The notes: generated by a model from the sequence alone, not told the origin. A stretch of 46,896 nt of DNA from Minisyncoccota bacterium (GCA_041674945.1 JBAYUT010000002.1:1-46896); one strand, 5' to 3'; positions 1-46,896 are shown, numbered from the stretch's first letter. Made by a program: numbers and translations.

Positions 1-1038
1 CTCAAGTGTCTCGCGGAGCTGTGCAGGCGAGGTGAACTCGCTCACGTGTACGAGGCCAGCAACACCCTCTTCGATAGAAGCGAGCGCGCCGTGCTTGTTG
101 TACTTGATGATGATGCCCGGCACCTCCATCTCCTTCTTGTAGCGCTCACCGGCAGTGTGCCAAGGGTTCTCCTTGAGTACCTTAATAGAGAGCGAGATCT
201 TGCCCTCCTTGATCTCGATAACCTTGACCTGCACCTTGTCGCCTACGTTGTAGAGCGCGTGCGGGTCTTCAACGAGGCCCCAGTCGAGCTCGCTGATGTG
301 CACGAGGCCCTCCAAGCCCTGCTCGAGCTTCACAAAGACACCGAAGTCTACGACACCCGTGACCTCGCCGTTTACAACATCGCCCGTCTGGTACTTGTCG
401 ATGAGAGAAGCCTTCTCCTCGGCCTCGTTCTCAGTGCGCTCAGAGAAGATAAGCTTACTCTCCTTCGCGTCGGCAGTGATGATGCGCACAGAGACCGGGT
501 GACCGACCAAGCGGTTGAGCTCGCCAAGGATCTTCTCCTTGTCGCCCTCTGGCACGCGTGGATAGTGCTCCTTAGAGAGCTGTGAGGCAGGGAGGAAGCC
601 TGCGATGCCCTGCCACGTGAGGATAAGGCCGCCCTTGTTGGCCTCCTCCACGGTGAGGGTGTAGAGCGTCTGAGAGAGAATAGCCTTCTCAGCTTCGCCC
701 CAGATAGCAGCTTGGCGAGCCTCCTTAAGAGAGAGCTCGATGTAGCCGTCGCGACCTGCTGGGTCGATAACTTTTGCGCTCACTGCGTCGCCAGGGTTGG
801 CCTTACGGAGTACGTCGGCAGCGTTGAGGTATTCGCGACCGTAGATGATGCCCGTACCAAAGGGTGGTAGGTCGATGTAGACCCGTCCGCGGTTCATGGC
901 AATAATAGAGCCCTCTACAAGGTCACCAAGCGCCGGAGGCGTCTGGATAGAGTCGACAAGGGCCTCCATCGGGTGGCCTGCGTCTAGGTGGATTGTTGGC
1001 AAGGGAGCAGCTTTCTCAGCTGTTTTCTCGTCAGTCAT
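1..1038 (-). CDS. rpsA: 30S ribosomal protein S1 (multiple S1 OB-fold repeats); 3' end runs off the window
   Basis: Absent from the ORF track because it has no in-window stop. Reverse-complement translation from the ATG at 1038 reads MTDEKTAEKAAP...GDLVEGSIIAMNRGRVYIDL...GDVVNGEVTGVVDFGVFVKLEQGLEGLVHISEL...GDKVQVKVIEIKEGKISLSIK. The + ORF 46..585 is its antisense shadow. Confidence 0.85.
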   Translation of the reverse strand, partial: MTDEKTAEKAAPLPTIHLDAGHPMEALVDSIQTPPALGDLVEGSIIAMNRGRVYIDLPPFGTGIIYGREYLNAADVLRKANPGDAVSAKVIDPAGRDGYIELSLKEARQAAIWGEAEKAILSQTLYTLTVEEANKGGLILTWQGIAGFLPASQLSKEHYPRVPEGDKEKILGELNRLVGHPVSVRIITADAKESKLIFSERTENEAEEKASLIDKYQTGDVVNGEVTGVVDFGVFVKLEQGLEGLVHISELDWGLVEDPHALYNVGDKVQVKVIEIKEGKISLSIKVLKENPWHTAGERYKKEMEVPGIIIKYNKHGALASIEEGVAGLVHVSEFTSPAQLRETLE

Positions 1039-1165
1039 TATATATAAGCAGTGCTGGATTCGCCGAGGGTGTCCTTCGCTTTTCCTTCGATTTACTCAGG
1101 ATAAACGCTCAGGAGGGTTATTCCTCAACTAATGCCTGCACGCAACAGACTGACTATAGCAAGTA

Positions 1166-1208
1166 AGTATAAAAAGTAAAAGAGCCACAACCTTTCGGTA
1201 TGTGGCCC
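1166..1208 (-). terminator. intrinsic terminator after the 1252..1494 gene
   Basis: Hairpin GGGCCACATACC-GAAA-GGTTGTGGCTC (minus strand), followed by TTTTACTTTTTAT. Confidence 0.6.
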
Positions 1209-1251
1209 TTGGTGCACTGCGGTCTCGCCTTAGTTTCGCCCAGATTTCTGC

Positions 1252-1494
1252 TCAGGCGTTGTGCACTTCGGTGAGGAAGTTCTCGAGGTCCGCCATCAGC
1301 TCCGTACCCACGAGAGCCGAGAGCAGATTGGCAGCCACACCTTCGACGATCACGAACGAGACGACCTTTTCACGACCGTCGCATCCGCGGGCGAATTCGA
1401 TACTCGCCTGCATTTCTGTGGCTGAGCGGGCATTGGTGACAGCTGCACCCGGCTGTCCACCGTCCACACTGACGAATCCAATATGTAGTGGCAT
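1252..1494 (-). CDS. small hypothetical protein (80 aa)
   Basis: ORF with an AGGGGA Shine-Dalgarno 5 nt upstream of the ATG. It has its own promoter (1554..1583) and terminator. No family recognised. Confidence 0.5.
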   Translation of the reverse strand: MPLHIGFVSVDGGQPGAAVTNARSATEMQASIEFARGCDGREKVVSFVIVEGVAANLLSALVGTELMADLENFLTEVHNA

Positions 1495-1553
1495 AAAGTT
1501 TCCCCTTTAAAGTTGCGTCCGCGGTTGAAATTCTGGACGTCCTTCTGTTTGTT

Positions 1554-1583
1554 ATTGTAGCATCTATCGAGCCTATATGTCAA
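1554..1583 (-). promoter_or_regulatory. sigma70-type promoter TTGACA-18-TGcTACAAT
   Basis: Read on the minus strand: TTGACA at 1583..1578, and an extended -10 TGcTACAAT ending at 1554. Confidence 0.5.
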
Positions 1584-1638
1584 TCCCAACCGGGGAGGGG
1601 ATTTGAGGCTGAATGTGCCTGAAAGAGAAGGAGTTTTG

Positions 1639-1647
1639 TGCTACAAT
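1639..1647 (+). promoter_or_regulatory. extended -10 box TGcTACAAT, 7 nt upstream of ATG 1655 (leaderless-type)
   Basis: TG at 1639-1640, TACAAT at 1642..1647, ATG at 1655. Confidence 0.45.
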
Positions 1648-1654
1648 ATACGCA

Positions 1655-2302
1655 ATGGTTATCACGCATCACGGTGGGCAATGCTTCAAAGTAACGCTCG
1701 GGGATTTGACCCTTGTGTTCGACCCAATCGGTAAAGGCGCGACGCTCCCTGGTGTGCGCTTTGGTGCCGATATCGCTCTCGCCTCGCGCAATCACGCCGA
1801 CATGAATGGCGTGAGTGAGGTTACTTATGGTGAAAAGGTGCCATTCGCTATCACGGGTCCCGGCGAATATGAGCGACAAGGGATTGTCGTGCAAGGGTTT
1901 CTCTCTAACAGCGAATACGGCCTTAAGAAGGGCGAGGAGCGAGCGGTAAACACGATCTACTCGGTCAACATCGAAGACATGACGCTCGTGCACCTCGGCG
2001 CGCTTAACGATGCAGACCTGCCGAAAGAGGCGCGTGAGAATATCGAGGACATCGATGTGCTCTTCGTACCGGTGGGTGGCGACGGTGTTTTGAGCCCAGC
2101 TGCTGCACACGAGCTTGCTGTCTCGCTTGAGCCGAAAATAATCATCCCGATGCACTGGAGCGGGCTCGGGCAGGACAAGGCGCTTGAGACCTTCCTAAAG
2201 GCTGGAGGCAATGGTAGCGAGAAGGTCGACAAGCTGACCCTCAAGAAGAAGGACCTGGCGGGCAAAGATGGGAGTATAATTGTGATAACTCCCAATAAGT
2301 AG
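1655..2302 (+). CDS. MBL-fold metal-dependent hydrolase (UPF0173-like)
   Basis: MVITHHGGQCFKV...ALASRNHADMNG...VLFVPVGG...IIPMHW resembles small metallo-beta-lactamase-fold hydrolases. An alternative upstream start at 1613 is possible. Confidence 0.7.
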   Translation: MVITHHGGQCFKVTLGDLTLVFDPIGKGATLPGVRFGADIALASRNHADMNGVSEVTYGEKVPFAITGPGEYERQGIVVQGFLSNSEYGLKKGEERAVNTIYSVNIEDMTLVHLGALNDADLPKEARENIEDIDVLFVPVGGDGVLSPAAAHELAVSLEPKIIIPMHWSGLGQDKALETFLKAGGNGSEKVDKLTLKKKDLAGKDGSIIVITPNK

Positions 2303-2304
2303 CT

Positions 2305-2652
2305 ATGAAAAAAATTGCCGATCACGTTGAGCATCTCAAGACCAAACCGCACCATGTGCGCCGTAAGGTTGCCTTAGGTGTTGCTGGCGGGGTCACGAGC
2401 CTCGTCGCGGTGCTGTGGCTCGGCGTCTCGCTCTCCACAAACGCCTTCGCGATACAGGGGAGTACGTTTGCGGAGAGCACTGCACAGGGTCCTGCGATTA
2501 CGACCGTCACCGAAGGTCCTGAGCAGAATCTTGCGGGTGCCGCTGCCGCGAGGCAGCGAGACGCCTCTGGTCCTGCACGTATCGAGATTGTAAATATTGC
2601 GACCACTTCAGCGCCAGTGGCGCCTCGGGAGCAGACCACCATACCTTTTTAA
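2305..2652 (+). CDS. membrane-anchored hypothetical protein
   Basis: Basic N-terminus, then one TM helix (VALGVAGGVTSLVAVLWLGVSL). Tightly packed between neighbouring genes. Confidence 0.5.
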   Translation: MKKIADHVEHLKTKPHHVRRKVALGVAGGVTSLVAVLWLGVSLSTNAFAIQGSTFAESTAQGPAITTVTEGPEQNLAGAAAARQRDASGPARIEIVNIATTSAPVAPREQTTIPF

Positions 2653-2662
2653 ATAGAACATC

Positions 2663-5146
2663 ATGGCACGCGGGAAAGTAAACACAGAACAACCTGAGGC
2701 GGCGGCACCTGTTGCGGCGAACGTCATCATCCAGCCGATTGTCGCCGAGATGCGTCAGTCGTATATCGACTACGCCATGACGGTTATCACGGGCCGCGCA
2801 CTTCCCGATGTGCGAGACGGCTTGAAGCCGGTGCACCGCCGCATCCTCTATGCCATGAAGGACATGGGGCTCGTACCGGGTGCGAAGTTTCGTAAGAGTG
2901 CCACCGTGGTGGGCGAGGTGCTGGGTAAGTATCACCCGCACGGCGACACAGCCGTGTACGACTCTATGGCCAAGATGGCCCAAGACTTCTCACACCGATA
3001 CCCACTCGTACTCGGTCAGGGTAACTTCGGCTCTATCGACGGCGACTCGCCTGCGGCCATGCGTTATACCGAGGCCAAGATGTCGCGCATCTCTGAGTCG
3101 CTCCTTGCTGATCTCGAGAAGGAGACTGTGGCATGGAACCCTAACTATGACGCGACACGCGAGGAGCCAAGCGTGCTTCCAGCGGCACTCCCAAACCTGC
3201 TACTCAACGGTACGCTCGGTATCGCGGTGGGTATGGCCACAAGCATACCTCCGCACAACCTGCGCGAAGTGGTGGATGCGACCGTGCACCTCATAGACAA
3301 CCCAGACGCAACCACTGAAGACTTGCTCGGCTTTGTGAAGGGGCCTGACTTCCCGCTCGGCGCCGTGGCCTTCAATCAGGCCGACATTAGGCACGCCTAC
3401 AGTACCGGGCGTGGGCCGGTGGTGGTGCGCGGCGAAGCCGAGATAGTAGACGACGGCAAGAAAGACTCGAAGATTGTAATCACCTCTATCCCATACCGCA
3501 TCAACAAGAGTGAGCTGATTACCCGTATTGCCGAGCTCGTGCAGGACAAGAAGATTGAGGGCATTCGCGACTTGCGCGACGAATCAACCTCGGACGTGCG
3601 CGTAGTGGTAGAGCTTAAGGGCACCGCGCACCCGCAGGCCGTTTTGAATGCTATCTACAAGCATACTGAGCTCGAGAGTACCTTCCACTACAACATGCTC
3701 GCGCTCGTGGACGGCGTACCCGAGACACTTTCGCTCCAGGGCATGCTCGCGCATTTTATTGCCCACCGCCAAGAGGTGGTAAAGCGTCGCACCGAGTACG
3801 ACCTCCGCCAGGCTGAGGCCCGCGAGCACATATTGCTGGGCCTCTGTAAGGCGCTCGACCACATCGACGAGGTCATCGCGATAATCAAAAAGGCGGCCGA
3901 TGTGCCGAGCGCCTCGGCCGCGCTGCAGAAGAAGTTTGGGTTCTCTATTCTCCAGGCTGCTGCCATACTCGAGATGCGTCTCAGTAAGCTCGCGGGCCTC
4001 GAGCGCAAGAAGCTTGAGGATGAGCTCGATGAGGTGCAGACACTGATTAAGAAGCTTAAGGACATCCTCTCGTCCGCGAAGACGATACTCGCGGTGGTGC
4101 GCAAAGAGCTTCTTGAGCTTGCAGAGAAGTACGGCGATGACCGCCGTACGCGCATTGTGAAAGGCGGCGTGCAGAACATCTCGGTAGAGGACCTGGTGCC
4201 CGACGAGGAGTCAATGCTGCTGCTCACGCAGGGAGGGTACGTGAAGCGTACGAACCCAAATGAGTACAAGAGCCAGAAGCGAGGTGGCGTGGGCGTGGTC
4301 GATATTGCAACCAAGGAAGAGGACATTGTGACGCACTTCCTCGTGACGAGCGCGCACAGCGACCTGCTCTTCTTTACCGACCTCGGTAAGGCGTACCAGC
4401 TCAAGATGTACGAGATCCCAGAAGGCAAGCGTGCCACCAAGGGCAAGAGCATCATGAACTTCCTCTCCCTCGCGGGCGACGAGAATGTGACCTCGATATT
4501 GCCGGTGCCCAAGGGTGCGGCGCTCGACGCTTCGTCGGTGGCCTTTGTCACCGAGCAGGGCGTGGTCAAGAGGGTTTCCGCAAAGTCGTTTGCCGACGTG
4601 CGTCGCTCGGGGATTATTGCGATCAGTCTCCAGAAGGGCGACAAGCTCGTCTCTGCTAACCTGGCTAGCGAGGGTGACACGGTCTCTATTGTGACCGCAA
4701 AGGGGCAGTCGATACGATTTGATACTGAAGATGTGCGTGAGATGGGCCGCACCGCTGGCGGTGTGCGCGGCATGAGTGTGAAGAAGGGCGACCGCGTAGT
4801 CTCGGCCGAAGTAATTCCCGCATTGCAAGAGAAGGAGGCCTCGCTCCTGGTGATTATGAGCAAGGGCTACGGCAAGCGCACCGCAATATCTGAATACAAG
4901 GTGCAGGGCCGTGGCGGCTCGGGTATCAAGACTGCCGAGGTAACCCCTAAGACCGGCGAGATTATCGGTGCGAAGGTAGTCTTCAACCGCGAAGAAGGGG
5001 AAGAGGAGGTGGTGGTGATCTCGAAGAAGGGGCAGGTGATACGCACCCCGGTCTCGACTATCTCGCTCCTCTCGCGTGCTACCCAGGGCGTGCGCGTGAT
5101 GCGGCTCTACGAGGGCGACTCTATCGCCTCGATGGTCGCGTTGTAA
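2663..5146 (+). CDS. gyrA: DNA gyrase subunit A
   Basis: 827 aa. Contains [36 protein letters not shown] and AMRYTE (catalytic Tyr region), plus a C-terminal beta-pinwheel repeat region. Confidence 0.95.
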
Positions 5147-5243
5147 ACAGGGCCTGGGTTTGCCTAGGCCGGCTGGGCGGCGGTAGTATGAAGGCTGTCC
5201 CTGATCCTTACCAACACCGAGGGGCACGGTGGGAGGCAAGTGC

Positions 5244-5486
5244 ATGTCGACGTTGACCGAAAAGTTTGCGGAGCTGAGCAACCATGGTCCATTTTGCCTG
5301 GAATACGGCGAGTGGGTCGGCGAACCCGTCCATCTGAGCGTTCCGGCACGTGACCTCTACTTCAGAGGTCAGGACGTAGAGGAGGTTGTCGACGCCGCCC
5401 TGAGGTCGCTCCAGGCGGGCGACATGGGCCAGGTAGATGATGAGTCGGACTTCTTCCCGGAGGTGCCCGCCGGGATGTGCGGCTAG
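5244..5486 (+). CDS. small acidic hypothetical protein (80 aa)
   Basis: GGGAGG Shine-Dalgarno 7 nt upstream of ATG 5244. Followed by a strong terminator. No family recognised. Confidence 0.4.
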   Translation: MSTLTEKFAELSNHGPFCLEYGEWVGEPVHLSVPARDLYFRGQDVEEVVDAALRSLQAGDMGQVDDESDFFPEVPAGMCG

Positions 5487-5511
5487 TCGCTCGACTACCG
5501 CACCCGCACAT

Positions 5512-5552
5512 GGACCGGCTCCACCAAGGTGGAGCCGGTCCCGAGTTTTTTG
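5512..5552 (+). terminator. intrinsic terminator
   Basis: GGACCGGCTCCACC-aa-GGTGGAGCCGGTCC, followed by CGAGTTTTTT. Confidence 0.7.
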
Positions 5553-5581
5553 TTGATTGCGCACGAGCTGGCTCGTGCGCG

Positions 5582-5590
5582 TGGTATTTT
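5582..5590 (+). promoter_or_regulatory. extended -10 box TGgTATTTT, 6 nt upstream of ATG 5597
   Basis: TG at 5582-5583, TATTTT at 5585..5590, ATG at 5597. Confidence 0.4.
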
Positions 5591-5596
5591 ATATCT

Positions 5597-6145
5597 ATGA
5601 ACGCGTCGTTTAGCGACCCACCAGAGAATGTGTTGCAGATGGGTCTACGCGAGGGCATGCGCGTGGCCGACCTTGGTGCGGGTACGGGGCACTACGCGCG
5701 CGCAGCGGCTGGTGTGGTGGGGCACGAGGGCCGGGTCTACGCGATAGACGTGCAAGAAGATGTCTTGAAACACATCAAGAACAATGCGCACGACCATCAC
5801 AAAAGCATCATTGAGACGGTGTGGGGCGACATAGAGAAGCTGGGCGGTACGCACCTGCGCGACCGGTCGCTCGACGCGGCGATACTCGCGAACACGCTCT
5901 TTCAAATCGATAACCGCCCTGGATTGCTTAGCGAGATTGTGCGGGTGCTCAAGCCGGGTGGCAAGCTCATCGTTATCGATTGGTCAGGGAGCTTTGGTGG
6001 TATGGGTCCTGTGCCCGCACAGGTGGTACCCGAGAAAGACGCTGAGGAACTTTTTCTCAGTGCAGGCTTTACGAAAGAGAAGTCCTTTGTAGCAGGTGCG
6101 CACCATTACGGTGTTATATTTAGCATACCCGCAACCGCACTATGA
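5597..6145 (+). CDS. class I SAM-dependent methyltransferase
   Basis: Motif I VADLGAGTGHYA and post-I YAIDV, then LKPGGKLIVIDW. The ORF-track start at 5477 lies inside the upstream terminator, so ATG 5597 is preferred. Confidence 0.8.
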   Translation: MNASFSDPPENVLQMGLREGMRVADLGAGTGHYARAAAGVVGHEGRVYAIDVQEDVLKHIKNNAHDHHKSIIETVWGDIEKLGGTHLRDRSLDAAILANTLFQIDNRPGLLSEIVRVLKPGGKLIVIDWSGSFGGMGPVPAQVVPEKDAEELFLSAGFTKEKSFVAGAHHYGVIFSIPATAL

Positions 6146-7449
6146 AAATATCACTCTTCCAGGGCATATTGATCGGCATCTTTGGCGCAGGCGCGCTCGT
6201 GGGGCTCTTTGTCTTTGCTACCTACAGTGGTGGCGGCGCAGCAGAGGACTCGGTGGGCAGCGTGCTGGTGTGGGGCACGCTGCCCAAGGGGCAGATCGAC
6301 AGCGCGCTCACTGAGGTGACTACGCTCGACAGTAGTATGAAGAGCGTTAAGTATGTACAGAAGAGTGCGGACACGCTCGCTACCGACCTCTCGGCCGCTA
6401 TTGCCACTGATCAGGCTCCAGACCTGGTACTGGCCTCACACGAGCAGCTCTACAGCATGGCACGGTTTATCGAGGTTATCCCCGAGAGCACGCTCTCTCA
6501 GAGAACTTTTACCGACAGCTTTATCAAAGGGGGGTCGCTCTTTGCCGAGCCAAATGGCAGAGGGTACTACGGCCTGCCTTTCTTGGTCGACCCGCTCGTG
6601 TTGTATTGGAACAACGACATACTCGCCTCGAGCGGTATAGCTCGGCCCCCGGCTACCTGGGATGCGCTAACGGGCCTCGTACCCAAGATTGCCGAGCTCA
6701 CGCCGACGCGCCAGATTACTCGCGGGCTTATCGCGCTCGGCACCTACGACAATGTGCGCAATGCGCGCGCGATACTCTCGGCGATCTTCTTGCAATCGAA
6801 CGTGCCCATGATTAACTACTCGGCCACCGGTTTGGCGCGTGCGAATCTTGGCGAGGAGGCGGTTACGGGGACGCCTCCGGGACAGGCCGTGCTCTCGTTC
6901 TATACGCAGTTCGCAGACCCTTCGAAGGTCTCGTACACCTGGAACGCCTCACTGCCAGACTCACAGAAAGCCTTTCAAACAGGGGATCTGGCGCTCTACG
7001 TAGGCTATGCGTCAGAGGCGCGCACGCTTGCCGCAGCAAACCCAAACCTTAGCTTCAATGTTGCGCCGCTCCCGCAGCCAGCGACCGCAACGATAAAGGC
7101 AACCTACGGCCTGGTCTATGCCTTTATGATCCCACGGGGCGCAAAGAACCCGAGTGGCGCGTACGTGGCCGCAGCAACGCTCAGCAGCTCTGCTGAGCAG
7201 ACTATCGCGGCGCGGGCAACCGGGCTCGCACCCGCGACGCGCAACGCGCTCGCCGCTCTGCCGTCTGACCCCTTTGCCGCGGTGGCCTACAGCTCGGCCC
7301 TCTACACAGAGGGGTGGCTTTCTCCCCTTGCCTCGGGGACGGATCAGGTATTCTCGACTATGATTGGCAGTGTGGTGAGCGGTCGCTCCGAGTCAGCCGC
7401 GGCGCTGAGCAAGGCCGCTGGTGCGCTTAGCTTGCTATTACAACAATGA
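6142..7449 (+). CDS. extracellular solute-binding-protein-like protein (SBP family 1-like), N-terminal membrane anchor
   Basis: N-terminal TM helix. YYGLPFLVDPLVLYWNNDILASSGIARPPATWDAL is the typical SBP_bac_1 core. Its start overlaps the methyltransferase stop (ATGA). Confidence 0.65.
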   Translation: MKISLFQGILIGIFGAGALVGLFVFATYSGGGAAEDSVGSVLVWGTLPKGQIDSALTEVTTLDSSMKSVKYVQKSADTLATDLSAAIATDQAPDLVLASHEQLYSMARFIEVIPESTLSQRTFTDSFIKGGSLFAEPNGRGYYGLPFLVDPLVLYWNNDILASSGIARPPATWDALTGLVPKIAELTPTRQITRGLIALGTYDNVRNARAILSAIFLQSNVPMINYSATGLARANLGEEAVTGTPPGQAVLSFYTQFADPSKVSYTWNASLPDSQKAFQTGDLALYVGYASEARTLAAANPNLSFNVAPLPQPATATIKATYGLVYAFMIPRGAKNPSGAYVAAATLSSSAEQTIAARATGLAPATRNALAALPSDPFAAVAYSSALYTEGWLSPLASGTDQVFSTMIGSVVSGRSESAAALSKAAGALSLLLQQ

Positions 7450-8249
7450 AAAAAAATAACTCCGCAGCGTTCGCGTCAGTACTCGTAGCGCTCTTTTTGT
7501 TGGTGCCCGCAAGCGTATACGCGGGTGATTATTGGGGCACTCAATCCCCTCCTAATGCGGCAAATAAGACGTGGGATCTCGAGGGAAGGCTCATCTCAAC
7601 AGGCCAGTGGAAGTCTATGTGTACTATTCTCAGTACCACGGCGACACCCTGCAGAACTTCTGACGCTACCGCCTTTGAGGCAGCAACTCTCCAGGAGTGC
7701 TCGGGACTTATTACGCGCCTTGGGACTGATAAAGCCGGGGCGTTCCGTTGTGTCGATACCTCGAGTGGTAATCTCTACTATCGAGTAGATCCTAACGAAG
7801 GTTCGTCATCGATTGCTACGTGTGATCCAGACCTTGGACCGTGTCAGCAAAACACTAGCGGCGGGACGCAGATAGGCCCCAACAACAGCCCTTCTGGTTC
7901 TACAAGTGGCCCCAACAACGTTCCGGGCCAGACGCCTCAGCAGGGGCCAGACAACATTCCGGCTGAGGTCAGGCTCATCAACCCTCTCGGTACCACGGGG
8001 TCTAACGGCCTGCAGCAGTTTCTCAACAGCATTCTCGACTTCGTTATCCGTATCGGTACGGTGGTCGTAGTGCTGATGATGGTCTTTGTCGGCTTCAAGT
8101 TTGTCACCGCTCAGGGCGAGCCAGGGGAGATCTCTAAGGCGCGCGATATGTTGCTCGGGACGGTCGTCGGCGCGCTCATATTGCTCGGCGCGCGGGTCAT
8201 CGCCGCTGGTATCGAGGCCACCGTGAAGGCCCTCTCGATAGGAAGCTAA
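7446..8249 (+). CDS. secreted protein with C-terminal VirB2/TrbC-like (T4SS-pilin-type) two-TM hairpin
   Basis: Signal peptide ...ASVYA/GD, then a Cys-containing and GPNN-repeat ectodomain. The C-terminus reads LINPLG...TM...AQGEPGEISKARDMLLG...TM. Confidence 0.6.
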   Translation: MKKNNSAAFASVLVALFLLVPASVYAGDYWGTQSPPNAANKTWDLEGRLISTGQWKSMCTILSTTATPCRTSDATAFEAATLQECSGLITRLGTDKAGAFRCVDTSSGNLYYRVDPNEGSSSIATCDPDLGPCQQNTSGGTQIGPNNSPSGSTSGPNNVPGQTPQQGPDNIPAEVRLINPLGTTGSNGLQQFLNSILDFVIRIGTVVVVLMMVFVGFKFVTAQGEPGEISKARDMLLGTVVGALILLGARVIAAGIEATVKALSIGS

Positions 8250-8250
8250 T

Positions 8251-8520
8251 ATGACCTTTGCAGACTTTGTCGGGAGTGGGTCGACGGGTGTAGTGGGGGT
8301 CTTTAATGTCTATGTTATCCCACTGCTGCTTGCGGCCTCTTTCCTCGCATTCTTGTGGGGTGCGGTTAGCTACTTTTTCATCCATGGGGGCGAGGATAAG
8401 AGTCTCGCGGAGGGTCGCCAGTTTATGCTCTGGGGCCTCTTTGGGCTGGTCTCGATACTCGCGGTGTGGTCATTTGTGCGGATAGTGTTATCCACGCTTG
8501 GCATTACGCCGGGGGCTTAG
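8251..8520 (+). CDS. small two-TM hairpin protein, pilin-type paralogue 2
   Basis: VIPLLLAASFLAFLWG...EGRQFMLWGLFGLVSILAVWSFVRIV shares the module found in the next four ORFs. Confidence 0.6.
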   Translation: MTFADFVGSGSTGVVGVFNVYVIPLLLAASFLAFLWGAVSYFFIHGGEDKSLAEGRQFMLWGLFGLVSILAVWSFVRIVLSTLGITPGA

Positions 8521-8521
8521 C

Positions 8522-8983
8522 ATGTCATACTTACCCTATATGAAATCAATTACCCGCTCGGTTACCTTGCTCGCTATATTTCTCTTACCCGTAGCTACCT
8601 TCGCCGCCACCACGATTGTGGGAGGCACCAGTGGGTCGGGGGATACATTCTTGGGTATCTCTTTCGGGGGGAGCGGTAACGGCTTTAGCGGCGGGTGTTC
8701 GAGCACTATCTGTGGCATCGCGGGTACGATTCTCTACATCATCAACAGCGTGCTGGTACCCGTACTCTTCGCAGTTGCCTTCATCTTCTTCCTTTACGGC
8801 ATCGCTCAGGCATACATCTTTTCTAAGGGTGATGCCGATAAGGTGTCCGAAGGGCATCGTCTCGTACTCTGGGGGGTTGTCGCCTTCGCTATTATGATCT
8901 CCATCTGGGGCCTCGTGAATATTGTGGCGAACACCTTCGGCCTCTCAGGCACCTACGCACCGGCCTACCCACGTTCGTACTAG
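8522..8983 (+). CDS. pilin-type paralogue 3 (Gly/Ser-rich N-terminal region)
   Basis: Signal peptide, then VLVPVLFAVAFIFFLYG...EGHRLVLWGVVAFAIMISIWGLVNIV. The ATG at 8522 follows the previous stop directly. Confidence 0.6.
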   Translation: MSYLPYMKSITRSVTLLAIFLLPVATFAATTIVGGTSGSGDTFLGISFGGSGNGFSGGCSSTICGIAGTILYIINSVLVPVLFAVAFIFFLYGIAQAYIFSKGDADKVSEGHRLVLWGVVAFAIMISIWGLVNIVANTFGLSGTYAPAYPRSY

Positions 8984-8988
8984 CGCAT

Positions 8989-9630
8989 ATGTCCCATCGC
9001 TTTACCACGCTCCTTGCCAGCACGGCATTGCTCGGATGCTTGTTGGTGCTTGCGCCCCATGCACAGGCCAAGAGTCCGCCATGCGACATTGGGGAGTACC
9101 TCTCGCTTGATGGGACCACGTGTGAGACACCGGGCGGGACGACGCAGGGCTCGACGCCAGCACCAGCGCCACAGAAGGCGGCTTGTCCCGCTGGTACGTA
9201 CCGCTCGCTCGGTGGCACGAAGTGTGAGACACCGCCGAACAAGAGCTCGGTAGACTCTCCAGCAGGGCGCAACGCGGGTGGCGGTACGGCTGAGACTTCT
9301 GACGGGAGCGAAGGAGCGATAACGCAGACCCCGAGGGGTATCAACTTCGCCTACATTGGGCGGTACTTCAACGACTTCATGTTTATCATCAATGATCTTT
9401 TGGTGCCCGTGCTTATCTCTATCGCCTTTATCTTCTTCCTCTTCGGTGTCTACAAGTATTTCATCATGGGAGCCGAGAGCGACAGCGAGCTCGAGACAGG
9501 GCGGAAGTTCGTCCTGTGGGGGATTATCGGGTTCGTGGTTATCGTCTCGGTGTGGGGGCTCGTGTGGATCGTGCTGGTCACCTTCAATCTCGCCCCCGGT
9601 GGCACGGCGCCTCTGCCACCGACGCTTTAG
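8989..9630 (+). CDS. pilin-type paralogue 4 (duplicated Cys module in ectodomain)
   Basis: Signal peptide, two copies of C-x2-G-x-Y-x-S-L-x-G-T-x-C-E-T-P, then LLVPVLISIAFIFFLFG...TGRKFVLWGIIGFVVIVSVWGLVWIV. Confidence 0.6.
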   Translation: MSHRFTTLLASTALLGCLLVLAPHAQAKSPPCDIGEYLSLDGTTCETPGGTTQGSTPAPAPQKAACPAGTYRSLGGTKCETPPNKSSVDSPAGRNAGGGTAETSDGSEGAITQTPRGINFAYIGRYFNDFMFIINDLLVPVLISIAFIFFLFGVYKYFIMGAESDSELETGRKFVLWGIIGFVVIVSVWGLVWIVLVTFNLAPGGTAPLPPTL

Positions 9631-9711
9631 CTATCCACACCGCGCCCGCCACGCGCTTTCAGGCTATCGACGGGGAGGCTATACTTACAATGTTATCAAC
9701 TTATTTATATT

Positions 9712-10086
9712 ATGAAAAAAGCTTTCTCAATTGCCGCCACTACGCTCCTTGCGCTCCCGCTGGTTACTTCCGCGGCTCCGCTTAACAACATCTCAGACGT
9801 AGGCTCGTTTATCATCAATACGATCAACGGGGTTATCGTGCCGGTGCTCTTCGCCGTTGCGTTCATTGTCTTCCTCTGGGGTGCATTCAAGACGTTTATC
9901 ATGGGTGCCAACTCTGAGGACGTGAAGGACGAGGGCAAGAACCTCATGCTCTACGGCCTCATAGGCTTCTTTGTCATGGTGTCTATCTGGGGCTTGGTCA
10001 ACATTCTCGTGGGGAGTGTCGGCTTTGGCGATAATACGGGGCCTGCGGGCGGTACTCCAAGCGCTGGTGTCGAGATTGGCGGCTAA
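9712..10086 (+). CDS. pilin-type paralogue 5
   Basis: Signal peptide, then VIVPVLFAVAFIVFLWG...EGKNLMLYGLIGFFVMVSIWGLVNIL. Confidence 0.6.
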   Translation: MKKAFSIAATTLLALPLVTSAAPLNNISDVGSFIINTINGVIVPVLFAVAFIVFLWGAFKTFIMGANSEDVKDEGKNLMLYGLIGFFVMVSIWGLVNILVGSVGFGDNTGPAGGTPSAGVEIGG

Positions 10087-10092
10087 GAGAGA

Positions 10093-10362
10093 ATGTCGGT
10101 ACTCAACGAATTTCTTGCGAACGTCGTAAGGGAGATAATTAACCCACTGATACTCCTGCTCTCGGCAGGGGCGTTCGTGGTATTCGTCTGGGGCGCATTC
10201 CAGCTCATTGCGCATGCTGGCGACGCAACCAAGCGCGAACAAGGGCGCAAGTCGATACTCTGGGGCGTAGTGGGCTTCGCCATCATCTTCGGTGTGTACG
10301 GTATTCTCAACATTGCTCTTGCAACGTTTGGACTCGATCCTGTTCAGAAAATCTCGCAGTAG
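10093..10362 (+). CDS. pilin-type paralogue 6 (no ectodomain)
   Basis: IINPLILLLSAGAFVVFVWG...QGRKSILWGVVGFAIIFGVYGILNI. Confidence 0.6.
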   Translation: MSVLNEFLANVVREIINPLILLLSAGAFVVFVWGAFQLIAHAGDATKREQGRKSILWGVVGFAIIFGVYGILNIALATFGLDPVQKISQ

Positions 10363-10380
10363 TTAGGTATATAAAAGAGT

Positions 10381-10416
10381 AAGGCCGCACGGTTTCCCAC
10401 CGTGCGGCCTTCTTTG
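10381..10416. terminator. bidirectional intrinsic terminator between convergent genes
   Basis: AAGGCCGCACGGT-ttccc-ACCGTGCGGCCTT, with an A-run upstream and a T-run downstream. Confidence 0.7.
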
Positions 10417-10421
10417 AAAGA

Positions 10422-10886
10422 TCATTGTCCTTTCGGGACAAACGTCAGGGACACGACGTTTCGATTTCTCGTGTCCAGATTCTTCGCGTACGTTGCGAGA
10501 AGAGGTCCGTCAGGACATCCGCTCGTACAGTCGCGCCCACTACGGTAGACGACATGCAAAACGTAGTCGTCTCCATGCATCACTGGGTGCGTGTCGGGCG
10601 GCACTGGAATGTGCTCCGACTCTCCACCCGGTGCCATCGTCAGGAACACCGGCTCCGTCGCCGGGACGCGCTTGTGCGTCTCGGCGGCGCTCACGGCGCT
10701 CACGCTCGACGGCGAAGCCGACGAAGTGAGTGCCGTGATACGGTACCCGATCAGAATCACAGCGATCACGACCAGGATGCCAATGACCCACGAGCGGGTA
10801 CTCGCGGGTACTGCCACCCTGGGGGCGTCCACAGACCGGTTGCTACCGGCCTGCTTGACGATTCTCTCACTTGGATTTGCGTTCAC
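10422..10886 (-). CDS. membrane-anchored hypothetical protein downstream of the SPFH gene
   Basis: One TM helix (WVIGILVVIAVILIGY) plus a C-terminal soluble domain. GTG 10886 is preceded by an AAGGGGA Shine-Dalgarno. The ORF-track TTG start at 10931 is less likely. Confidence 0.5.
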   Translation of the reverse strand: MNANPSERIVKQAGSNRSVDAPRVAVPASTRSWVIGILVVIAVILIGYRITALTSSASPSSVSAVSAAETHKRVPATEPVFLTMAPGGESEHIPVPPDTHPVMHGDDYVLHVVYRSGRDCTSGCPDGPLLATYAKNLDTRNRNVVSLTFVPKGQ

Positions 10887-11985
10887 TTGAGTTCCCCTTG
10901 TTGTCGAAGGCAGCGATGAGCGCCTTGGCAACGCTCACCAGTGCTTCCGGGATTCCCGGGTAGTTCTGCGTGTTGTGAGCGATATGTGCTTCAGCGTCCT
11001 TATCGCTGAGAGCATAGACCATGGTTGCAGCAAGGTCGGGTGTTACCCTGGCCTCTCGCTGCATCCTTTGCGCCTCCGCTGTCACCGCTGCGGCCCGTGT
11101 CTTGAGACTTTCTGCGTTTTCCCTCTCTGCTTGTTTGGTCGAAGCCGCTGCTTCCGCTTCGGGATTCACGCGGACGTTCGGCGTGAAGGCGTGGATGTCG
11201 CCGATGCCCCAGGACGCTGCGTGTTCAATGAACTCGCCCGCATTCTTCATGATCTCCACGACTCCCTCATCCCGGAACAGACGGGCGCCTTCGTTCTGCG
11301 CTGCAGCTCTGCGGAACGTGCCTTCCTCTGAGAAGGTCGTTTCCTCTAACCGCTCCGTCATGGCGTCATGCTTCTTCGCTGCGCCGGACACTCTCAGCGG
11401 CGGAAGGACGACGAAGTCGCTGAAAAGCGTTTTCTCGTTCTTGACGCCTACTGCCGTCGTAGCCTTACTGAAGAAAATCCGGGCTTGCTCAAGATACGCT
11501 TCACGCAGATTGTCCTCGGGGCTCTCGACTGGTATGTAGGCTACGGGGTTAACGATTGAGTACAGGATCCTATTGCGTTTATCCGGCTCGCCCTCATCGA
11601 CGCCGAAGTAGACCAGCGACCCGTCCTGGGTATTGATCTTCTCGTGCGGCATCAGAAGTGTAATCCTGATGTCGCGACCCGGAACGTTGCGAAGACTAAA
11701 GAGAGGCGGCACCCAGAAGTCACCGTCCCCATAGACTGTTCCTGTGGCCCTGCCGAGCAGGCGCTCGACACCGACCCAGTTCATGGGTACGTGAACGACA
11801 CGGGTGAAGTACAAGTTGTAAGCGGCAATGCCGCCGACGACTGTGCCGATCCCCACACCAAGCACGTCACCAATGTGACCGAAGGGCACTGCCGAAGACA
11901 GTACCCACTGCACAAGTAGGCCGATGACTGGCCACGCAAGCGTGGCCACCACCAGCCCAACTACGCGACTCATTAGTGGCGTCAT
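10867..11985 (-). CDS. SPFH/band-7 (stomatin/prohibitin-like) domain membrane protein
   Basis: Two N-terminal TM helices, a beta-rich SPFH-like core (VPMNWVGVERLLGR...FWVPPLFSL...), then an Ala/Glu-rich coiled-coil-like tail. Confidence 0.65.
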   Translation of the reverse strand: MTPLMSRVVGLVVATLAWPVIGLLVQWVLSSAVPFGHIGDVLGVGIGTVVGGIAAYNLYFTRVVHVPMNWVGVERLLGRATGTVYGDGDFWVPPLFSLRNVPGRDIRITLLMPHEKINTQDGSLVYFGVDEGEPDKRNRILYSIVNPVAYIPVESPEDNLREAYLEQARIFFSKATTAVGVKNEKTLFSDFVVLPPLRVSGAAKKHDAMTERLEETTFSEEGTFRRAAAQNEGARLFRDEGVVEIMKNAGEFIEHAASWGIGDIHAFTPNVRVNPEAEAAASTKQAERENAESLKTRAAAVTAEAQRMQREARVTPDLAATMVYALSDKDAEAHIAHNTQNYPGIPEALVSVAKALIAAFDNKGNSSERKSK

Positions 11986-12049
11986 AACATTTCTCCTGCA
12001 CTATTTTGATTGTCAAATAACCTGAGGCCCGTCGGACCTCTATGCGTCT

Positions 12050-12078
12050 AGTATACACCCAAAAGGGTGATTTGTCAA
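12050..12078 (-). promoter_or_regulatory. consensus sigma70 promoter TTGACA-17-TATACT for the SPFH operon
   Basis: Minus strand: TTGACA at 12078..12073 and TATACT at 12055..12050. An AGGAGA Shine-Dalgarno precedes ATG 11985. Confidence 0.55.
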
Positions 12079-12131
12079 GTATGTGTAAATAGGCCGTATA
12101 ATCCCGCTTCTGCGGTGGCGGCGTGTTGCTG

Positions 12132-12278
12132 TGCCGGGGAGAGGAGTCTCTCCTTCGACTCACTCTCTCGCCGTCGCTCGCTCGTGGTCTAGGCACCGCC
12201 TCGCGACCAGCACTGCTGTGCTGGTTCCCGCTCCGGCGTTCGAGTCCTCACGCAAGCCTACGGCTTGCTTCCCCGGCA
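12132..12278 (-). other. 147-nt mosaic of tRNA-Leu-derived segments (possible tRNA-like ncRNA or decayed duplicate)
   Basis: The ends reproduce the acceptor strands of the adjacent tRNA-Leu: 14-nt TGCCGGGGAGAGGA at 12132 and at 12301, and CCCCGGCA at 12271. The interior holds an inverted 12-nt copy of the T-arm and an anticodon-stem-like hairpin. Confidence 0.3.
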
Positions 12279-12300
12279 CATATTTCGCTCCGCTCAAATG

Positions 12301-12382
12301 TGCCGGGGAGAGGACTCGAACCTCCATCCTGTGAGGGGCCAGCTCCTAAGGCTGGTGCGTCTACCAATTTCGCCACCCCGGC
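12301..12382 (-). tRNA. tRNA-Leu (anticodon TAG), type II with long variable arm
   Basis: Reverse complement: GCCGGGGTGGCGAAATTGGTAGACGCACCAGCCTTAGGAGCTGG...GGAGGTTCGAGTCCTCTCCCCGGCA. Confidence 0.85.
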
Positions 12383-12406
12383 AATACTTCACACAATACT
12401 ATATTC

Positions 12407-12415
12407 TGCTATATT
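12407..12415 (+). promoter_or_regulatory. extended -10 box TGcTATATT upstream of tRNA-Lys
   Basis: TG at 12407-12408 and TATATT at 12410..12415, about 30 nt upstream of the tRNA 5' end. Confidence 0.4.
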
Positions 12416-12444
12416 TTACTTACGCACCATCAGTGCGACATTTT

Positions 12445-12520
12445 GCGCCTATAGCTCAGTTGGTAGAGCAGCTCCCTCTTAAGGAGACGGTCCCTGGTTC
12501 GAGCCCAGGTAGGCGCACCA
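12445..12520 (+). tRNA. tRNA-Lys (anticodon CTT), CCA encoded
   Basis: GCGCCTATAGCTCAGTTGGTAGAGCAGCTCCCTCTTAAGGAGACGGTCCCTGGTTCGAGCCCAGGTAGGCGCACCA. Confidence 0.9.
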
Positions 12521-12534
12521 AACGATAGTTTATG

Positions 12535-12623
12535 TGCCGAGGGTGGGACTCGAACCCACACGAGGGTTTTTAGGCTCTCTCAGGATTTTAAGTCCTGTGC
12601 GTCTACCATTCCGCCACCTCGGC
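12535..12623 (-). tRNA. tRNA-Leu (anticodon TAA), type II
   Basis: Reverse complement: GCCGAGGTGGCGGAATGGTAGACGCACAGGACTTAAAATCCTG...GTGGGTTCGAGTCCCACCCTCGGCA. Confidence 0.85.
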
Positions 12624-12635
12624 ATACTTGTGCAC

Positions 12636-12710
12636 TGGAGGCCCGGGCGGGAATTGAACCCGCGCATCGAGGATTTGCAGTCCCCAGCGTTACCACTTCG
12701 CCACCGGGCC
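12636..12710 (-). tRNA. tRNA-Cys (anticodon GCA), CCA encoded
   Basis: Reverse complement: GGCCCGGTGGCGAAGTGGTAACGCTGGGGACTGCAAATCCTCGATGCGCGGGTTCAATTCCCGCCCGGGCCTCCA. Confidence 0.9.
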
Positions 12711-12726
12711 AGTGTCTCTGATGATA

Positions 12727-13089
12727 CTACGCGCGCGGAGCTTCAGGAAGTGGGTCCTGCGCAATTGCCCCAAAGAGCTCGCTCTCGCCATTGTCGGGGA
12801 GGAAGTCGATGCGCGGAAGGGGGCCGAGCTTCGCGTGCTTCTTGAGATGATTGGAAAACGCTTCGCGGTGTCGCTCGAGGAAGGCGAGTGCGGGGCGTGC
12901 CTGCGTGTCAGGGAAGATACTTACAAAGACAATCACCCGCTCGCCATGGTTCATGAGCTGGGCGCGCACCACGGTGATGAGTGAGCCAGGCCCTGCCTCG
13001 CGGCCAATAAAGTTGGCGGCCTCGCGCGCTATCACCTCCGCGATGCGCTCCTTGTGGTGGTCGGCACGTCTAGGTACGTCGTGGATCAT
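12727..13089 (-). CDS. rbfA: ribosome-binding factor A
   Basis: RIAEVIAREAANFI...LITVVRAQLMNHGERVIVFVSIF. Its start overlaps the infB stop (ATGA), the classical infB-rbfA order. Confidence 0.8.
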   Translation of the reverse strand: MIHDVPRRADHHKERIAEVIAREAANFIGREAGPGSLITVVRAQLMNHGERVIVFVSIFPDTQARPALAFLERHREAFSNHLKKHAKLGPLPRIDFLPDNGESELFGAIAQDPLPEAPRA

Positions 13090-14552
13090 GAGGTGGTAAC
13101 GAGAAAGGCGATAATCTCGTCGTTGGGTGCCGCGTCTACCTTGGCCTCAATCTCAGTACCAAAGGTCCCTTCAGTCTTAATCTCCTTCACGTCAGCGCGG
13201 GCTTGCTGCAGGTTGCCAATGGAGCCGCGCGCTATCTCCTCGCCGTTGCGAACAATCTTGACGCGGTCGCCTACGGTGAGCACTCCCGAGACGTGGCGTG
13301 CGCCGAGTACCTGCTTCTTGGCACTGCTCGAAAAAGGCTTGACCACCACGGCGCGGCCCAGCTCTTTGTCGATGGTGATCTGGGGCACAATAGCGGCGAG
13401 GAGCTCGCCGACTTTTTCAGAAAGTTCGTAAATGATAGAGAACGGGAGTATTGATATAGCGTCGCGCTCGGAAAGCTCGCGAGCAATAGCGTCGGTGCCC
13501 ACGTTAAAGGCGATGACTGTACCGCCGGTCGCGTGCGCGGTCTTGATGTCTGCCTCGCCCACGCTCCCCACGCCCGAAAAGACGATACGCACCCGTGCGC
13601 GCTCGTGGGTGACCTTCTTCAGCTCGTGCTCAATAGCGTCGATAGAGCCAGCGACATCCGTCTTCACAATAAGGGGTAGCTCTACGACGCCGTCTACGGC
13701 GGCCGTCTGCGCAATGAGCGGAGTCGCGGTCGCGTTCTTAGCCGCAAGTGCCTCTGCCTCCTTCTTGGTCTTGGCGATACTGAAGAGCGATCCAGCTGCA
13801 GGCAGCTTACTAAAGCCTGAGATGCGCACCGGGGAGGCAGGGCCGGCCTCCTCTACACGCTTGCCGAGGAAGTTCTCGATAAAGCGTATAGGAGCAAAAG
13901 CGTCGCCCGCGACGACGAAGCCGTCGAGGGTGAGGGTGCCGTCTCGCACCACCAGGGTAGCTGAGGCGCCGCGCTTCGGGTCTTGGGTGCTCTCTAGTAC
14001 GAAGCCTGTCGCGCTCGTTGACACGTCTGCGCTGAGCTCGAGCAGGTCGGTAGCAAGCAGGACGAGGTCGAGGAGTTCGGGGATACCCTCGCCTGTCTTG
14101 GAAGAAATAGCGGCATAGGCAATCTCGCCGCCGAGGCCTTCGAGGTAAATGCCCTTCTCTAAGAGCGAGTTCTTGGTGTGCTCGATGTCGGCATTATTCT
14201 TATCGATTTTTGTAATCGCCACGATGAAAGGGATATGCGACTCTTGAATTGCCGCAAGTGCGTCGAGGGTCTGGGGCATAACGCCCTCGTCGGCGGCGAC
14301 GACGAGTATGGCAATGTCTGCGGCGGCCGCACCACGCGTGCGGAGGGCCTTAAACGCCTCGTGGCCGGGCGTGTCGAGGAAGGTCACCTTGCGGCCGTCG
14401 TGCTCGGCGATGTAGGCCGAGACATGCTGCGTGATGCCGCCCGCCTCTCCTGCAACCACGTTCTCCTTGCGGATGTAGTCGAGGAGGGAAGACTTCCCGT
14501 GATCTATGTGGCCCATCACCGCAATGACAGGCGAACGTTGTGTTCGCTCCAT
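13086..14552 (-). CDS. infB: translation initiation factor IF-2 (short form, no N-terminal extension)
   Basis: The G domain starts at residue 8: [27 protein letters not shown]. Domains II to C2 follow. Confidence 0.95.
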
Positions 14553-14609
14553 ATTGGCCCTATTTCATCACAAAAATGACGTATTCGCAATCTCGTGTAG
14601 AATTTACGC

Positions 14610-15725
14610 ATGTTTAGGAAACGGCGAGTCTATCTGGATACTGCCGCCGGGTTGGCCGGCAATGCCTCCTCACCGCACGAGGAGGGTAGAAAGGCTAAGC
14701 AGATGCTCGAGGCTGCGCGAGAGCGGATAGCGAGACTGGTTGAGGTCAAGGCCGATGACGTCATCTTCACTAGTGGCGCAACCGAGGCCAATGCGCTCGC
14801 GATAGTTGGGCATGTACGGGCCGTGCGTAAGGGCCGTAGAAATAACGCGCACGCGCTCTATCTGCCGAGTGCACACGCTTCGATTGTGGAGAACATGAAG
14901 CAGCTTGCCCTTGAGGGGGTGGTCGTCGAGCCACTGCCGATACATGAAGGCCGCGTCGATGTTGCACTGCTCGCCACCATGCTCACGCCGAACACGGTGC
15001 TGGTCTCTATGGACGCGGTCTGTGGCGAGACGGGAGTGGTATGGAATACACGCGAAGTGGCAGAGACAATCCGTGGATATCGGATATCCACAATAAGCGC
15101 GTCTCCGATTCGCTTGCATGTTGACGCGAGCCAGGCGCCACTCACCGAGAAGGTGACGCGGGCGCACTTCAACGCTGACCTGCTCACCTTTGATATCTCA
15201 AAAATAAGCCCCGAGCGAGGGTTTGGTGTGCTTGTGGCACACCGCACGATACCGCTCGAGCCACTCTATCGAGGTGGTGGGCAAGAGCGAGGGCTACGCC
15301 CGGGGAGCGAGACACCTGAGCTCGCGGCAGAGTTCGCTGACGCGCTTGCTCGGGCAGTAGATGGTCGAGAGGTATTTCGGGTCAAAGCACAACAGCAGCG
15401 ACAGGACTTGCTTGAGCAGATCACGGCCCTTGTTCCCAACGTGCTTGTCAACGAGGCAAGGCTTCAGGCGCCGAGCATTTTGAATATTTCTTTGCTCGGA
15501 CGCGACACCGACTACCTGGTCGCCCTGCTCGACGACCTGGGCTTCGCGGTCTCCACCAAGAGCGCTTGTGAGACAGATAGCGAGGAAGGGTCGCGGGCGG
15601 TGCTGGCACTCACCGTCGATAAGGAGCGCGCTAAGGCCACGCTGCGCATCTCGTGGGGCCCGAGGACGCGCTCACGCGACCTGGCTCGATTTGCCCTTGC
15701 ACTCGCACAAAGCTTAAAAGTGTGA
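14610..15725 (+). CDS. cysteine desulfurase-like class V aminotransferase
   Basis: FTSGATEANALAI, HVDASQA, a Lys in FDISKIS (PLP site) and a C-terminal STKSACE (active-site Cys). TAGAAT lies 6 nt upstream of the ATG. Confidence 0.8.
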   Translation: MFRKRRVYLDTAAGLAGNASSPHEEGRKAKQMLEAARERIARLVEVKADDVIFTSGATEANALAIVGHVRAVRKGRRNNAHALYLPSAHASIVENMKQLALEGVVVEPLPIHEGRVDVALLATMLTPNTVLVSMDAVCGETGVVWNTREVAETIRGYRISTISASPIRLHVDASQAPLTEKVTRAHFNADLLTFDISKISPERGFGVLVAHRTIPLEPLYRGGGQERGLRPGSETPELAAEFADALARAVDGREVFRVKAQQQRQDLLEQITALVPNVLVNEARLQAPSILNISLLGRDTDYLVALLDDLGFAVSTKSACETDSEEGSRAVLALTVDKERAKATLRISWGPRTRSRDLARFALALAQSLKV

Positions 15726-15828
15726 TATTATACAAATATCAACTCAGCGCTGATTGCGAGAAACGATCGAATCTCATCGATTAGCTTCCTGTGTTTGATG
15801 TATTACTAGCTCTATCTCTTACATCAAT

Positions 15829-16035
15829 ATGCAAGAAGGAACAATCGCACGTCTTATCGCAGACAAGTACTTTGGTTTTATCAAAGTCAGTGGCCAGGAA
15901 AAGGATCTCTTTTTCCACGCTAACGAGCTTGTCGGCGTAGACTTCGCATCCCTCCACGAGGGTGACAAGGTGACTTTTGAAGTTGCGGACAGCCCAAAGG
16001 GTCCAAACGCAATCAAGGTCTCAAAGATTGCGTAA
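15829..16035 (+). CDS. cold-shock domain protein
   Basis: GTIARLIADKYFGFIKV...DLFFHANEL... contains the RNP1/RNP2-like motifs of CspA-family proteins. Confidence 0.9.
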   Translation: MQEGTIARLIADKYFGFIKVSGQEKDLFFHANELVGVDFASLHEGDKVTFEVADSPKGPNAIKVSKIA

Positions 16036-16047
16036 GCAATTTTAAGC

Positions 16048-16078
16048 AAAAGCGCCCGGGTAACCGGGCGCTTTTGTT
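16048..16078 (+). terminator. intrinsic terminator after the csp gene
   Basis: AAAGCGCCCGG-gtaa-CCGGGCGCTTT, followed by TGTTGT. Confidence 0.7.
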
Positions 16079-16136
16079 GTGCACCGCCGTCTTGCCGGAG
16101 GGCTTGCGCAATATCGATCCATGCTATGCTTTCTCT

Positions 16137-16331
16137 ATGGATATACAAAATACAGACGACACCAGTGTGGCAGAGGAGGCGATTATTGGCTACTGCGTTA
16201 AGTGCAAAGAGAAGCGCGAGATGCTTAATGTTGAGAAGGTAGAGATCAAGCCAGGCCGCCCAGCAGCCAAGGGCAAGTGTTCCGTGTGTGGTACGGGCAT
16301 GTACAAGATTCTGCCTAAGGCAGCAGCGTAG
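16137..16331 (+). CDS. small zinc-ribbon protein (DUF5679-like)
   Basis: GYCVKCKEKREM...GKCSVCGTGMYKIL is a CxxC...CxxC pair. TGcTATGCT lies 6 nt upstream of the ATG. The ORF-track start at 16074 lies in the terminator. Confidence 0.6.
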   Translation: MDIQNTDDTSVAEEAIIGYCVKCKEKREMLNVEKVEIKPGRPAAKGKCSVCGTGMYKILPKAAA

Positions 16332-16340
16332 GCACGCGCT

Positions 16341-16754
16341 ATGAGCTTCGTCGGTAGCGGAGCCAACATTGTCCCGCCCCATCACGGTATTCCGCATTAT
16401 CACGGGGATGTGGTTCGTGCGTTGTTCGTCTTAGGGGCTATTATTCTCGTTTTTGGCCAATCTACGGGAGCGGACCTACCGTTGTCGAACACGGGTGCGG
16501 TGGTTGTTGCAGCAGCTTTGGTGATTGCTGCAGGCATTACGAGCCCGCGCCTACCATGGAGTCATTTTTTGAATGGATTTTTCGCGCTTGTTGGCGTGCT
16601 CTTGTTCGGCACCTCGGCCGTGGGCCACTATCGGGCGGGTGTTCACATCACCGAGCCATCGTTTGTCTATCTGGAGGCGCTCGCCTTGGTCTCGCTTGTC
16701 GCGCTCTACTTCACCACGCGAACCATCCGCGGTATATTGCTCCGTCCTTCCTAG
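16341..16754 (+). CDS. integral membrane protein, unknown function
   Basis: Four predicted hydrophobic helices. No family recognised. Confidence 0.5.
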   Translation: MSFVGSGANIVPPHHGIPHYHGDVVRALFVLGAIILVFGQSTGADLPLSNTGAVVVAAALVIAAGITSPRLPWSHFLNGFFALVGVLLFGTSAVGHYRAGVHITEPSFVYLEALALVSLVALYFTTRTIRGILLRPS

Positions 16755-16797
16755 GGAGTGGATTTCTTGCGTGGGACACGCGTGCTAGTATTACCGT

Positions 16798-17028
16798 ATG
16801 TCGGTACAAAGTTTTTTGCTCAAACAGTACGCAAACTGGAAGCTGAAAGACGTCCCCGAGGCACAGCGAGAGCAGATGATGGCCCTCGTAACCAAGGACC
16901 CTGAGCTATTTAAGAAAATCGGCGAAGAGATTGAGCGCCGCAAGAAGGGCGGCGAGGCCGAGATGAAGGCCAGCATGGAGGTGATGAAGAAGTATCGAGC
17001 CGAGCTTGCGGCGCTCCTGCAGCGGTAG
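16798..17028 (+). CDS. small charged helical hypothetical protein
   Basis: TGcTAGTAT lies 6 nt upstream of the ATG. Lys/Glu-rich sequence. No family recognised. Confidence 0.45.
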   Translation: MSVQSFLLKQYANWKLKDVPEAQREQMMALVTKDPELFKKIGEEIERRKKGGEAEMKASMEVMKKYRAELAALLQR

Positions 17029-17029
17029 C

Positions 17030-17533
17030 ATGTCTGCGCTTACCTCCATCCTCGTGTTCTGCCAGGCGCTGGGAGCCTTTGTCGGCGCAACGAGCGCCGT
17101 GTGGAGCGAGCTCGCCTATATGTGGGCCATGCGTGATGGGAGGGTCAACAAGGCCGAGCGCGCGCACCTGAAAAGTATCGACCGAGGCCTGCGCTTCGGG
17201 ATGTCGCTCCTCTTGCTCTCTTCTCTCGGCCTGGTCGTGAGTGCCTTTGCAACAGACAGTGCGCTCCAGCCGGCGTTTACCGAGAGCTATTGGACGCTCG
17301 TGGTGCTCGCGCTCCTCGTCATACTGGTGTCGTGGGTTATGTCACGTCGGTACCTTTCTCTTGCAATCGGCTCGGCGATCTCCTTCACCGCATGGTGGTT
17401 TCTCCTCTATCTCACCACCGGACAGCTGGCGACGGGTACGGTTGGTACCACAGCGACGTTCTTCGCTATTGCGGCGGTGCTCGTTTTCATCTTGTTGCAG
17501 ACTGGTCGGCGCATCAGCCTGTCTCGCCGATGA
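17030..17533 (+). CDS. integral membrane protein, unknown function
   Basis: ATG 17030 directly follows the previous stop. About 4-5 hydrophobic helices. Confidence 0.5.
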   Translation: MSALTSILVFCQALGAFVGATSAVWSELAYMWAMRDGRVNKAERAHLKSIDRGLRFGMSLLLLSSLGLVVSAFATDSALQPAFTESYWTLVVLALLVILVSWVMSRRYLSLAIGSAISFTAWWFLLYLTTGQLATGTVGTTATFFAIAAVLVFILLQTGRRISLSRR

Positions 17534-18099
17534 AGATCTTCGTCCTCCTCGGGCACACCGACGTAGACACGCTCTCAGGAGCGCTTGCCGACCGATACCA
17601 AGAGGCGGCCACGAAGGCTGGACACACCGTGCGCCGGCTAAACATTGGTGACATGAGCTTCGACCCGGTGCTGCACAGAGGGTACAAGGAGATCCAAGAG
17701 CTTGAGCCAGACCTCAAGACCTTTTCTAAGAATATCCACTGGGCAGACCATATTGTCATCGTCTACCCAACCTGGTGGTGCTCGATGCCCGCACTCCTTA
17801 AGGGGCTGTTTGACCGGGCATGGCTCCCGCACGACGTCTTCAGGTTTGCCGACCACGGCCTCACCTGGGCTAAGCTCCTCAAGGGTCGCACGGCGCGGAT
17901 TATCACCTGTGCCAACATGAACCCGTGGATTCTGCGATTTATGTACGGCTCGCCAACGGTTGTGCTCGAGCTCGTGATACTCCGCTTTGCCGGCGTACGC
18001 GCCCGCTCGACCGTATTTGGGCCCTCAGAGCGCGCCTCAGAGGCTGCCAAGCAGCGGTGGCTGCGCAAGGTTGCTCGACTCGCTCAAAAAGGGAGGTAA
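17530..18099 (+). CDS. flavodoxin-like-fold NAD(P)H dehydrogenase (quinone)-like protein
   Basis: MKIFVLLGHTD...WADHIVIVYPTWWCSMPALLKGLFDR is typical of the Flavodoxin_2 / MdaB-KefF-like family. ATGA overlap with the upstream gene. Confidence 0.75.
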   Translation: MKIFVLLGHTDVDTLSGALADRYQEAATKAGHTVRRLNIGDMSFDPVLHRGYKEIQELEPDLKTFSKNIHWADHIVIVYPTWWCSMPALLKGLFDRAWLPHDVFRFADHGLTWAKLLKGRTARIITCANMNPWILRFMYGSPTVVLELVILRFAGVRARSTVFGPSERASEAAKQRWLRKVARLAQKGR

Positions 18100-18119
18100 A
18101 AAAGCAGCATTACATGCTA

Positions 18120-18148
18120 TTGACAGAAAAATGTCAATATGCTAATAT
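18120..18148 (+). promoter_or_regulatory. consensus sigma70 promoter TTGACA-17-TAATAT
   Basis: TTGACA at 18120..18125 and TAATAT at 18143..18148, upstream of the 3D-domain gene. Confidence 0.55.
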
Positions 18149-18193
18149 CGTAATAACGAGGTAGCTGCTTGCTATTTCGGTAACTTAAAACCA

Positions 18194-18775
18194 ATGACAA
18201 TCATAGGAGCCCTCATGGGGTTTTTGCTTTTATCAGGCGGCGGTGTGGCCGCGCCCGCTCCGGCGGACGCTCCCACCGCCCCTCTGGTAGTCAGTTATCA
18301 GGTGGCCATGACCGCGTATAACGCGGTTCCAGCCCAGACTGACGCAGACCCCTCTACCACGGCATCTGGTGCTGCCTCCAACCCTGAGGTGGTTGCTGCG
18401 CGCTCCCGAGACCTTAAGGACGAGTTACCCTTCGGTACGATCATCGAGATTGATGGTCCTACAGACAAGCAGAACAACTGTGGCTTTAGTGTGGTGAGCC
18501 CTATTCTAGGGTACCGCGTCATCGCAGACACTATGAACGCGCGCTTTACTAACCGCGTGGACGTGCTCTTCAGCACGAAGTCCAACTACAAGATGTCAGA
18601 CGGCCGTATGGTCAATGCCAGCACGATCTTCGGCGTGTGTCAGGGCATGACTATCCGCGTGGTGGGCCACCTTGACCCCGCACAGATGAAGAATCTCCCT
18701 AAGACGCAGGAAGAGCTGGTCACTATCGTAGAGCGTCTGTCGAGCCCGGTACTCGCCCTTGCTCGTACCAAGTAG
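18194..18775 (+). CDS. secreted 3D-domain (RlpA/MltA-like double-psi beta-barrel) protein
   Basis: Signal-like N-terminus. MTAYNAVPAQTDADPSTTASGA...LPFGTIIEI is the 3D-domain signature. Confidence 0.65.
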   Translation: MTIIGALMGFLLLSGGGVAAPAPADAPTAPLVVSYQVAMTAYNAVPAQTDADPSTTASGAASNPEVVAARSRDLKDELPFGTIIEIDGPTDKQNNCGFSVVSPILGYRVIADTMNARFTNRVDVLFSTKSNYKMSDGRMVNASTIFGVCQGMTIRVVGHLDPAQMKNLPKTQEELVTIVERLSSPVLALARTK

Positions 18776-18783
18776 TCGTATCG

Positions 18784-19431
18784 CTACGCAAGGCTACGCT
18801 CGTAGTCCTTCTTGAAGATACGCATCGAGAGCATGTAGACGCTGTACGTGATGAAGTATGCACCGAGCACGTCGATAGAGTAGTGCAAGTGACCGAGAAG
18901 TACCACTACCGCAAACACTGCTGAGATGGCTAGGTAGATATACCGTAGCTTGGGAGTGTCCCAGAGCAAGAGCGCCATAAGAAAGGTGAGGCCGACGTGC
19001 CCCGAGAAGAAAAGGTCGTGGCCAGTAAAAAACATCTGGGCGACCGTTGGCGAATAAAGGTATGACTCTGCTAGCACTGCTCGCGCAGGGTAGGGGCTAA
19101 TATGCGTGAGCGAGACAAAGACCGATCGCACAATCAGGAGGAACGACGCGCTCTTCAGTATGAAGGGTGCGGAGCGTAGCTTGAGTGAGAAGACGACCAG
19201 AATGGAGAAAATAACCGCAGCGATCGCCCCGTAGACGAATATCGTACCCACATCATAGACGCGTGTGTTGCTCAAAATGATGTCATTTACCGAATTGCTC
19301 GAATTCTCGGTGGCAAAGGCGCTCGAGTAGTACACGCTTACCAGACTCACAAAGATGGCCACGACGCCGAGCGCGAGTGATTCGAGAAAGGCCCGGTCTT
19401 TCAATATGCGAATGGTTTGATCGAAGTTCAT
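18784..19431 (-). CDS. PAP2_C / sphingomyelin-synthase-like membrane protein
   Basis: Six TM helices, with FFSGHVGLTF and GHLHYSIDVLGAYF (SGH ... HYxxDV motifs). Confidence 0.55.
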   Translation of the reverse strand: MNFDQTIRILKDRAFLESLALGVVAIFVSLVSVYYSSAFATENSSNSVNDIILSNTRVYDVGTIFVYGAIAAVIFSILVVFSLKLRSAPFILKSASFLLIVRSVFVSLTHISPYPARAVLAESYLYSPTVAQMFFTGHDLFFSGHVGLTFLMALLLWDTPKLRYIYLAISAVFAVVVLLGHLHYSIDVLGAYFITYSVYMLSMRIFKKDYERSLA

Positions 19432-19433
19432 AG

Positions 19434-20153
19434 CTAGCGAATAGGTGTCCAGTCGTCGACTGGCGATTTGTTAGTAATACCGAAATAAATAGTGTTTCTT
19501 GTCCAAATGTACCATAGACGTGCCCATCCTATCTGGTGTGCCCGGCGTGCGGCGTGATACACCGTCAACGACGGGTCGAAGACGGTCGTACCTATGCGCG
19601 AGAGCCGATAGAAGAAGTCGCCGTCCTCACGAGTGTGAAGGTCCTCGCGGAAGCCGTGAATAGCGGTAAAGGCATCGCGACGCACCAGCATGAACTTGCC
19701 GTTTGCCTCGCCTTTGCCGAGCACATTATTCTGGAAGCGCAGCACGGCATTCAGATAGCCGAACGAAAGTCGGTCGGCCCAGGTCTCAACGCTCGGGAGT
19801 GCGTGCTGCGCACAGCACATGCCCACGACTCGTGGGTTGTCGAAATGCCTGAGTGCCTGGGCGAAAAACGCCTGTGGCTCAGGCACCTCAACACCCGCGT
19901 CGACAAAGGCAAGATAATCGCCCGTGGCAACTCTGGCCCCATCGTTGCGGCCAATACCTGCCGTGTGCCGCTCGCCATCGAAGACCACTACCGTGTGGGC
20001 GGTCTCGCGCGCTATGGCCACGGTGCGGTCCTTGCTGCGGGCGTCCGAGACGATGATCTCGTGAGGGATGGTGAGAGAGTCTTTAAACTGGGCAATGGTT
20101 GCCGCAATCGTCTGCTCCTCCTCACGCGCAGGGATGATGATGGAGAGCCTCAT
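19434..20153 (-). CDS. family 2 glycosyltransferase
   Basis: LSIIIPAREEE..., FVDAG (DxD-like) and REDGDF. Overlaps the ATPase stop by 4 nt. Confidence 0.8.
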   Translation of the reverse strand: MRLSIIIPAREEEQTIAATIAQFKDSLTIPHEIIVSDARSKDRTVAIARETAHTVVVFDGERHTAGIGRNDGARVATGDYLAFVDAGVEVPEPQAFFAQALRHFDNPRVVGMCCAQHALPSVETWADRLSFGYLNAVLRFQNNVLGKGEANGKFMLVRRDAFTAIHGFREDLHTREDGDFFYRLSRIGTTVFDPSLTVYHAARRAHQIGWARLWYIWTRNTIYFGITNKSPVDDWTPIR

Positions 20154-22528
20154 GCGAGTACGGTATGCGGCGTACCAGGTGGCCGCTTAAAGAAGATACG
20201 CACCATGCCGTACTGAATGGCGCCGCAGACCGCCGCCAAAACAAGCGCTATCGTCACGCCCGCAGATGTGGGTGGAGTGAGATTGAAGAACACGAGGACG
20301 ATCGGCAACTTAAAGGCGAGGTAGAGCAGGCTCGCACCCAAGACACCAAGCGCCGCGAGGGTGAGTTGCTTTGCGCGGCCCATTGCGTGGCCGTAATACC
20401 GAGTTGACACGACAAAATAGATAAACCCGAGCGCCGCAAAGGTGACCGTGAGTAGCCCGCTCGGGTTGGTCGAGGGCAGGTAGGCCTGCACCGAGAGGTA
20501 TACTGCGAACACCGTTACTGCCTGCAGGAGCGACAGGGCAAGAGAGAAGGGTATGGTGCGGCTCAGAAAGGGTTGGGTGCTCGCCGCGGACGTGCGCTCA
20601 GAAGGGTTGATAGCCCACCACGAAATAAGCATGCCCGGTATGCCGACGGTGAAGTAATTTATAAAATTGATAGTGAGCGGCGTGAGGGGGTAGTCGAGCC
20701 CGATCAACGTAAGGCCAATGAAGAACAAGAAACCCAAGAAGGTCTGGTTGAAAAAGACGCTCGCAAAAATTTCAATATTTTCAATCATGCTGTCCGCAAG
20801 GCGCACGCCGCCTGGTAGCTCTACAAAGCTATTGCCAAGGAGCACTACGGCTGCGATCTGGCGCGTGGCAGTGGCTCCGTCGAACATGGCAATGCCCAGG
20901 TCAGCCTTTTTAATCGAGAGCGCATCGTTTGCCCCGTCGCCGACCATGGCGGTATACCCGCTCAGCTTGAGGGCCTCGATAATCTTTTCCTTCTGTTCGG
21001 GCTGTATGCGAGCGAAGATGGTGTAGGTGTGAGCGTGCTGCACGTAGTCTGCCTCACTCCAGTCGTTCATGTCCTCCCCCAAGATAAGCGCGTCAGTGTT
21101 GCGGACCCCCGCTGCTCGCGCAATGGTGCGCACGGTGTCGGGGTGGTCGCCAGAGATAATCCTGATCGTGACGCCGCGATCCTGGAAGAAATTCACCGCA
21201 TCGGTAATGCCGGTACGCAGTGCGTTGTGCAGGATACAGACACCCGCGATAGCGACCGTGGTGCCGACCAGGGCGCGCGGCACGCTTGCGTCCTCGCAGG
21301 TTGCAATGCATAACACGCGCTTACCGAGCTGAGCGTGCTCCGTAGAAAGGTCGCTCAGCCAGCGTCGTTCTGTTTCGGAGCGTACGTGCGGTGCGAACAC
21401 ATCGGGAGCGCCGACCAACACGACCTTGCTTGGCAGGGGCATGTTATCGGCGATGCGGATACCACCATACTTGCGCGTGGATGAGAAGGAAAGGGTGTCA
21501 GATACCTCTGCAGCCGGCGGCTCGCCGAGAAACTCGCGAAGAGCGCTTATCGACTGCGATGAGTCACCGGAGAAGCGCACGTAGAGGCTTGCATATGCGC
21601 GCGCCTCTGCCTCGGTGGTGCCGGGACTTGGGTGCAGGCGGTCGACCGTGAGGTTGTTCTCGGTGAGGGTGCCTGTCTTGTCCATACAGAGATTCTTGAT
21701 TCGACCAAACTTCTCTGTCGCGTTCACTTCTTGCAGGAGGACGTTGCGACGATAGAAGTGTGAGGCACCAAACGTGAAGAGGAGCGTGACCGCGACGACA
21801 AGGCCTTGAGGCACCAAGACGCCCGCCAGGGCGCCAATGCTCTGCACGATGGCCACATTGGACTGGTGCATGATAGCTCCACGGACAACGATAAACGCTG
21901 TCACCGCGAGCAAGACATAGACCGTGTAGGTGATAACGAGCGTAATCGACTGCTGAATAGGGCTTGGGTTGGCAGAGTAGCGCTGGAGGCCAGCAGCCAT
22001 CTTGGCGATGCGGCTATCGGCAAAGGAGGTCTGCAGCTCTGCAATACCGAACCCAGAAGTGATAACGCTGCCGGCGAGAATCGCCTCGCCCGTGGCCCGG
22101 GTAAAAATGGTGGACTCGCCCGTGATAAGGCCCTCGCTCACCTCGAGACTGGTGCCCTCCACGATAGTGCCGTCGCAGGGCATCTGGTCGCCGTTCTTGA
22201 TCTTGATGCGGTCACCCTTCGTGAGTGCTTCGAGTGGTGTCTCGGTCTCGGTGCCGTCAGGCTGTAGCTTGATTACCTGAATAGCGGTGAGAAACTGCAG
22301 TCGCTCAAGGGTGAGCCAGGCGCGGACGTCTTGGGCAAACCCGAGTGCGATGTTGAGCAGTACGACAGCACCCAGAAAGAGGCCCTCGTTGGTCTGGCCA
22401 AAGGTATAGAGCAGGATAACGACCACGAAGATAATCGCATTGATAGGGAGGAAGACGTGGCGCGCCGCGATGCGTGCAATCTCTCGCGCGTTTCGGTACG
22501 AGGGGGCGTGTCCGCCAGAGAATGACAT
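20150..22528 (-). CDS. P-type ATPase (P2-like cation pump, substrate unclear)
   Basis: TGES, CMDKTGTLT, MVGDGANDALSIKKADLGIAM, and 8-10 TM helices. The TM4 motif reads VPQGL instead of PEGL. Confidence 0.9.
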   Translation of the reverse strand: MSFSGGHAPSYRNAREIARIAARHVFLPINAIIFVVVILLYTFGQTNEGLFLGAVVLLNIALGFAQDVRAWLTLERLQFLTAIQVIKLQPDGTETETPLEALTKGDRIKIKNGDQMPCDGTIVEGTSLEVSEGLITGESTIFTRATGEAILAGSVITSGFGIAELQTSFADSRIAKMAAGLQRYSANPSPIQQSITLVITYTVYVLLAVTAFIVVRGAIMHQSNVAIVQSIGALAGVLVPQGLVVAVTLLFTFGASHFYRRNVLLQEVNATEKFGRIKNLCMDKTGTLTENNLTVDRLHPSPGTTEAEARAYASLYVRFSGDSSQSISALREFLGEPPAAEVSDTLSFSSTRKYGGIRIADNMPLPSKVVLVGAPDVFAPHVRSETERRWLSDLSTEHAQLGKRVLCIATCEDASVPRALVGTTVAIAGVCILHNALRTGITDAVNFFQDRGVTIRIISGDHPDTVRTIARAAGVRNTDALILGEDMNDWSEADYVQHAHTYTIFARIQPEQKEKIIEALKLSGYTAMVGDGANDALSIKKADLGIAMFDGATATRQIAAVVLLGNSFVELPGGVRLADSMIENIEIFASVFFNQTFLGFLFFIGLTLIGLDYPLTPLTINFINYFTVGIPGMLISWWAINPSERTSAASTQPFLSRTIPFSLALSLLQAVTVFAVYLSVQAYLPSTNPSGLLTVTFAALGFIYFVVSTRYYGHAMGRAKQLTLAALGVLGASLLYLAFKLPIVLVFFNLTPPTSAGVTIALVLAAVCGAIQYGMVRIFFKRPPGTPHTVLA

Positions 22529-22570
22529 ATTGCTCTAGTATATCGCACAGTAGCGCTCACAACGCAGTAT

Positions 22571-22599
22571 TTGACAATCAGCTCATGCGGGTGTATAAT
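22571..22599 (+). promoter_or_regulatory. perfect consensus sigma70 promoter TTGACA-17-TATAAT
   Basis: TTGACA at 22571..22576 and TATAAT at 22594..22599. The leader has an AGGGAGAA Shine-Dalgarno before ATG 22654. Confidence 0.6.
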
Positions 22600-22653
22600 A
22601 CAAAGAGGTGTCCAGGTGCTTTTGCCCATTTTGACAGACACCAGGGAGAAGTC

Positions 22654-23229
22654 ATGATTAAGTTCACATTTTTCGCTTGTCTGTTCGCCTGCCAGACGTA
22701 CATCATGCTGCTGTTTACGTCCATGGACAGTCACCTCAATCGCACGCAGCTGAAAAATGCTGGCTTGAACAACCACTTCGCGGTTACCGAGCACGGTGCA
22801 GTGTATGCGAACGTCGTGCTAGCCGCGTTCGCAATCTACATTCTCGGGACGCGGGAGATGGAGTGGGTCTCATGGCGGTCCCTGGGTCTGCTTCTTGGGT
22901 CTGCTCTGGCGTCTGTGGCGTTGATGCGCTTCTACGTGTCGATTGGGATCAACGATCCGTTCGTGCACGACGGGCGGGTGGTCGCCGGCGGATGGTACTT
23001 TGGGCTCTTCATGACGGAGATGTTCTGGGTCTTCGGAGAGGTCTACCTAGGCTGGACCGGGCGACCGTCCCACGGGGAACTCGCGGCACTTGGAGTGATG
23101 TTTGCCTGCTACTTCGTGGTCAGCATCATGAAGTTCAACTTCGAGATGTGGCAATTCCAGCCGCGCGACTACGGACAGATCGCTGCCTGTATGGCAGTCA
23201 TAACTGCCGCATCGTTCTGTCTCTGGTGA
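22654..23229 (+). CDS. integral membrane protein, unknown function
   Basis: Shine-Dalgarno plus ATG at 22654. Six hydrophobic helices. The ORF-track start at 22474 overlaps the ATPase gene. Confidence 0.5.
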   Translation: MIKFTFFACLFACQTYIMLLFTSMDSHLNRTQLKNAGLNNHFAVTEHGAVYANVVLAAFAIYILGTREMEWVSWRSLGLLLGSALASVALMRFYVSIGINDPFVHDGRVVAGGWYFGLFMTEMFWVFGEVYLGWTGRPSHGELAALGVMFACYFVVSIMKFNFEMWQFQPRDYGQIAACMAVITAASFCLW

Positions 23230-23241
23230 TCTGATCGTTCC

Positions 23242-23280
23242 GGGGCGGTCTGCGCAAGCAGACCGCCCCATCTCATTTAT
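23242..23280 (+). terminator. intrinsic terminator
   Basis: GGGGCGGTCTGC-gcaa-GCAGACCGCCCC, followed by ATCTCATTTAT. Confidence 0.65.
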
Positions 23281-23296
23281 ATAGTATGATTTGTGT

Positions 23297-24040
23297 ATGA
23301 AGATTAGTTTTGTGATTCCTGCGCACAACGAGGAGGTGCGTCTCCCGACGAGTCTTGCCTCTATTGAGCGCGCGCTCGCGCGCGGGGCCTACGATGCCGA
23401 AGTGATCGTGGTCAATAATGGGAGTGTCGACCGCACTGGGGAGGTGGCACGGAGCTACGACTGGGTGCGGGTGGTCGACGAGCCGCGGCTTGGTCTACCA
23501 CAGGCGCGTCAGGCGGGCTTTGAGGTGGCCACGGGCGACCTTATTGCGAACGTTGATGCCGACACCATGCTGCCCGATGCGTGGCTCGACACGGTGCTTG
23601 CAGAGTTTGCACGGGACGAAAATCTCGCAGCGCTTTCGGGTCCTCATGTGTATTATGACCTCTCCATTGTTCACCGCGCGTTTACCAAAGTGTGGTACTT
23701 CTTTGGCTACGTCATGCACTTGGTCAATCACTACATCTTCAACGTTGGGGCTATGCTTCAGGGGGGCAATTTCGTCGTACGACGCACGCACATGCAACAA
23801 ATCGGTGGATTCGACACCTCGATAAAATTTTATGGTGAGGATACCGATGTCGCAAAGCGCATTAGCCAGGTAGGTAGGGTTAAGTGGACCTTCAAGCTTC
23901 CTATCTACACGTCGGGCCGTCGCCTCAAGAAGGAGGGTACGTTGCGCACTGCACTCAAGTACGCCACTAACTACGTCGCAACCACGGTGAGCGGCAGGCC
24001 GATTAGCTACGCGTATACCGACATCCGAGACGACGCATGA
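23297..24040 (+). CDS. family 2 glycosyltransferase
   Basis: ISFVIPAHNEE, NVDADT (DxD) and GEDTD. The ATG at 23297 is preferred to the TTG at 23291. Confidence 0.8.
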   Translation: MKISFVIPAHNEEVRLPTSLASIERALARGAYDAEVIVVNNGSVDRTGEVARSYDWVRVVDEPRLGLPQARQAGFEVATGDLIANVDADTMLPDAWLDTVLAEFARDENLAALSGPHVYYDLSIVHRAFTKVWYFFGYVMHLVNHYIFNVGAMLQGGNFVVRRTHMQQIGGFDTSIKFYGEDTDVAKRISQVGRVKWTFKLPIYTSGRRLKKEGTLRTALKYATNYVATTVSGRPISYAYTDIRDDA

Positions 24041-24498
24041 CCGATGTACTCGTAATTTTTGCCGCAAAGTACTTCTACATACTCGCCGTGTGTATCTTTT
24101 TGTATTATGGGTACACAGCAGAACATCGGTTCGCGTTCATCCGCCTCACTCTTATTACGGCTGCGCTTGCGCTCGTGCTCAGTGTCGTCGCGAGTGCGCT
24201 CTATTATAATCCACGACCCTTTATGGTTACCGGAGTGCCGCCACTTGTGGCGCACACGCCAGGGAACGGTTTTCCTTCTGATCATGCGCTCCTTACGGGT
24301 ACCTTGGCTGCGGTTATGACTATGGCGAACCCATTCCTCGGCGGCGTGCTGTGGCTTATTGCGATTGTAGTGGGTGCGGGTCGCGTACTCGCAAACGTGC
24401 ACCACAGTATCGATGTCGTCACCTCATTTCTGATAGCGGCGGTCAGTGTGCTCGTGGTGCACTACGCACTCAGGCGTTACGCCAAGCCGGGGAAGTAG
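24037..24498 (+). CDS. PAP2-family phosphatase (BcrC/undecaprenyl-diphosphatase-like)
   Basis: GNGFPSDHALL and ANVHHSIDV motifs. ATGA overlap with the GT2 gene. Confidence 0.75.
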   Translation: MTDVLVIFAAKYFYILAVCIFLYYGYTAEHRFAFIRLTLITAALALVLSVVASALYYNPRPFMVTGVPPLVAHTPGNGFPSDHALLTGTLAAVMTMANPFLGGVLWLIAIVVGAGRVLANVHHSIDVVTSFLIAAVSVLVVHYALRRYAKPGK

Positions 24499-25964
24499 TC
24501 GGTAACGATGTTAAAGCGCGAGACGCCGAGCGCTCGAAGCGCCTTCCTTGTGGTGTCGACCATGGGTGGTGGGCCAGAGATATAGAACGTGCGCTCTGCA
24601 TAGTCGGGGATTTCTTTTGCAATCAGCTCAGCGTCGATAAATGCGGGTACGTACGCGGTCTTCAGGTTAAAAGCATCGCGCGCGCGATCAAACACGTCTT
24701 GGTACACAATGTCTTCCGGTTTACTTGCGTAGAGGAGTACGACATCGCGCTGCTGCTGGGTATCCATGAGGTACTGTACGTGCGCACGAAACGGGGTGAC
24801 CCCGATACCTCCGGCAAAAAAAGCCAGCTTCGTGCCCGGGTTGCGGGGGAGGACGAAGTCGCCTGCCACCTGCGACGCACTGATGGTGTCGCCGAGCTTG
24901 AGACGGCCCAGGGCGATTTTAAAACTGCTGGTGGGCTCATAGAACTTAACGCCAAGGCGTACGTTCTCTTCGGTTGGTGAGGAGGCAATGGTGAAGTAGC
25001 GTCGGTTGCCGCGCAGATCGGGCTTGTCATGAGGTAGCGTGAACTCAAGGTACTGGCCCGCTTTAAAAGGGATACGGCGGTCGGACGCAAAGACAAGCTC
25101 GTCGATGGTGGGTGCGGGGGTGGTCTTCTCGACAAGGCGGAGCGTGTAGCGACCCTCTGAAGAGACCATAAAGGAGAACACGTTGCCGAGAAGAAGTGCA
25201 AGCTCGGGCGAGAGATACACAGCGCCGAGGTGAATGTTGGGTGCAAAAAAGATGCCCACCAGAGCGGCGTAGAGCATGCGCAGGCGGCGCGTGGGTGGCA
25301 GGGTGATGGGCTCGGTGAGCATCACAAAGGCAAAGAAGAGGAGCGGGGTGTCGAGGATGGCTCTTTGTATAGTCGTGAGGTCGCCTGGCACGTGGGCGGT
25401 AAGGACGGTGGTTACCAGCGCTACGATAATGAAGGTGGCAACGAGGTCGAAGCGGCGCACTTTGCGCACGACGAGGGCGCCGCCAACAAGCACAAACGGC
25501 AGCAGAGGCAGGTTGCCACCTACCCACCAGCTCGCGGAGCCAATACCGAGAAGCGCAGGGACGGCAACGCCGAGCGCAGCAGGATTGAAGGGGTGTTTCT
25601 CGTCGAGGGCGAGAACGTACTTCGACGCCATGGCAATGGCTGCAGCGATGATAAGGAGGCCCACACCGGCAGCGTCGGTCGGGGCGACAGGGTTGATGAT
25701 GAGCGCCAAGATGAAGGCGGTGATGTAGACCGATTCGATATTGGTTGCGGCGGATAAGATCTTGGCAAAGGCGGTGTTAACTGCCCAGCAGGCGGCGACG
25801 AGCACCAGGAGTGAGAAGAGGAAGTCGAGTGGCGAGTAGTGCAGCACGCCGAATATATCAAACAGAAGCGCCGCTCCGACGAGCAGTGTGAGGTAGTACA
25901 GCACCAGGCGGTAGGTGGTGGTGTTGTTGAGAAAGGTGTCAACAGATTTCAGCATGGCGCTCAC
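24477..25964 (-). CDS. polytopic membrane domain fused to a ferredoxin-NADP-reductase-like FAD/NAD(P)-binding module
   Basis: About 230-aa N-terminal multi-TM region, then RRYFTIASSP (RxYS FAD motif) and FFAGGIGVTPF (NAD-binding). Confidence 0.75.
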   Translation of the reverse strand: MSAMLKSVDTFLNNTTTYRLVLYYLTLLVGAALLFDIFGVLHYSPLDFLFSLLVLVAACWAVNTAFAKILSAATNIESVYITAFILALIINPVAPTDAAGVGLLIIAAAIAMASKYVLALDEKHPFNPAALGVAVPALLGIGSASWWVGGNLPLLPFVLVGGALVVRKVRRFDLVATFIIVALVTTVLTAHVPGDLTTIQRAILDTPLLFFAFVMLTEPITLPPTRRLRMLYAALVGIFFAPNIHLGAVYLSPELALLLGNVFSFMVSSEGRYTLRLVEKTTPAPTIDELVFASDRRIPFKAGQYLEFTLPHDKPDLRGNRRYFTIASSPTEENVRLGVKFYEPTSSFKIALGRLKLGDTISASQVAGDFVLPRNPGTKLAFFAGGIGVTPFRAHVQYLMDTQQQRDVVLLYASKPEDIVYQDVFDRARDAFNLKTAYVPAFIDAELIAKEIPDYAERTFYISGPPPMVDTTRKALRALGVSRFNIVTDYFPGLA

Positions 25965-26992
25965 TTACCTTGTCCGTAATGCTTCTTGAGCTTCTGCACA
26001 TGCTCCGCATAGGTTTCAGAACAGTGGAAGCCACCCTGGCTGTCGTGGAAGTAGAAAATGCACGACGTGTTCTTAGGATTAAGTGCTGCAATGACTGAGG
26101 CGACTGAAGGGCTCGCTATTGGTGTGGGCGGAAGGCCCTTATGGATGTAGGTGTTGTAGGCAGACTTGCGCGCGCGATCGGCAGGGACTGGCTTGGGCCA
26201 CCACGTGCTGTTGGCGAGCGCTGTGCTCTTCACATACTGCAGGGTGGCATCGATCTGTAGGTTCATGCCAAGAAAAAGCCGATTCCAAATAATCCCTGAG
26301 ATGAGGCGCATGTCATCGGCTCCGCCTGCCTCGCGTTCAATCAAGGAGGCTATCGTAAGGGCCTGATTGAGCGGCACGATGGCGGCCGTGGTGGTGCCGT
26401 AGCGGGAGAGCACCTCCTTAGAGAAGCGCTCGTTGACCAGGGCCTGTGCCATGAGTGGTGTGGTGCCATTGCTGACGACGTATACACCAGGCGCATATGA
26501 GCCCTCGGGAAGCGGGAGTGCGGCATAAGGGCCGGTGGTTAGGAACTCCTTTCTCTGCGTGCTGTTCCAGCCAAGCGCTTTACCAAAGGTGGCGGCCACC
26601 TGCTCCTTGCGCATGCCGGGAGTGATATTAACAAAACGGGAATTGGTCGCCGCCAGTGCCTGATACCACGGCGCGTCGGCTATGGCCACAGCGACCATGG
26701 CGAAGAGGCGATTAAAAATGGTACCCGAATTGACCGTTGCGGCCTGGAGCGGAGAGCTACTGCCCTCGAGAAAGGCGTTGACGTGGACATTCTCCACAAT
26801 GAGCTTGTTCTTTGGGTCGACCGTAACGGGGAACTGGGCGAGCTCGGTGGCGGCATCGCGCTCGCGCGCGATCTCGAGGGTGAGCACCGCAGGGAGCGAC
26901 ATTGCCACGAGCAAAAGGAATACGCTAAGGCCAGCTACGACCGTTAGCGCTCGGAGTAGGCGAGTATAGGCTACAGAGGGAGGTCGTTTCAC
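25961..26992 (-). CDS. mltG: endolytic murein transglycosylase MltG (YceG-like)
   Basis: N-terminal TM helix, ASLIEREA and NTYIHKGLPPTPIASPS motifs. GTG start. Confidence 0.85.
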   Translation of the reverse strand: MKRPPSVAYTRLLRALTVVAGLSVFLLLVAMSLPAVLTLEIARERDAATELAQFPVTVDPKNKLIVENVHVNAFLEGSSSPLQAATVNSGTIFNRLFAMVAVAIADAPWYQALAATNSRFVNITPGMRKEQVAATFGKALGWNSTQRKEFLTTGPYAALPLPEGSYAPGVYVVSNGTTPLMAQALVNERFSKEVLSRYGTTTAAIVPLNQALTIASLIEREAGGADDMRLISGIIWNRLFLGMNLQIDATLQYVKSTALANSTWWPKPVPADRARKSAYNTYIHKGLPPTPIASPSVASVIAALNPKNTSCIFYFHDSQGGFHCSETYAEHVQKLKKHYGQGK

Positions 26993-27095
26993 TCGCCCAG
27001 TATACCCTATGAGATTTCAGGAGTAGAAGTGCGAGCGCGGGATTGTAAGCTGACAGGCAGCTTCCTCCTGGCGCTCGCCTCGAACGAGCGTTTCT

Positions 27096-27335
27096 CTACG
27101 CTCGTTGCTCGGCTCGCTTGGTAGTGAGCCAATCCATGACTTTCTTACGGTGCTGGTCGAGCGACCAGGTGTTGGTATCTTTAAAAAGACTTGCGTGCAG
27201 CTTCTTAAACTCTTTTAACAGCGGTGTCGAGGCCTGGGGGAAGTCGGTAGGCAGCTTCTCGTTGTAGGCCTTGAGAAATTCACCAAACGAGAGCGATTTC
27301 TCGCTCCGTGCGCGGTCAAGGTCGGGGAGCTTCAT
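27096..27335 (-). CDS. small hypothetical protein (79 aa)
   Basis: TGgTATTAT lies 7 nt upstream of ATG 27335. No family recognised. Confidence 0.4.
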   Translation of the reverse strand: MKLPDLDRARSEKSLSFGEFLKAYNEKLPTDFPQASTPLLKEFKKLHASLFKDTNTWSLDQHRKKVMDWLTTKRAEQRA

Positions 27336-27413
27336 TGCGGAAATAATACCACGAAGTCTGTAGAAAATCAATTCTCTCTGTTGAGCATGCCAGGCGTGCT
27401 ACTGTTCTTAATT

Positions 27414-27875
27414 ATGACAACAAAAGACGACTGTATATTTTGCAAGATAGTTGCGGGCGAGGCGCCCTCGTACAAGATTTGGGAAGACGATACGCACCTG
27501 GCATTCTTGTCGATTTTTCCCAACACGGAGGGATTCTCGGTGGTGATACCCAAGGAGCACTACCCGAGCTACATCTTCGACCTGCCTGAGGAGGTGATAG
27601 CGGGCCTCACGCTTGCCGCGAGCAAGGTGGGCAAGCTACTGGACGCGAAGCTCAGCGACGTGGGCCGTACGGGGATGATCTTCGAAGGTTTCGGCGTCGA
27701 CCACGCACACGCAAAACTATTCCCGATGCACGGTACGAAGGGTGGTGCGTGGGTAGCTCACAAGTCGAATGTGGATAAGTATTTTGATCAGTACGAGGGC
27801 TATATCTCCTCGCATGACTCTGTGCGTGCTAGTGATGAGGCGCTTGCGAAGCTTGCTGAGAAGGTGAGGGGTTGA
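27414..27875 (+). CDS. HIT-family nucleotide hydrolase/transferase-like protein
   Basis: DCIFCKIVAGEAPSYKIWEDD..LAFLSIFPNTEG. The histidine triad region reads DHAHAKLFP, so the third His is replaced by Lys. Confidence 0.8.
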   Translation: MTTKDDCIFCKIVAGEAPSYKIWEDDTHLAFLSIFPNTEGFSVVIPKEHYPSYIFDLPEEVIAGLTLAASKVGKLLDAKLSDVGRTGMIFEGFGVDHAHAKLFPMHGTKGGAWVAHKSNVDKYFDQYEGYISSHDSVRASDEALAKLAEKVRG

Positions 27876-27928
27876 GCAAAGAGAGGTGCTCTGGCAAGGT
27901 GTAGATGCTCGTAACAAGCGAGAATCTA

Positions 27929-27937
27929 TGATATAAT
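27929..27937 (+). promoter_or_regulatory. extended -10 box TGaTATAAT, 7 nt upstream of ATG 27945
   Basis: TG at 27929-27930, TATAAT at 27932..27937. Confidence 0.5.
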
Positions 27938-27944
27938 AACAATA

Positions 27945-28814
27945 ATGGACGGGGGACATTCCGACAGCGGCACGTTGCAGCTCCCCTCCGCGCTATTCTC
28001 ATGGGACAGTCCGCAGAAGGATGGCGGGAGTGATTTGCTAACACCTATTTCACAGGCGCTTGCAGAGCTCAAGCGCCGACAGGCCGATTCCGATCTCAAG
28101 CAGCGAGTCTTGGATTACCTTGACAATGATATTCCAGCGTATTTTGCACAGGGGCCGATTCTATACCTGGCGCGTCACCTAGCGACACCAAACCTCGAAA
28201 CCATTCGGTTCTCGAGTCTTCTCCGCGCATTCAGCGTTCCCGTTGTTATTGGCCAGGATCCGAGTGATAAGTTTGTATCCAATAATCCGCTCAAGCGAGC
28301 GCTCTGTCGCCTGCCGGTACACACTGCGAAGATGAATTCTGACGGCTCGACGGCAGAAGAATATCAAAAAGTGACCATTGTCGATTTCAATGTTGCTAAT
28401 GGAAAGCCGTTTCAAGAGATTGAGACACTATGGGGTGAGAAGTTGACCAGATTTCACGCAGGACTGTGTTCGCGACTCTTTGATTCGGCGGTTCGGCTAG
28501 AGGACGACTCTCCCTGGATTGACAGGCACCATCGTGGGGACCTCTTGGCACATTACAGAGAGTTCCTCGCACTATTCATTGTAGGGGGCGTCCTGTTCGA
28601 GGATTTCTTGTCAGATGACCCAGAGGAGCTTGAGTTTATGGAGACGGTGTTTCGGCCTGCTTTTTCCCACGTTGAGAAAGTATTTGGGGTCCGCCCACTG
28701 ATTACGCAGCTGTTGCCGCGCTCTGCTCAAAGTGAGCTGTTTTGGATGGCGTACCCCAGAGAGGTCCTCGACATAATTAATGGTATACCTGGGCGTGCGG
28801 CAGAGTACGTATGA
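27945..28814 (+). CDS. hypothetical protein (289 aa), no recognisable domain
   Basis: Long ORF in the low-GC segment. Its stop overlaps the EamA start (ATGA). Confidence 0.5.
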   Translation: MDGGHSDSGTLQLPSALFSWDSPQKDGGSDLLTPISQALAELKRRQADSDLKQRVLDYLDNDIPAYFAQGPILYLARHLATPNLETIRFSSLLRAFSVPVVIGQDPSDKFVSNNPLKRALCRLPVHTAKMNSDGSTAEEYQKVTIVDFNVANGKPFQEIETLWGEKLTRFHAGLCSRLFDSAVRLEDDSPWIDRHHRGDLLAHYREFLALFIVGGVLFEDFLSDDPEELEFMETVFRPAFSHVEKVFGVRPLITQLLPRSAQSELFWMAYPREVLDIINGIPGRAAEYV

Positions 28815-29728
28815 GTTGGTTTTTTCTTGCGCTGGTCGGGCCTTTTCTGTACGCTGCCACCAACCACATTGATAAGATAATCCTCGAAAAGTATTTCAAG
28901 GAGGGTGGCGTAGGCTCGCTGCTTATTGTCTCAGCTCTCTCATCGGTGCTTGCGCTCCCATTCATATTTGCGTTTGACACAAGTGTTTTCGCCGTGAGCG
29001 CAATGAATGTGGTCGCGCTGTCGATTGTTGGTATTTTGAACGTGATGGTTCTTTGGTTCTATCTCACAGCACTTAAGGCAGAGGAGGCCTCGGTCGCGGT
29101 GGTGTTCTATCAGCTGGTGCCGGTCTTTGGCTATGTCTTCGGCTACTTCATTCTCGGCGAGACGCTCACGGCGCTTCAGTTGGTCGCAATGGGCGTCATT
29201 ATTCTTGGTACCGCTATCATTTCCTTCGAAATTGAGGAGGACAATCATTTTCGCCTCAGAGTAAACACTGTTTTTTTCATGACAGCCGCTGCGCTGTGCT
29301 GGGCCCTCGAGTCGGTAATATTTAAGGCCGTCGCACTCGAAGAGAGCGTGGTGCGCTCTCTCTTCTGGGAGCATCTCATGCTCTCTGTGGCTGGAGCGCT
29401 GATATTCTGTTGTATCCCGCTGTATCGAAAGCACTTTCTTATCGCCATGCGTGGAAACTCAGCAGGCGTTCTTGGTCTCAATCTGCTCAACGAGACACTC
29501 TACATGGTCGGTAACATTGTCTTTGCCTTCGCGTACCTGCTTGCGCCAATTGCACTAGTGTTGCTGGGCGAGTCATATCAGCCGTTGTTTGTGCTAGGGA
29601 TTGGAGTGCTGCTTACTATGCTTTTCCCAACTATTGTGGAGGAGAAGTTATATTTGAGACATCTCTCGCAGAAGATTGCCGCTATTGCACTCACGGGTAT
29701 CGGAACGTACCTACTGCTAGTTTCATAA
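28811..29728 (+). CDS. EamA/DMT-superfamily transporter
   Basis: Ten TM helices in two EamA-like halves (YAATNHIDKIILEKY..., GETLTALQLVAMGVIILG). Confidence 0.8.
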   Translation: MSWFFLALVGPFLYAATNHIDKIILEKYFKEGGVGSLLIVSALSSVLALPFIFAFDTSVFAVSAMNVVALSIVGILNVMVLWFYLTALKAEEASVAVVFYQLVPVFGYVFGYFILGETLTALQLVAMGVIILGTAIISFEIEEDNHFRLRVNTVFFMTAAALCWALESVIFKAVALEESVVRSLFWEHLMLSVAGALIFCCIPLYRKHFLIAMRGNSAGVLGLNLLNETLYMVGNIVFAFAYLLAPIALVLLGESYQPLFVLGIGVLLTMLFPTIVEEKLYLRHLSQKIAAIALTGIGTYLLLVS

Positions 29729-29746
29729 AAGCACCTCTGGATGTCG

Positions 29747-29755
29747 TGCTATTAT
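29747..29755 (+). promoter_or_regulatory. extended -10 box TGcTATTAT, 7 nt upstream of ATG 29763
   Basis: TG at 29747-29748, TATTAT at 29750..29755. Confidence 0.45.
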
Positions 29756-29762
29756 ATACTGC

Positions 29763-30113
29763 ATGAGATTGCGTAACTCATCAATACTGTACGTACTGGT
29801 GCCGAGCTTAGTTGTTGTCGGGCTCATGTCATACTTGCGGTTCTTTATTAGTCGGGATTATCTGGTAACGTATGAAGGGTCCTGTGATCCTGCAATCGCC
29901 TCTTGCTACGTAGGCTGTGAGGATGACGAATGTTCGGAGGAGTATTTTTACACGATTGTAGAGCGCCGAGCGGATATACTTTATGCGCAATGTGGCCCGA
30001 GTGTTGATGGTTGTGAACAGTCCGACGCCTGTCTTCCTGATGAGGCCGGGTGCGTAATTGCGTATTGTGATGCTGCCACCGAGCTCGACATGTGCGATAC
30101 TCAAGCTGAATAA
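29763..30113 (+). CDS. membrane-anchored Cys-rich (10 Cys) extracytoplasmic protein
   Basis: N-terminal TM helix (ILYVLVPSLVVVGLMSYL), then an acidic domain with 10 cysteines. Confidence 0.5.
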   Translation: MRLRNSSILYVLVPSLVVVGLMSYLRFFISRDYLVTYEGSCDPAIASCYVGCEDDECSEEYFYTIVERRADILYAQCGPSVDGCEQSDACLPDEAGCVIAYCDAATELDMCDTQAE

Positions 30114-30116
30114 ATT

Positions 30117-30650
30117 ATGTACTCTTGGATGAACAAGAAGCTGAAGGTTGGAGAGACTCAAAAGCACGGCATGGGTATTTTTGCTATGGACGATATACGG
30201 AAGGGCGAAACCTTGTTCGTTATGGGTGGACACATAATTGACATCGAGACGGAGAATACACTCGATGAGTTTCAGATCGATAAGCCAATTGAGATCTCCA
30301 AGGAGTTTTCCTTCTGTCCAATCAGTCCTTCCGACATGATGCTTATGCCTCAACACTATGTGAATCATAGTTGCGAACCGAACGCGGGCTTTAAACGCTC
30401 AAACTTTATGCTTGCCATTCAGGATATCCCGAAAGGGGATGAGGTCAGATATGATTATGCAATGATTATCGCAGGTAACCCGGACAGCAAAAATTATTTT
30501 TCTATGGAGTGTACTTGCGGGTCGGTGCTGTGTCGAAAAATCATTGATGAAGAGGGCTGGAAGGATCCCGTCCTGCAGAAGAAATACCGAGGGCATTTTC
30601 AGCAGTACATAGAGGAGATGATCGATGGTGAGTTTTCCACGGGCATATGA
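30117..30650 (+). CDS. SET-domain protein-lysine methyltransferase-like protein with post-SET Cys cluster
   Basis: GMGIFA, YVNHSCEPN, EVRYDY and post-SET CTCGSVLCRK. Starts 3 nt after the previous stop. Confidence 0.8.
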   Translation: MYSWMNKKLKVGETQKHGMGIFAMDDIRKGETLFVMGGHIIDIETENTLDEFQIDKPIEISKEFSFCPISPSDMMLMPQHYVNHSCEPNAGFKRSNFMLAIQDIPKGDEVRYDYAMIIAGNPDSKNYFSMECTCGSVLCRKIIDEEGWKDPVLQKKYRGHFQQYIEEMIDGEFSTGI

Positions 30651-32323
30651 TCTGTAATCTGTACACTGAACCGTTCTTTTTTTTGTTCTCGGCTGATTTG
30701 CCAGCGCTTTTGTATTATTCGCACATTCCCGCCGCAGTGCTCGCTCTCGTGGTCGGGGCGTTCGTATTCGCGCATGATCCTCGAGTTCTGCTAAATCGAT
30801 TGCTTTTTTACATAGGTCTTATTTTCTCGCTCTGGACCCTGGCGAATTTAATCGTCTGGACCAACATTCATAGCGATTTCATATTGTTCGTCTGGTCATA
30901 TTTTGGTATCCTTTCGTCTCTTCTGTCTGTGTTTTGTGTGTATTTCATCTACGCTTTTCTCAAGAAAGGGGATGTCTCTCTCGGACATAAGCTAGTCTTT
31001 CTGACACTGCTTGCGCCAGTGTTCATTCTTGCTTCTACGTCCATGAATCTCGGGGGATTTGATCTAATCGCGTGCGACGCTTTTGCGTATGAGAATCTCG
31101 CATTCTACACCTACTACACAATGCTCGGTGTTCTTGCGATGGTTTGGATATTCTGGTTGCTTGCTCGCGCCTATCGCTCTGCGGCGCCGGATTTCAAAAA
31201 GCAAATTGTGCTCATGGGTATAGGAATGGAATTCTTCTTGTTTTCTTTTTTTATCATTATCTTTTTTTCATCCTACCTAACTGGCGCAGGGTTCCTCGAG
31301 AGCTCTGAAGCTGAGTTCTATGCCTTTTTTGGAATGATTATCTTTATGTCGTTTATTGCCTACATGATCGTTCGTTTTAAGACGTTTAACGTGGGGCTTG
31401 TGGCATCGCAGGCGTTGGTTATCGCTCTTGTGATACTGATTGGATCTCAGTTCACTTATGTTAGGTCAACGACGAGTGTCGTATTGAGCTCAATTACACT
31501 AGTGCTTACTATCGTTGCGGGGTATATCTTAGTACGTAGCGTTAAACGCGAGATCGAGCAACGCGAAGTTGTCGAAAGCCTCGCCAAGACGCTCGACGAG
31601 ACCAACGGTAGACAGGAGACGCTCATCCACTTTATCGGGCACGAGGTTAAGGGTTTCTTGACCAAAGACACGGGAGCGTTCTCCTCGCTTATGGACGGAG
31701 ACTTTGGGCCTCTGCCTGAGCCGCTTAAGCCCTTTGTGACGCGCGCACTGCTTGAATCGCGTGCGGGGGCCGACTCGGTGGCGCAGATATTGAAGGCCTC
31801 AAACCTTAAGAAGGGCACCGTGACCTACGCCAAGGAGCCGTTTGACCTGAAGGACCTTGTCGCCAAGGCAGTGGAGAAGGGTAAGCTGAGCGCTGAGCAA
31901 AAGGGCGTCACGCTCAGCTTCTCTGCGGCAGAAGGGTCGTACACCATGGTGGGTGACGCGCCGCAGCTCGCCGACCACGTGCTCCGGAATCTTATCGACA
32001 ATGCTATTAACTACACGCCTGCAGGCACCATAGCGGTGACGCTCAAAAATGAGAGCGGCAAACTCGTGTTTGCCGTGAAGGACTCGGGTATCGGTATTAC
32101 CGAGGCAGACAAGAAGCGCCTCTTTACCGAGGGCGGCCACGGGGAGAATTCGCAGAAGGTGAATGCACACTCCACTGGGTACGGCCTCTATATCGCCAAG
32201 AACATTACCGAGGCACATGGCGGTACGATACGAGCTGAGAGCGAGGGGGAGGGCAAGGGCTCGACCTTTATTGCAGAGTTTCCCGCATCTGACGTACCGG
32301 ACGGTAATAAACACGCGGCATAG
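30647..32323 (+). CDS. sensor histidine kinase, N-terminal 7TM-type membrane sensor (HK1)
   Basis: About 290 aa of TM helices, H-box ETLIHFIGHEVKGF, N-box NLIDNAINYTP, G1 DSGIGIT and G2 GYGLYIAK. ATGA overlap with the SET gene. Confidence 0.85.
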   Translation: MICNLYTEPFFFLFSADLPALLYYSHIPAAVLALVVGAFVFAHDPRVLLNRLLFYIGLIFSLWTLANLIVWTNIHSDFILFVWSYFGILSSLLSVFCVYFIYAFLKKGDVSLGHKLVFLTLLAPVFILASTSMNLGGFDLIACDAFAYENLAFYTYYTMLGVLAMVWIFWLLARAYRSAAPDFKKQIVLMGIGMEFFLFSFFIIIFFSSYLTGAGFLESSEAEFYAFFGMIIFMSFIAYMIVRFKTFNVGLVASQALVIALVILIGSQFTYVRSTTSVVLSSITLVLTIVAGYILVRSVKREIEQREVVESLAKTLDETNGRQETLIHFIGHEVKGFLTKDTGAFSSLMDGDFGPLPEPLKPFVTRALLESRAGADSVAQILKASNLKKGTVTYAKEPFDLKDLVAKAVEKGKLSAEQKGVTLSFSAAEGSYTMVGDAPQLADHVLRNLIDNAINYTPAGTIAVTLKNESGKLVFAVKDSGIGITEADKKRLFTEGGHGENSQKVNAHSTGYGLYIAKNITEAHGGTIRAESEGEGKGSTFIAEFPASDVPDGNKHAA

Positions 32324-32358
32324 ATTATTGAGGAGCGTCGCGCGCTATACTGACAACA

Positions 32359-33963
32359 ATGAGCCTCGTTGCTGAAGCGTATATTGTGCTGGTCGTTGCT
32401 GCGTTCAATCTTGTACTTGGGGGGATTATCTTGGCGCAAGACTTCCGCAGCGCGGCGAACCGCGCTTTTACAATTATTGCGCTCACCATCGCCGGCTGGG
32501 GTCTGACCGTGGGTCTGTATCTGCTTGTCGTTCCCGACAATGTCTTCTATTACGAGCTGCTACCGCGCCTCGTGTACTTCTTCGGTATTAGCACTTCGGC
32601 CGCGTTTCTCCACTTTGCCCTCGTCTTCGACGCGGAGAAGCCGCCCTCGCGGGTGATAACCTGGCTGATTGCGCTTACGACTGCGGGCGTGTTCGCGGTG
32701 TATGTATTTACGGATCTTGTTATCAGAGGGCCGCTCGTGACGCCGTCTGGCATTAAGGGATTTGTGTTCGGCCCGCTGCGGTTTATTGTCGACATCGAAT
32801 TGTGGGGATTTTTCTTTATTGCGTTTGTTATTTTCATCAACAAGTACCGGCGTTTCGCTGGGCAGGCGCGCTTGCAGGTGCTGGTTATCCTCCTCGGCAC
32901 CTACACCGCGCTTGCTATTGCCGGTACCACCAACAACACCCTACTTGCGCTGGGTATCTTTGAGTATTTCTGGGTCGGACCTACGGCGGTGGTTATCTGG
33001 ACTCTCTCCATGGCGTACTCGGTAGCACGGCTACAGCTCTTCGACGTTAAAGTCATCGTGGCCGAAGTGCTGATTTTCGCCCTCTGGCTCATCTTCCTCC
33101 TGAGAGCGGTGCTCTCGCAAGATGAGTCAGATTTTGCTATCAATATCGTCCTGTTTGTCGCCGTGCTTGTTCTCGGCGTGTTCCTCATCAATAGTGTCCT
33201 CCGCAAGGTGAAACAAAGGGAGCAGATTGAGTTGCAGGACAAGGCGCTTGCATTGGTCAATGCCAAGCAGGAGACGCTGCTGCACTTTATTAGTCACGAG
33301 GTCAAAGGCTACTTTGCCAAGAGTGAGGCAGTGTTCTCGGGCATCACTGAGGGCGACTTTGGCCCGGCGTCACCGAGCCTCCGTACCATGGCCGCGCGGG
33401 GGCTCGAAGACGTGAGGATGGGGGTATCGATGGTGTTGAGCATTCTTGATGCCTCCAGTATGAAGAACGGGACTACCTCGTACCGCATGAGCCTCTTCGA
33501 CCTTAAGAAAACGGTAGCTGAGGTGGCCGAGGAGCTCCGCCCGCGTGCAGAGGAGAAGGGTCTCACGTACCAAGTGACTGGCGTCACGGGCGCGGTAGCG
33601 GTCGTGCGCGGCGATGAGGTAAAGATACGCAAGCACGTGATCTACAACCTTATCGACAACGCGATCCTCTACACGCCCGCGGGGTCGATAACCATTGCGC
33701 TCGATTGTACCGCTTCGTCCGCGCGCCTCACGGTCGTGGACACGGGCGTCGGTATCACTCCGGACGATATGCAGCGCCTCTTTACCGAGGGTGGGCGAGG
33801 AAGGGAGGCGCTTACGGTAAACGTCCACTCGACCGGCTTTGGCTTGTATATTGTTAAACGCGTGCTCGATGCGCACGGCGCGAGCATCGAGGCCACCTCG
33901 GCAGGCGCAGGCAAGGGGGCGCAGTTTGCCGTAGAGTTTCCGCTCGCACATCCAACAACATGA
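32359..33963 (+). CDS. sensor histidine kinase, 7TM-type (HK2)
   Basis: H-box ETLLHFISHEVKGY, plus NLIDNAILYTP, DTGVGIT and GFGLYIVK. Confidence 0.85.
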   Translation: MSLVAEAYIVLVVAAFNLVLGGIILAQDFRSAANRAFTIIALTIAGWGLTVGLYLLVVPDNVFYYELLPRLVYFFGISTSAAFLHFALVFDAEKPPSRVITWLIALTTAGVFAVYVFTDLVIRGPLVTPSGIKGFVFGPLRFIVDIELWGFFFIAFVIFINKYRRFAGQARLQVLVILLGTYTALAIAGTTNNTLLALGIFEYFWVGPTAVVIWTLSMAYSVARLQLFDVKVIVAEVLIFALWLIFLLRAVLSQDESDFAINIVLFVAVLVLGVFLINSVLRKVKQREQIELQDKALALVNAKQETLLHFISHEVKGYFAKSEAVFSGITEGDFGPASPSLRTMAARGLEDVRMGVSMVLSILDASSMKNGTTSYRMSLFDLKKTVAEVAEELRPRAEEKGLTYQVTGVTGAVAVVRGDEVKIRKHVIYNLIDNAILYTPAGSITIALDCTASSARLTVVDTGVGITPDDMQRLFTEGGRGREALTVNVHSTGFGLYIVKRVLDAHGASIEATSAGAGKGAQFAVEFPLAHPTT

Positions 33964-35567
33964 CACCAGAACTACAGGCCTATGCGGTGCTTATCGTAGC
34001 GTCCTTCAATATCGTGCTTACGGGCATTGTGTTAGCACAGGACTTCCGCGATCGCACCAATGTGGCTTTTGCCATGCTTACGCTCTCTGCGGCGCTCTGG
34101 GGCTTCGGTACAGGTATCTTTCTCATTATTGCCCCTGAGCACGTGACGATGCTTGAGTTTGCAGGGCGCTTCAACTACTTCTTTGGTGGCTCCATATCGA
34201 CGGCGTTTCTCTACTTCTCACTCGTTTTTGCCGAACAAGCGCCACCGTCGCGCCGGCTCGCCGCTCTTATTTTCTTCCCCACCGTGGTGTTCTTGTTTGT
34301 GTATCCGTTTTCCGACTTCATCATTGCGCGGTCTCTGATCTACCCTGACGGTGTGCGAGGCTTTCTGTACGGCACCTACCACTACTTTTTCGACGTGCAT
34401 ACGTGGTCCTATTTCGCTATTGCTTTTGTGGTCCTCGCGCAGAAGTATCTACGACTAGTCGGCAGGTCCAAGCAGCAGGTCCTGCTCATCCTTACGGGGA
34501 CGGCGCTTACCTTTGCGGTGGCTTCAGTATGTAACATTGTGCTGCCGCACGTCTTCGGGGTCTTCCGCTACATCTGGATCGGCCCCGTGGCGATTATCTT
34601 CTGGATCGGCTTGGTGACGTATGCGGTTGCGCGCCATCAGCTATTCAATATACGTGTCATCGCTGCTGAGCTGCCGATTATTCTCTTGTGGCTCGTTCTC
34701 CTCTTCCGTGCCGCGATTTCTCAAGGGACGACACTCTTCGTTATTAATGTGGTATTTCTCGTCATTGTGCTTATCTTGGGCGTATTTTTCATCCGAAGCG
34801 TCATCAGTGAGGTGCAACTACGCGAGCTGATTGATCGTCAGGAGCGGGAACTTGCGCTGGTAAACGGCCAGCAAGAGTCTTTGCTCGATTTCATTAGCCA
34901 TGAGGTGAAGAGTTATTTTGGCAAGATTAAAGCCGCCTTTGCCGGTATAGGAGAGGGAGATTATGGTCCGCCCACGCCGTCGCTCAAAGAGATCGCGGCG
35001 CGCGGGCTTGTGGATGTCCGGACCGGCATGGCCATGGTGGTGAGTATCCTCGACGCGGCGAACCTCAAGCAAGGCTCGGTGAGTTACAAGAGGGCTCCGT
35101 TTGACCTAGCGGCAACTCTCCGTTCTGTAGTTGCAGAGCTCCGCCCCGCGGCCGAGGAGCGTGGACTAGCGCTCAATATTGAGGGTGACCTGACCAAAGC
35201 CTGTGAAGTGGTGGGAGATGAAGACATGCTGCGCAAGCACGTGCTCCGTAACCTCATAGATAACGCCATACGCTACACAATTTCCGGATCGGTAACGGTC
35301 TCGCTCCGCAACAAGACGACCTATGTAGAACTGGTCGTTGCTGACACGGGCGTCGGCATCACTCCTGAAGACATGGGGCACCTCTTCACCGAAGGCGGGC
35401 ACGGAAAGGATTCGATCAAGGTCAACGTGCACTCGACCGGATACGGCCTCTTTATTGCCAAGCAGGTAACTGAGGCGCAAGGCGGCACGATCCGAGCTGA
35501 GTCGTCGGGTGCGGGCAAGGGGTCCCGATTTGTGGTGGAGCTGCCGCTCACCTCGACTACTCACTGA
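33960..35567 (+). CDS. sensor histidine kinase, 7TM-type (HK3), close paralogue of HK2
   Basis: H-box ESLLDFISHEVKSY, plus NLIDNAIRYT, DTGVGIT and GYGLFIAK. ATGA overlap with HK2. Confidence 0.85.
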   Translation: MTPELQAYAVLIVASFNIVLTGIVLAQDFRDRTNVAFAMLTLSAALWGFGTGIFLIIAPEHVTMLEFAGRFNYFFGGSISTAFLYFSLVFAEQAPPSRRLAALIFFPTVVFLFVYPFSDFIIARSLIYPDGVRGFLYGTYHYFFDVHTWSYFAIAFVVLAQKYLRLVGRSKQQVLLILTGTALTFAVASVCNIVLPHVFGVFRYIWIGPVAIIFWIGLVTYAVARHQLFNIRVIAAELPIILLWLVLLFRAAISQGTTLFVINVVFLVIVLILGVFFIRSVISEVQLRELIDRQERELALVNGQQESLLDFISHEVKSYFGKIKAAFAGIGEGDYGPPTPSLKEIAARGLVDVRTGMAMVVSILDAANLKQGSVSYKRAPFDLAATLRSVVAELRPAAEERGLALNIEGDLTKACEVVGDEDMLRKHVLRNLIDNAIRYTISGSVTVSLRNKTTYVELVVADTGVGITPEDMGHLFTEGGHGKDSIKVNVHSTGYGLFIAKQVTEAQGGTIRAESSGAGKGSRFVVELPLTSTTH

Positions 35568-35586
35568 CGAGTAGATACAGAGAAAC

Positions 35587-35615
35587 CCTGTGCGACGAGA
35601 GACCTGCCGCACAGG
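35587..35615. terminator. hairpin between convergent genes (terminator-like)
   Basis: CCTGTGCG-13 nt-CGCACAGG with pyrimidine-rich flanks. Confidence 0.45.
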
Positions 35616-35647
35616 CTTCTCTTGTCGTACAGGGTACTTGTTGCTCC

Positions 35648-35878
35648 TCACCATGAGATATGGTCGCTCGCCACGAGATCTCCAAACGCCTCACGCTCCT
35701 GCTGCGTCCACTCGGGCGTCGGCGGCAGACCCGCATTCAGTCGATCAGGGTGCGTGGTCGGCATCGCAGGGCTGGGGGAGGCGCTGTACAGAGCCGGCAG
35801 TGCCTCGGAGCCCACCAGGACGCCCGCGAAGATCATGCACAGAAGGAGCACTTTAGTCACCGTAAGTTCCTGGCTCAT
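35648..35878 (-). CDS. small secreted/membrane-anchored hypothetical protein (76 aa)
   Basis: GGAGGA Shine-Dalgarno 7 nt upstream of the ATG. Signal-like VLLLCMIFAGVLVGSEA. Confidence 0.45.
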   Translation of the reverse strand: MSQELTVTKVLLLCMIFAGVLVGSEALPALYSASPSPAMPTTHPDRLNAGLPPTPEWTQQEREAFGDLVASDHISW

Positions 35879-36003
35879 GAGTCTATCCTCCAGCCCAGCT
35901 GATTGCTCGATGCGTGACCCATGCCACGACTAATACGAGCGGTCTGAATGCGAAGATAGCACTCTGTACCGAAAGTGCCAGGTCTACGTGTGTATAACTG
36001 GCG

Positions 36004-36897
36004 TTAGTCGAAAATGTTAACTAAGTAGGTATCAATAGTGCGCTGATCCAGTTCGTAGAAGTTCTTCTTTTGATTGTGGAGGTCGGTGGCGAGCTTCACA
36101 CCCACAAAGCGCCAGTGCCACGGTTCGAATATGTAGTAGGCATTCTTTTGCGGGTAGGACAACACGAAGCCGTAGCGGTGTGCGTTTGCCACGACCCATG
36201 CGTAGGCAGGCGTCTTGTCAAAGCCGCTCAGCTGCCCATTGGTGCCCTTGGTAATGAGGTCCACGGTGGTGCCGAGCTGGTGCTCTGAGTACCCTTGGTC
36301 AGCCGAGAAGGTGTTTGCGGTACCAGGGCCGTACGTGATTGCGTATTGCCCCTTGAGGGCCTCCTGCGTGTTGAAAGAGCGGTACGCAGAATGAGCGTAG
36401 AGCGCGACCTCCTCCTCTCTCGCCTGGTCGAGCATTTTTTGGAGATAGGAGAGCACCTCTGGGACAAGCTGCAACCGCTTCTTCTCGTCGTACTGATACT
36501 CTGGTGGCATGACAGCGAGACGTGCCGGCGCGTAGTTCTCGCTTAGGAAGAAGACCTTCGAATACTTTGCGAGAAGCTCCGGGTCGGTCTTGGAAAGCTT
36601 CTGCAGGTTGGTCACTGTACCGTTGATAGACCCTACCTGGTCCTTGACGCCGCCAAGCTGGTACTGCACGTTCTGCCGTTCCTGCTTGATAGCGGCACCG
36701 AGGGTCGTGGTGGCCTCCGTAATGTTGGTTTGCAAAAGCGCCGTGGCAGAGGTCAGTTCTGCCACCTGGGTGGAGAGTGCTGCGATGCGCGTGTAGCCGT
36801 ACCAGGACACTCCGGCGAGGAGAATCACGAGCGCAATGAGGAACCCTGCAGTAATTTTATACCCACGAGTTATGTGTCGAAAGAAAGCGTCGTCCAT
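36004..36897 (-). CDS. D-alanyl-D-alanine carboxypeptidase (VanY / peptidase M15B-like), membrane anchored
   Basis: SAYRSFNTQ, SEHQLGTTVDL and EPWHWRF zinc-peptidase motifs. N-terminal TM helix plus coiled region. Confidence 0.8.
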   Translation of the reverse strand: MDDAFFRHITRGYKITAGFLIALVILLAGVSWYGYTRIAALSTQVAELTSATALLQTNITEATTTLGAAIKQERQNVQYQLGGVKDQVGSINGTVTNLQKLSKTDPELLAKYSKVFFLSENYAPARLAVMPPEYQYDEKKRLQLVPEVLSYLQKMLDQAREEEVALYAHSAYRSFNTQEALKGQYAITYGPGTANTFSADQGYSEHQLGTTVDLITKGTNGQLSGFDKTPAYAWVVANAHRYGFVLSYPQKNAYYIFEPWHWRFVGVKLATDLHNQKKNFYELDQRTIDTYLVNIFD

Positions 36898-37024
36898 AGA
36901 AGGGCAGTATACCCCAGGTGGTCATCTCCGCATAAAACAAGAAGGGCCGGTCGCTACAGTAAACGGCTGGCAACACGCTTTTACGCTACGTAAGACTAGG
37001 AGTCATTTGCCTGACATAGCGTGC

Positions 37025-37077
37025 CTAGAGAAAAGAGAGGACCCCGTGGAGAGGTCCACAGGGACCTCTCCACGGGG
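37025..37077 (-). terminator. intrinsic terminator with a perfect 16-bp stem
   Basis: CCCCGTGGAGAGGTCC-acag-GGACCTCTCCACGGGG. On the minus strand it is followed by TCCTCTCTTTTCTCT. Confidence 0.6.
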
Positions 37078-37080
37078 TGT

Positions 37081-37275
37081 TCAGGCATGACTCTTGTCTT
37101 CATGCGTGAGCCAGTCGTGCAGACCTTTCCGCACATGGTGGCGCACGATGATGGCAACGCCAAGGCCATCAAGCACGAGGCCGAATGTGATGCTGAGTTT
37201 CGGCGCAAGTGCGCTGACTATTCGCTCAATGGCGGGGTATCGCCTCGGGGGCGGGAACTCGCCGTCCTTTTCCAT
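37081..37275 (-). CDS. possible small membrane protein (64 aa)
   Basis: The ORF ends 4 nt before the strong minus-strand terminator. One hydrophobic segment (LSITFGLVLDGLGVAIIV). No Shine-Dalgarno checked, so the call is weak. Confidence 0.3.
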   Translation of the reverse strand: MEKDGEFPPPRRYPAIERIVSALAPKLSITFGLVLDGLGVAIIVRHHVRKGLHDWLTHEDKSHA

Positions 37276-37420
37276 GGGGCACCTCCACGCTGGGTTTGGG
37301 GCCTGACATCAGTCCACCTTTAGTGTACTCCTCGGAAGGCTGCGTGCCTGGTTATCCACTGCACCGGTTTGAGCAGTCTACAGACGCCCTTTGGTCGGAG
37401 TGAGCTATACTTATGTGCAT

Positions 37421-37822
37421 ATGCTTAAAGAATTCAAACAATTTTTACTTCGGGGGAACGCGGTAGATTTGGCTGTGGGTCTGGTCATTGGCGCGGCCTT
37501 TACTTCAGTGGTGAACGCGCTTGTCGCTGACCTGCTCACTCCGTTTATTGCTGCGGTGGCGCAGGTGCCAGACTTCTCTAACCTCGCCTTTACGCTCAAC
37601 GGGAGCGTGATTACGTATGGCAAGGTTCTGAATGCGCTCATCTCCTTTGTGCTGGTGGCGGCAGCGATATTCTTCTTCGTGGTTAAGCCTATGAACCTGC
37701 TCATAGCACGTACGCGCAAAGGGGCGCCCATCGACCCTACGACTAAGAAGTGCCCGGAGTGTGAGAGTGAGATTCCGCTCTCGGCGAAGCGTTGCTCACA
37801 CTGCACGCAGGTGGTCGCGTAG
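37421..37822 (+). CDS. mscL: large-conductance mechanosensitive channel with C-terminal CxxC...CxxC zinc-ribbon tail
   Basis: MLKEFKQFLLRGNAVDLAVGLVIGAAF is the canonical MscL N-terminus. The tail reads KKCPECESEIPLSAKRCSHCTQ. Confidence 0.85.
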   Translation: MLKEFKQFLLRGNAVDLAVGLVIGAAFTSVVNALVADLLTPFIAAVAQVPDFSNLAFTLNGSVITYGKVLNALISFVLVAAAIFFFVVKPMNLLIARTRKGAPIDPTTKKCPECESEIPLSAKRCSHCTQVVA

Positions 37823-37828
37823 CGGGCC

Positions 37829-38386
37829 ATGCAGGAGGCACAGTGGCTTCGTGAGGGTAAGGTGGGTGTGCTTGCCACCGACACACTCTACGGCCTCGTC
37901 GCCGCTGCGGCGCAAGAGCAGGCGGTGCGGCGCGTGTACGAGCTAAAAAAGCGCACACCAACGAAACCCTGCATTATCCTCATTTCTTCGTTCGATGATT
38001 TACAGGCTTTTGATATTGAGCTCCAGCCATCGCGCAGAGCCGTACTCGCACGATACTGGCCAGGGCCCACAAGTATCGTCATGCCATGCGGGCCGTCGGT
38101 GCCCGAATATTTACATCCAGGTACGCGCACGCTCGCATTTAGGATGCCACACGATGCAGCGTTACTGACGCTACTGAGTGAGTCGGGTCCGCTTGTCGCC
38201 CCAAGTGCGAACCCGGAAGGGGAGTTGCCAGCCAGAACGATCGAAGAGGCACGGAGGTATTTTGGAGACAAGATCGACTTCTATCTAGAGGGTGGCGAGC
38301 GTGTGGGCGAGCCATCAACGCTTATCGCGCTTACGGATAAGAACGAGATGACGACAGTGCGAAAAGGCCGGCAGGCAACACATTGA
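37829..38386 (+). CDS. tsaC: L-threonylcarbamoyladenylate synthase (YrdC/Sua5-type)
   Basis: GVLATDTLYGLVA, KKRTPTKP and VAPSANPEG motifs. Confidence 0.85.
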   Translation: MQEAQWLREGKVGVLATDTLYGLVAAAAQEQAVRRVYELKKRTPTKPCIILISSFDDLQAFDIELQPSRRAVLARYWPGPTSIVMPCGPSVPEYLHPGTRTLAFRMPHDAALLTLLSESGPLVAPSANPEGELPARTIEEARRYFGDKIDFYLEGGERVGEPSTLIALTDKNEMTTVRKGRQATH

Positions 38387-38389
38387 AAA

Positions 38390-38438
38390 GGCACCTCCCG
38401 CACGCATGGCCGTTTGGCTATGCAGGCGGAGAAGTGCC
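38390..38438. terminator. imperfect long hairpin between convergent genes
   Basis: GGCAC CTCC ... GCATGGCC-gttt-GGCTATGC ... GGAG aa GTGCC. Confidence 0.35.
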
Positions 38439-38453
38439 TGTGCGCAGCGTCCA

Positions 38454-38789
38454 CTAGGGTACGAAGCGCATGGAGCGGTCGGCATGGAGGGTGAGCTGGT
38501 GACACTGAGTTACCCTCCGCCAGATAAAGGGCCAGACCACCCAGTGCCAGCAGTACGCGTCGCGCTCGTCATGCCGTAGCACGTTTCCAGTGCGTCGAGC
38601 GAGCGGACTCAGCGGCTCGGCGCTTTCTGCCTGAGCGACCCACCCGATCACGGGATTATTGCTGAGCGTGACGCCCCGTGCGAGCACGCCAGGGTAGGCG
38701 TGGCCAGCGCTCATTGGCTCGTGCTCCTCCCGAACGAGCCAGTGGCGCCCGCGGTGGCGGCCCCACGGATTGAAACAGATGATTTTCAT
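38454..38789 (-). CDS. hypothetical Trp-rich protein (111 aa)
   Basis: GGGGAGGA Shine-Dalgarno before the ATG. Has its own TTGACA-17-TAGATT promoter. No family recognised. Confidence 0.45.
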   Translation of the reverse strand: MKIICFNPWGRHRGRHWLVREEHEPMSAGHAYPGVLARGVTLSNNPVIGWVAQAESAEPLSPLARRTGNVLRHDERDAYCWHWVVWPFIWRRVTQCHQLTLHADRSMRFVP

Positions 38790-38807
38790 GTGTGGTCCTC
38801 CCCGCGC

Positions 38808-38836
38808 AATCTAGCGGGTGCGTCTAGATGTGTCAA
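38808..38836 (-). promoter_or_regulatory. sigma70 promoter TTGACA-17-TAGATT
   Basis: Minus strand: TTGACA at 38836..38831 and TAGATT at 38813..38808. Confidence 0.5.
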
Positions 38837-38880
38837 AGGCCATGCTTGCGCGCGAGCGCGGCGTTGAGCACAAACGGCAC

Positions 38881-38908
38881 TTGACGAAGCGTCATAAACG
38901 TGTATAGT
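38881..38908 (+). promoter_or_regulatory. sigma70 promoter TTGACG-16-TATAGT with no ORF downstream
   Basis: TTGACG at 38881..38886 and TATAGT at 38903..38908. Lies back-to-back with the minus-strand promoter. Confidence 0.5.
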
Positions 38909-38915
38909 TAAACAA

Positions 38916-39146
38916 AGGTGGCTTCGCTAGGTCATCTCTTCGGGGGCTGGGTGGTTCCGGTTTGCCATACCATTGTCCTTCCCACCCAGCCTCCGTTGTT
39001 CTTGTCTTCCGCTGATGCGGGACGTACGTATTGATAGGGCGCGGCAAACCAAGGATCTGCGTTAGCGCGCACGCCTTCCTTAAGCCGTCCCGAACCGCTC
39101 GTGTCGACCAGTATGGACTGGGGCACGGGCGGTCAATTTTTTATAC
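38916..39146 (+). ncRNA. candidate structured non-coding RNA (~230 nt), family unknown
   Basis: Bounded by the promoter at 38881 and the terminator at 39095..39146. Has a 14-bp hairpin (38941-54 with 38982-95), loop-to-downstream 8-nt complementarity (38959-66 with 39043-50) and a closing helix (38917-24 with 39082-89). No plausible plus-strand ORF. Confidence 0.3.
39095..39146 (+). terminator. intrinsic terminator
   Basis: CCGCTCGTG ... CCAGT-atgg-ACTGG ... CACGGGCGG, followed by TCAATTTTTT. Confidence 0.55.
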
Positions 39147-39161
39147 GCGACAACATACTTG

Positions 39162-39422
39162 CTAGCGAAGGACAGCTACCAAATTTTTAGAGGATGCAAG
39201 GGGGCGTATCACCACCAATCGGCGCTTCCATGCCTTGAGAAACTTCTCTGTCGAGACATGCAAGTGGCCAGACTTTGCCGCAGGATCATTGTAGTACACC
39301 TCGCCATCTTTTATTGATTCTACGACAAGTAGGTGGGGAATCCTGCTTGTAGGATCGAGCCTGTAGTGGACAGAGGCTATTACGGGACCGCTTTTAGAGG
39401 GCCCGGCTCGTGAGAGGCAGCA
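39162..39422 (-). pseudogene. start-less relic of the C-terminal half of a papain-like (C39-like) cysteine peptidase
   Basis: 86 open codons in the same frame as the upstream SET gene, immediately after its TAG. It reads ...RIPHLLVVESIKDGEVYYNDPAAKSGHLHVSTEKFLKAWKRRLVVIRP, which fits the H-x-vvv-x-G-x-d-x-vyv-NDP pattern. No start codon and no catalytic-Cys half. Confidence 0.4.
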
Positions 39423-39833
39423 CTACGCGGAGCACTTAGCGCAACGACATCCGACTGGCTTAATGTGTCTGTCAAAATATTCCTTTCCATAGTCATAAGT
39501 GAGTTCGGTGCCAGCGGGGATGCGCTTGCGAGAAAAGATAAACACGCGGCCTCGCGGGCCAACAGCTTCGCAGTTGCCCGCGCATGAGTGGTTGATGTAG
39601 CGGGCAATGTTCGAGGGGATGTTGCCGTCGATGGTCTTATTCTTGCCAATCTCAAAAAGGTACTTGCCCGAGTCGCGTATAGCCACCTCCTCGCTGACGG
39701 GCTTGCCAATATACTCAACAATACAAACCCCTTTGGGAATATTATCCTCGGTAAAGAGGCCCTTACCGGCCTTAGACCTCCGCACCCGTAGCTTGTAGCC
39801 GCCAGGAGTATATTTCGATCGTCGCGTTGCCAT
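39423..39833 (-). CDS. SET-domain protein-lysine methyltransferase-like protein (136 aa) with post-SET Cys cluster
   Basis: GKGLFT, YINHSCAGN, ELTYDYG and a C-terminal CRCAKCS. Confidence 0.8.
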   Translation of the reverse strand: MATRRSKYTPGGYKLRVRRSKAGKGLFTEDNIPKGVCIVEYIGKPVSEEVAIRDSGKYLFEIGKNKTIDGNIPSNIARYINHSCAGNCEAVGPRGRVFIFSRKRIPAGTELTYDYGKEYFDRHIKPVGCRCAKCSA

Positions 39834-40168
39834 GTTCTGTCATCATGCCATGGGGCACGAGATTGGTACATGGACGGGAGGCTACCTTCGCAGTGCGGGC
39901 TTGCGTTGTAACCTTTTGGCTCACGCGAGAGTTTTACAAAGCAGGAAGGGGATTGAGCGGTGCTTGAGTGGCGTGCGTTGGATTAGAGTCGTTTTTAGCT
40001 TTCGCTATAACAGTCTTTTTCAACCTCGCCCCTCATCACCCCCTTGTTCTCTCTCAACCCCTTCTTCCTGTTCTTTACGGTGGGTACGTTCATCGTAACA
40101 ACCCACCACTCCTGTCTTCCTCATCTCTCCATCCTTCCGCTCTTTTCTTTCTTCTTCCACTCTTCCCG

Positions 40169-40200
40169 CCTACGCACCATGCATGCGTAGGTCTTTTTTT
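40169..40200 (+). terminator. intrinsic terminator oriented on the plus strand
   Basis: CCTACGCA-ccatgca-TGCGTAGG, followed by TCTTTTTTT. Confidence 0.55.
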
Positions 40201-40212
40201 CGATTAGGTCGC

Positions 40213-40743
40213 TCAGTCGCCGCAGTTGATGCAGTGCCCCGGATGATTAAGGGGTTTGTTAATGTGAGATCGGCAAGCCCCAGAGATGCAGTAGTACACG
40301 CTACTGAAGTAATCGAAGTCCTGTGCCCAGTCCGAGCCAGGGAACCGGCACTGAGCAGGCTGATTGACGGGGCAGAAGCGAATACTGATTTGATAGATCC
40401 TCTCGCCCGAGATAGGGTCGATCCAGTTCTCCCAATCGAACACGCTGCCGGGCCAGGCGGCGTCGGGCCACACACCAGGAGCCAGATACTGCTCGAGGCC
40501 AGGAGGTATGTCGCGGTCGGCATCGGGAGGGAAGTTGCCGCCATGGTCGTTCTTGTACATCTCGAGTGACTCGTTGATGCTGTGCAGCTCTGTTGCTGCC
40601 CGCGCGACATAGGCCTTGTCGAGGCCATTTTTGATAGAAGGGAGCACGTAGCGCGCGAGAATGCCGATGATAGCAACGACAATAAGGACCTCAATAAGGG
40701 TGAATCCATGCGGGATTACCTTGCCTCCGCGCCATTGCTGCAT
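40213..40743 (-). CDS. type IV pilin / pseudopilin-like protein (prepilin N-terminal methylation motif)
   Basis: GFTLIEVLIVVAIIGILA after a short basic leader. TGcTACTCT lies 6 nt upstream of ATG 40743. C-terminal Cys pairs. Confidence 0.75.
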   Translation of the reverse strand: MQQWRGGKVIPHGFTLIEVLIVVAIIGILARYVLPSIKNGLDKAYVARAATELHSINESLEMYKNDHGGNFPPDADRDIPPGLEQYLAPGVWPDAAWPGSVFDWENWIDPISGERIYQISIRFCPVNQPAQCRFPGSDWAQDFDYFSSVYYCISGACRSHINKPLNHPGHCINCGD

Positions 40744-40749
40744 AGCTAC

Positions 40750-40758
40750 AGAGTAGCA
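40750..40758 (-). promoter_or_regulatory. extended -10 box TGcTACTCT, 6 nt upstream of ATG 40743
   Basis: Read on the minus strand from 40758 to 40750. Confidence 0.4.
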
Positions 40759-40827
40759 CCACCAACCAAAAAGAATGGCCGCCCTCGTCGTAGGACGAGG
40801 GCGGCCAGGCCGCATGCGCGCCGTGCG

Positions 40828-41313
40828 CTACGGGGTTCCTGCGGCGCCCCTGGTGGCCGCCTCGAGAGCGCGCGCGGCATAGTGCGCCATCGACTCTGCA
40901 GAGGAGTCCAGAAGCGCCTGCGGCCCCTCTGCGGTCTCCAAGAGATATGCTCCCGGCTCCGTGCCAGAAACAAAAACCTCGTACTCCTCCCGAGCGGGGC
41001 CGTACCACACGGGGTACATCCGGGCCATCCTTGTCCACGTGCGGCCGGTGCGCGTGCCGAGGATCACCTCGCCGAGTACCCCCTTGGGGTAGAGAGTGGT
41101 CTCGTACTCCAACCTGCCATGCGGCAGTGTGACTTTCACGCTTGAGAAATAGCCTGCCACCTCTCGCCCAGGGAAAGTGAGCGATGGAGCCTCGTGTGCT
41201 GCCGGTGTTGATACCAGAGGCGTTTGCGGCTCGGGGGTATACAGCAGAACGGCTACTGCAAAGAGTACGAGTGCCATCCATGCTGCGGTTGGAACTTTTT
41301 GTATGCGATTCAT
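40828..41313 (-). CDS. membrane-anchored/secreted hypothetical protein (162 aa)
   Basis: AAGGGAG Shine-Dalgarno before ATG 41313. Signal anchor AAWMALVLFAVAVLLY. The longer ORF-track version (to 41571) has an implausible Arg/Pro-rich extension. Confidence 0.5.
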   Translation of the reverse strand: MNRIQKVPTAAWMALVLFAVAVLLYTPEPQTPLVSTPAAHEAPSLTFPGREVAGYFSSVKVTLPHGRLEYETTLYPKGVLGEVILGTRTGRTWTRMARMYPVWYGPAREEYEVFVSGTEPGAYLLETAEGPQALLDSSAESMAHYAARALEAATRGAAGTP

Positions 41314-41440
41314 GCGACTGACTCCCTTTTTGGGCGCTGACAAACCGGTGACGCACCAATTGCGCAACGGGGACAAGCCAGCGCAAATGGTACCGCCACT
41401 CTGGAGTGTGTCAACAAAGCGGCCGCGCCCCGCTCTACAT

Positions 41441-41478
41441 AATAGGAAAACCCACCTCTCGCGCGACGGAGAGGTGGG
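41441..41478 (-). terminator. intrinsic terminator
   Basis: CCCACCTCTC-8 nt-GAGAGGTGGG. On the minus strand it is followed by TTTTCCTATT. Confidence 0.6.
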
Positions 41479-41503
41479 TCTCCGCCGCCCGAGGGCGGGT
41501 TGG

Positions 41504-41773
41504 TCACGAATAGTGAAGGGCGCGTTCTTTGGTCTGCTTGGTCCTCCTGGGCCAGGCCAGGTCGAAGACAATCGCGGCTACGATGACGAATGTAAAGGCT
41601 CCCGTACCCCCGTTGCCCCACGATACCCAGGTCGAGATCTGAGGGCTGATGTCGCGATCCAGCGTTAAGGTCATCCATGCACCCTCCATGCAGCCGAACG
41701 CCACGATCCCCGCGAGGGCACCACTCACGGTCGCGAGAATGAATGCTCTTGCTTTGAGAAGGAATGTTCTCAC
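41504..41773 (-). CDS. small two-TM membrane protein (89 aa)
   Basis: GTG start with an AGGAGG Shine-Dalgarno 6 nt upstream. Two hydrophobic helices. Confidence 0.45.
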   Translation of the reverse strand: MRTFLLKARAFILATVSGALAGIVAFGCMEGAWMTLTLDRDISPQISTWVSWGNGGTGAFTFVIVAAIVFDLAWPRRTKQTKERALHYS

Positions 41774-41907
41774 TCCTGACCTCCTGTTCGTGTATTGCTT
41801 GCGCTCGCCAATGCGAGCGTGCTACCGATGGTGACTTTAGCATATTGCGGCAAAATGTCAGTCTGAACCCTGGTGACGTTTGGGCCATTTAATCGTATAC
41901 TTTACCC

Positions 41908-42945
41908 ATGACACTAAAGTCCCTTCAGCACTATTTTCTTATTGTGCTCATTGTTGTCACCTCTACTCTCTGCTTCTTTATATTCCAGTCCTATCTGGTT
42001 GTCTTGGTCCTTGCTGCCGTCTTCGCGGTCGTGCTCCAGCCGCTACACCGACTCGTTCTGCGAGTGATGCGGGGCTTGCCTGGCCTTGCGGCGGCGGTGA
42101 CTATCTTGCTTACGGTCACATGCGTACTAGTCCCGCTGACCTTTATTGCGTTCCAGGTGCTGAGCGAGGCGCAACAGCTCTACACCGCTATTGCAGTTGG
42201 CGAGGGGAACATACATTTCAGTGCGGTTATCCAGGACGCGAACCGAGCGGTATCTCAGTATGCGCCCGGCCTCGCAGTGTCTGAGGCAGACCTCGCCCTA
42301 TCGATCGACCAGTATAGCCAGGAAGCACTCTCGTGGCTCGTGCACAGTCTCGGCAATGTCTTTGGTAGTGTCGCACGCCTTTTATTTGACCTCTTTATAT
42401 TTGTGATTGCGCTCTATTATCTGCTGCGCGACGGCATTCGTCTCAAGCAGTGGGTTGCTGAGGCTACCCCCTTGAGTGATGCCGATGACAATAAGATATT
42501 TGCCCGCCTCGAAGGGGCGGTCAACTCAGTCATACGCGGTAGCCTTACCATTGCGATCGTGCAGGGCATCCTTACGGCCACAGGGTTTAGCCTGTTTGGT
42601 GTGCCAAACGCAATCCTCTGGGGAGTGGTCGCCGCACTTGCCTCCCTTATCCCAGGTATTGGCACGGCGCTCGTCCTCGCGCCTGCAGTCGCCTATCTGT
42701 TTATTGTCGGGGCAACCCTTCCTGCGGTGGGTCTGCTCGTCTGGGGCGTGCTCGCGGTGGGTATGATCGACAACTTTCTTGGCCCGAAGCTCATGGGCAA
42801 GGGGATGCGTTTGCACCCGTTGCTGGTGCTGCTCTCGGTCCTTGGTGGGCTCGCGTTCTTCGGTGCAGCAGGACTCTTCATCGGCCCGCTCAGTATCAGT
42901 CTACTCTTTGCGCTGCTTGCGGCGTCGCATTACGTTATCGACTAG
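41908..42945 (+). CDS. AI-2E family transporter (PerM/YhhT-like, UPF0118)
   Basis: 345 aa, about 8 TM helices, with the typical ...GLSLFGVPNAILWGVVAALASLIPGIG... core. GTGACG-17-TATACT lies 6 nt upstream of the ATG. Confidence 0.8.
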   Translation: MTLKSLQHYFLIVLIVVTSTLCFFIFQSYLVVLVLAAVFAVVLQPLHRLVLRVMRGLPGLAAAVTILLTVTCVLVPLTFIAFQVLSEAQQLYTAIAVGEGNIHFSAVIQDANRAVSQYAPGLAVSEADLALSIDQYSQEALSWLVHSLGNVFGSVARLLFDLFIFVIALYYLLRDGIRLKQWVAEATPLSDADDNKIFARLEGAVNSVIRGSLTIAIVQGILTATGFSLFGVPNAILWGVVAALASLIPGIGTALVLAPAVAYLFIVGATLPAVGLLVWGVLAVGMIDNFLGPKLMGKGMRLHPLLVLLSVLGGLAFFGAAGLFIGPLSISLLFALLAASHYVID

Positions 42946-43005
42946 CACCGCGGACGCGGTGCTCTGTACCATACCGTTGTAACAATAGTGCTGAGCGGGT
43001 TCCCT

Positions 43006-43014
43006 TGTTAGAAT
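43006..43014 (+). promoter_or_regulatory. extended -10 box TGtTAGAAT, 6 nt upstream of ATG 43021
   Basis: TG at 43006-43007, TAGAAT at 43009..43014. Confidence 0.45.
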
Positions 43015-43020
43015 GTCAGC

Positions 43021-43980
43021 ATGGAGACCTACTTTTTATTTATCATTGGTTTTGTTTTCTTAATTCAGGGAGCAAGCTTATTGGTAGACGGGGCAGCGGC
43101 GATTGCGAAGAGGTTGCATATCTCGAGCCTTGTCATAGGCCTAACCATCGTTGCCTTCGGTACCTCCGCTCCTGAGCTCATCGTGAATATTTTTGCGAGC
43201 CTAAACGGCAGTACCGATATTGCGATTGGGAATATCTTAGGGAGCAACATCGTCAACGTCTTTTTAATCTTGGGCATTGCTTCGGTAATCTACCCGCTCC
43301 GTAGTCAGAAGAACACCGTCTGGAAGGAAATTCCGTTGTCTCTGCTTGCTGCGGTGATTCTCGGCGTCTTGGTCAATGATATGCGAATCGATGGCGGAGC
43401 TTTCTCCGGCCTCACAAGGATCGACGGTCTGGTATTGCTCGCTTTTTTTATCATCTTTTTGTACTACACCTTTGGTATCGCAAGATCGTCAGACGAAACG
43501 GATGCCGGTGATGAGATTAAAGATCTGACGTACGCACGGTCATGGGCCTATATAGTCTTAGGATTTGCAGGACTAGTCGTAGGAGGCAAATGGATCGTGG
43601 ACGGTGCGGTGCAGATCGCAACTGCGCTGCAGGTGAGCCAGTCGCTCATTGGGCTAACGGTTGTCGCTATTGGCACCTCACTGCCAGAGCTCGCCACCTC
43701 GGCGATTGCTGCATATAAGAAACAGTCTGATATTGCCATTGGCAATGTTGTCGGCTCGAACATTTTCAATATCTTCTTTATCCTCGGTATCAGTTCAATA
43801 ATCAAACCGCTTCCCTTCAGTCCGAGCGCTGACATCGATATCCTGATGACCATCGCGGCCAGTGTGCTGTTGTTTGTGGTGATGTTCGTGGGCAAGAGAC
43901 ACGTCCTGCAGAAGTGGCAGGGTATCGTGATGATCCTTATATACATCGCCTACATCGTTTTCCTGGTCAGCACGAAGTAG
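43021..43980 (+). CDS. Ca2+/Na+ antiporter (CaCA family, YrbG-like)
   Basis: Two alpha-repeats: GTSAPELIVNI...IGNILGSNIVNVF and GTSLPELATSA...IGNVVGSNIFNIF. Confidence 0.85.
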   Translation: METYFLFIIGFVFLIQGASLLVDGAAAIAKRLHISSLVIGLTIVAFGTSAPELIVNIFASLNGSTDIAIGNILGSNIVNVFLILGIASVIYPLRSQKNTVWKEIPLSLLAAVILGVLVNDMRIDGGAFSGLTRIDGLVLLAFFIIFLYYTFGIARSSDETDAGDEIKDLTYARSWAYIVLGFAGLVVGGKWIVDGAVQIATALQVSQSLIGLTVVAIGTSLPELATSAIAAYKKQSDIAIGNVVGSNIFNIFFILGISSIIKPLPFSPSADIDILMTIAASVLLFVVMFVGKRHVLQKWQGIVMILIYIAYIVFLVSTK

Positions 43981-43987
43981 GTCTCCT

Positions 43988-44887
43988 CTACTTTCTAAAG
44001 AATAGTGCGCCTAGTATGAGGCCGAGTATAGTTCCCATGCCGGCGATGGCCGCCACCACCGATGCGGGATACCAGTCATTTCCGGGCCCCGCCGGTAGAG
44101 AGGCTGAGCTCGTGGCGGTGCCGACGGGCTTGTCGTCGGCAGTGGGTGTCGCCGCGGCACCTACCCGGTCGCGTTCCAAGACTACGAGCGTTGCTGCGCT
44201 TGGCAGAAGAGGGCTCTGGTATTTCCAGGCGTCGGAGGTGTAGGTCTTGTCGAGGCCATCGACACCGCCTACAGGGTAAAGTGTCTCGTTTACATAGCCA
44301 CCCTCGAAGCAATCTCCCTTGGTGGAGAGAAGTAGGACGATCTTTTTGTCATATCCGGGAATAGCGTACCCCGCAAAAAGAAAGGGCTGGTCAATAGCGC
44401 ATCCAATAATCGGCATCTCGGCAACCTTTTTTGTTCCCTGATAGACTCTTGTGGTGAAGTGAGATTGCGCAATGCCGTCGCTCTCCGGATAGGTGTTCTC
44501 AGCGCGAACAAAATCAACGTCAACCGCGATAGTGTTCTTGGGCAGGTGTATTGGCGTGAGGTCCTTAAAGTCCTTCACTATTGTGTTGATCGCCAACTGT
44601 ACCGCCGTAGCGCCGCCACTACCGTTGGCCTGCATCAATGCCTCGCCCTGACTACACGAGAACACGACGTCGGTCTTGCCTGTAGCGAGGGACATCTTCC
44701 ATAGCTCGGGAGGGCAGCCTCTGCCACCCTCGCTCTGTCGCACGTAATAGACCGACTCGTTGGTGGGATTGTAGGTGAACGAGTAAACGTAGGTGGGGCC
44801 GCCCGTCGTGGCGTGAGACGGCGCAGGGAACGCACAGACGAGGGCGAGCGTGAGAAGAAAAAGCGTTCGACGCGAAGAGGTGTGCAT
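43988..44887 (-). CDS. secreted hypothetical protein with C-terminal TM anchor and basic tail
   Basis: Signal peptide ...CAFPAPSHA/TT. The C-terminus reads LPAGPGNDWYPASVVAAIAGMGTILGLILGALFFRK. TGcTAGAGT lies 8 nt upstream of ATG 44887. Confidence 0.5.
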   Translation of the reverse strand: MHTSSRRTLFLLTLALVCAFPAPSHATTGGPTYVYSFTYNPTNESVYYVRQSEGGRGCPPELWKMSLATGKTDVVFSCSQGEALMQANGSGGATAVQLAINTIVKDFKDLTPIHLPKNTIAVDVDFVRAENTYPESDGIAQSHFTTRVYQGTKKVAEMPIIGCAIDQPFLFAGYAIPGYDKKIVLLLSTKGDCFEGGYVNETLYPVGGVDGLDKTYTSDAWKYQSPLLPSAATLVVLERDRVGAAATPTADDKPVGTATSSASLPAGPGNDWYPASVVAAIAGMGTILGLILGALFFRK

Positions 44888-44919
44888 ACGCGTCAACTCT
44901 AGCATGATGGAGACGGAAC

Positions 44920-45489
44920 CTACTCGAGATAACCGTAACACTTCGCAAGTGATGGCCCGTCTGCTAAACGTGGATCGCCCGGGATTGGCTCCGAGCGCCC
45001 AATGCAGGTCTTTTTAGTTCGCTGAAATTCCGCGTAGGTTTCTGGCGATACAAACCCGGGATATACAGTGTAAATCTCATATGTAGTTTCACCTTCAAGG
45101 CGCGGCGGGTTGGCAAGACAGGCAGAGAGCTCGGCTGTCTGTGTCCATCCACACGAACCAGTAGCCTGGCGCTCGCAGGTGGCCCTCTGATAGCAGGCGT
45201 ACTCGGCGCGGTACTCGCAGGTACTTGCGAAGCCGTCTCCGCCCGCACGCTCCTCGACACAGAGCTGGCCACTGCACCCGCCTCGAACGCACGACTTTGC
45301 GATCGCGTCAGGTGTTGTCGGTTGTGGTTGCATCGTAGTTATCGGTTCTGCGCTTGCGTCGGGCTTCTGCGGAGCCGGAGCGACCGATCGGTCCGCAAGA
45401 TAGTATCCGCCGACCGCAAGCAAGACGCCGACAAAAGCGATAAGTGCTGGCACGACGAATCCTCGGTAGTTATTGTTCATAGTATTCAT
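44920..45489 (-). CDS. membrane-anchored protein with an eight-cysteine extracytoplasmic domain
   Basis: TM helix FVVPALIAFVGVLLAVGGYYL, then CVRGGCSGQLCVEE...STCEYRAEYACYQRATCERQATGSCGW...SACL (8 Cys). Start uncertain: 45585, 45489 or 45480. Confidence 0.5.
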   Translation of the reverse strand: MNTMNNNYRGFVVPALIAFVGVLLAVGGYYLADRSVAPAPQKPDASAEPITTMQPQPTTPDAIAKSCVRGGCSGQLCVEERAGGDGFASTCEYRAEYACYQRATCERQATGSCGWTQTAELSACLANPPRLEGETTYEIYTVYPGFVSPETYAEFQRTKKTCIGRSEPIPGDPRLADGPSLAKCYGYLE

Positions 45490-45581
45490 AGTAGCACCTG
45501 AGCAGAACGGGGAAAAAGAAAAGCCGCCTCCCGTCGAGACGAGAGAGCCTGCGCTCTCCTCGTCTCGCCAGGTGGCGACTG

Positions 45582-45902
45582 TCATGCGACCCAGCGCCTG
45601 AAATACAGGCGGAACCGCTCGAGCGATGTGGCCCGAGCATTGAGCAGGGACAGCCGGAGCTTGTGATGATCCATCTTAATCTCGCGCGCGTACACGAGTG
45701 CACGCTCGCTTCTCGTGAGCGTCGAGGGTGTGCATGCCTCGAGCGCTTCAATGTCCTTGCGGATCGCCATCGCGACCGCCTCGCGCTCGGCCGGTAGCCA
45801 CCGCTTGCTCACGCTGACCTTTTGCCTCTCGGTAGCTGTTTCCACTTCCATAGGTACATCCTTCTTCTCGATAGACTCGCGCAGAAGATTTGCGTAAGCC
45901 AT
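45582..45902 (-). CDS. hypothetical protein (106 aa)
   Basis: Preceded by the TTGACA-17-TACTAT promoter. No family recognised. Confidence 0.45.
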   Translation of the reverse strand: MAYANLLRESIEKKDVPMEVETATERQKVSVSKRWLPAEREAVAMAIRKDIEALEACTPSTLTRSERALVYAREIKMDHHKLRLSLLNARATSLERFRLYFRRWVA

Positions 45903-45916
45903 AGCACAACCAACGC

Positions 45917-45945
45917 ATAGTACCTATCTATTCTATAGCTGTCAA
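45917..45945 (-). promoter_or_regulatory. sigma70 promoter TTGACA-17-TACTAT
   Basis: Minus strand: TTGACA at 45945..45940 and TACTAT at 45922..45917. Confidence 0.55.
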
Positions 45946-45971
45946 TAGAGAGCCGCGAGAGGGTAACAGAG

Positions 45972-46010
45972 ACACTCGACAGGAGCCGAGGCTCTGTCGA
46001 GTGTTATGTT
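45972..46010. terminator. 11-bp hairpin directly after the 46011..46706 gene
   Basis: ACACTCGACAG-11 nt-CTGTCGAGTGT. The T-run (TATGTTTT) is on the plus-strand side, so the orientation is ambiguous. Confidence 0.4.
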
Positions 46011-46706
46011 TTAGGCCCCTTCTCGTAGGGATTGCCTATTCGGAGAGGATCTCAGCCACTCGGTTCTTGAGCTTCTTGCGCAGGGGCTGCGCTCCCGTAT
46101 GCCGGTCTTGTTGTCGACCATCTCGTAGTAGCCAGATTTCCTGCCCCAGTGGCCGCTAATGCGGAATCGGCCGTCGGCGGATATCAGGTCGGTGCCGTCG
46201 ATCTTCTTCCATTGCAGCGTCTCGTCTCCTTGTAGGTAGCGATTGAGACCCTCGATGAGCTCGGGCGACAAGCGGACGCCCTTGAGCCGAGTGAGAATCG
46301 ATGGGTCTACCTTGTGTATCCTCTCGGTGCGCACCGGCACACGGCAGAGGCAGGTGATGCCCAGGTCGAGCATCTCGAAATGCTCACGAGGCAACACGTG
46401 GATGTAGCCAGTGGTAAAGCGTAGGCCAGAACCCCTGACGTCCCAGCATGCATCCCTCGTGTTCAAGTGCCAGTTGATGCCCGGCGCAGGTGCCGCAAGA
46501 TCGTGCCGCATGACGGCTCTGAAGATAGGTACCTCCACCGTCATTGACGCGTAGATCGCGTGCTGATTGGACAGCGGGTCCTCGTGCACGATGGTGGGCG
46601 TCTGTGGCTCGACCACCTCGAGCGGCCGGTCAGAGCCGTGGAGCACATACGTATCGTGAGGAATCCTCTGAAGAACAGAGGGACTCCGGGTGCTGATTAT
46701 ATTCAC
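46011..46706 (-). CDS. hypothetical protein (231 aa), no recognisable domain
   Basis: GTG start with GAAGGG upstream. Has a CTGACA-16-TGaTATAGT promoter. Confidence 0.5.
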   Translation of the reverse strand: MNIISTRSPSVLQRIPHDTYVLHGSDRPLEVVEPQTPTIVHEDPLSNQHAIYASMTVEVPIFRAVMRHDLAAPAPGINWHLNTRDACWDVRGSGLRFTTGYIHVLPREHFEMLDLGITCLCRVPVRTERIHKVDPSILTRLKGVRLSPELIEGLNRYLQGDETLQWKKIDGTDLISADGRFRISGHWGRKSGYYEMVDNKTGIRERSPCARSSRTEWLRSSPNRQSLREGA

Positions 46707-46739
46707 ATTGCCCTTCGGTCACGGTTTCAGTCCGGGGAG

Positions 46740-46767
46740 ACTATATCATGAAAGTTACTTTTGTCAG
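46740..46767 (-). promoter_or_regulatory. promoter CTGACA-16-TGaTATAGT
   Basis: Minus strand: CTGACA at 46767..46762 and TATAGT at 46745..46740, with TG at 46748-46747. Confidence 0.45.
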
Positions 46768-46896
46768 CTTCAGCGTAATGGTTCAATAGCTTGTGAACAC
46801 TAGCCCTAACACAAGCCCCATGTACACCACGAATGAAAAGATGCCTCGGATTAGAAGAGATGCCGTGGCATTTGCTGAGAAGCATGGGGTCAGGAA

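Follow-up and report, generated by a model that had tools for sequence, protein, structure and literature searches.

The role of SET-domain methyltransferases in bacteria that lack histones or a eukaryotic host is a long-standing question. Of the prokaryotic SET proteins that have been characterised, some are secreted effectors with host histones as their targets and others methylate nucleoid proteins; their genes are stand-alone. MprF, a lysyl-phosphatidylglycerol synthase/flippase, is under the control of sensor kinases of the GraSR/ApsSR type; we know of no methyltransferase in an MprF system. To our knowledge, the action of CheR/CheB on chemoreceptors is the sole well-established case of SAM-dependent methylation tuning a kinase-coupled bacterial transmembrane signalling protein, and no ligand is known to us for the HisKA_7TM kinase family.

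Chlamydia NUE, Legionella RomA/LegAS4 and the Methanosarcina SET protein are prokaryotic SET-domain methyltransferases (PMC3980110, PMC2904774), and a 2014 review of bacterial SET proteins mentions no kinase or operon context. BurB, from Burkholderia, is a SET-domain methionine S-methyltransferase that acts on free methionine in DMSP/malleicyprol biosynthesis (PMC12542666; PDB 9l4v). The SET protein described here resembles BurB in being a small, stand-alone bacterial SET-fold enzyme; BurB belongs to a metabolic gene cluster and has a small-molecule substrate, and its gene context is unrelated to that of our locus. Unlike NUE, RomA/LegAS4 and Methanosarcina SET, our SET protein comes from a CPR lineage whose habit is free-living or episymbiotic, and its gene shares an operon with genes for membrane signalling and transport. 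We found no description in the literature of a SET protein coupled to a sensor kinase, in agreement with the first-pass annotation of this DNA, which knew of no described case of such operonic coupling; nor did we find a description of the gene cluster discussed below.

The gene array and its SET protein

The window (the whole stretch of DNA that was analysed; 46,896 nt from a Minisyncoccota bacterium, GCA_041674945.1 JBAYUT010000002.1:1-46896) was annotated at first pass as containing a plus-strand unit of five ORFs, and all five are present with the boundaries and ATGA overlaps that were reported (Table 1). The unit was said to start at a -10 box just before the Cys-rich gene; however, the tightly packed, co-directional array starts at 27945, with the FAM4 and EamA genes. 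FAM4 and EamA overlap by 4 nt, and a 34-nt gap separates EamA from the Cys-rich gene; further downstream, the SET/HK1 junction is a 4-nt ATGA overlap, HK1 and HK2 are 35 nt apart, and HK2 and HK3 overlap by 4 nt. One public gene call starts the SET protein at its second Met (30129; 173 aa). The string proposed as an extended -10 box at 29747 is present, but our consensus scan did not pick it up, and promoter and terminator scans did no better than chance, the consensus-scan count being equal to the shuffled expectation. A second, different SET gene, absent from the earlier annotation, lies at 39423-39833 in the window, beside a pilin-like gene.

Table 1. Positions of the genes and of the putative promoter element in the array
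Feature	Position	Strand	Description
FAM4	27945..28814	+	Cytoplasmic, ~290 aa, no recognised fold; the cluster's 'X-slot' gene; upstream of the coordinates first noted
EamA-family (drug/metabolite transporter) membrane protein	28811..29728	+	Pfam EamA E=1.5e-11
TGCTATTAT, putative extended -10-like string	29747-29755	+	8 nt 5' of the ATG of the Cys-rich ORF
FAM5 (Cys-rich)	29763..30113	+	Small; N-terminal membrane anchor and ~10-Cys extracytoplasmic domain
SET + post-SET methyltransferase	30117..30650	+	177 aa; Pfam SET PF00856; helical C-terminal tail
HK1	30647..32323	+	~9-TM sensor domain, putative DHp with H332, CA; the cluster's conserved kinase
HK2	32359..33963	+	Paralogous HisKA_7TM-type kinase
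HK3	33960..35567	+	Paralogous HisKA_7TM kinase; PF16927 E=3.7e-12, HATPase_c E=4e-23

The call of a SET domain with intact NHSCEPN, YDY and post-SET CxCx4C motifs was borne out by Pfam and by alignments to 45 homologues and to MLL1. The protein scores 49.2 bits against Pfam SET (PF00856; cut-off 22.4, E=7.9e-13). Among the 45 homologues, G18, G20, N83-H84-S85-C86, P88-N89 and D113-Y114 show no or almost no variation, and the Zn-cluster residues C86, C132, C134 and C139 are invariant, with C132xC134x4C139 corresponding to the post-SET CxCx4C; a post-SET Zn cluster is typical of protein-lysine methyltransferases of the MLL/ASH1L/NSD type. The catalytic and post-SET motifs also align in a profile match to the MLL1 SET domain (E=2.7e-17). 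An AF2 model of the protein (pLDDT 93.9) matches the SET domains of ASH1L, MLL and NSD in Foldseek (E~5e-9) and has 349 PDB matches at E<=0.001, the top matches listed being SET domains; the BurB structure is among the fold matches, with 17% identity in the structural alignment. Together, motifs and model predict a catalytically intact, SAM-dependent methyltransferase module. It has in common with the MLL/ASH1L/NSD type the fold, an N-terminal GxG SAM motif, NHSCxPN and YDY, and the post-SET CxCx4C. Unlike those enzymes, it is a bare protein with no AWS/pre-SET or chromatin-reader domains and with a C-terminal tail of its own, which is family-specific, conserved and helical (W148...LQ..Y.G.FQ); it comes from an ultra-small, histone-less bacterium of the Paceibacteria (CPR), and its gene keeps company with genes for membrane proteins, for amino-acid-transfer enzymes and for a sensor kinase. 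The bacterial subfamily to which it belongs comprises 294 representative clusters at E<=1e-30.

The kinases and the local absence of a response regulator

HATPase_c (PF02518) matches all three kinases (E from 1e-21 to 1e-25; 8e-25 for HK1), and in the HK1 family H332 (H-E-x-K-G) is invariant, as are N448, N452, D479-G481-G483 and G511-G513, the residues of the N, G1 and G2 boxes; the claim that the kinases keep the H, N, G1 and G2 boxes is upheld. Full-length histidine kinase models in NCBIfam align over residues 310-532. Of the Pfam profiles that had been proposed as a check, SET, HATPase_c (all three kinases) and HisKA_7TM (PF16927; HK3) gave matches, but HisKA (PF00512) gave none in the kinases, even at E<=1. 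The domain calls of the first-pass annotation hold. HK3 is the only one of the three to match HisKA_7TM directly; HK2 is tied to that family through HK3, to which it is 50% identical over its full length, and it is 41% identical to HK1 over the C-terminal 320 aa. The membrane domain of HK1 is related remotely to HisKA_7TM, by profile-profile comparison only (hhalign probability 88.8%, E=2.5e-6), and 2 of 120 HK1 homologues have a precomputed PF16927 match. Hydropathy and the positive-inside rule suggest about nine TM helices rather than seven. HK2 groups with the L085 paralogues in the kinase tree, and we read HK2 and HK3 as paralogues that expanded locally. Homologues of HK1 form at least 896 clusters; compared with HisKA_7TM kinases at large, the HK1 family stands out in being orphan throughout and in having a Cys-rich, membrane-anchored protein as its partner.

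We searched six-frame translations of the window with an ad hoc REC HMM, which does detect receivers in related loci, and found no receiver domain, as the first-pass annotation had reported. This absence is not special to the association with SET: the HK1-type family is orphan with or without SET, and 1.24 Mb of related loci, with SET present or absent, contain three unique REC matches. Since no response regulator was located, the regulatory arm of the mechanism that we propose below is one that we infer throughout.

The lack of a receiver in the window and the near absence of receivers from related loci, together with the translational coupling of SET to HK1, would fit a scheme in which SET takes the place of a response regulator, being phosphorylated or allosterically gated by the kinase, with methylation as the output. 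We regard this scheme as highly improbable. The SET protein has no receiver-like fold and no conserved acceptor Asp besides that of the catalytic YDY motif, and the CA domain and putative DHp domain of the kinase look canonical. Moreover, the majority of the kinase family lacks SET and is equally regulator-less, so that SET is not a general output of the kinase. The same observation speaks against the earlier proposal that methylation is an output of kinase signalling, and the enzyme does not appear to be what the kinase acts through.

SET-kinase adjacency in related loci

A survey of gene neighbourhoods, which had been suggested as a further check, showed that SET-kinase adjacency is conserved: an HK1-type kinase adjoins SET in 40 of the 41 CPR loci with this SET family. 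Co-directional and divergent arrangements both occur; SET is upstream of the kinase in all 32 co-directional CPR pairs, and in 14 of these SET and kinase genes share 4 nt or lie no more than 30 nt apart. This adjacency is not a matter of chance. The dependence is, however, one-way: in CPR, SET is tied to the kinase, but the kinase has no need of SET. SET is carried by 16 of the 45 loci seeded with HK (~36%), leaving ~64% of HK1-type kinases without it. Kinases with and without SET are interspersed in the kinase tree, SET having been repeatedly gained and lost within the cluster, and the closest relative of HK1 (L033; 78% identity) lacks SET. No kinase residue or lysine tracks the presence of SET (maximum frequency difference 0.36, permutation 95th percentile 0.39). 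Outside CPR, the same SET family occurs without kinases; across phyla, SET abuts FAM3, FAM4 or FAM11.

One explanation for the adjacency, by functional analogy with CheR, is that SET is a protein-lysine methyltransferase that acts on the neighbouring kinase or its membrane partners, such that methylation of cytoplasmic lysines tunes autophosphorylation or phosphotransfer. The near-obligate pairing in CPR, in both arrangements, argues for this, as do the frequent 4-nt overlaps, which hint that the two proteins are co-produced stoichiometrically, and the persistence of SET-HK pairs in type-B loci that have no X-slot enzyme (see below). In addition, the solved structures closest to SET are those of protein-lysine methyltransferases, and some cytoplasmic lysines do not vary within the kinase family, such as K335 beside the predicted phospho-His. 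CheR itself, however, belongs to class I (Rossmann fold), O-methylates glutamate in MCPs and has CheB as its demethylase counterpart, whereas the enzyme in the window is a class V SET protein, predicted to N-methylate amines. Pfam and NCBIfam searches with the unit and the genes around it revealed no CheR-type methyltransferase, CheB or MCP, and we saw no demethylase candidate in the cluster. Moreover, most HK1-type kinases lack SET, the nearest relative of HK1 among them; no residue, lysines included, differs in conservation between kinases with and without SET; the SET family does without kinases outside CPR; and SET fusions to enzymes and transporters exist (see below), but none to HK or REC was found among the best 150 representatives. 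Methylation of the kinases, which the first-pass annotation had also put forward, is neither the sole nor the best-supported reading, and we judge it to be somewhat unlikely.

Cluster context, gene fusions and candidate substrates

The neighbourhoods suggest that the SET and kinase genes are both part of a larger membrane gene cluster. The usual context of the kinase is an 'X-slot' enzyme (a PF09924 aminoacyl-tRNA transferase, FAM4 or a PurD-like ATP-grasp protein), followed by EamA, a Cys-rich membrane protein and HK. The three X-slot enzyme types are mutually exclusive, PF09924 and FAM4 never occurring together in the 45 HK-seeded loci, among which EamA is found in 17, PF09924 in 14 and FAM4 in 11. 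In SET-seeded loci the X-slot position is taken by FAM3, and EamA is present in 13 of the 19 well-flanked type-A SET loci; in the 14 type-B SET-HK loci, the flanking 5 kb contain no X-slot enzyme, just the membrane protein FAM C. Four loci have AdoMet_dc or pyruvoyl arginine decarboxylase genes beside the X slot. The commonest partner of the kinase is the Cys-rich protein (FAM5), found in 21 of the 45 HK-seeded loci, in each case directly upstream of HK, and in the same position in all four SET-less HK1 orthologue loci. FAM5 has no match in Pfam; it has a single N-terminal hydrophobic helix after Arg residues, and its Cys pattern is conserved (50 ORFs).

PF09924, which fills the X slot in 14 of the 45 related loci, is absent from the window, where the slot is occupied by FAM4. 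FAM4 recurs beside EamA, SET and HK in related loci and has 134 Paceibacterota homologues, every one annotated as 'hypothetical'; it matches nothing in Pfam or NCBIfam, and its AF2 model (pLDDT 89) has no significant fold match in the PDB. Kinship between FAM4 and PF09924 was ruled out (hhalign probability 0.2%).

Several of these families are also fused to SET. We verified fusions with PF09924 (P0336), with FAM4 (P0344, P0402), with a polytopic membrane FAM C domain, carrying two SET domains (P0374), with an MFS transporter (P0468) and with the AdoMet decarboxylase AdoMet_dc (P0477); these come from metagenomic gene calls, in which occasional mis-assemblies or read-through calls are possible. 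Lipid aminoacylation is the activity of PF09924 (LPG_synthase_C/DUF2156), an aminoacyl-tRNA transferase domain (PMC8913301, PMC7334510, PMC11630815). The functional link of this domain, a translocator in the membrane and a membrane-bound sensor kinase to envelope modification recalls MprF, and in relatives of our locus the order PF09924-EamA-Cys-HK is standard. Unlike in MprF systems, the X slot of the window holds FAM4, the synthase stands alone beside EamA rather than being fused to a flippase, and the kinase is of the ~9-TM HisKA_7TM type, with no linked regulator.

SET might instead methylate unlinked cellular proteins (ribosomal, nucleoid, pilus or surface proteins), in which case its position would reflect co-regulation with no shared biochemistry. 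This would be in keeping with the targets of those archaeal and bacterial SET proteins that have been characterised, which are nucleoid or host proteins; accessory cargo is common in two-component operons, SET comes and goes within the cluster, and the other SET gene of the window sits elsewhere, by the pilin-like gene. However, two divergent SET subfamilies both show a highly specific placement, with SET either just upstream of the kinase or oriented divergently from it, and both fusions and cross-phylum adjacency recur with the same enzyme and membrane families, which would be unexpected for a passenger gene. We consider unlinked substrates unlikely.

We tentatively favour a reading in which the genes form a membrane-centred cluster for the modification and export of amines, to which SET adds an optional methyltransferase module and in which HK1 serves as the dedicated orphan sensor. 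The region would be one case of a modular, membrane-centred cluster widespread in Paceibacteria, with a core formed by an orphan, ~9-TM HisKA_7TM-like kinase, usually after a small anchored Cys-rich extracytoplasmic protein. EamA typically lies upstream, with one amino-acid-transfer or ligase-type enzyme before it, and SET is slotted directly upstream of the kinase, often translationally coupled to it. SET may act at the membrane with the enzyme and transporter partners of the cluster, its likely substrate being an amino group, of lysine or resembling that of lysine, borne by a membrane-associated molecule. The most plausible such molecule would be whatever the X-slot enzyme makes (in the window, FAM4), and EamA would then handle it. 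HK1 and the Cys-rich protein may together sense envelope or ligand status and govern the cluster through a presumed response regulator encoded elsewhere, in what we take to be the direction of regulation. Favouring this amine-modification reading are the one-way dependence between SET and kinase, the conserved cluster context, the fusions, the kinase-free SET proteins across phyla, the lipid-aminoacylating activity of PF09924, the decarboxylase genes beside the X slot, and the existence, in BurB, of a SET-fold enzyme that acts on a free amino acid. Counting against it are the close characterised structural relatives (MLL, ASH1L, NSD), all of which are protein-lysine methyltransferases, and the lack of a fold match for FAM4; furthermore, type-B loci, which have no X-slot enzyme, imply that the product of that enzyme is not a universal substrate. 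A more specific proposal, which we regard as doubtful, is that SET methylates a non-protein amine, namely a lysyl or aminoalkyl head group put on a membrane lipid or exported metabolite by PF09924, FAM4 or the ATP-grasp enzyme; EamA, MFS or FAM C would then translocate the product, with the kinase and its Cys-rich partner sensing the envelope and providing feedback.

This SET subfamily now has consistent, testable partners, namely an orphan polytopic kinase, transporters and amino-acid-transfer enzymes including PF09924, and the search for its substrate is narrowed to the kinase, the membrane partners, or a lipid or metabolite that has been aminoacylated. The comparison also brings to light an envelope-related gene cluster that is widespread in Paceibacteria and had gone unannotated. 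Sensing and remodelling of the envelope probably have a central place in the life of these bacteria, given that they have no lipid synthesis of their own and are attached to hosts. If SET does methylate a non-protein amine, the cluster would represent a new pathway of lipid or metabolite N-methylation, with the first SET enzyme to act on an aminoacylated lipid, and would explain the job of SET proteins in free-living bacteria.

Composition of the array and its kinases

The five ORFs reported in the first-pass annotation (Cys-rich, SET, HK1, HK2 and HK3) were all found exactly at the coordinates listed in the table, and the tight co-directional array starts 5' of the start reported there, with FAM4. 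The extended -10 box claimed for this unit is present as a string, but the promoter scan did no better than chance; indeed, promoter and terminator counts for the window equalled the shuffled expectation, making the scan uninformative. The public gene call starts SET at the second Met (30129, 173 aa) rather than at the longest-ORF start (30117), which explains why an exact-sequence lookup with the 177-aa SET gave no match. One public source gives HK1 as 507 aa, but the longer form that overlaps SET (start 30647) is the one that alignments of homologues support. The window is a metagenome contig in ENA; its relatives are annotated as Paceibacterota/Parcubacteria.

Coordinates of the array and related features (L numbers, related loci retrieved; P numbers, SET-family representative proteins)
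Feature	Location	Strand	Details
FAM4 (X-slot gene)	window 27945-28814	+	289 aa; 4-nt overlap with EamA gene
EamA transporter gene	window 28811-29728	+	end 34 nt 5' of Cys-rich ORF
Cys-rich (FAM5)	window 29763-30113	+	
SET	window 30117-30650	+	
HK1	window 30647-32323	+	
HK1 conserved loop	window ~31031-31096		HK1 residues 129-150
HK2	window 32359-33963	+	
HK3	window 33960-35567	+	
Second SET gene	window 39423-39833	-	136 aa; Pfam SET E=3e-20
Other X-slot genes (examples)	L030:3697-4596; L010:7656-8966		
Polyamine-pathway genes	L028:5269-5655; L032:3297-3683; L030:3190-3669; L031:3274-3753		
Aminoacyl-tRNA synthetases	L029-L032, L005, L014, L019, L087-L101		tRNA-synt_1b (Trp/Tyr type), tRNA-synt_2 (Asp/Lys/Asn type)
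Three-kinase tandem array	L085:8764-13788		
Second-SET orthologue	L085:16601-17020	-	
Tandem SETs	P0333, P0337, P0338, P0343 etc.; L018:8590-9701; L021:2-913		
Long SET-matching frame	L006:9926-11062		379 codons

The description of all three kinases as 7TM histidine kinases stood in part: Pfam finds HATPase_c in each, but HisKA_7TM passes in HK3 only, and HisKA has no match in HK1 or HK2 at E<=1. HK2 and HK3 are 50% identical over their full length. HK1 can be aligned to them from residue ~230 onward only, yet hhalign shows its membrane domain to be remotely related to theirs (probability 88.8%). Hydropathy and the positive-inside rule suggest that the sensor domain crosses the membrane about nine times, from an extracytoplasmic N-terminus to a cytoplasmic kinase domain. 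Within one predicted extracytoplasmic loop of HK1 (residues 129-150), C143 and E149 are family-invariant and D144, A145 and F146 near-invariant; this loop might bind a ligand or make contact with the Cys-rich partner.

The absence of a receiver from the window was borne out, since an ad hoc REC HMM able to detect receivers in other loci had no match in a six-frame translation of the 46.9 kb. Only three unique matches were found in 1.24 Mb of related loci, several of whose source contigs are 0.6-0.7 Mb long. Given that receivers are almost absent from these loci, the HK1-type kinase family is orphan, with or without SET. It is therefore very improbable that SET is a surrogate response regulator, with methylation as an output of kinase signalling: the kinases equally lack a regulator when SET is absent.

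Conserved but asymmetric adjacency of SET and kinase

The coupling of SET to a kinase, seen first in the window, recurs in its relatives, with an HK1-type kinase adjoining SET in 40 of 41 CPR loci (26 of 27 with type A, the window-type SET, and all 14 with type B, a divergent subfamily). Among 23 SET-seeded loci from species-representative genomes, 17 have such a kinase directly beside SET, downstream and co-directional in some and upstream and divergent in others; in the six exceptions the contig ends at SET or the bin is labelled non-CPR (Desulfobacterota, Nitrospirota, Gammaproteobacteria). SET is the upstream gene in all 32 co-directional pairs, with a 4-nt overlap in six and a gap of <=30 nt in eight. 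HK1 itself has at least 896 homologous clusters, and of 80 HK1-seeded metagenome loci, 45 had >=3.5 kb of upstream sequence; SET is present in 16 of these 45 (36%). In a kinase tree of 96 non-redundant sequences, kinases with SET (38) and without it (49) are interspersed, divergent type-B SETs being counted in this labelling, and the nearest HK1 relative (L033, 78% identity) lacks SET. The kinase sequences were also searched for a signature that goes with SET; none emerged, no alignment column or lysine exceeding the permutation null. The adjacency is conserved but asymmetric: SET depends on the cluster, but there is no dependence of the kinase on SET.

Where an HK1 orthologue without SET lies on a long contig, the gene order is ~300-aa enzyme, EamA, small Cys-rich protein, kinase. 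The Cys-rich protein is the commonest kinase partner (21 of the 45 HK-seeded loci), and EamA occurs in 17. The position 5' of EamA (the X slot) holds PF09924 (LPG_synthase_C/DUF2156) in 14 HK-seeded loci and FAM4 in 11, both together in none, and in SET-seeded loci FAM3, a PurD-like ATP-grasp, takes the equivalent position, divergent from EamA. These three unrelated enzyme families share one slot beside EamA and never co-occur (L029-L058 and others), as if they had replaced one another at an amino-acid-ligating step by non-orthologous displacement. The aminoacyl-tRNA transferase domain PF09924 aminoacylates membrane lipids (PMC8913301, PMC7334510, PMC11630815). FAM4 was rejected as a divergent PF09924 (hhalign probability 0.2%) and has no PDB sequence match; a fold search with its confident model gave no significant match, and its weak likeness to HUP/pantothenate-synthetase folds (E>=9e-3, TM<=0.31) was not relied on. 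FAM4, FAM5, FAM C and FAM11, the last two being SET-adjoining membrane proteins, have no Pfam or NCBIfam family.

In four loci an AdoMet decarboxylase or pyruvoyl arginine decarboxylase gene, of the polyamine pathway, lies immediately 5' of the X-slot gene. Aminoacyl-tRNA synthetase genes are found repeatedly no more than a few kb from the cluster, sometimes in two copies; their presence could be nothing more than CPR synteny, or they could be dedicated to supplying the PF09924 enzyme with aminoacyl-tRNA.

The SET protein and its other partners

The first-pass SET assignment is confirmed by Pfam (E=8e-13). Across 45 homologues the NHSC-PN, DY and CxCx4C-R motifs are invariant and the C-terminal tail is conserved, and the family profile matches the MLL1 SET and post-SET regions (E=2.7e-17) with motifs aligned. 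A confident AF2 model (pLDDT 93.9) matches the SET domains of ASH1L, MLL and NSD, and also BurB, a bacterial SET enzyme similar in fold whose substrate is free methionine (PMC12542666). Together, the motifs, the MLL1 match and the model suggest that SET is an intact SAM-dependent methyltransferase. The SET fold by itself does not fix the substrate class. That SET is a passenger, or a co-regulated general protein methyltransferase, we consider unlikely.

An exhaustive profile search found 294 representative SET clusters at E<=1e-30, among them many tandem double-SET proteins and several fusions; at E<=1e-10 the family has 3,134 members. Verified fusions are PF09924+SET, FAM4+SET (two), FAM C+2xSET, SET+MFS and SET+AdoMet_dc (P0477, a SET relative fused to AdoMet decarboxylase); they join SET to enzymes and transporters of the cluster, and none joins it to a kinase or receiver. 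In non-CPR loci, SET occurs without a kinase and adjoins FAM3, FAM4 or FAM11 (~184 aa). Tandem duplication of the SET domain is common and takes the form of neighbouring genes or of double-SET proteins of ~340-400 aa. In L006, from a bin labelled Desulfurivibrionaceae, a long frame with FAM3 and FAM11 as its flanking genes has a far higher score than single-domain members and represents a double SET or else a fusion.

FAM C, a ~215-aa polytopic membrane protein, lies directly 5' of the type-B SET-HK pair in 12 of 14 loci; it was rejected as a FAM11 relative (hhalign probability 0.4%). The X-slot enzyme is missing from type-B loci, which, with the near-obligate adjacency, makes direct methylation by SET of the kinase or of its membrane partners a serious rival explanation, if a fairly improbable one.

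Local history and a proposed role

The FAM4-EamA-Cys-SET-HK1 block (27945-32323) has a GC content of 0.45-0.53 and GC3 of 0.48-0.61, against 0.55-0.59 and 0.66-0.74 for HK2, HK3 (32359-35567) and flanking genes. HK2 and HK3 group in the kinase tree with paralogues from L085, a metagenome locus with the same three-kinase tandem array, whose second and third kinases are their closest relatives and whose first kinase has no SET upstream. The compositional contrast and this grouping suggest that the five genes from FAM4 to HK1 may have been acquired separately, as a cassette that now sits beside a resident kinase pair. A second SET gene, only 29% identical to the first, lies ~3.9 kb 3' of HK3 beside a gene whose product weakly matches N_methyl (type IV pilin-like); L085 has its orthologue at the same relative position.

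Full-text literature searches found no description of a SET-kinase operon, in line with the first-pass annotation, and none of SET proteins from CPR bacteria or of kinases methylated by a SET enzyme; on HK lysine methylation they returned nothing relevant. Each part of the cluster is of a known kind, but the cluster as a conserved whole appears to be undescribed, and so do the SET subfamily and the SET fusions. As the likeliest of these readings, we tentatively propose that SET might be an optional methyltransferase module in a membrane-centred amine-modification and export cluster, of which HK1 and its Cys-rich partner would be the dedicated sensor, with HK1 signalling to a regulator that would be encoded elsewhere.
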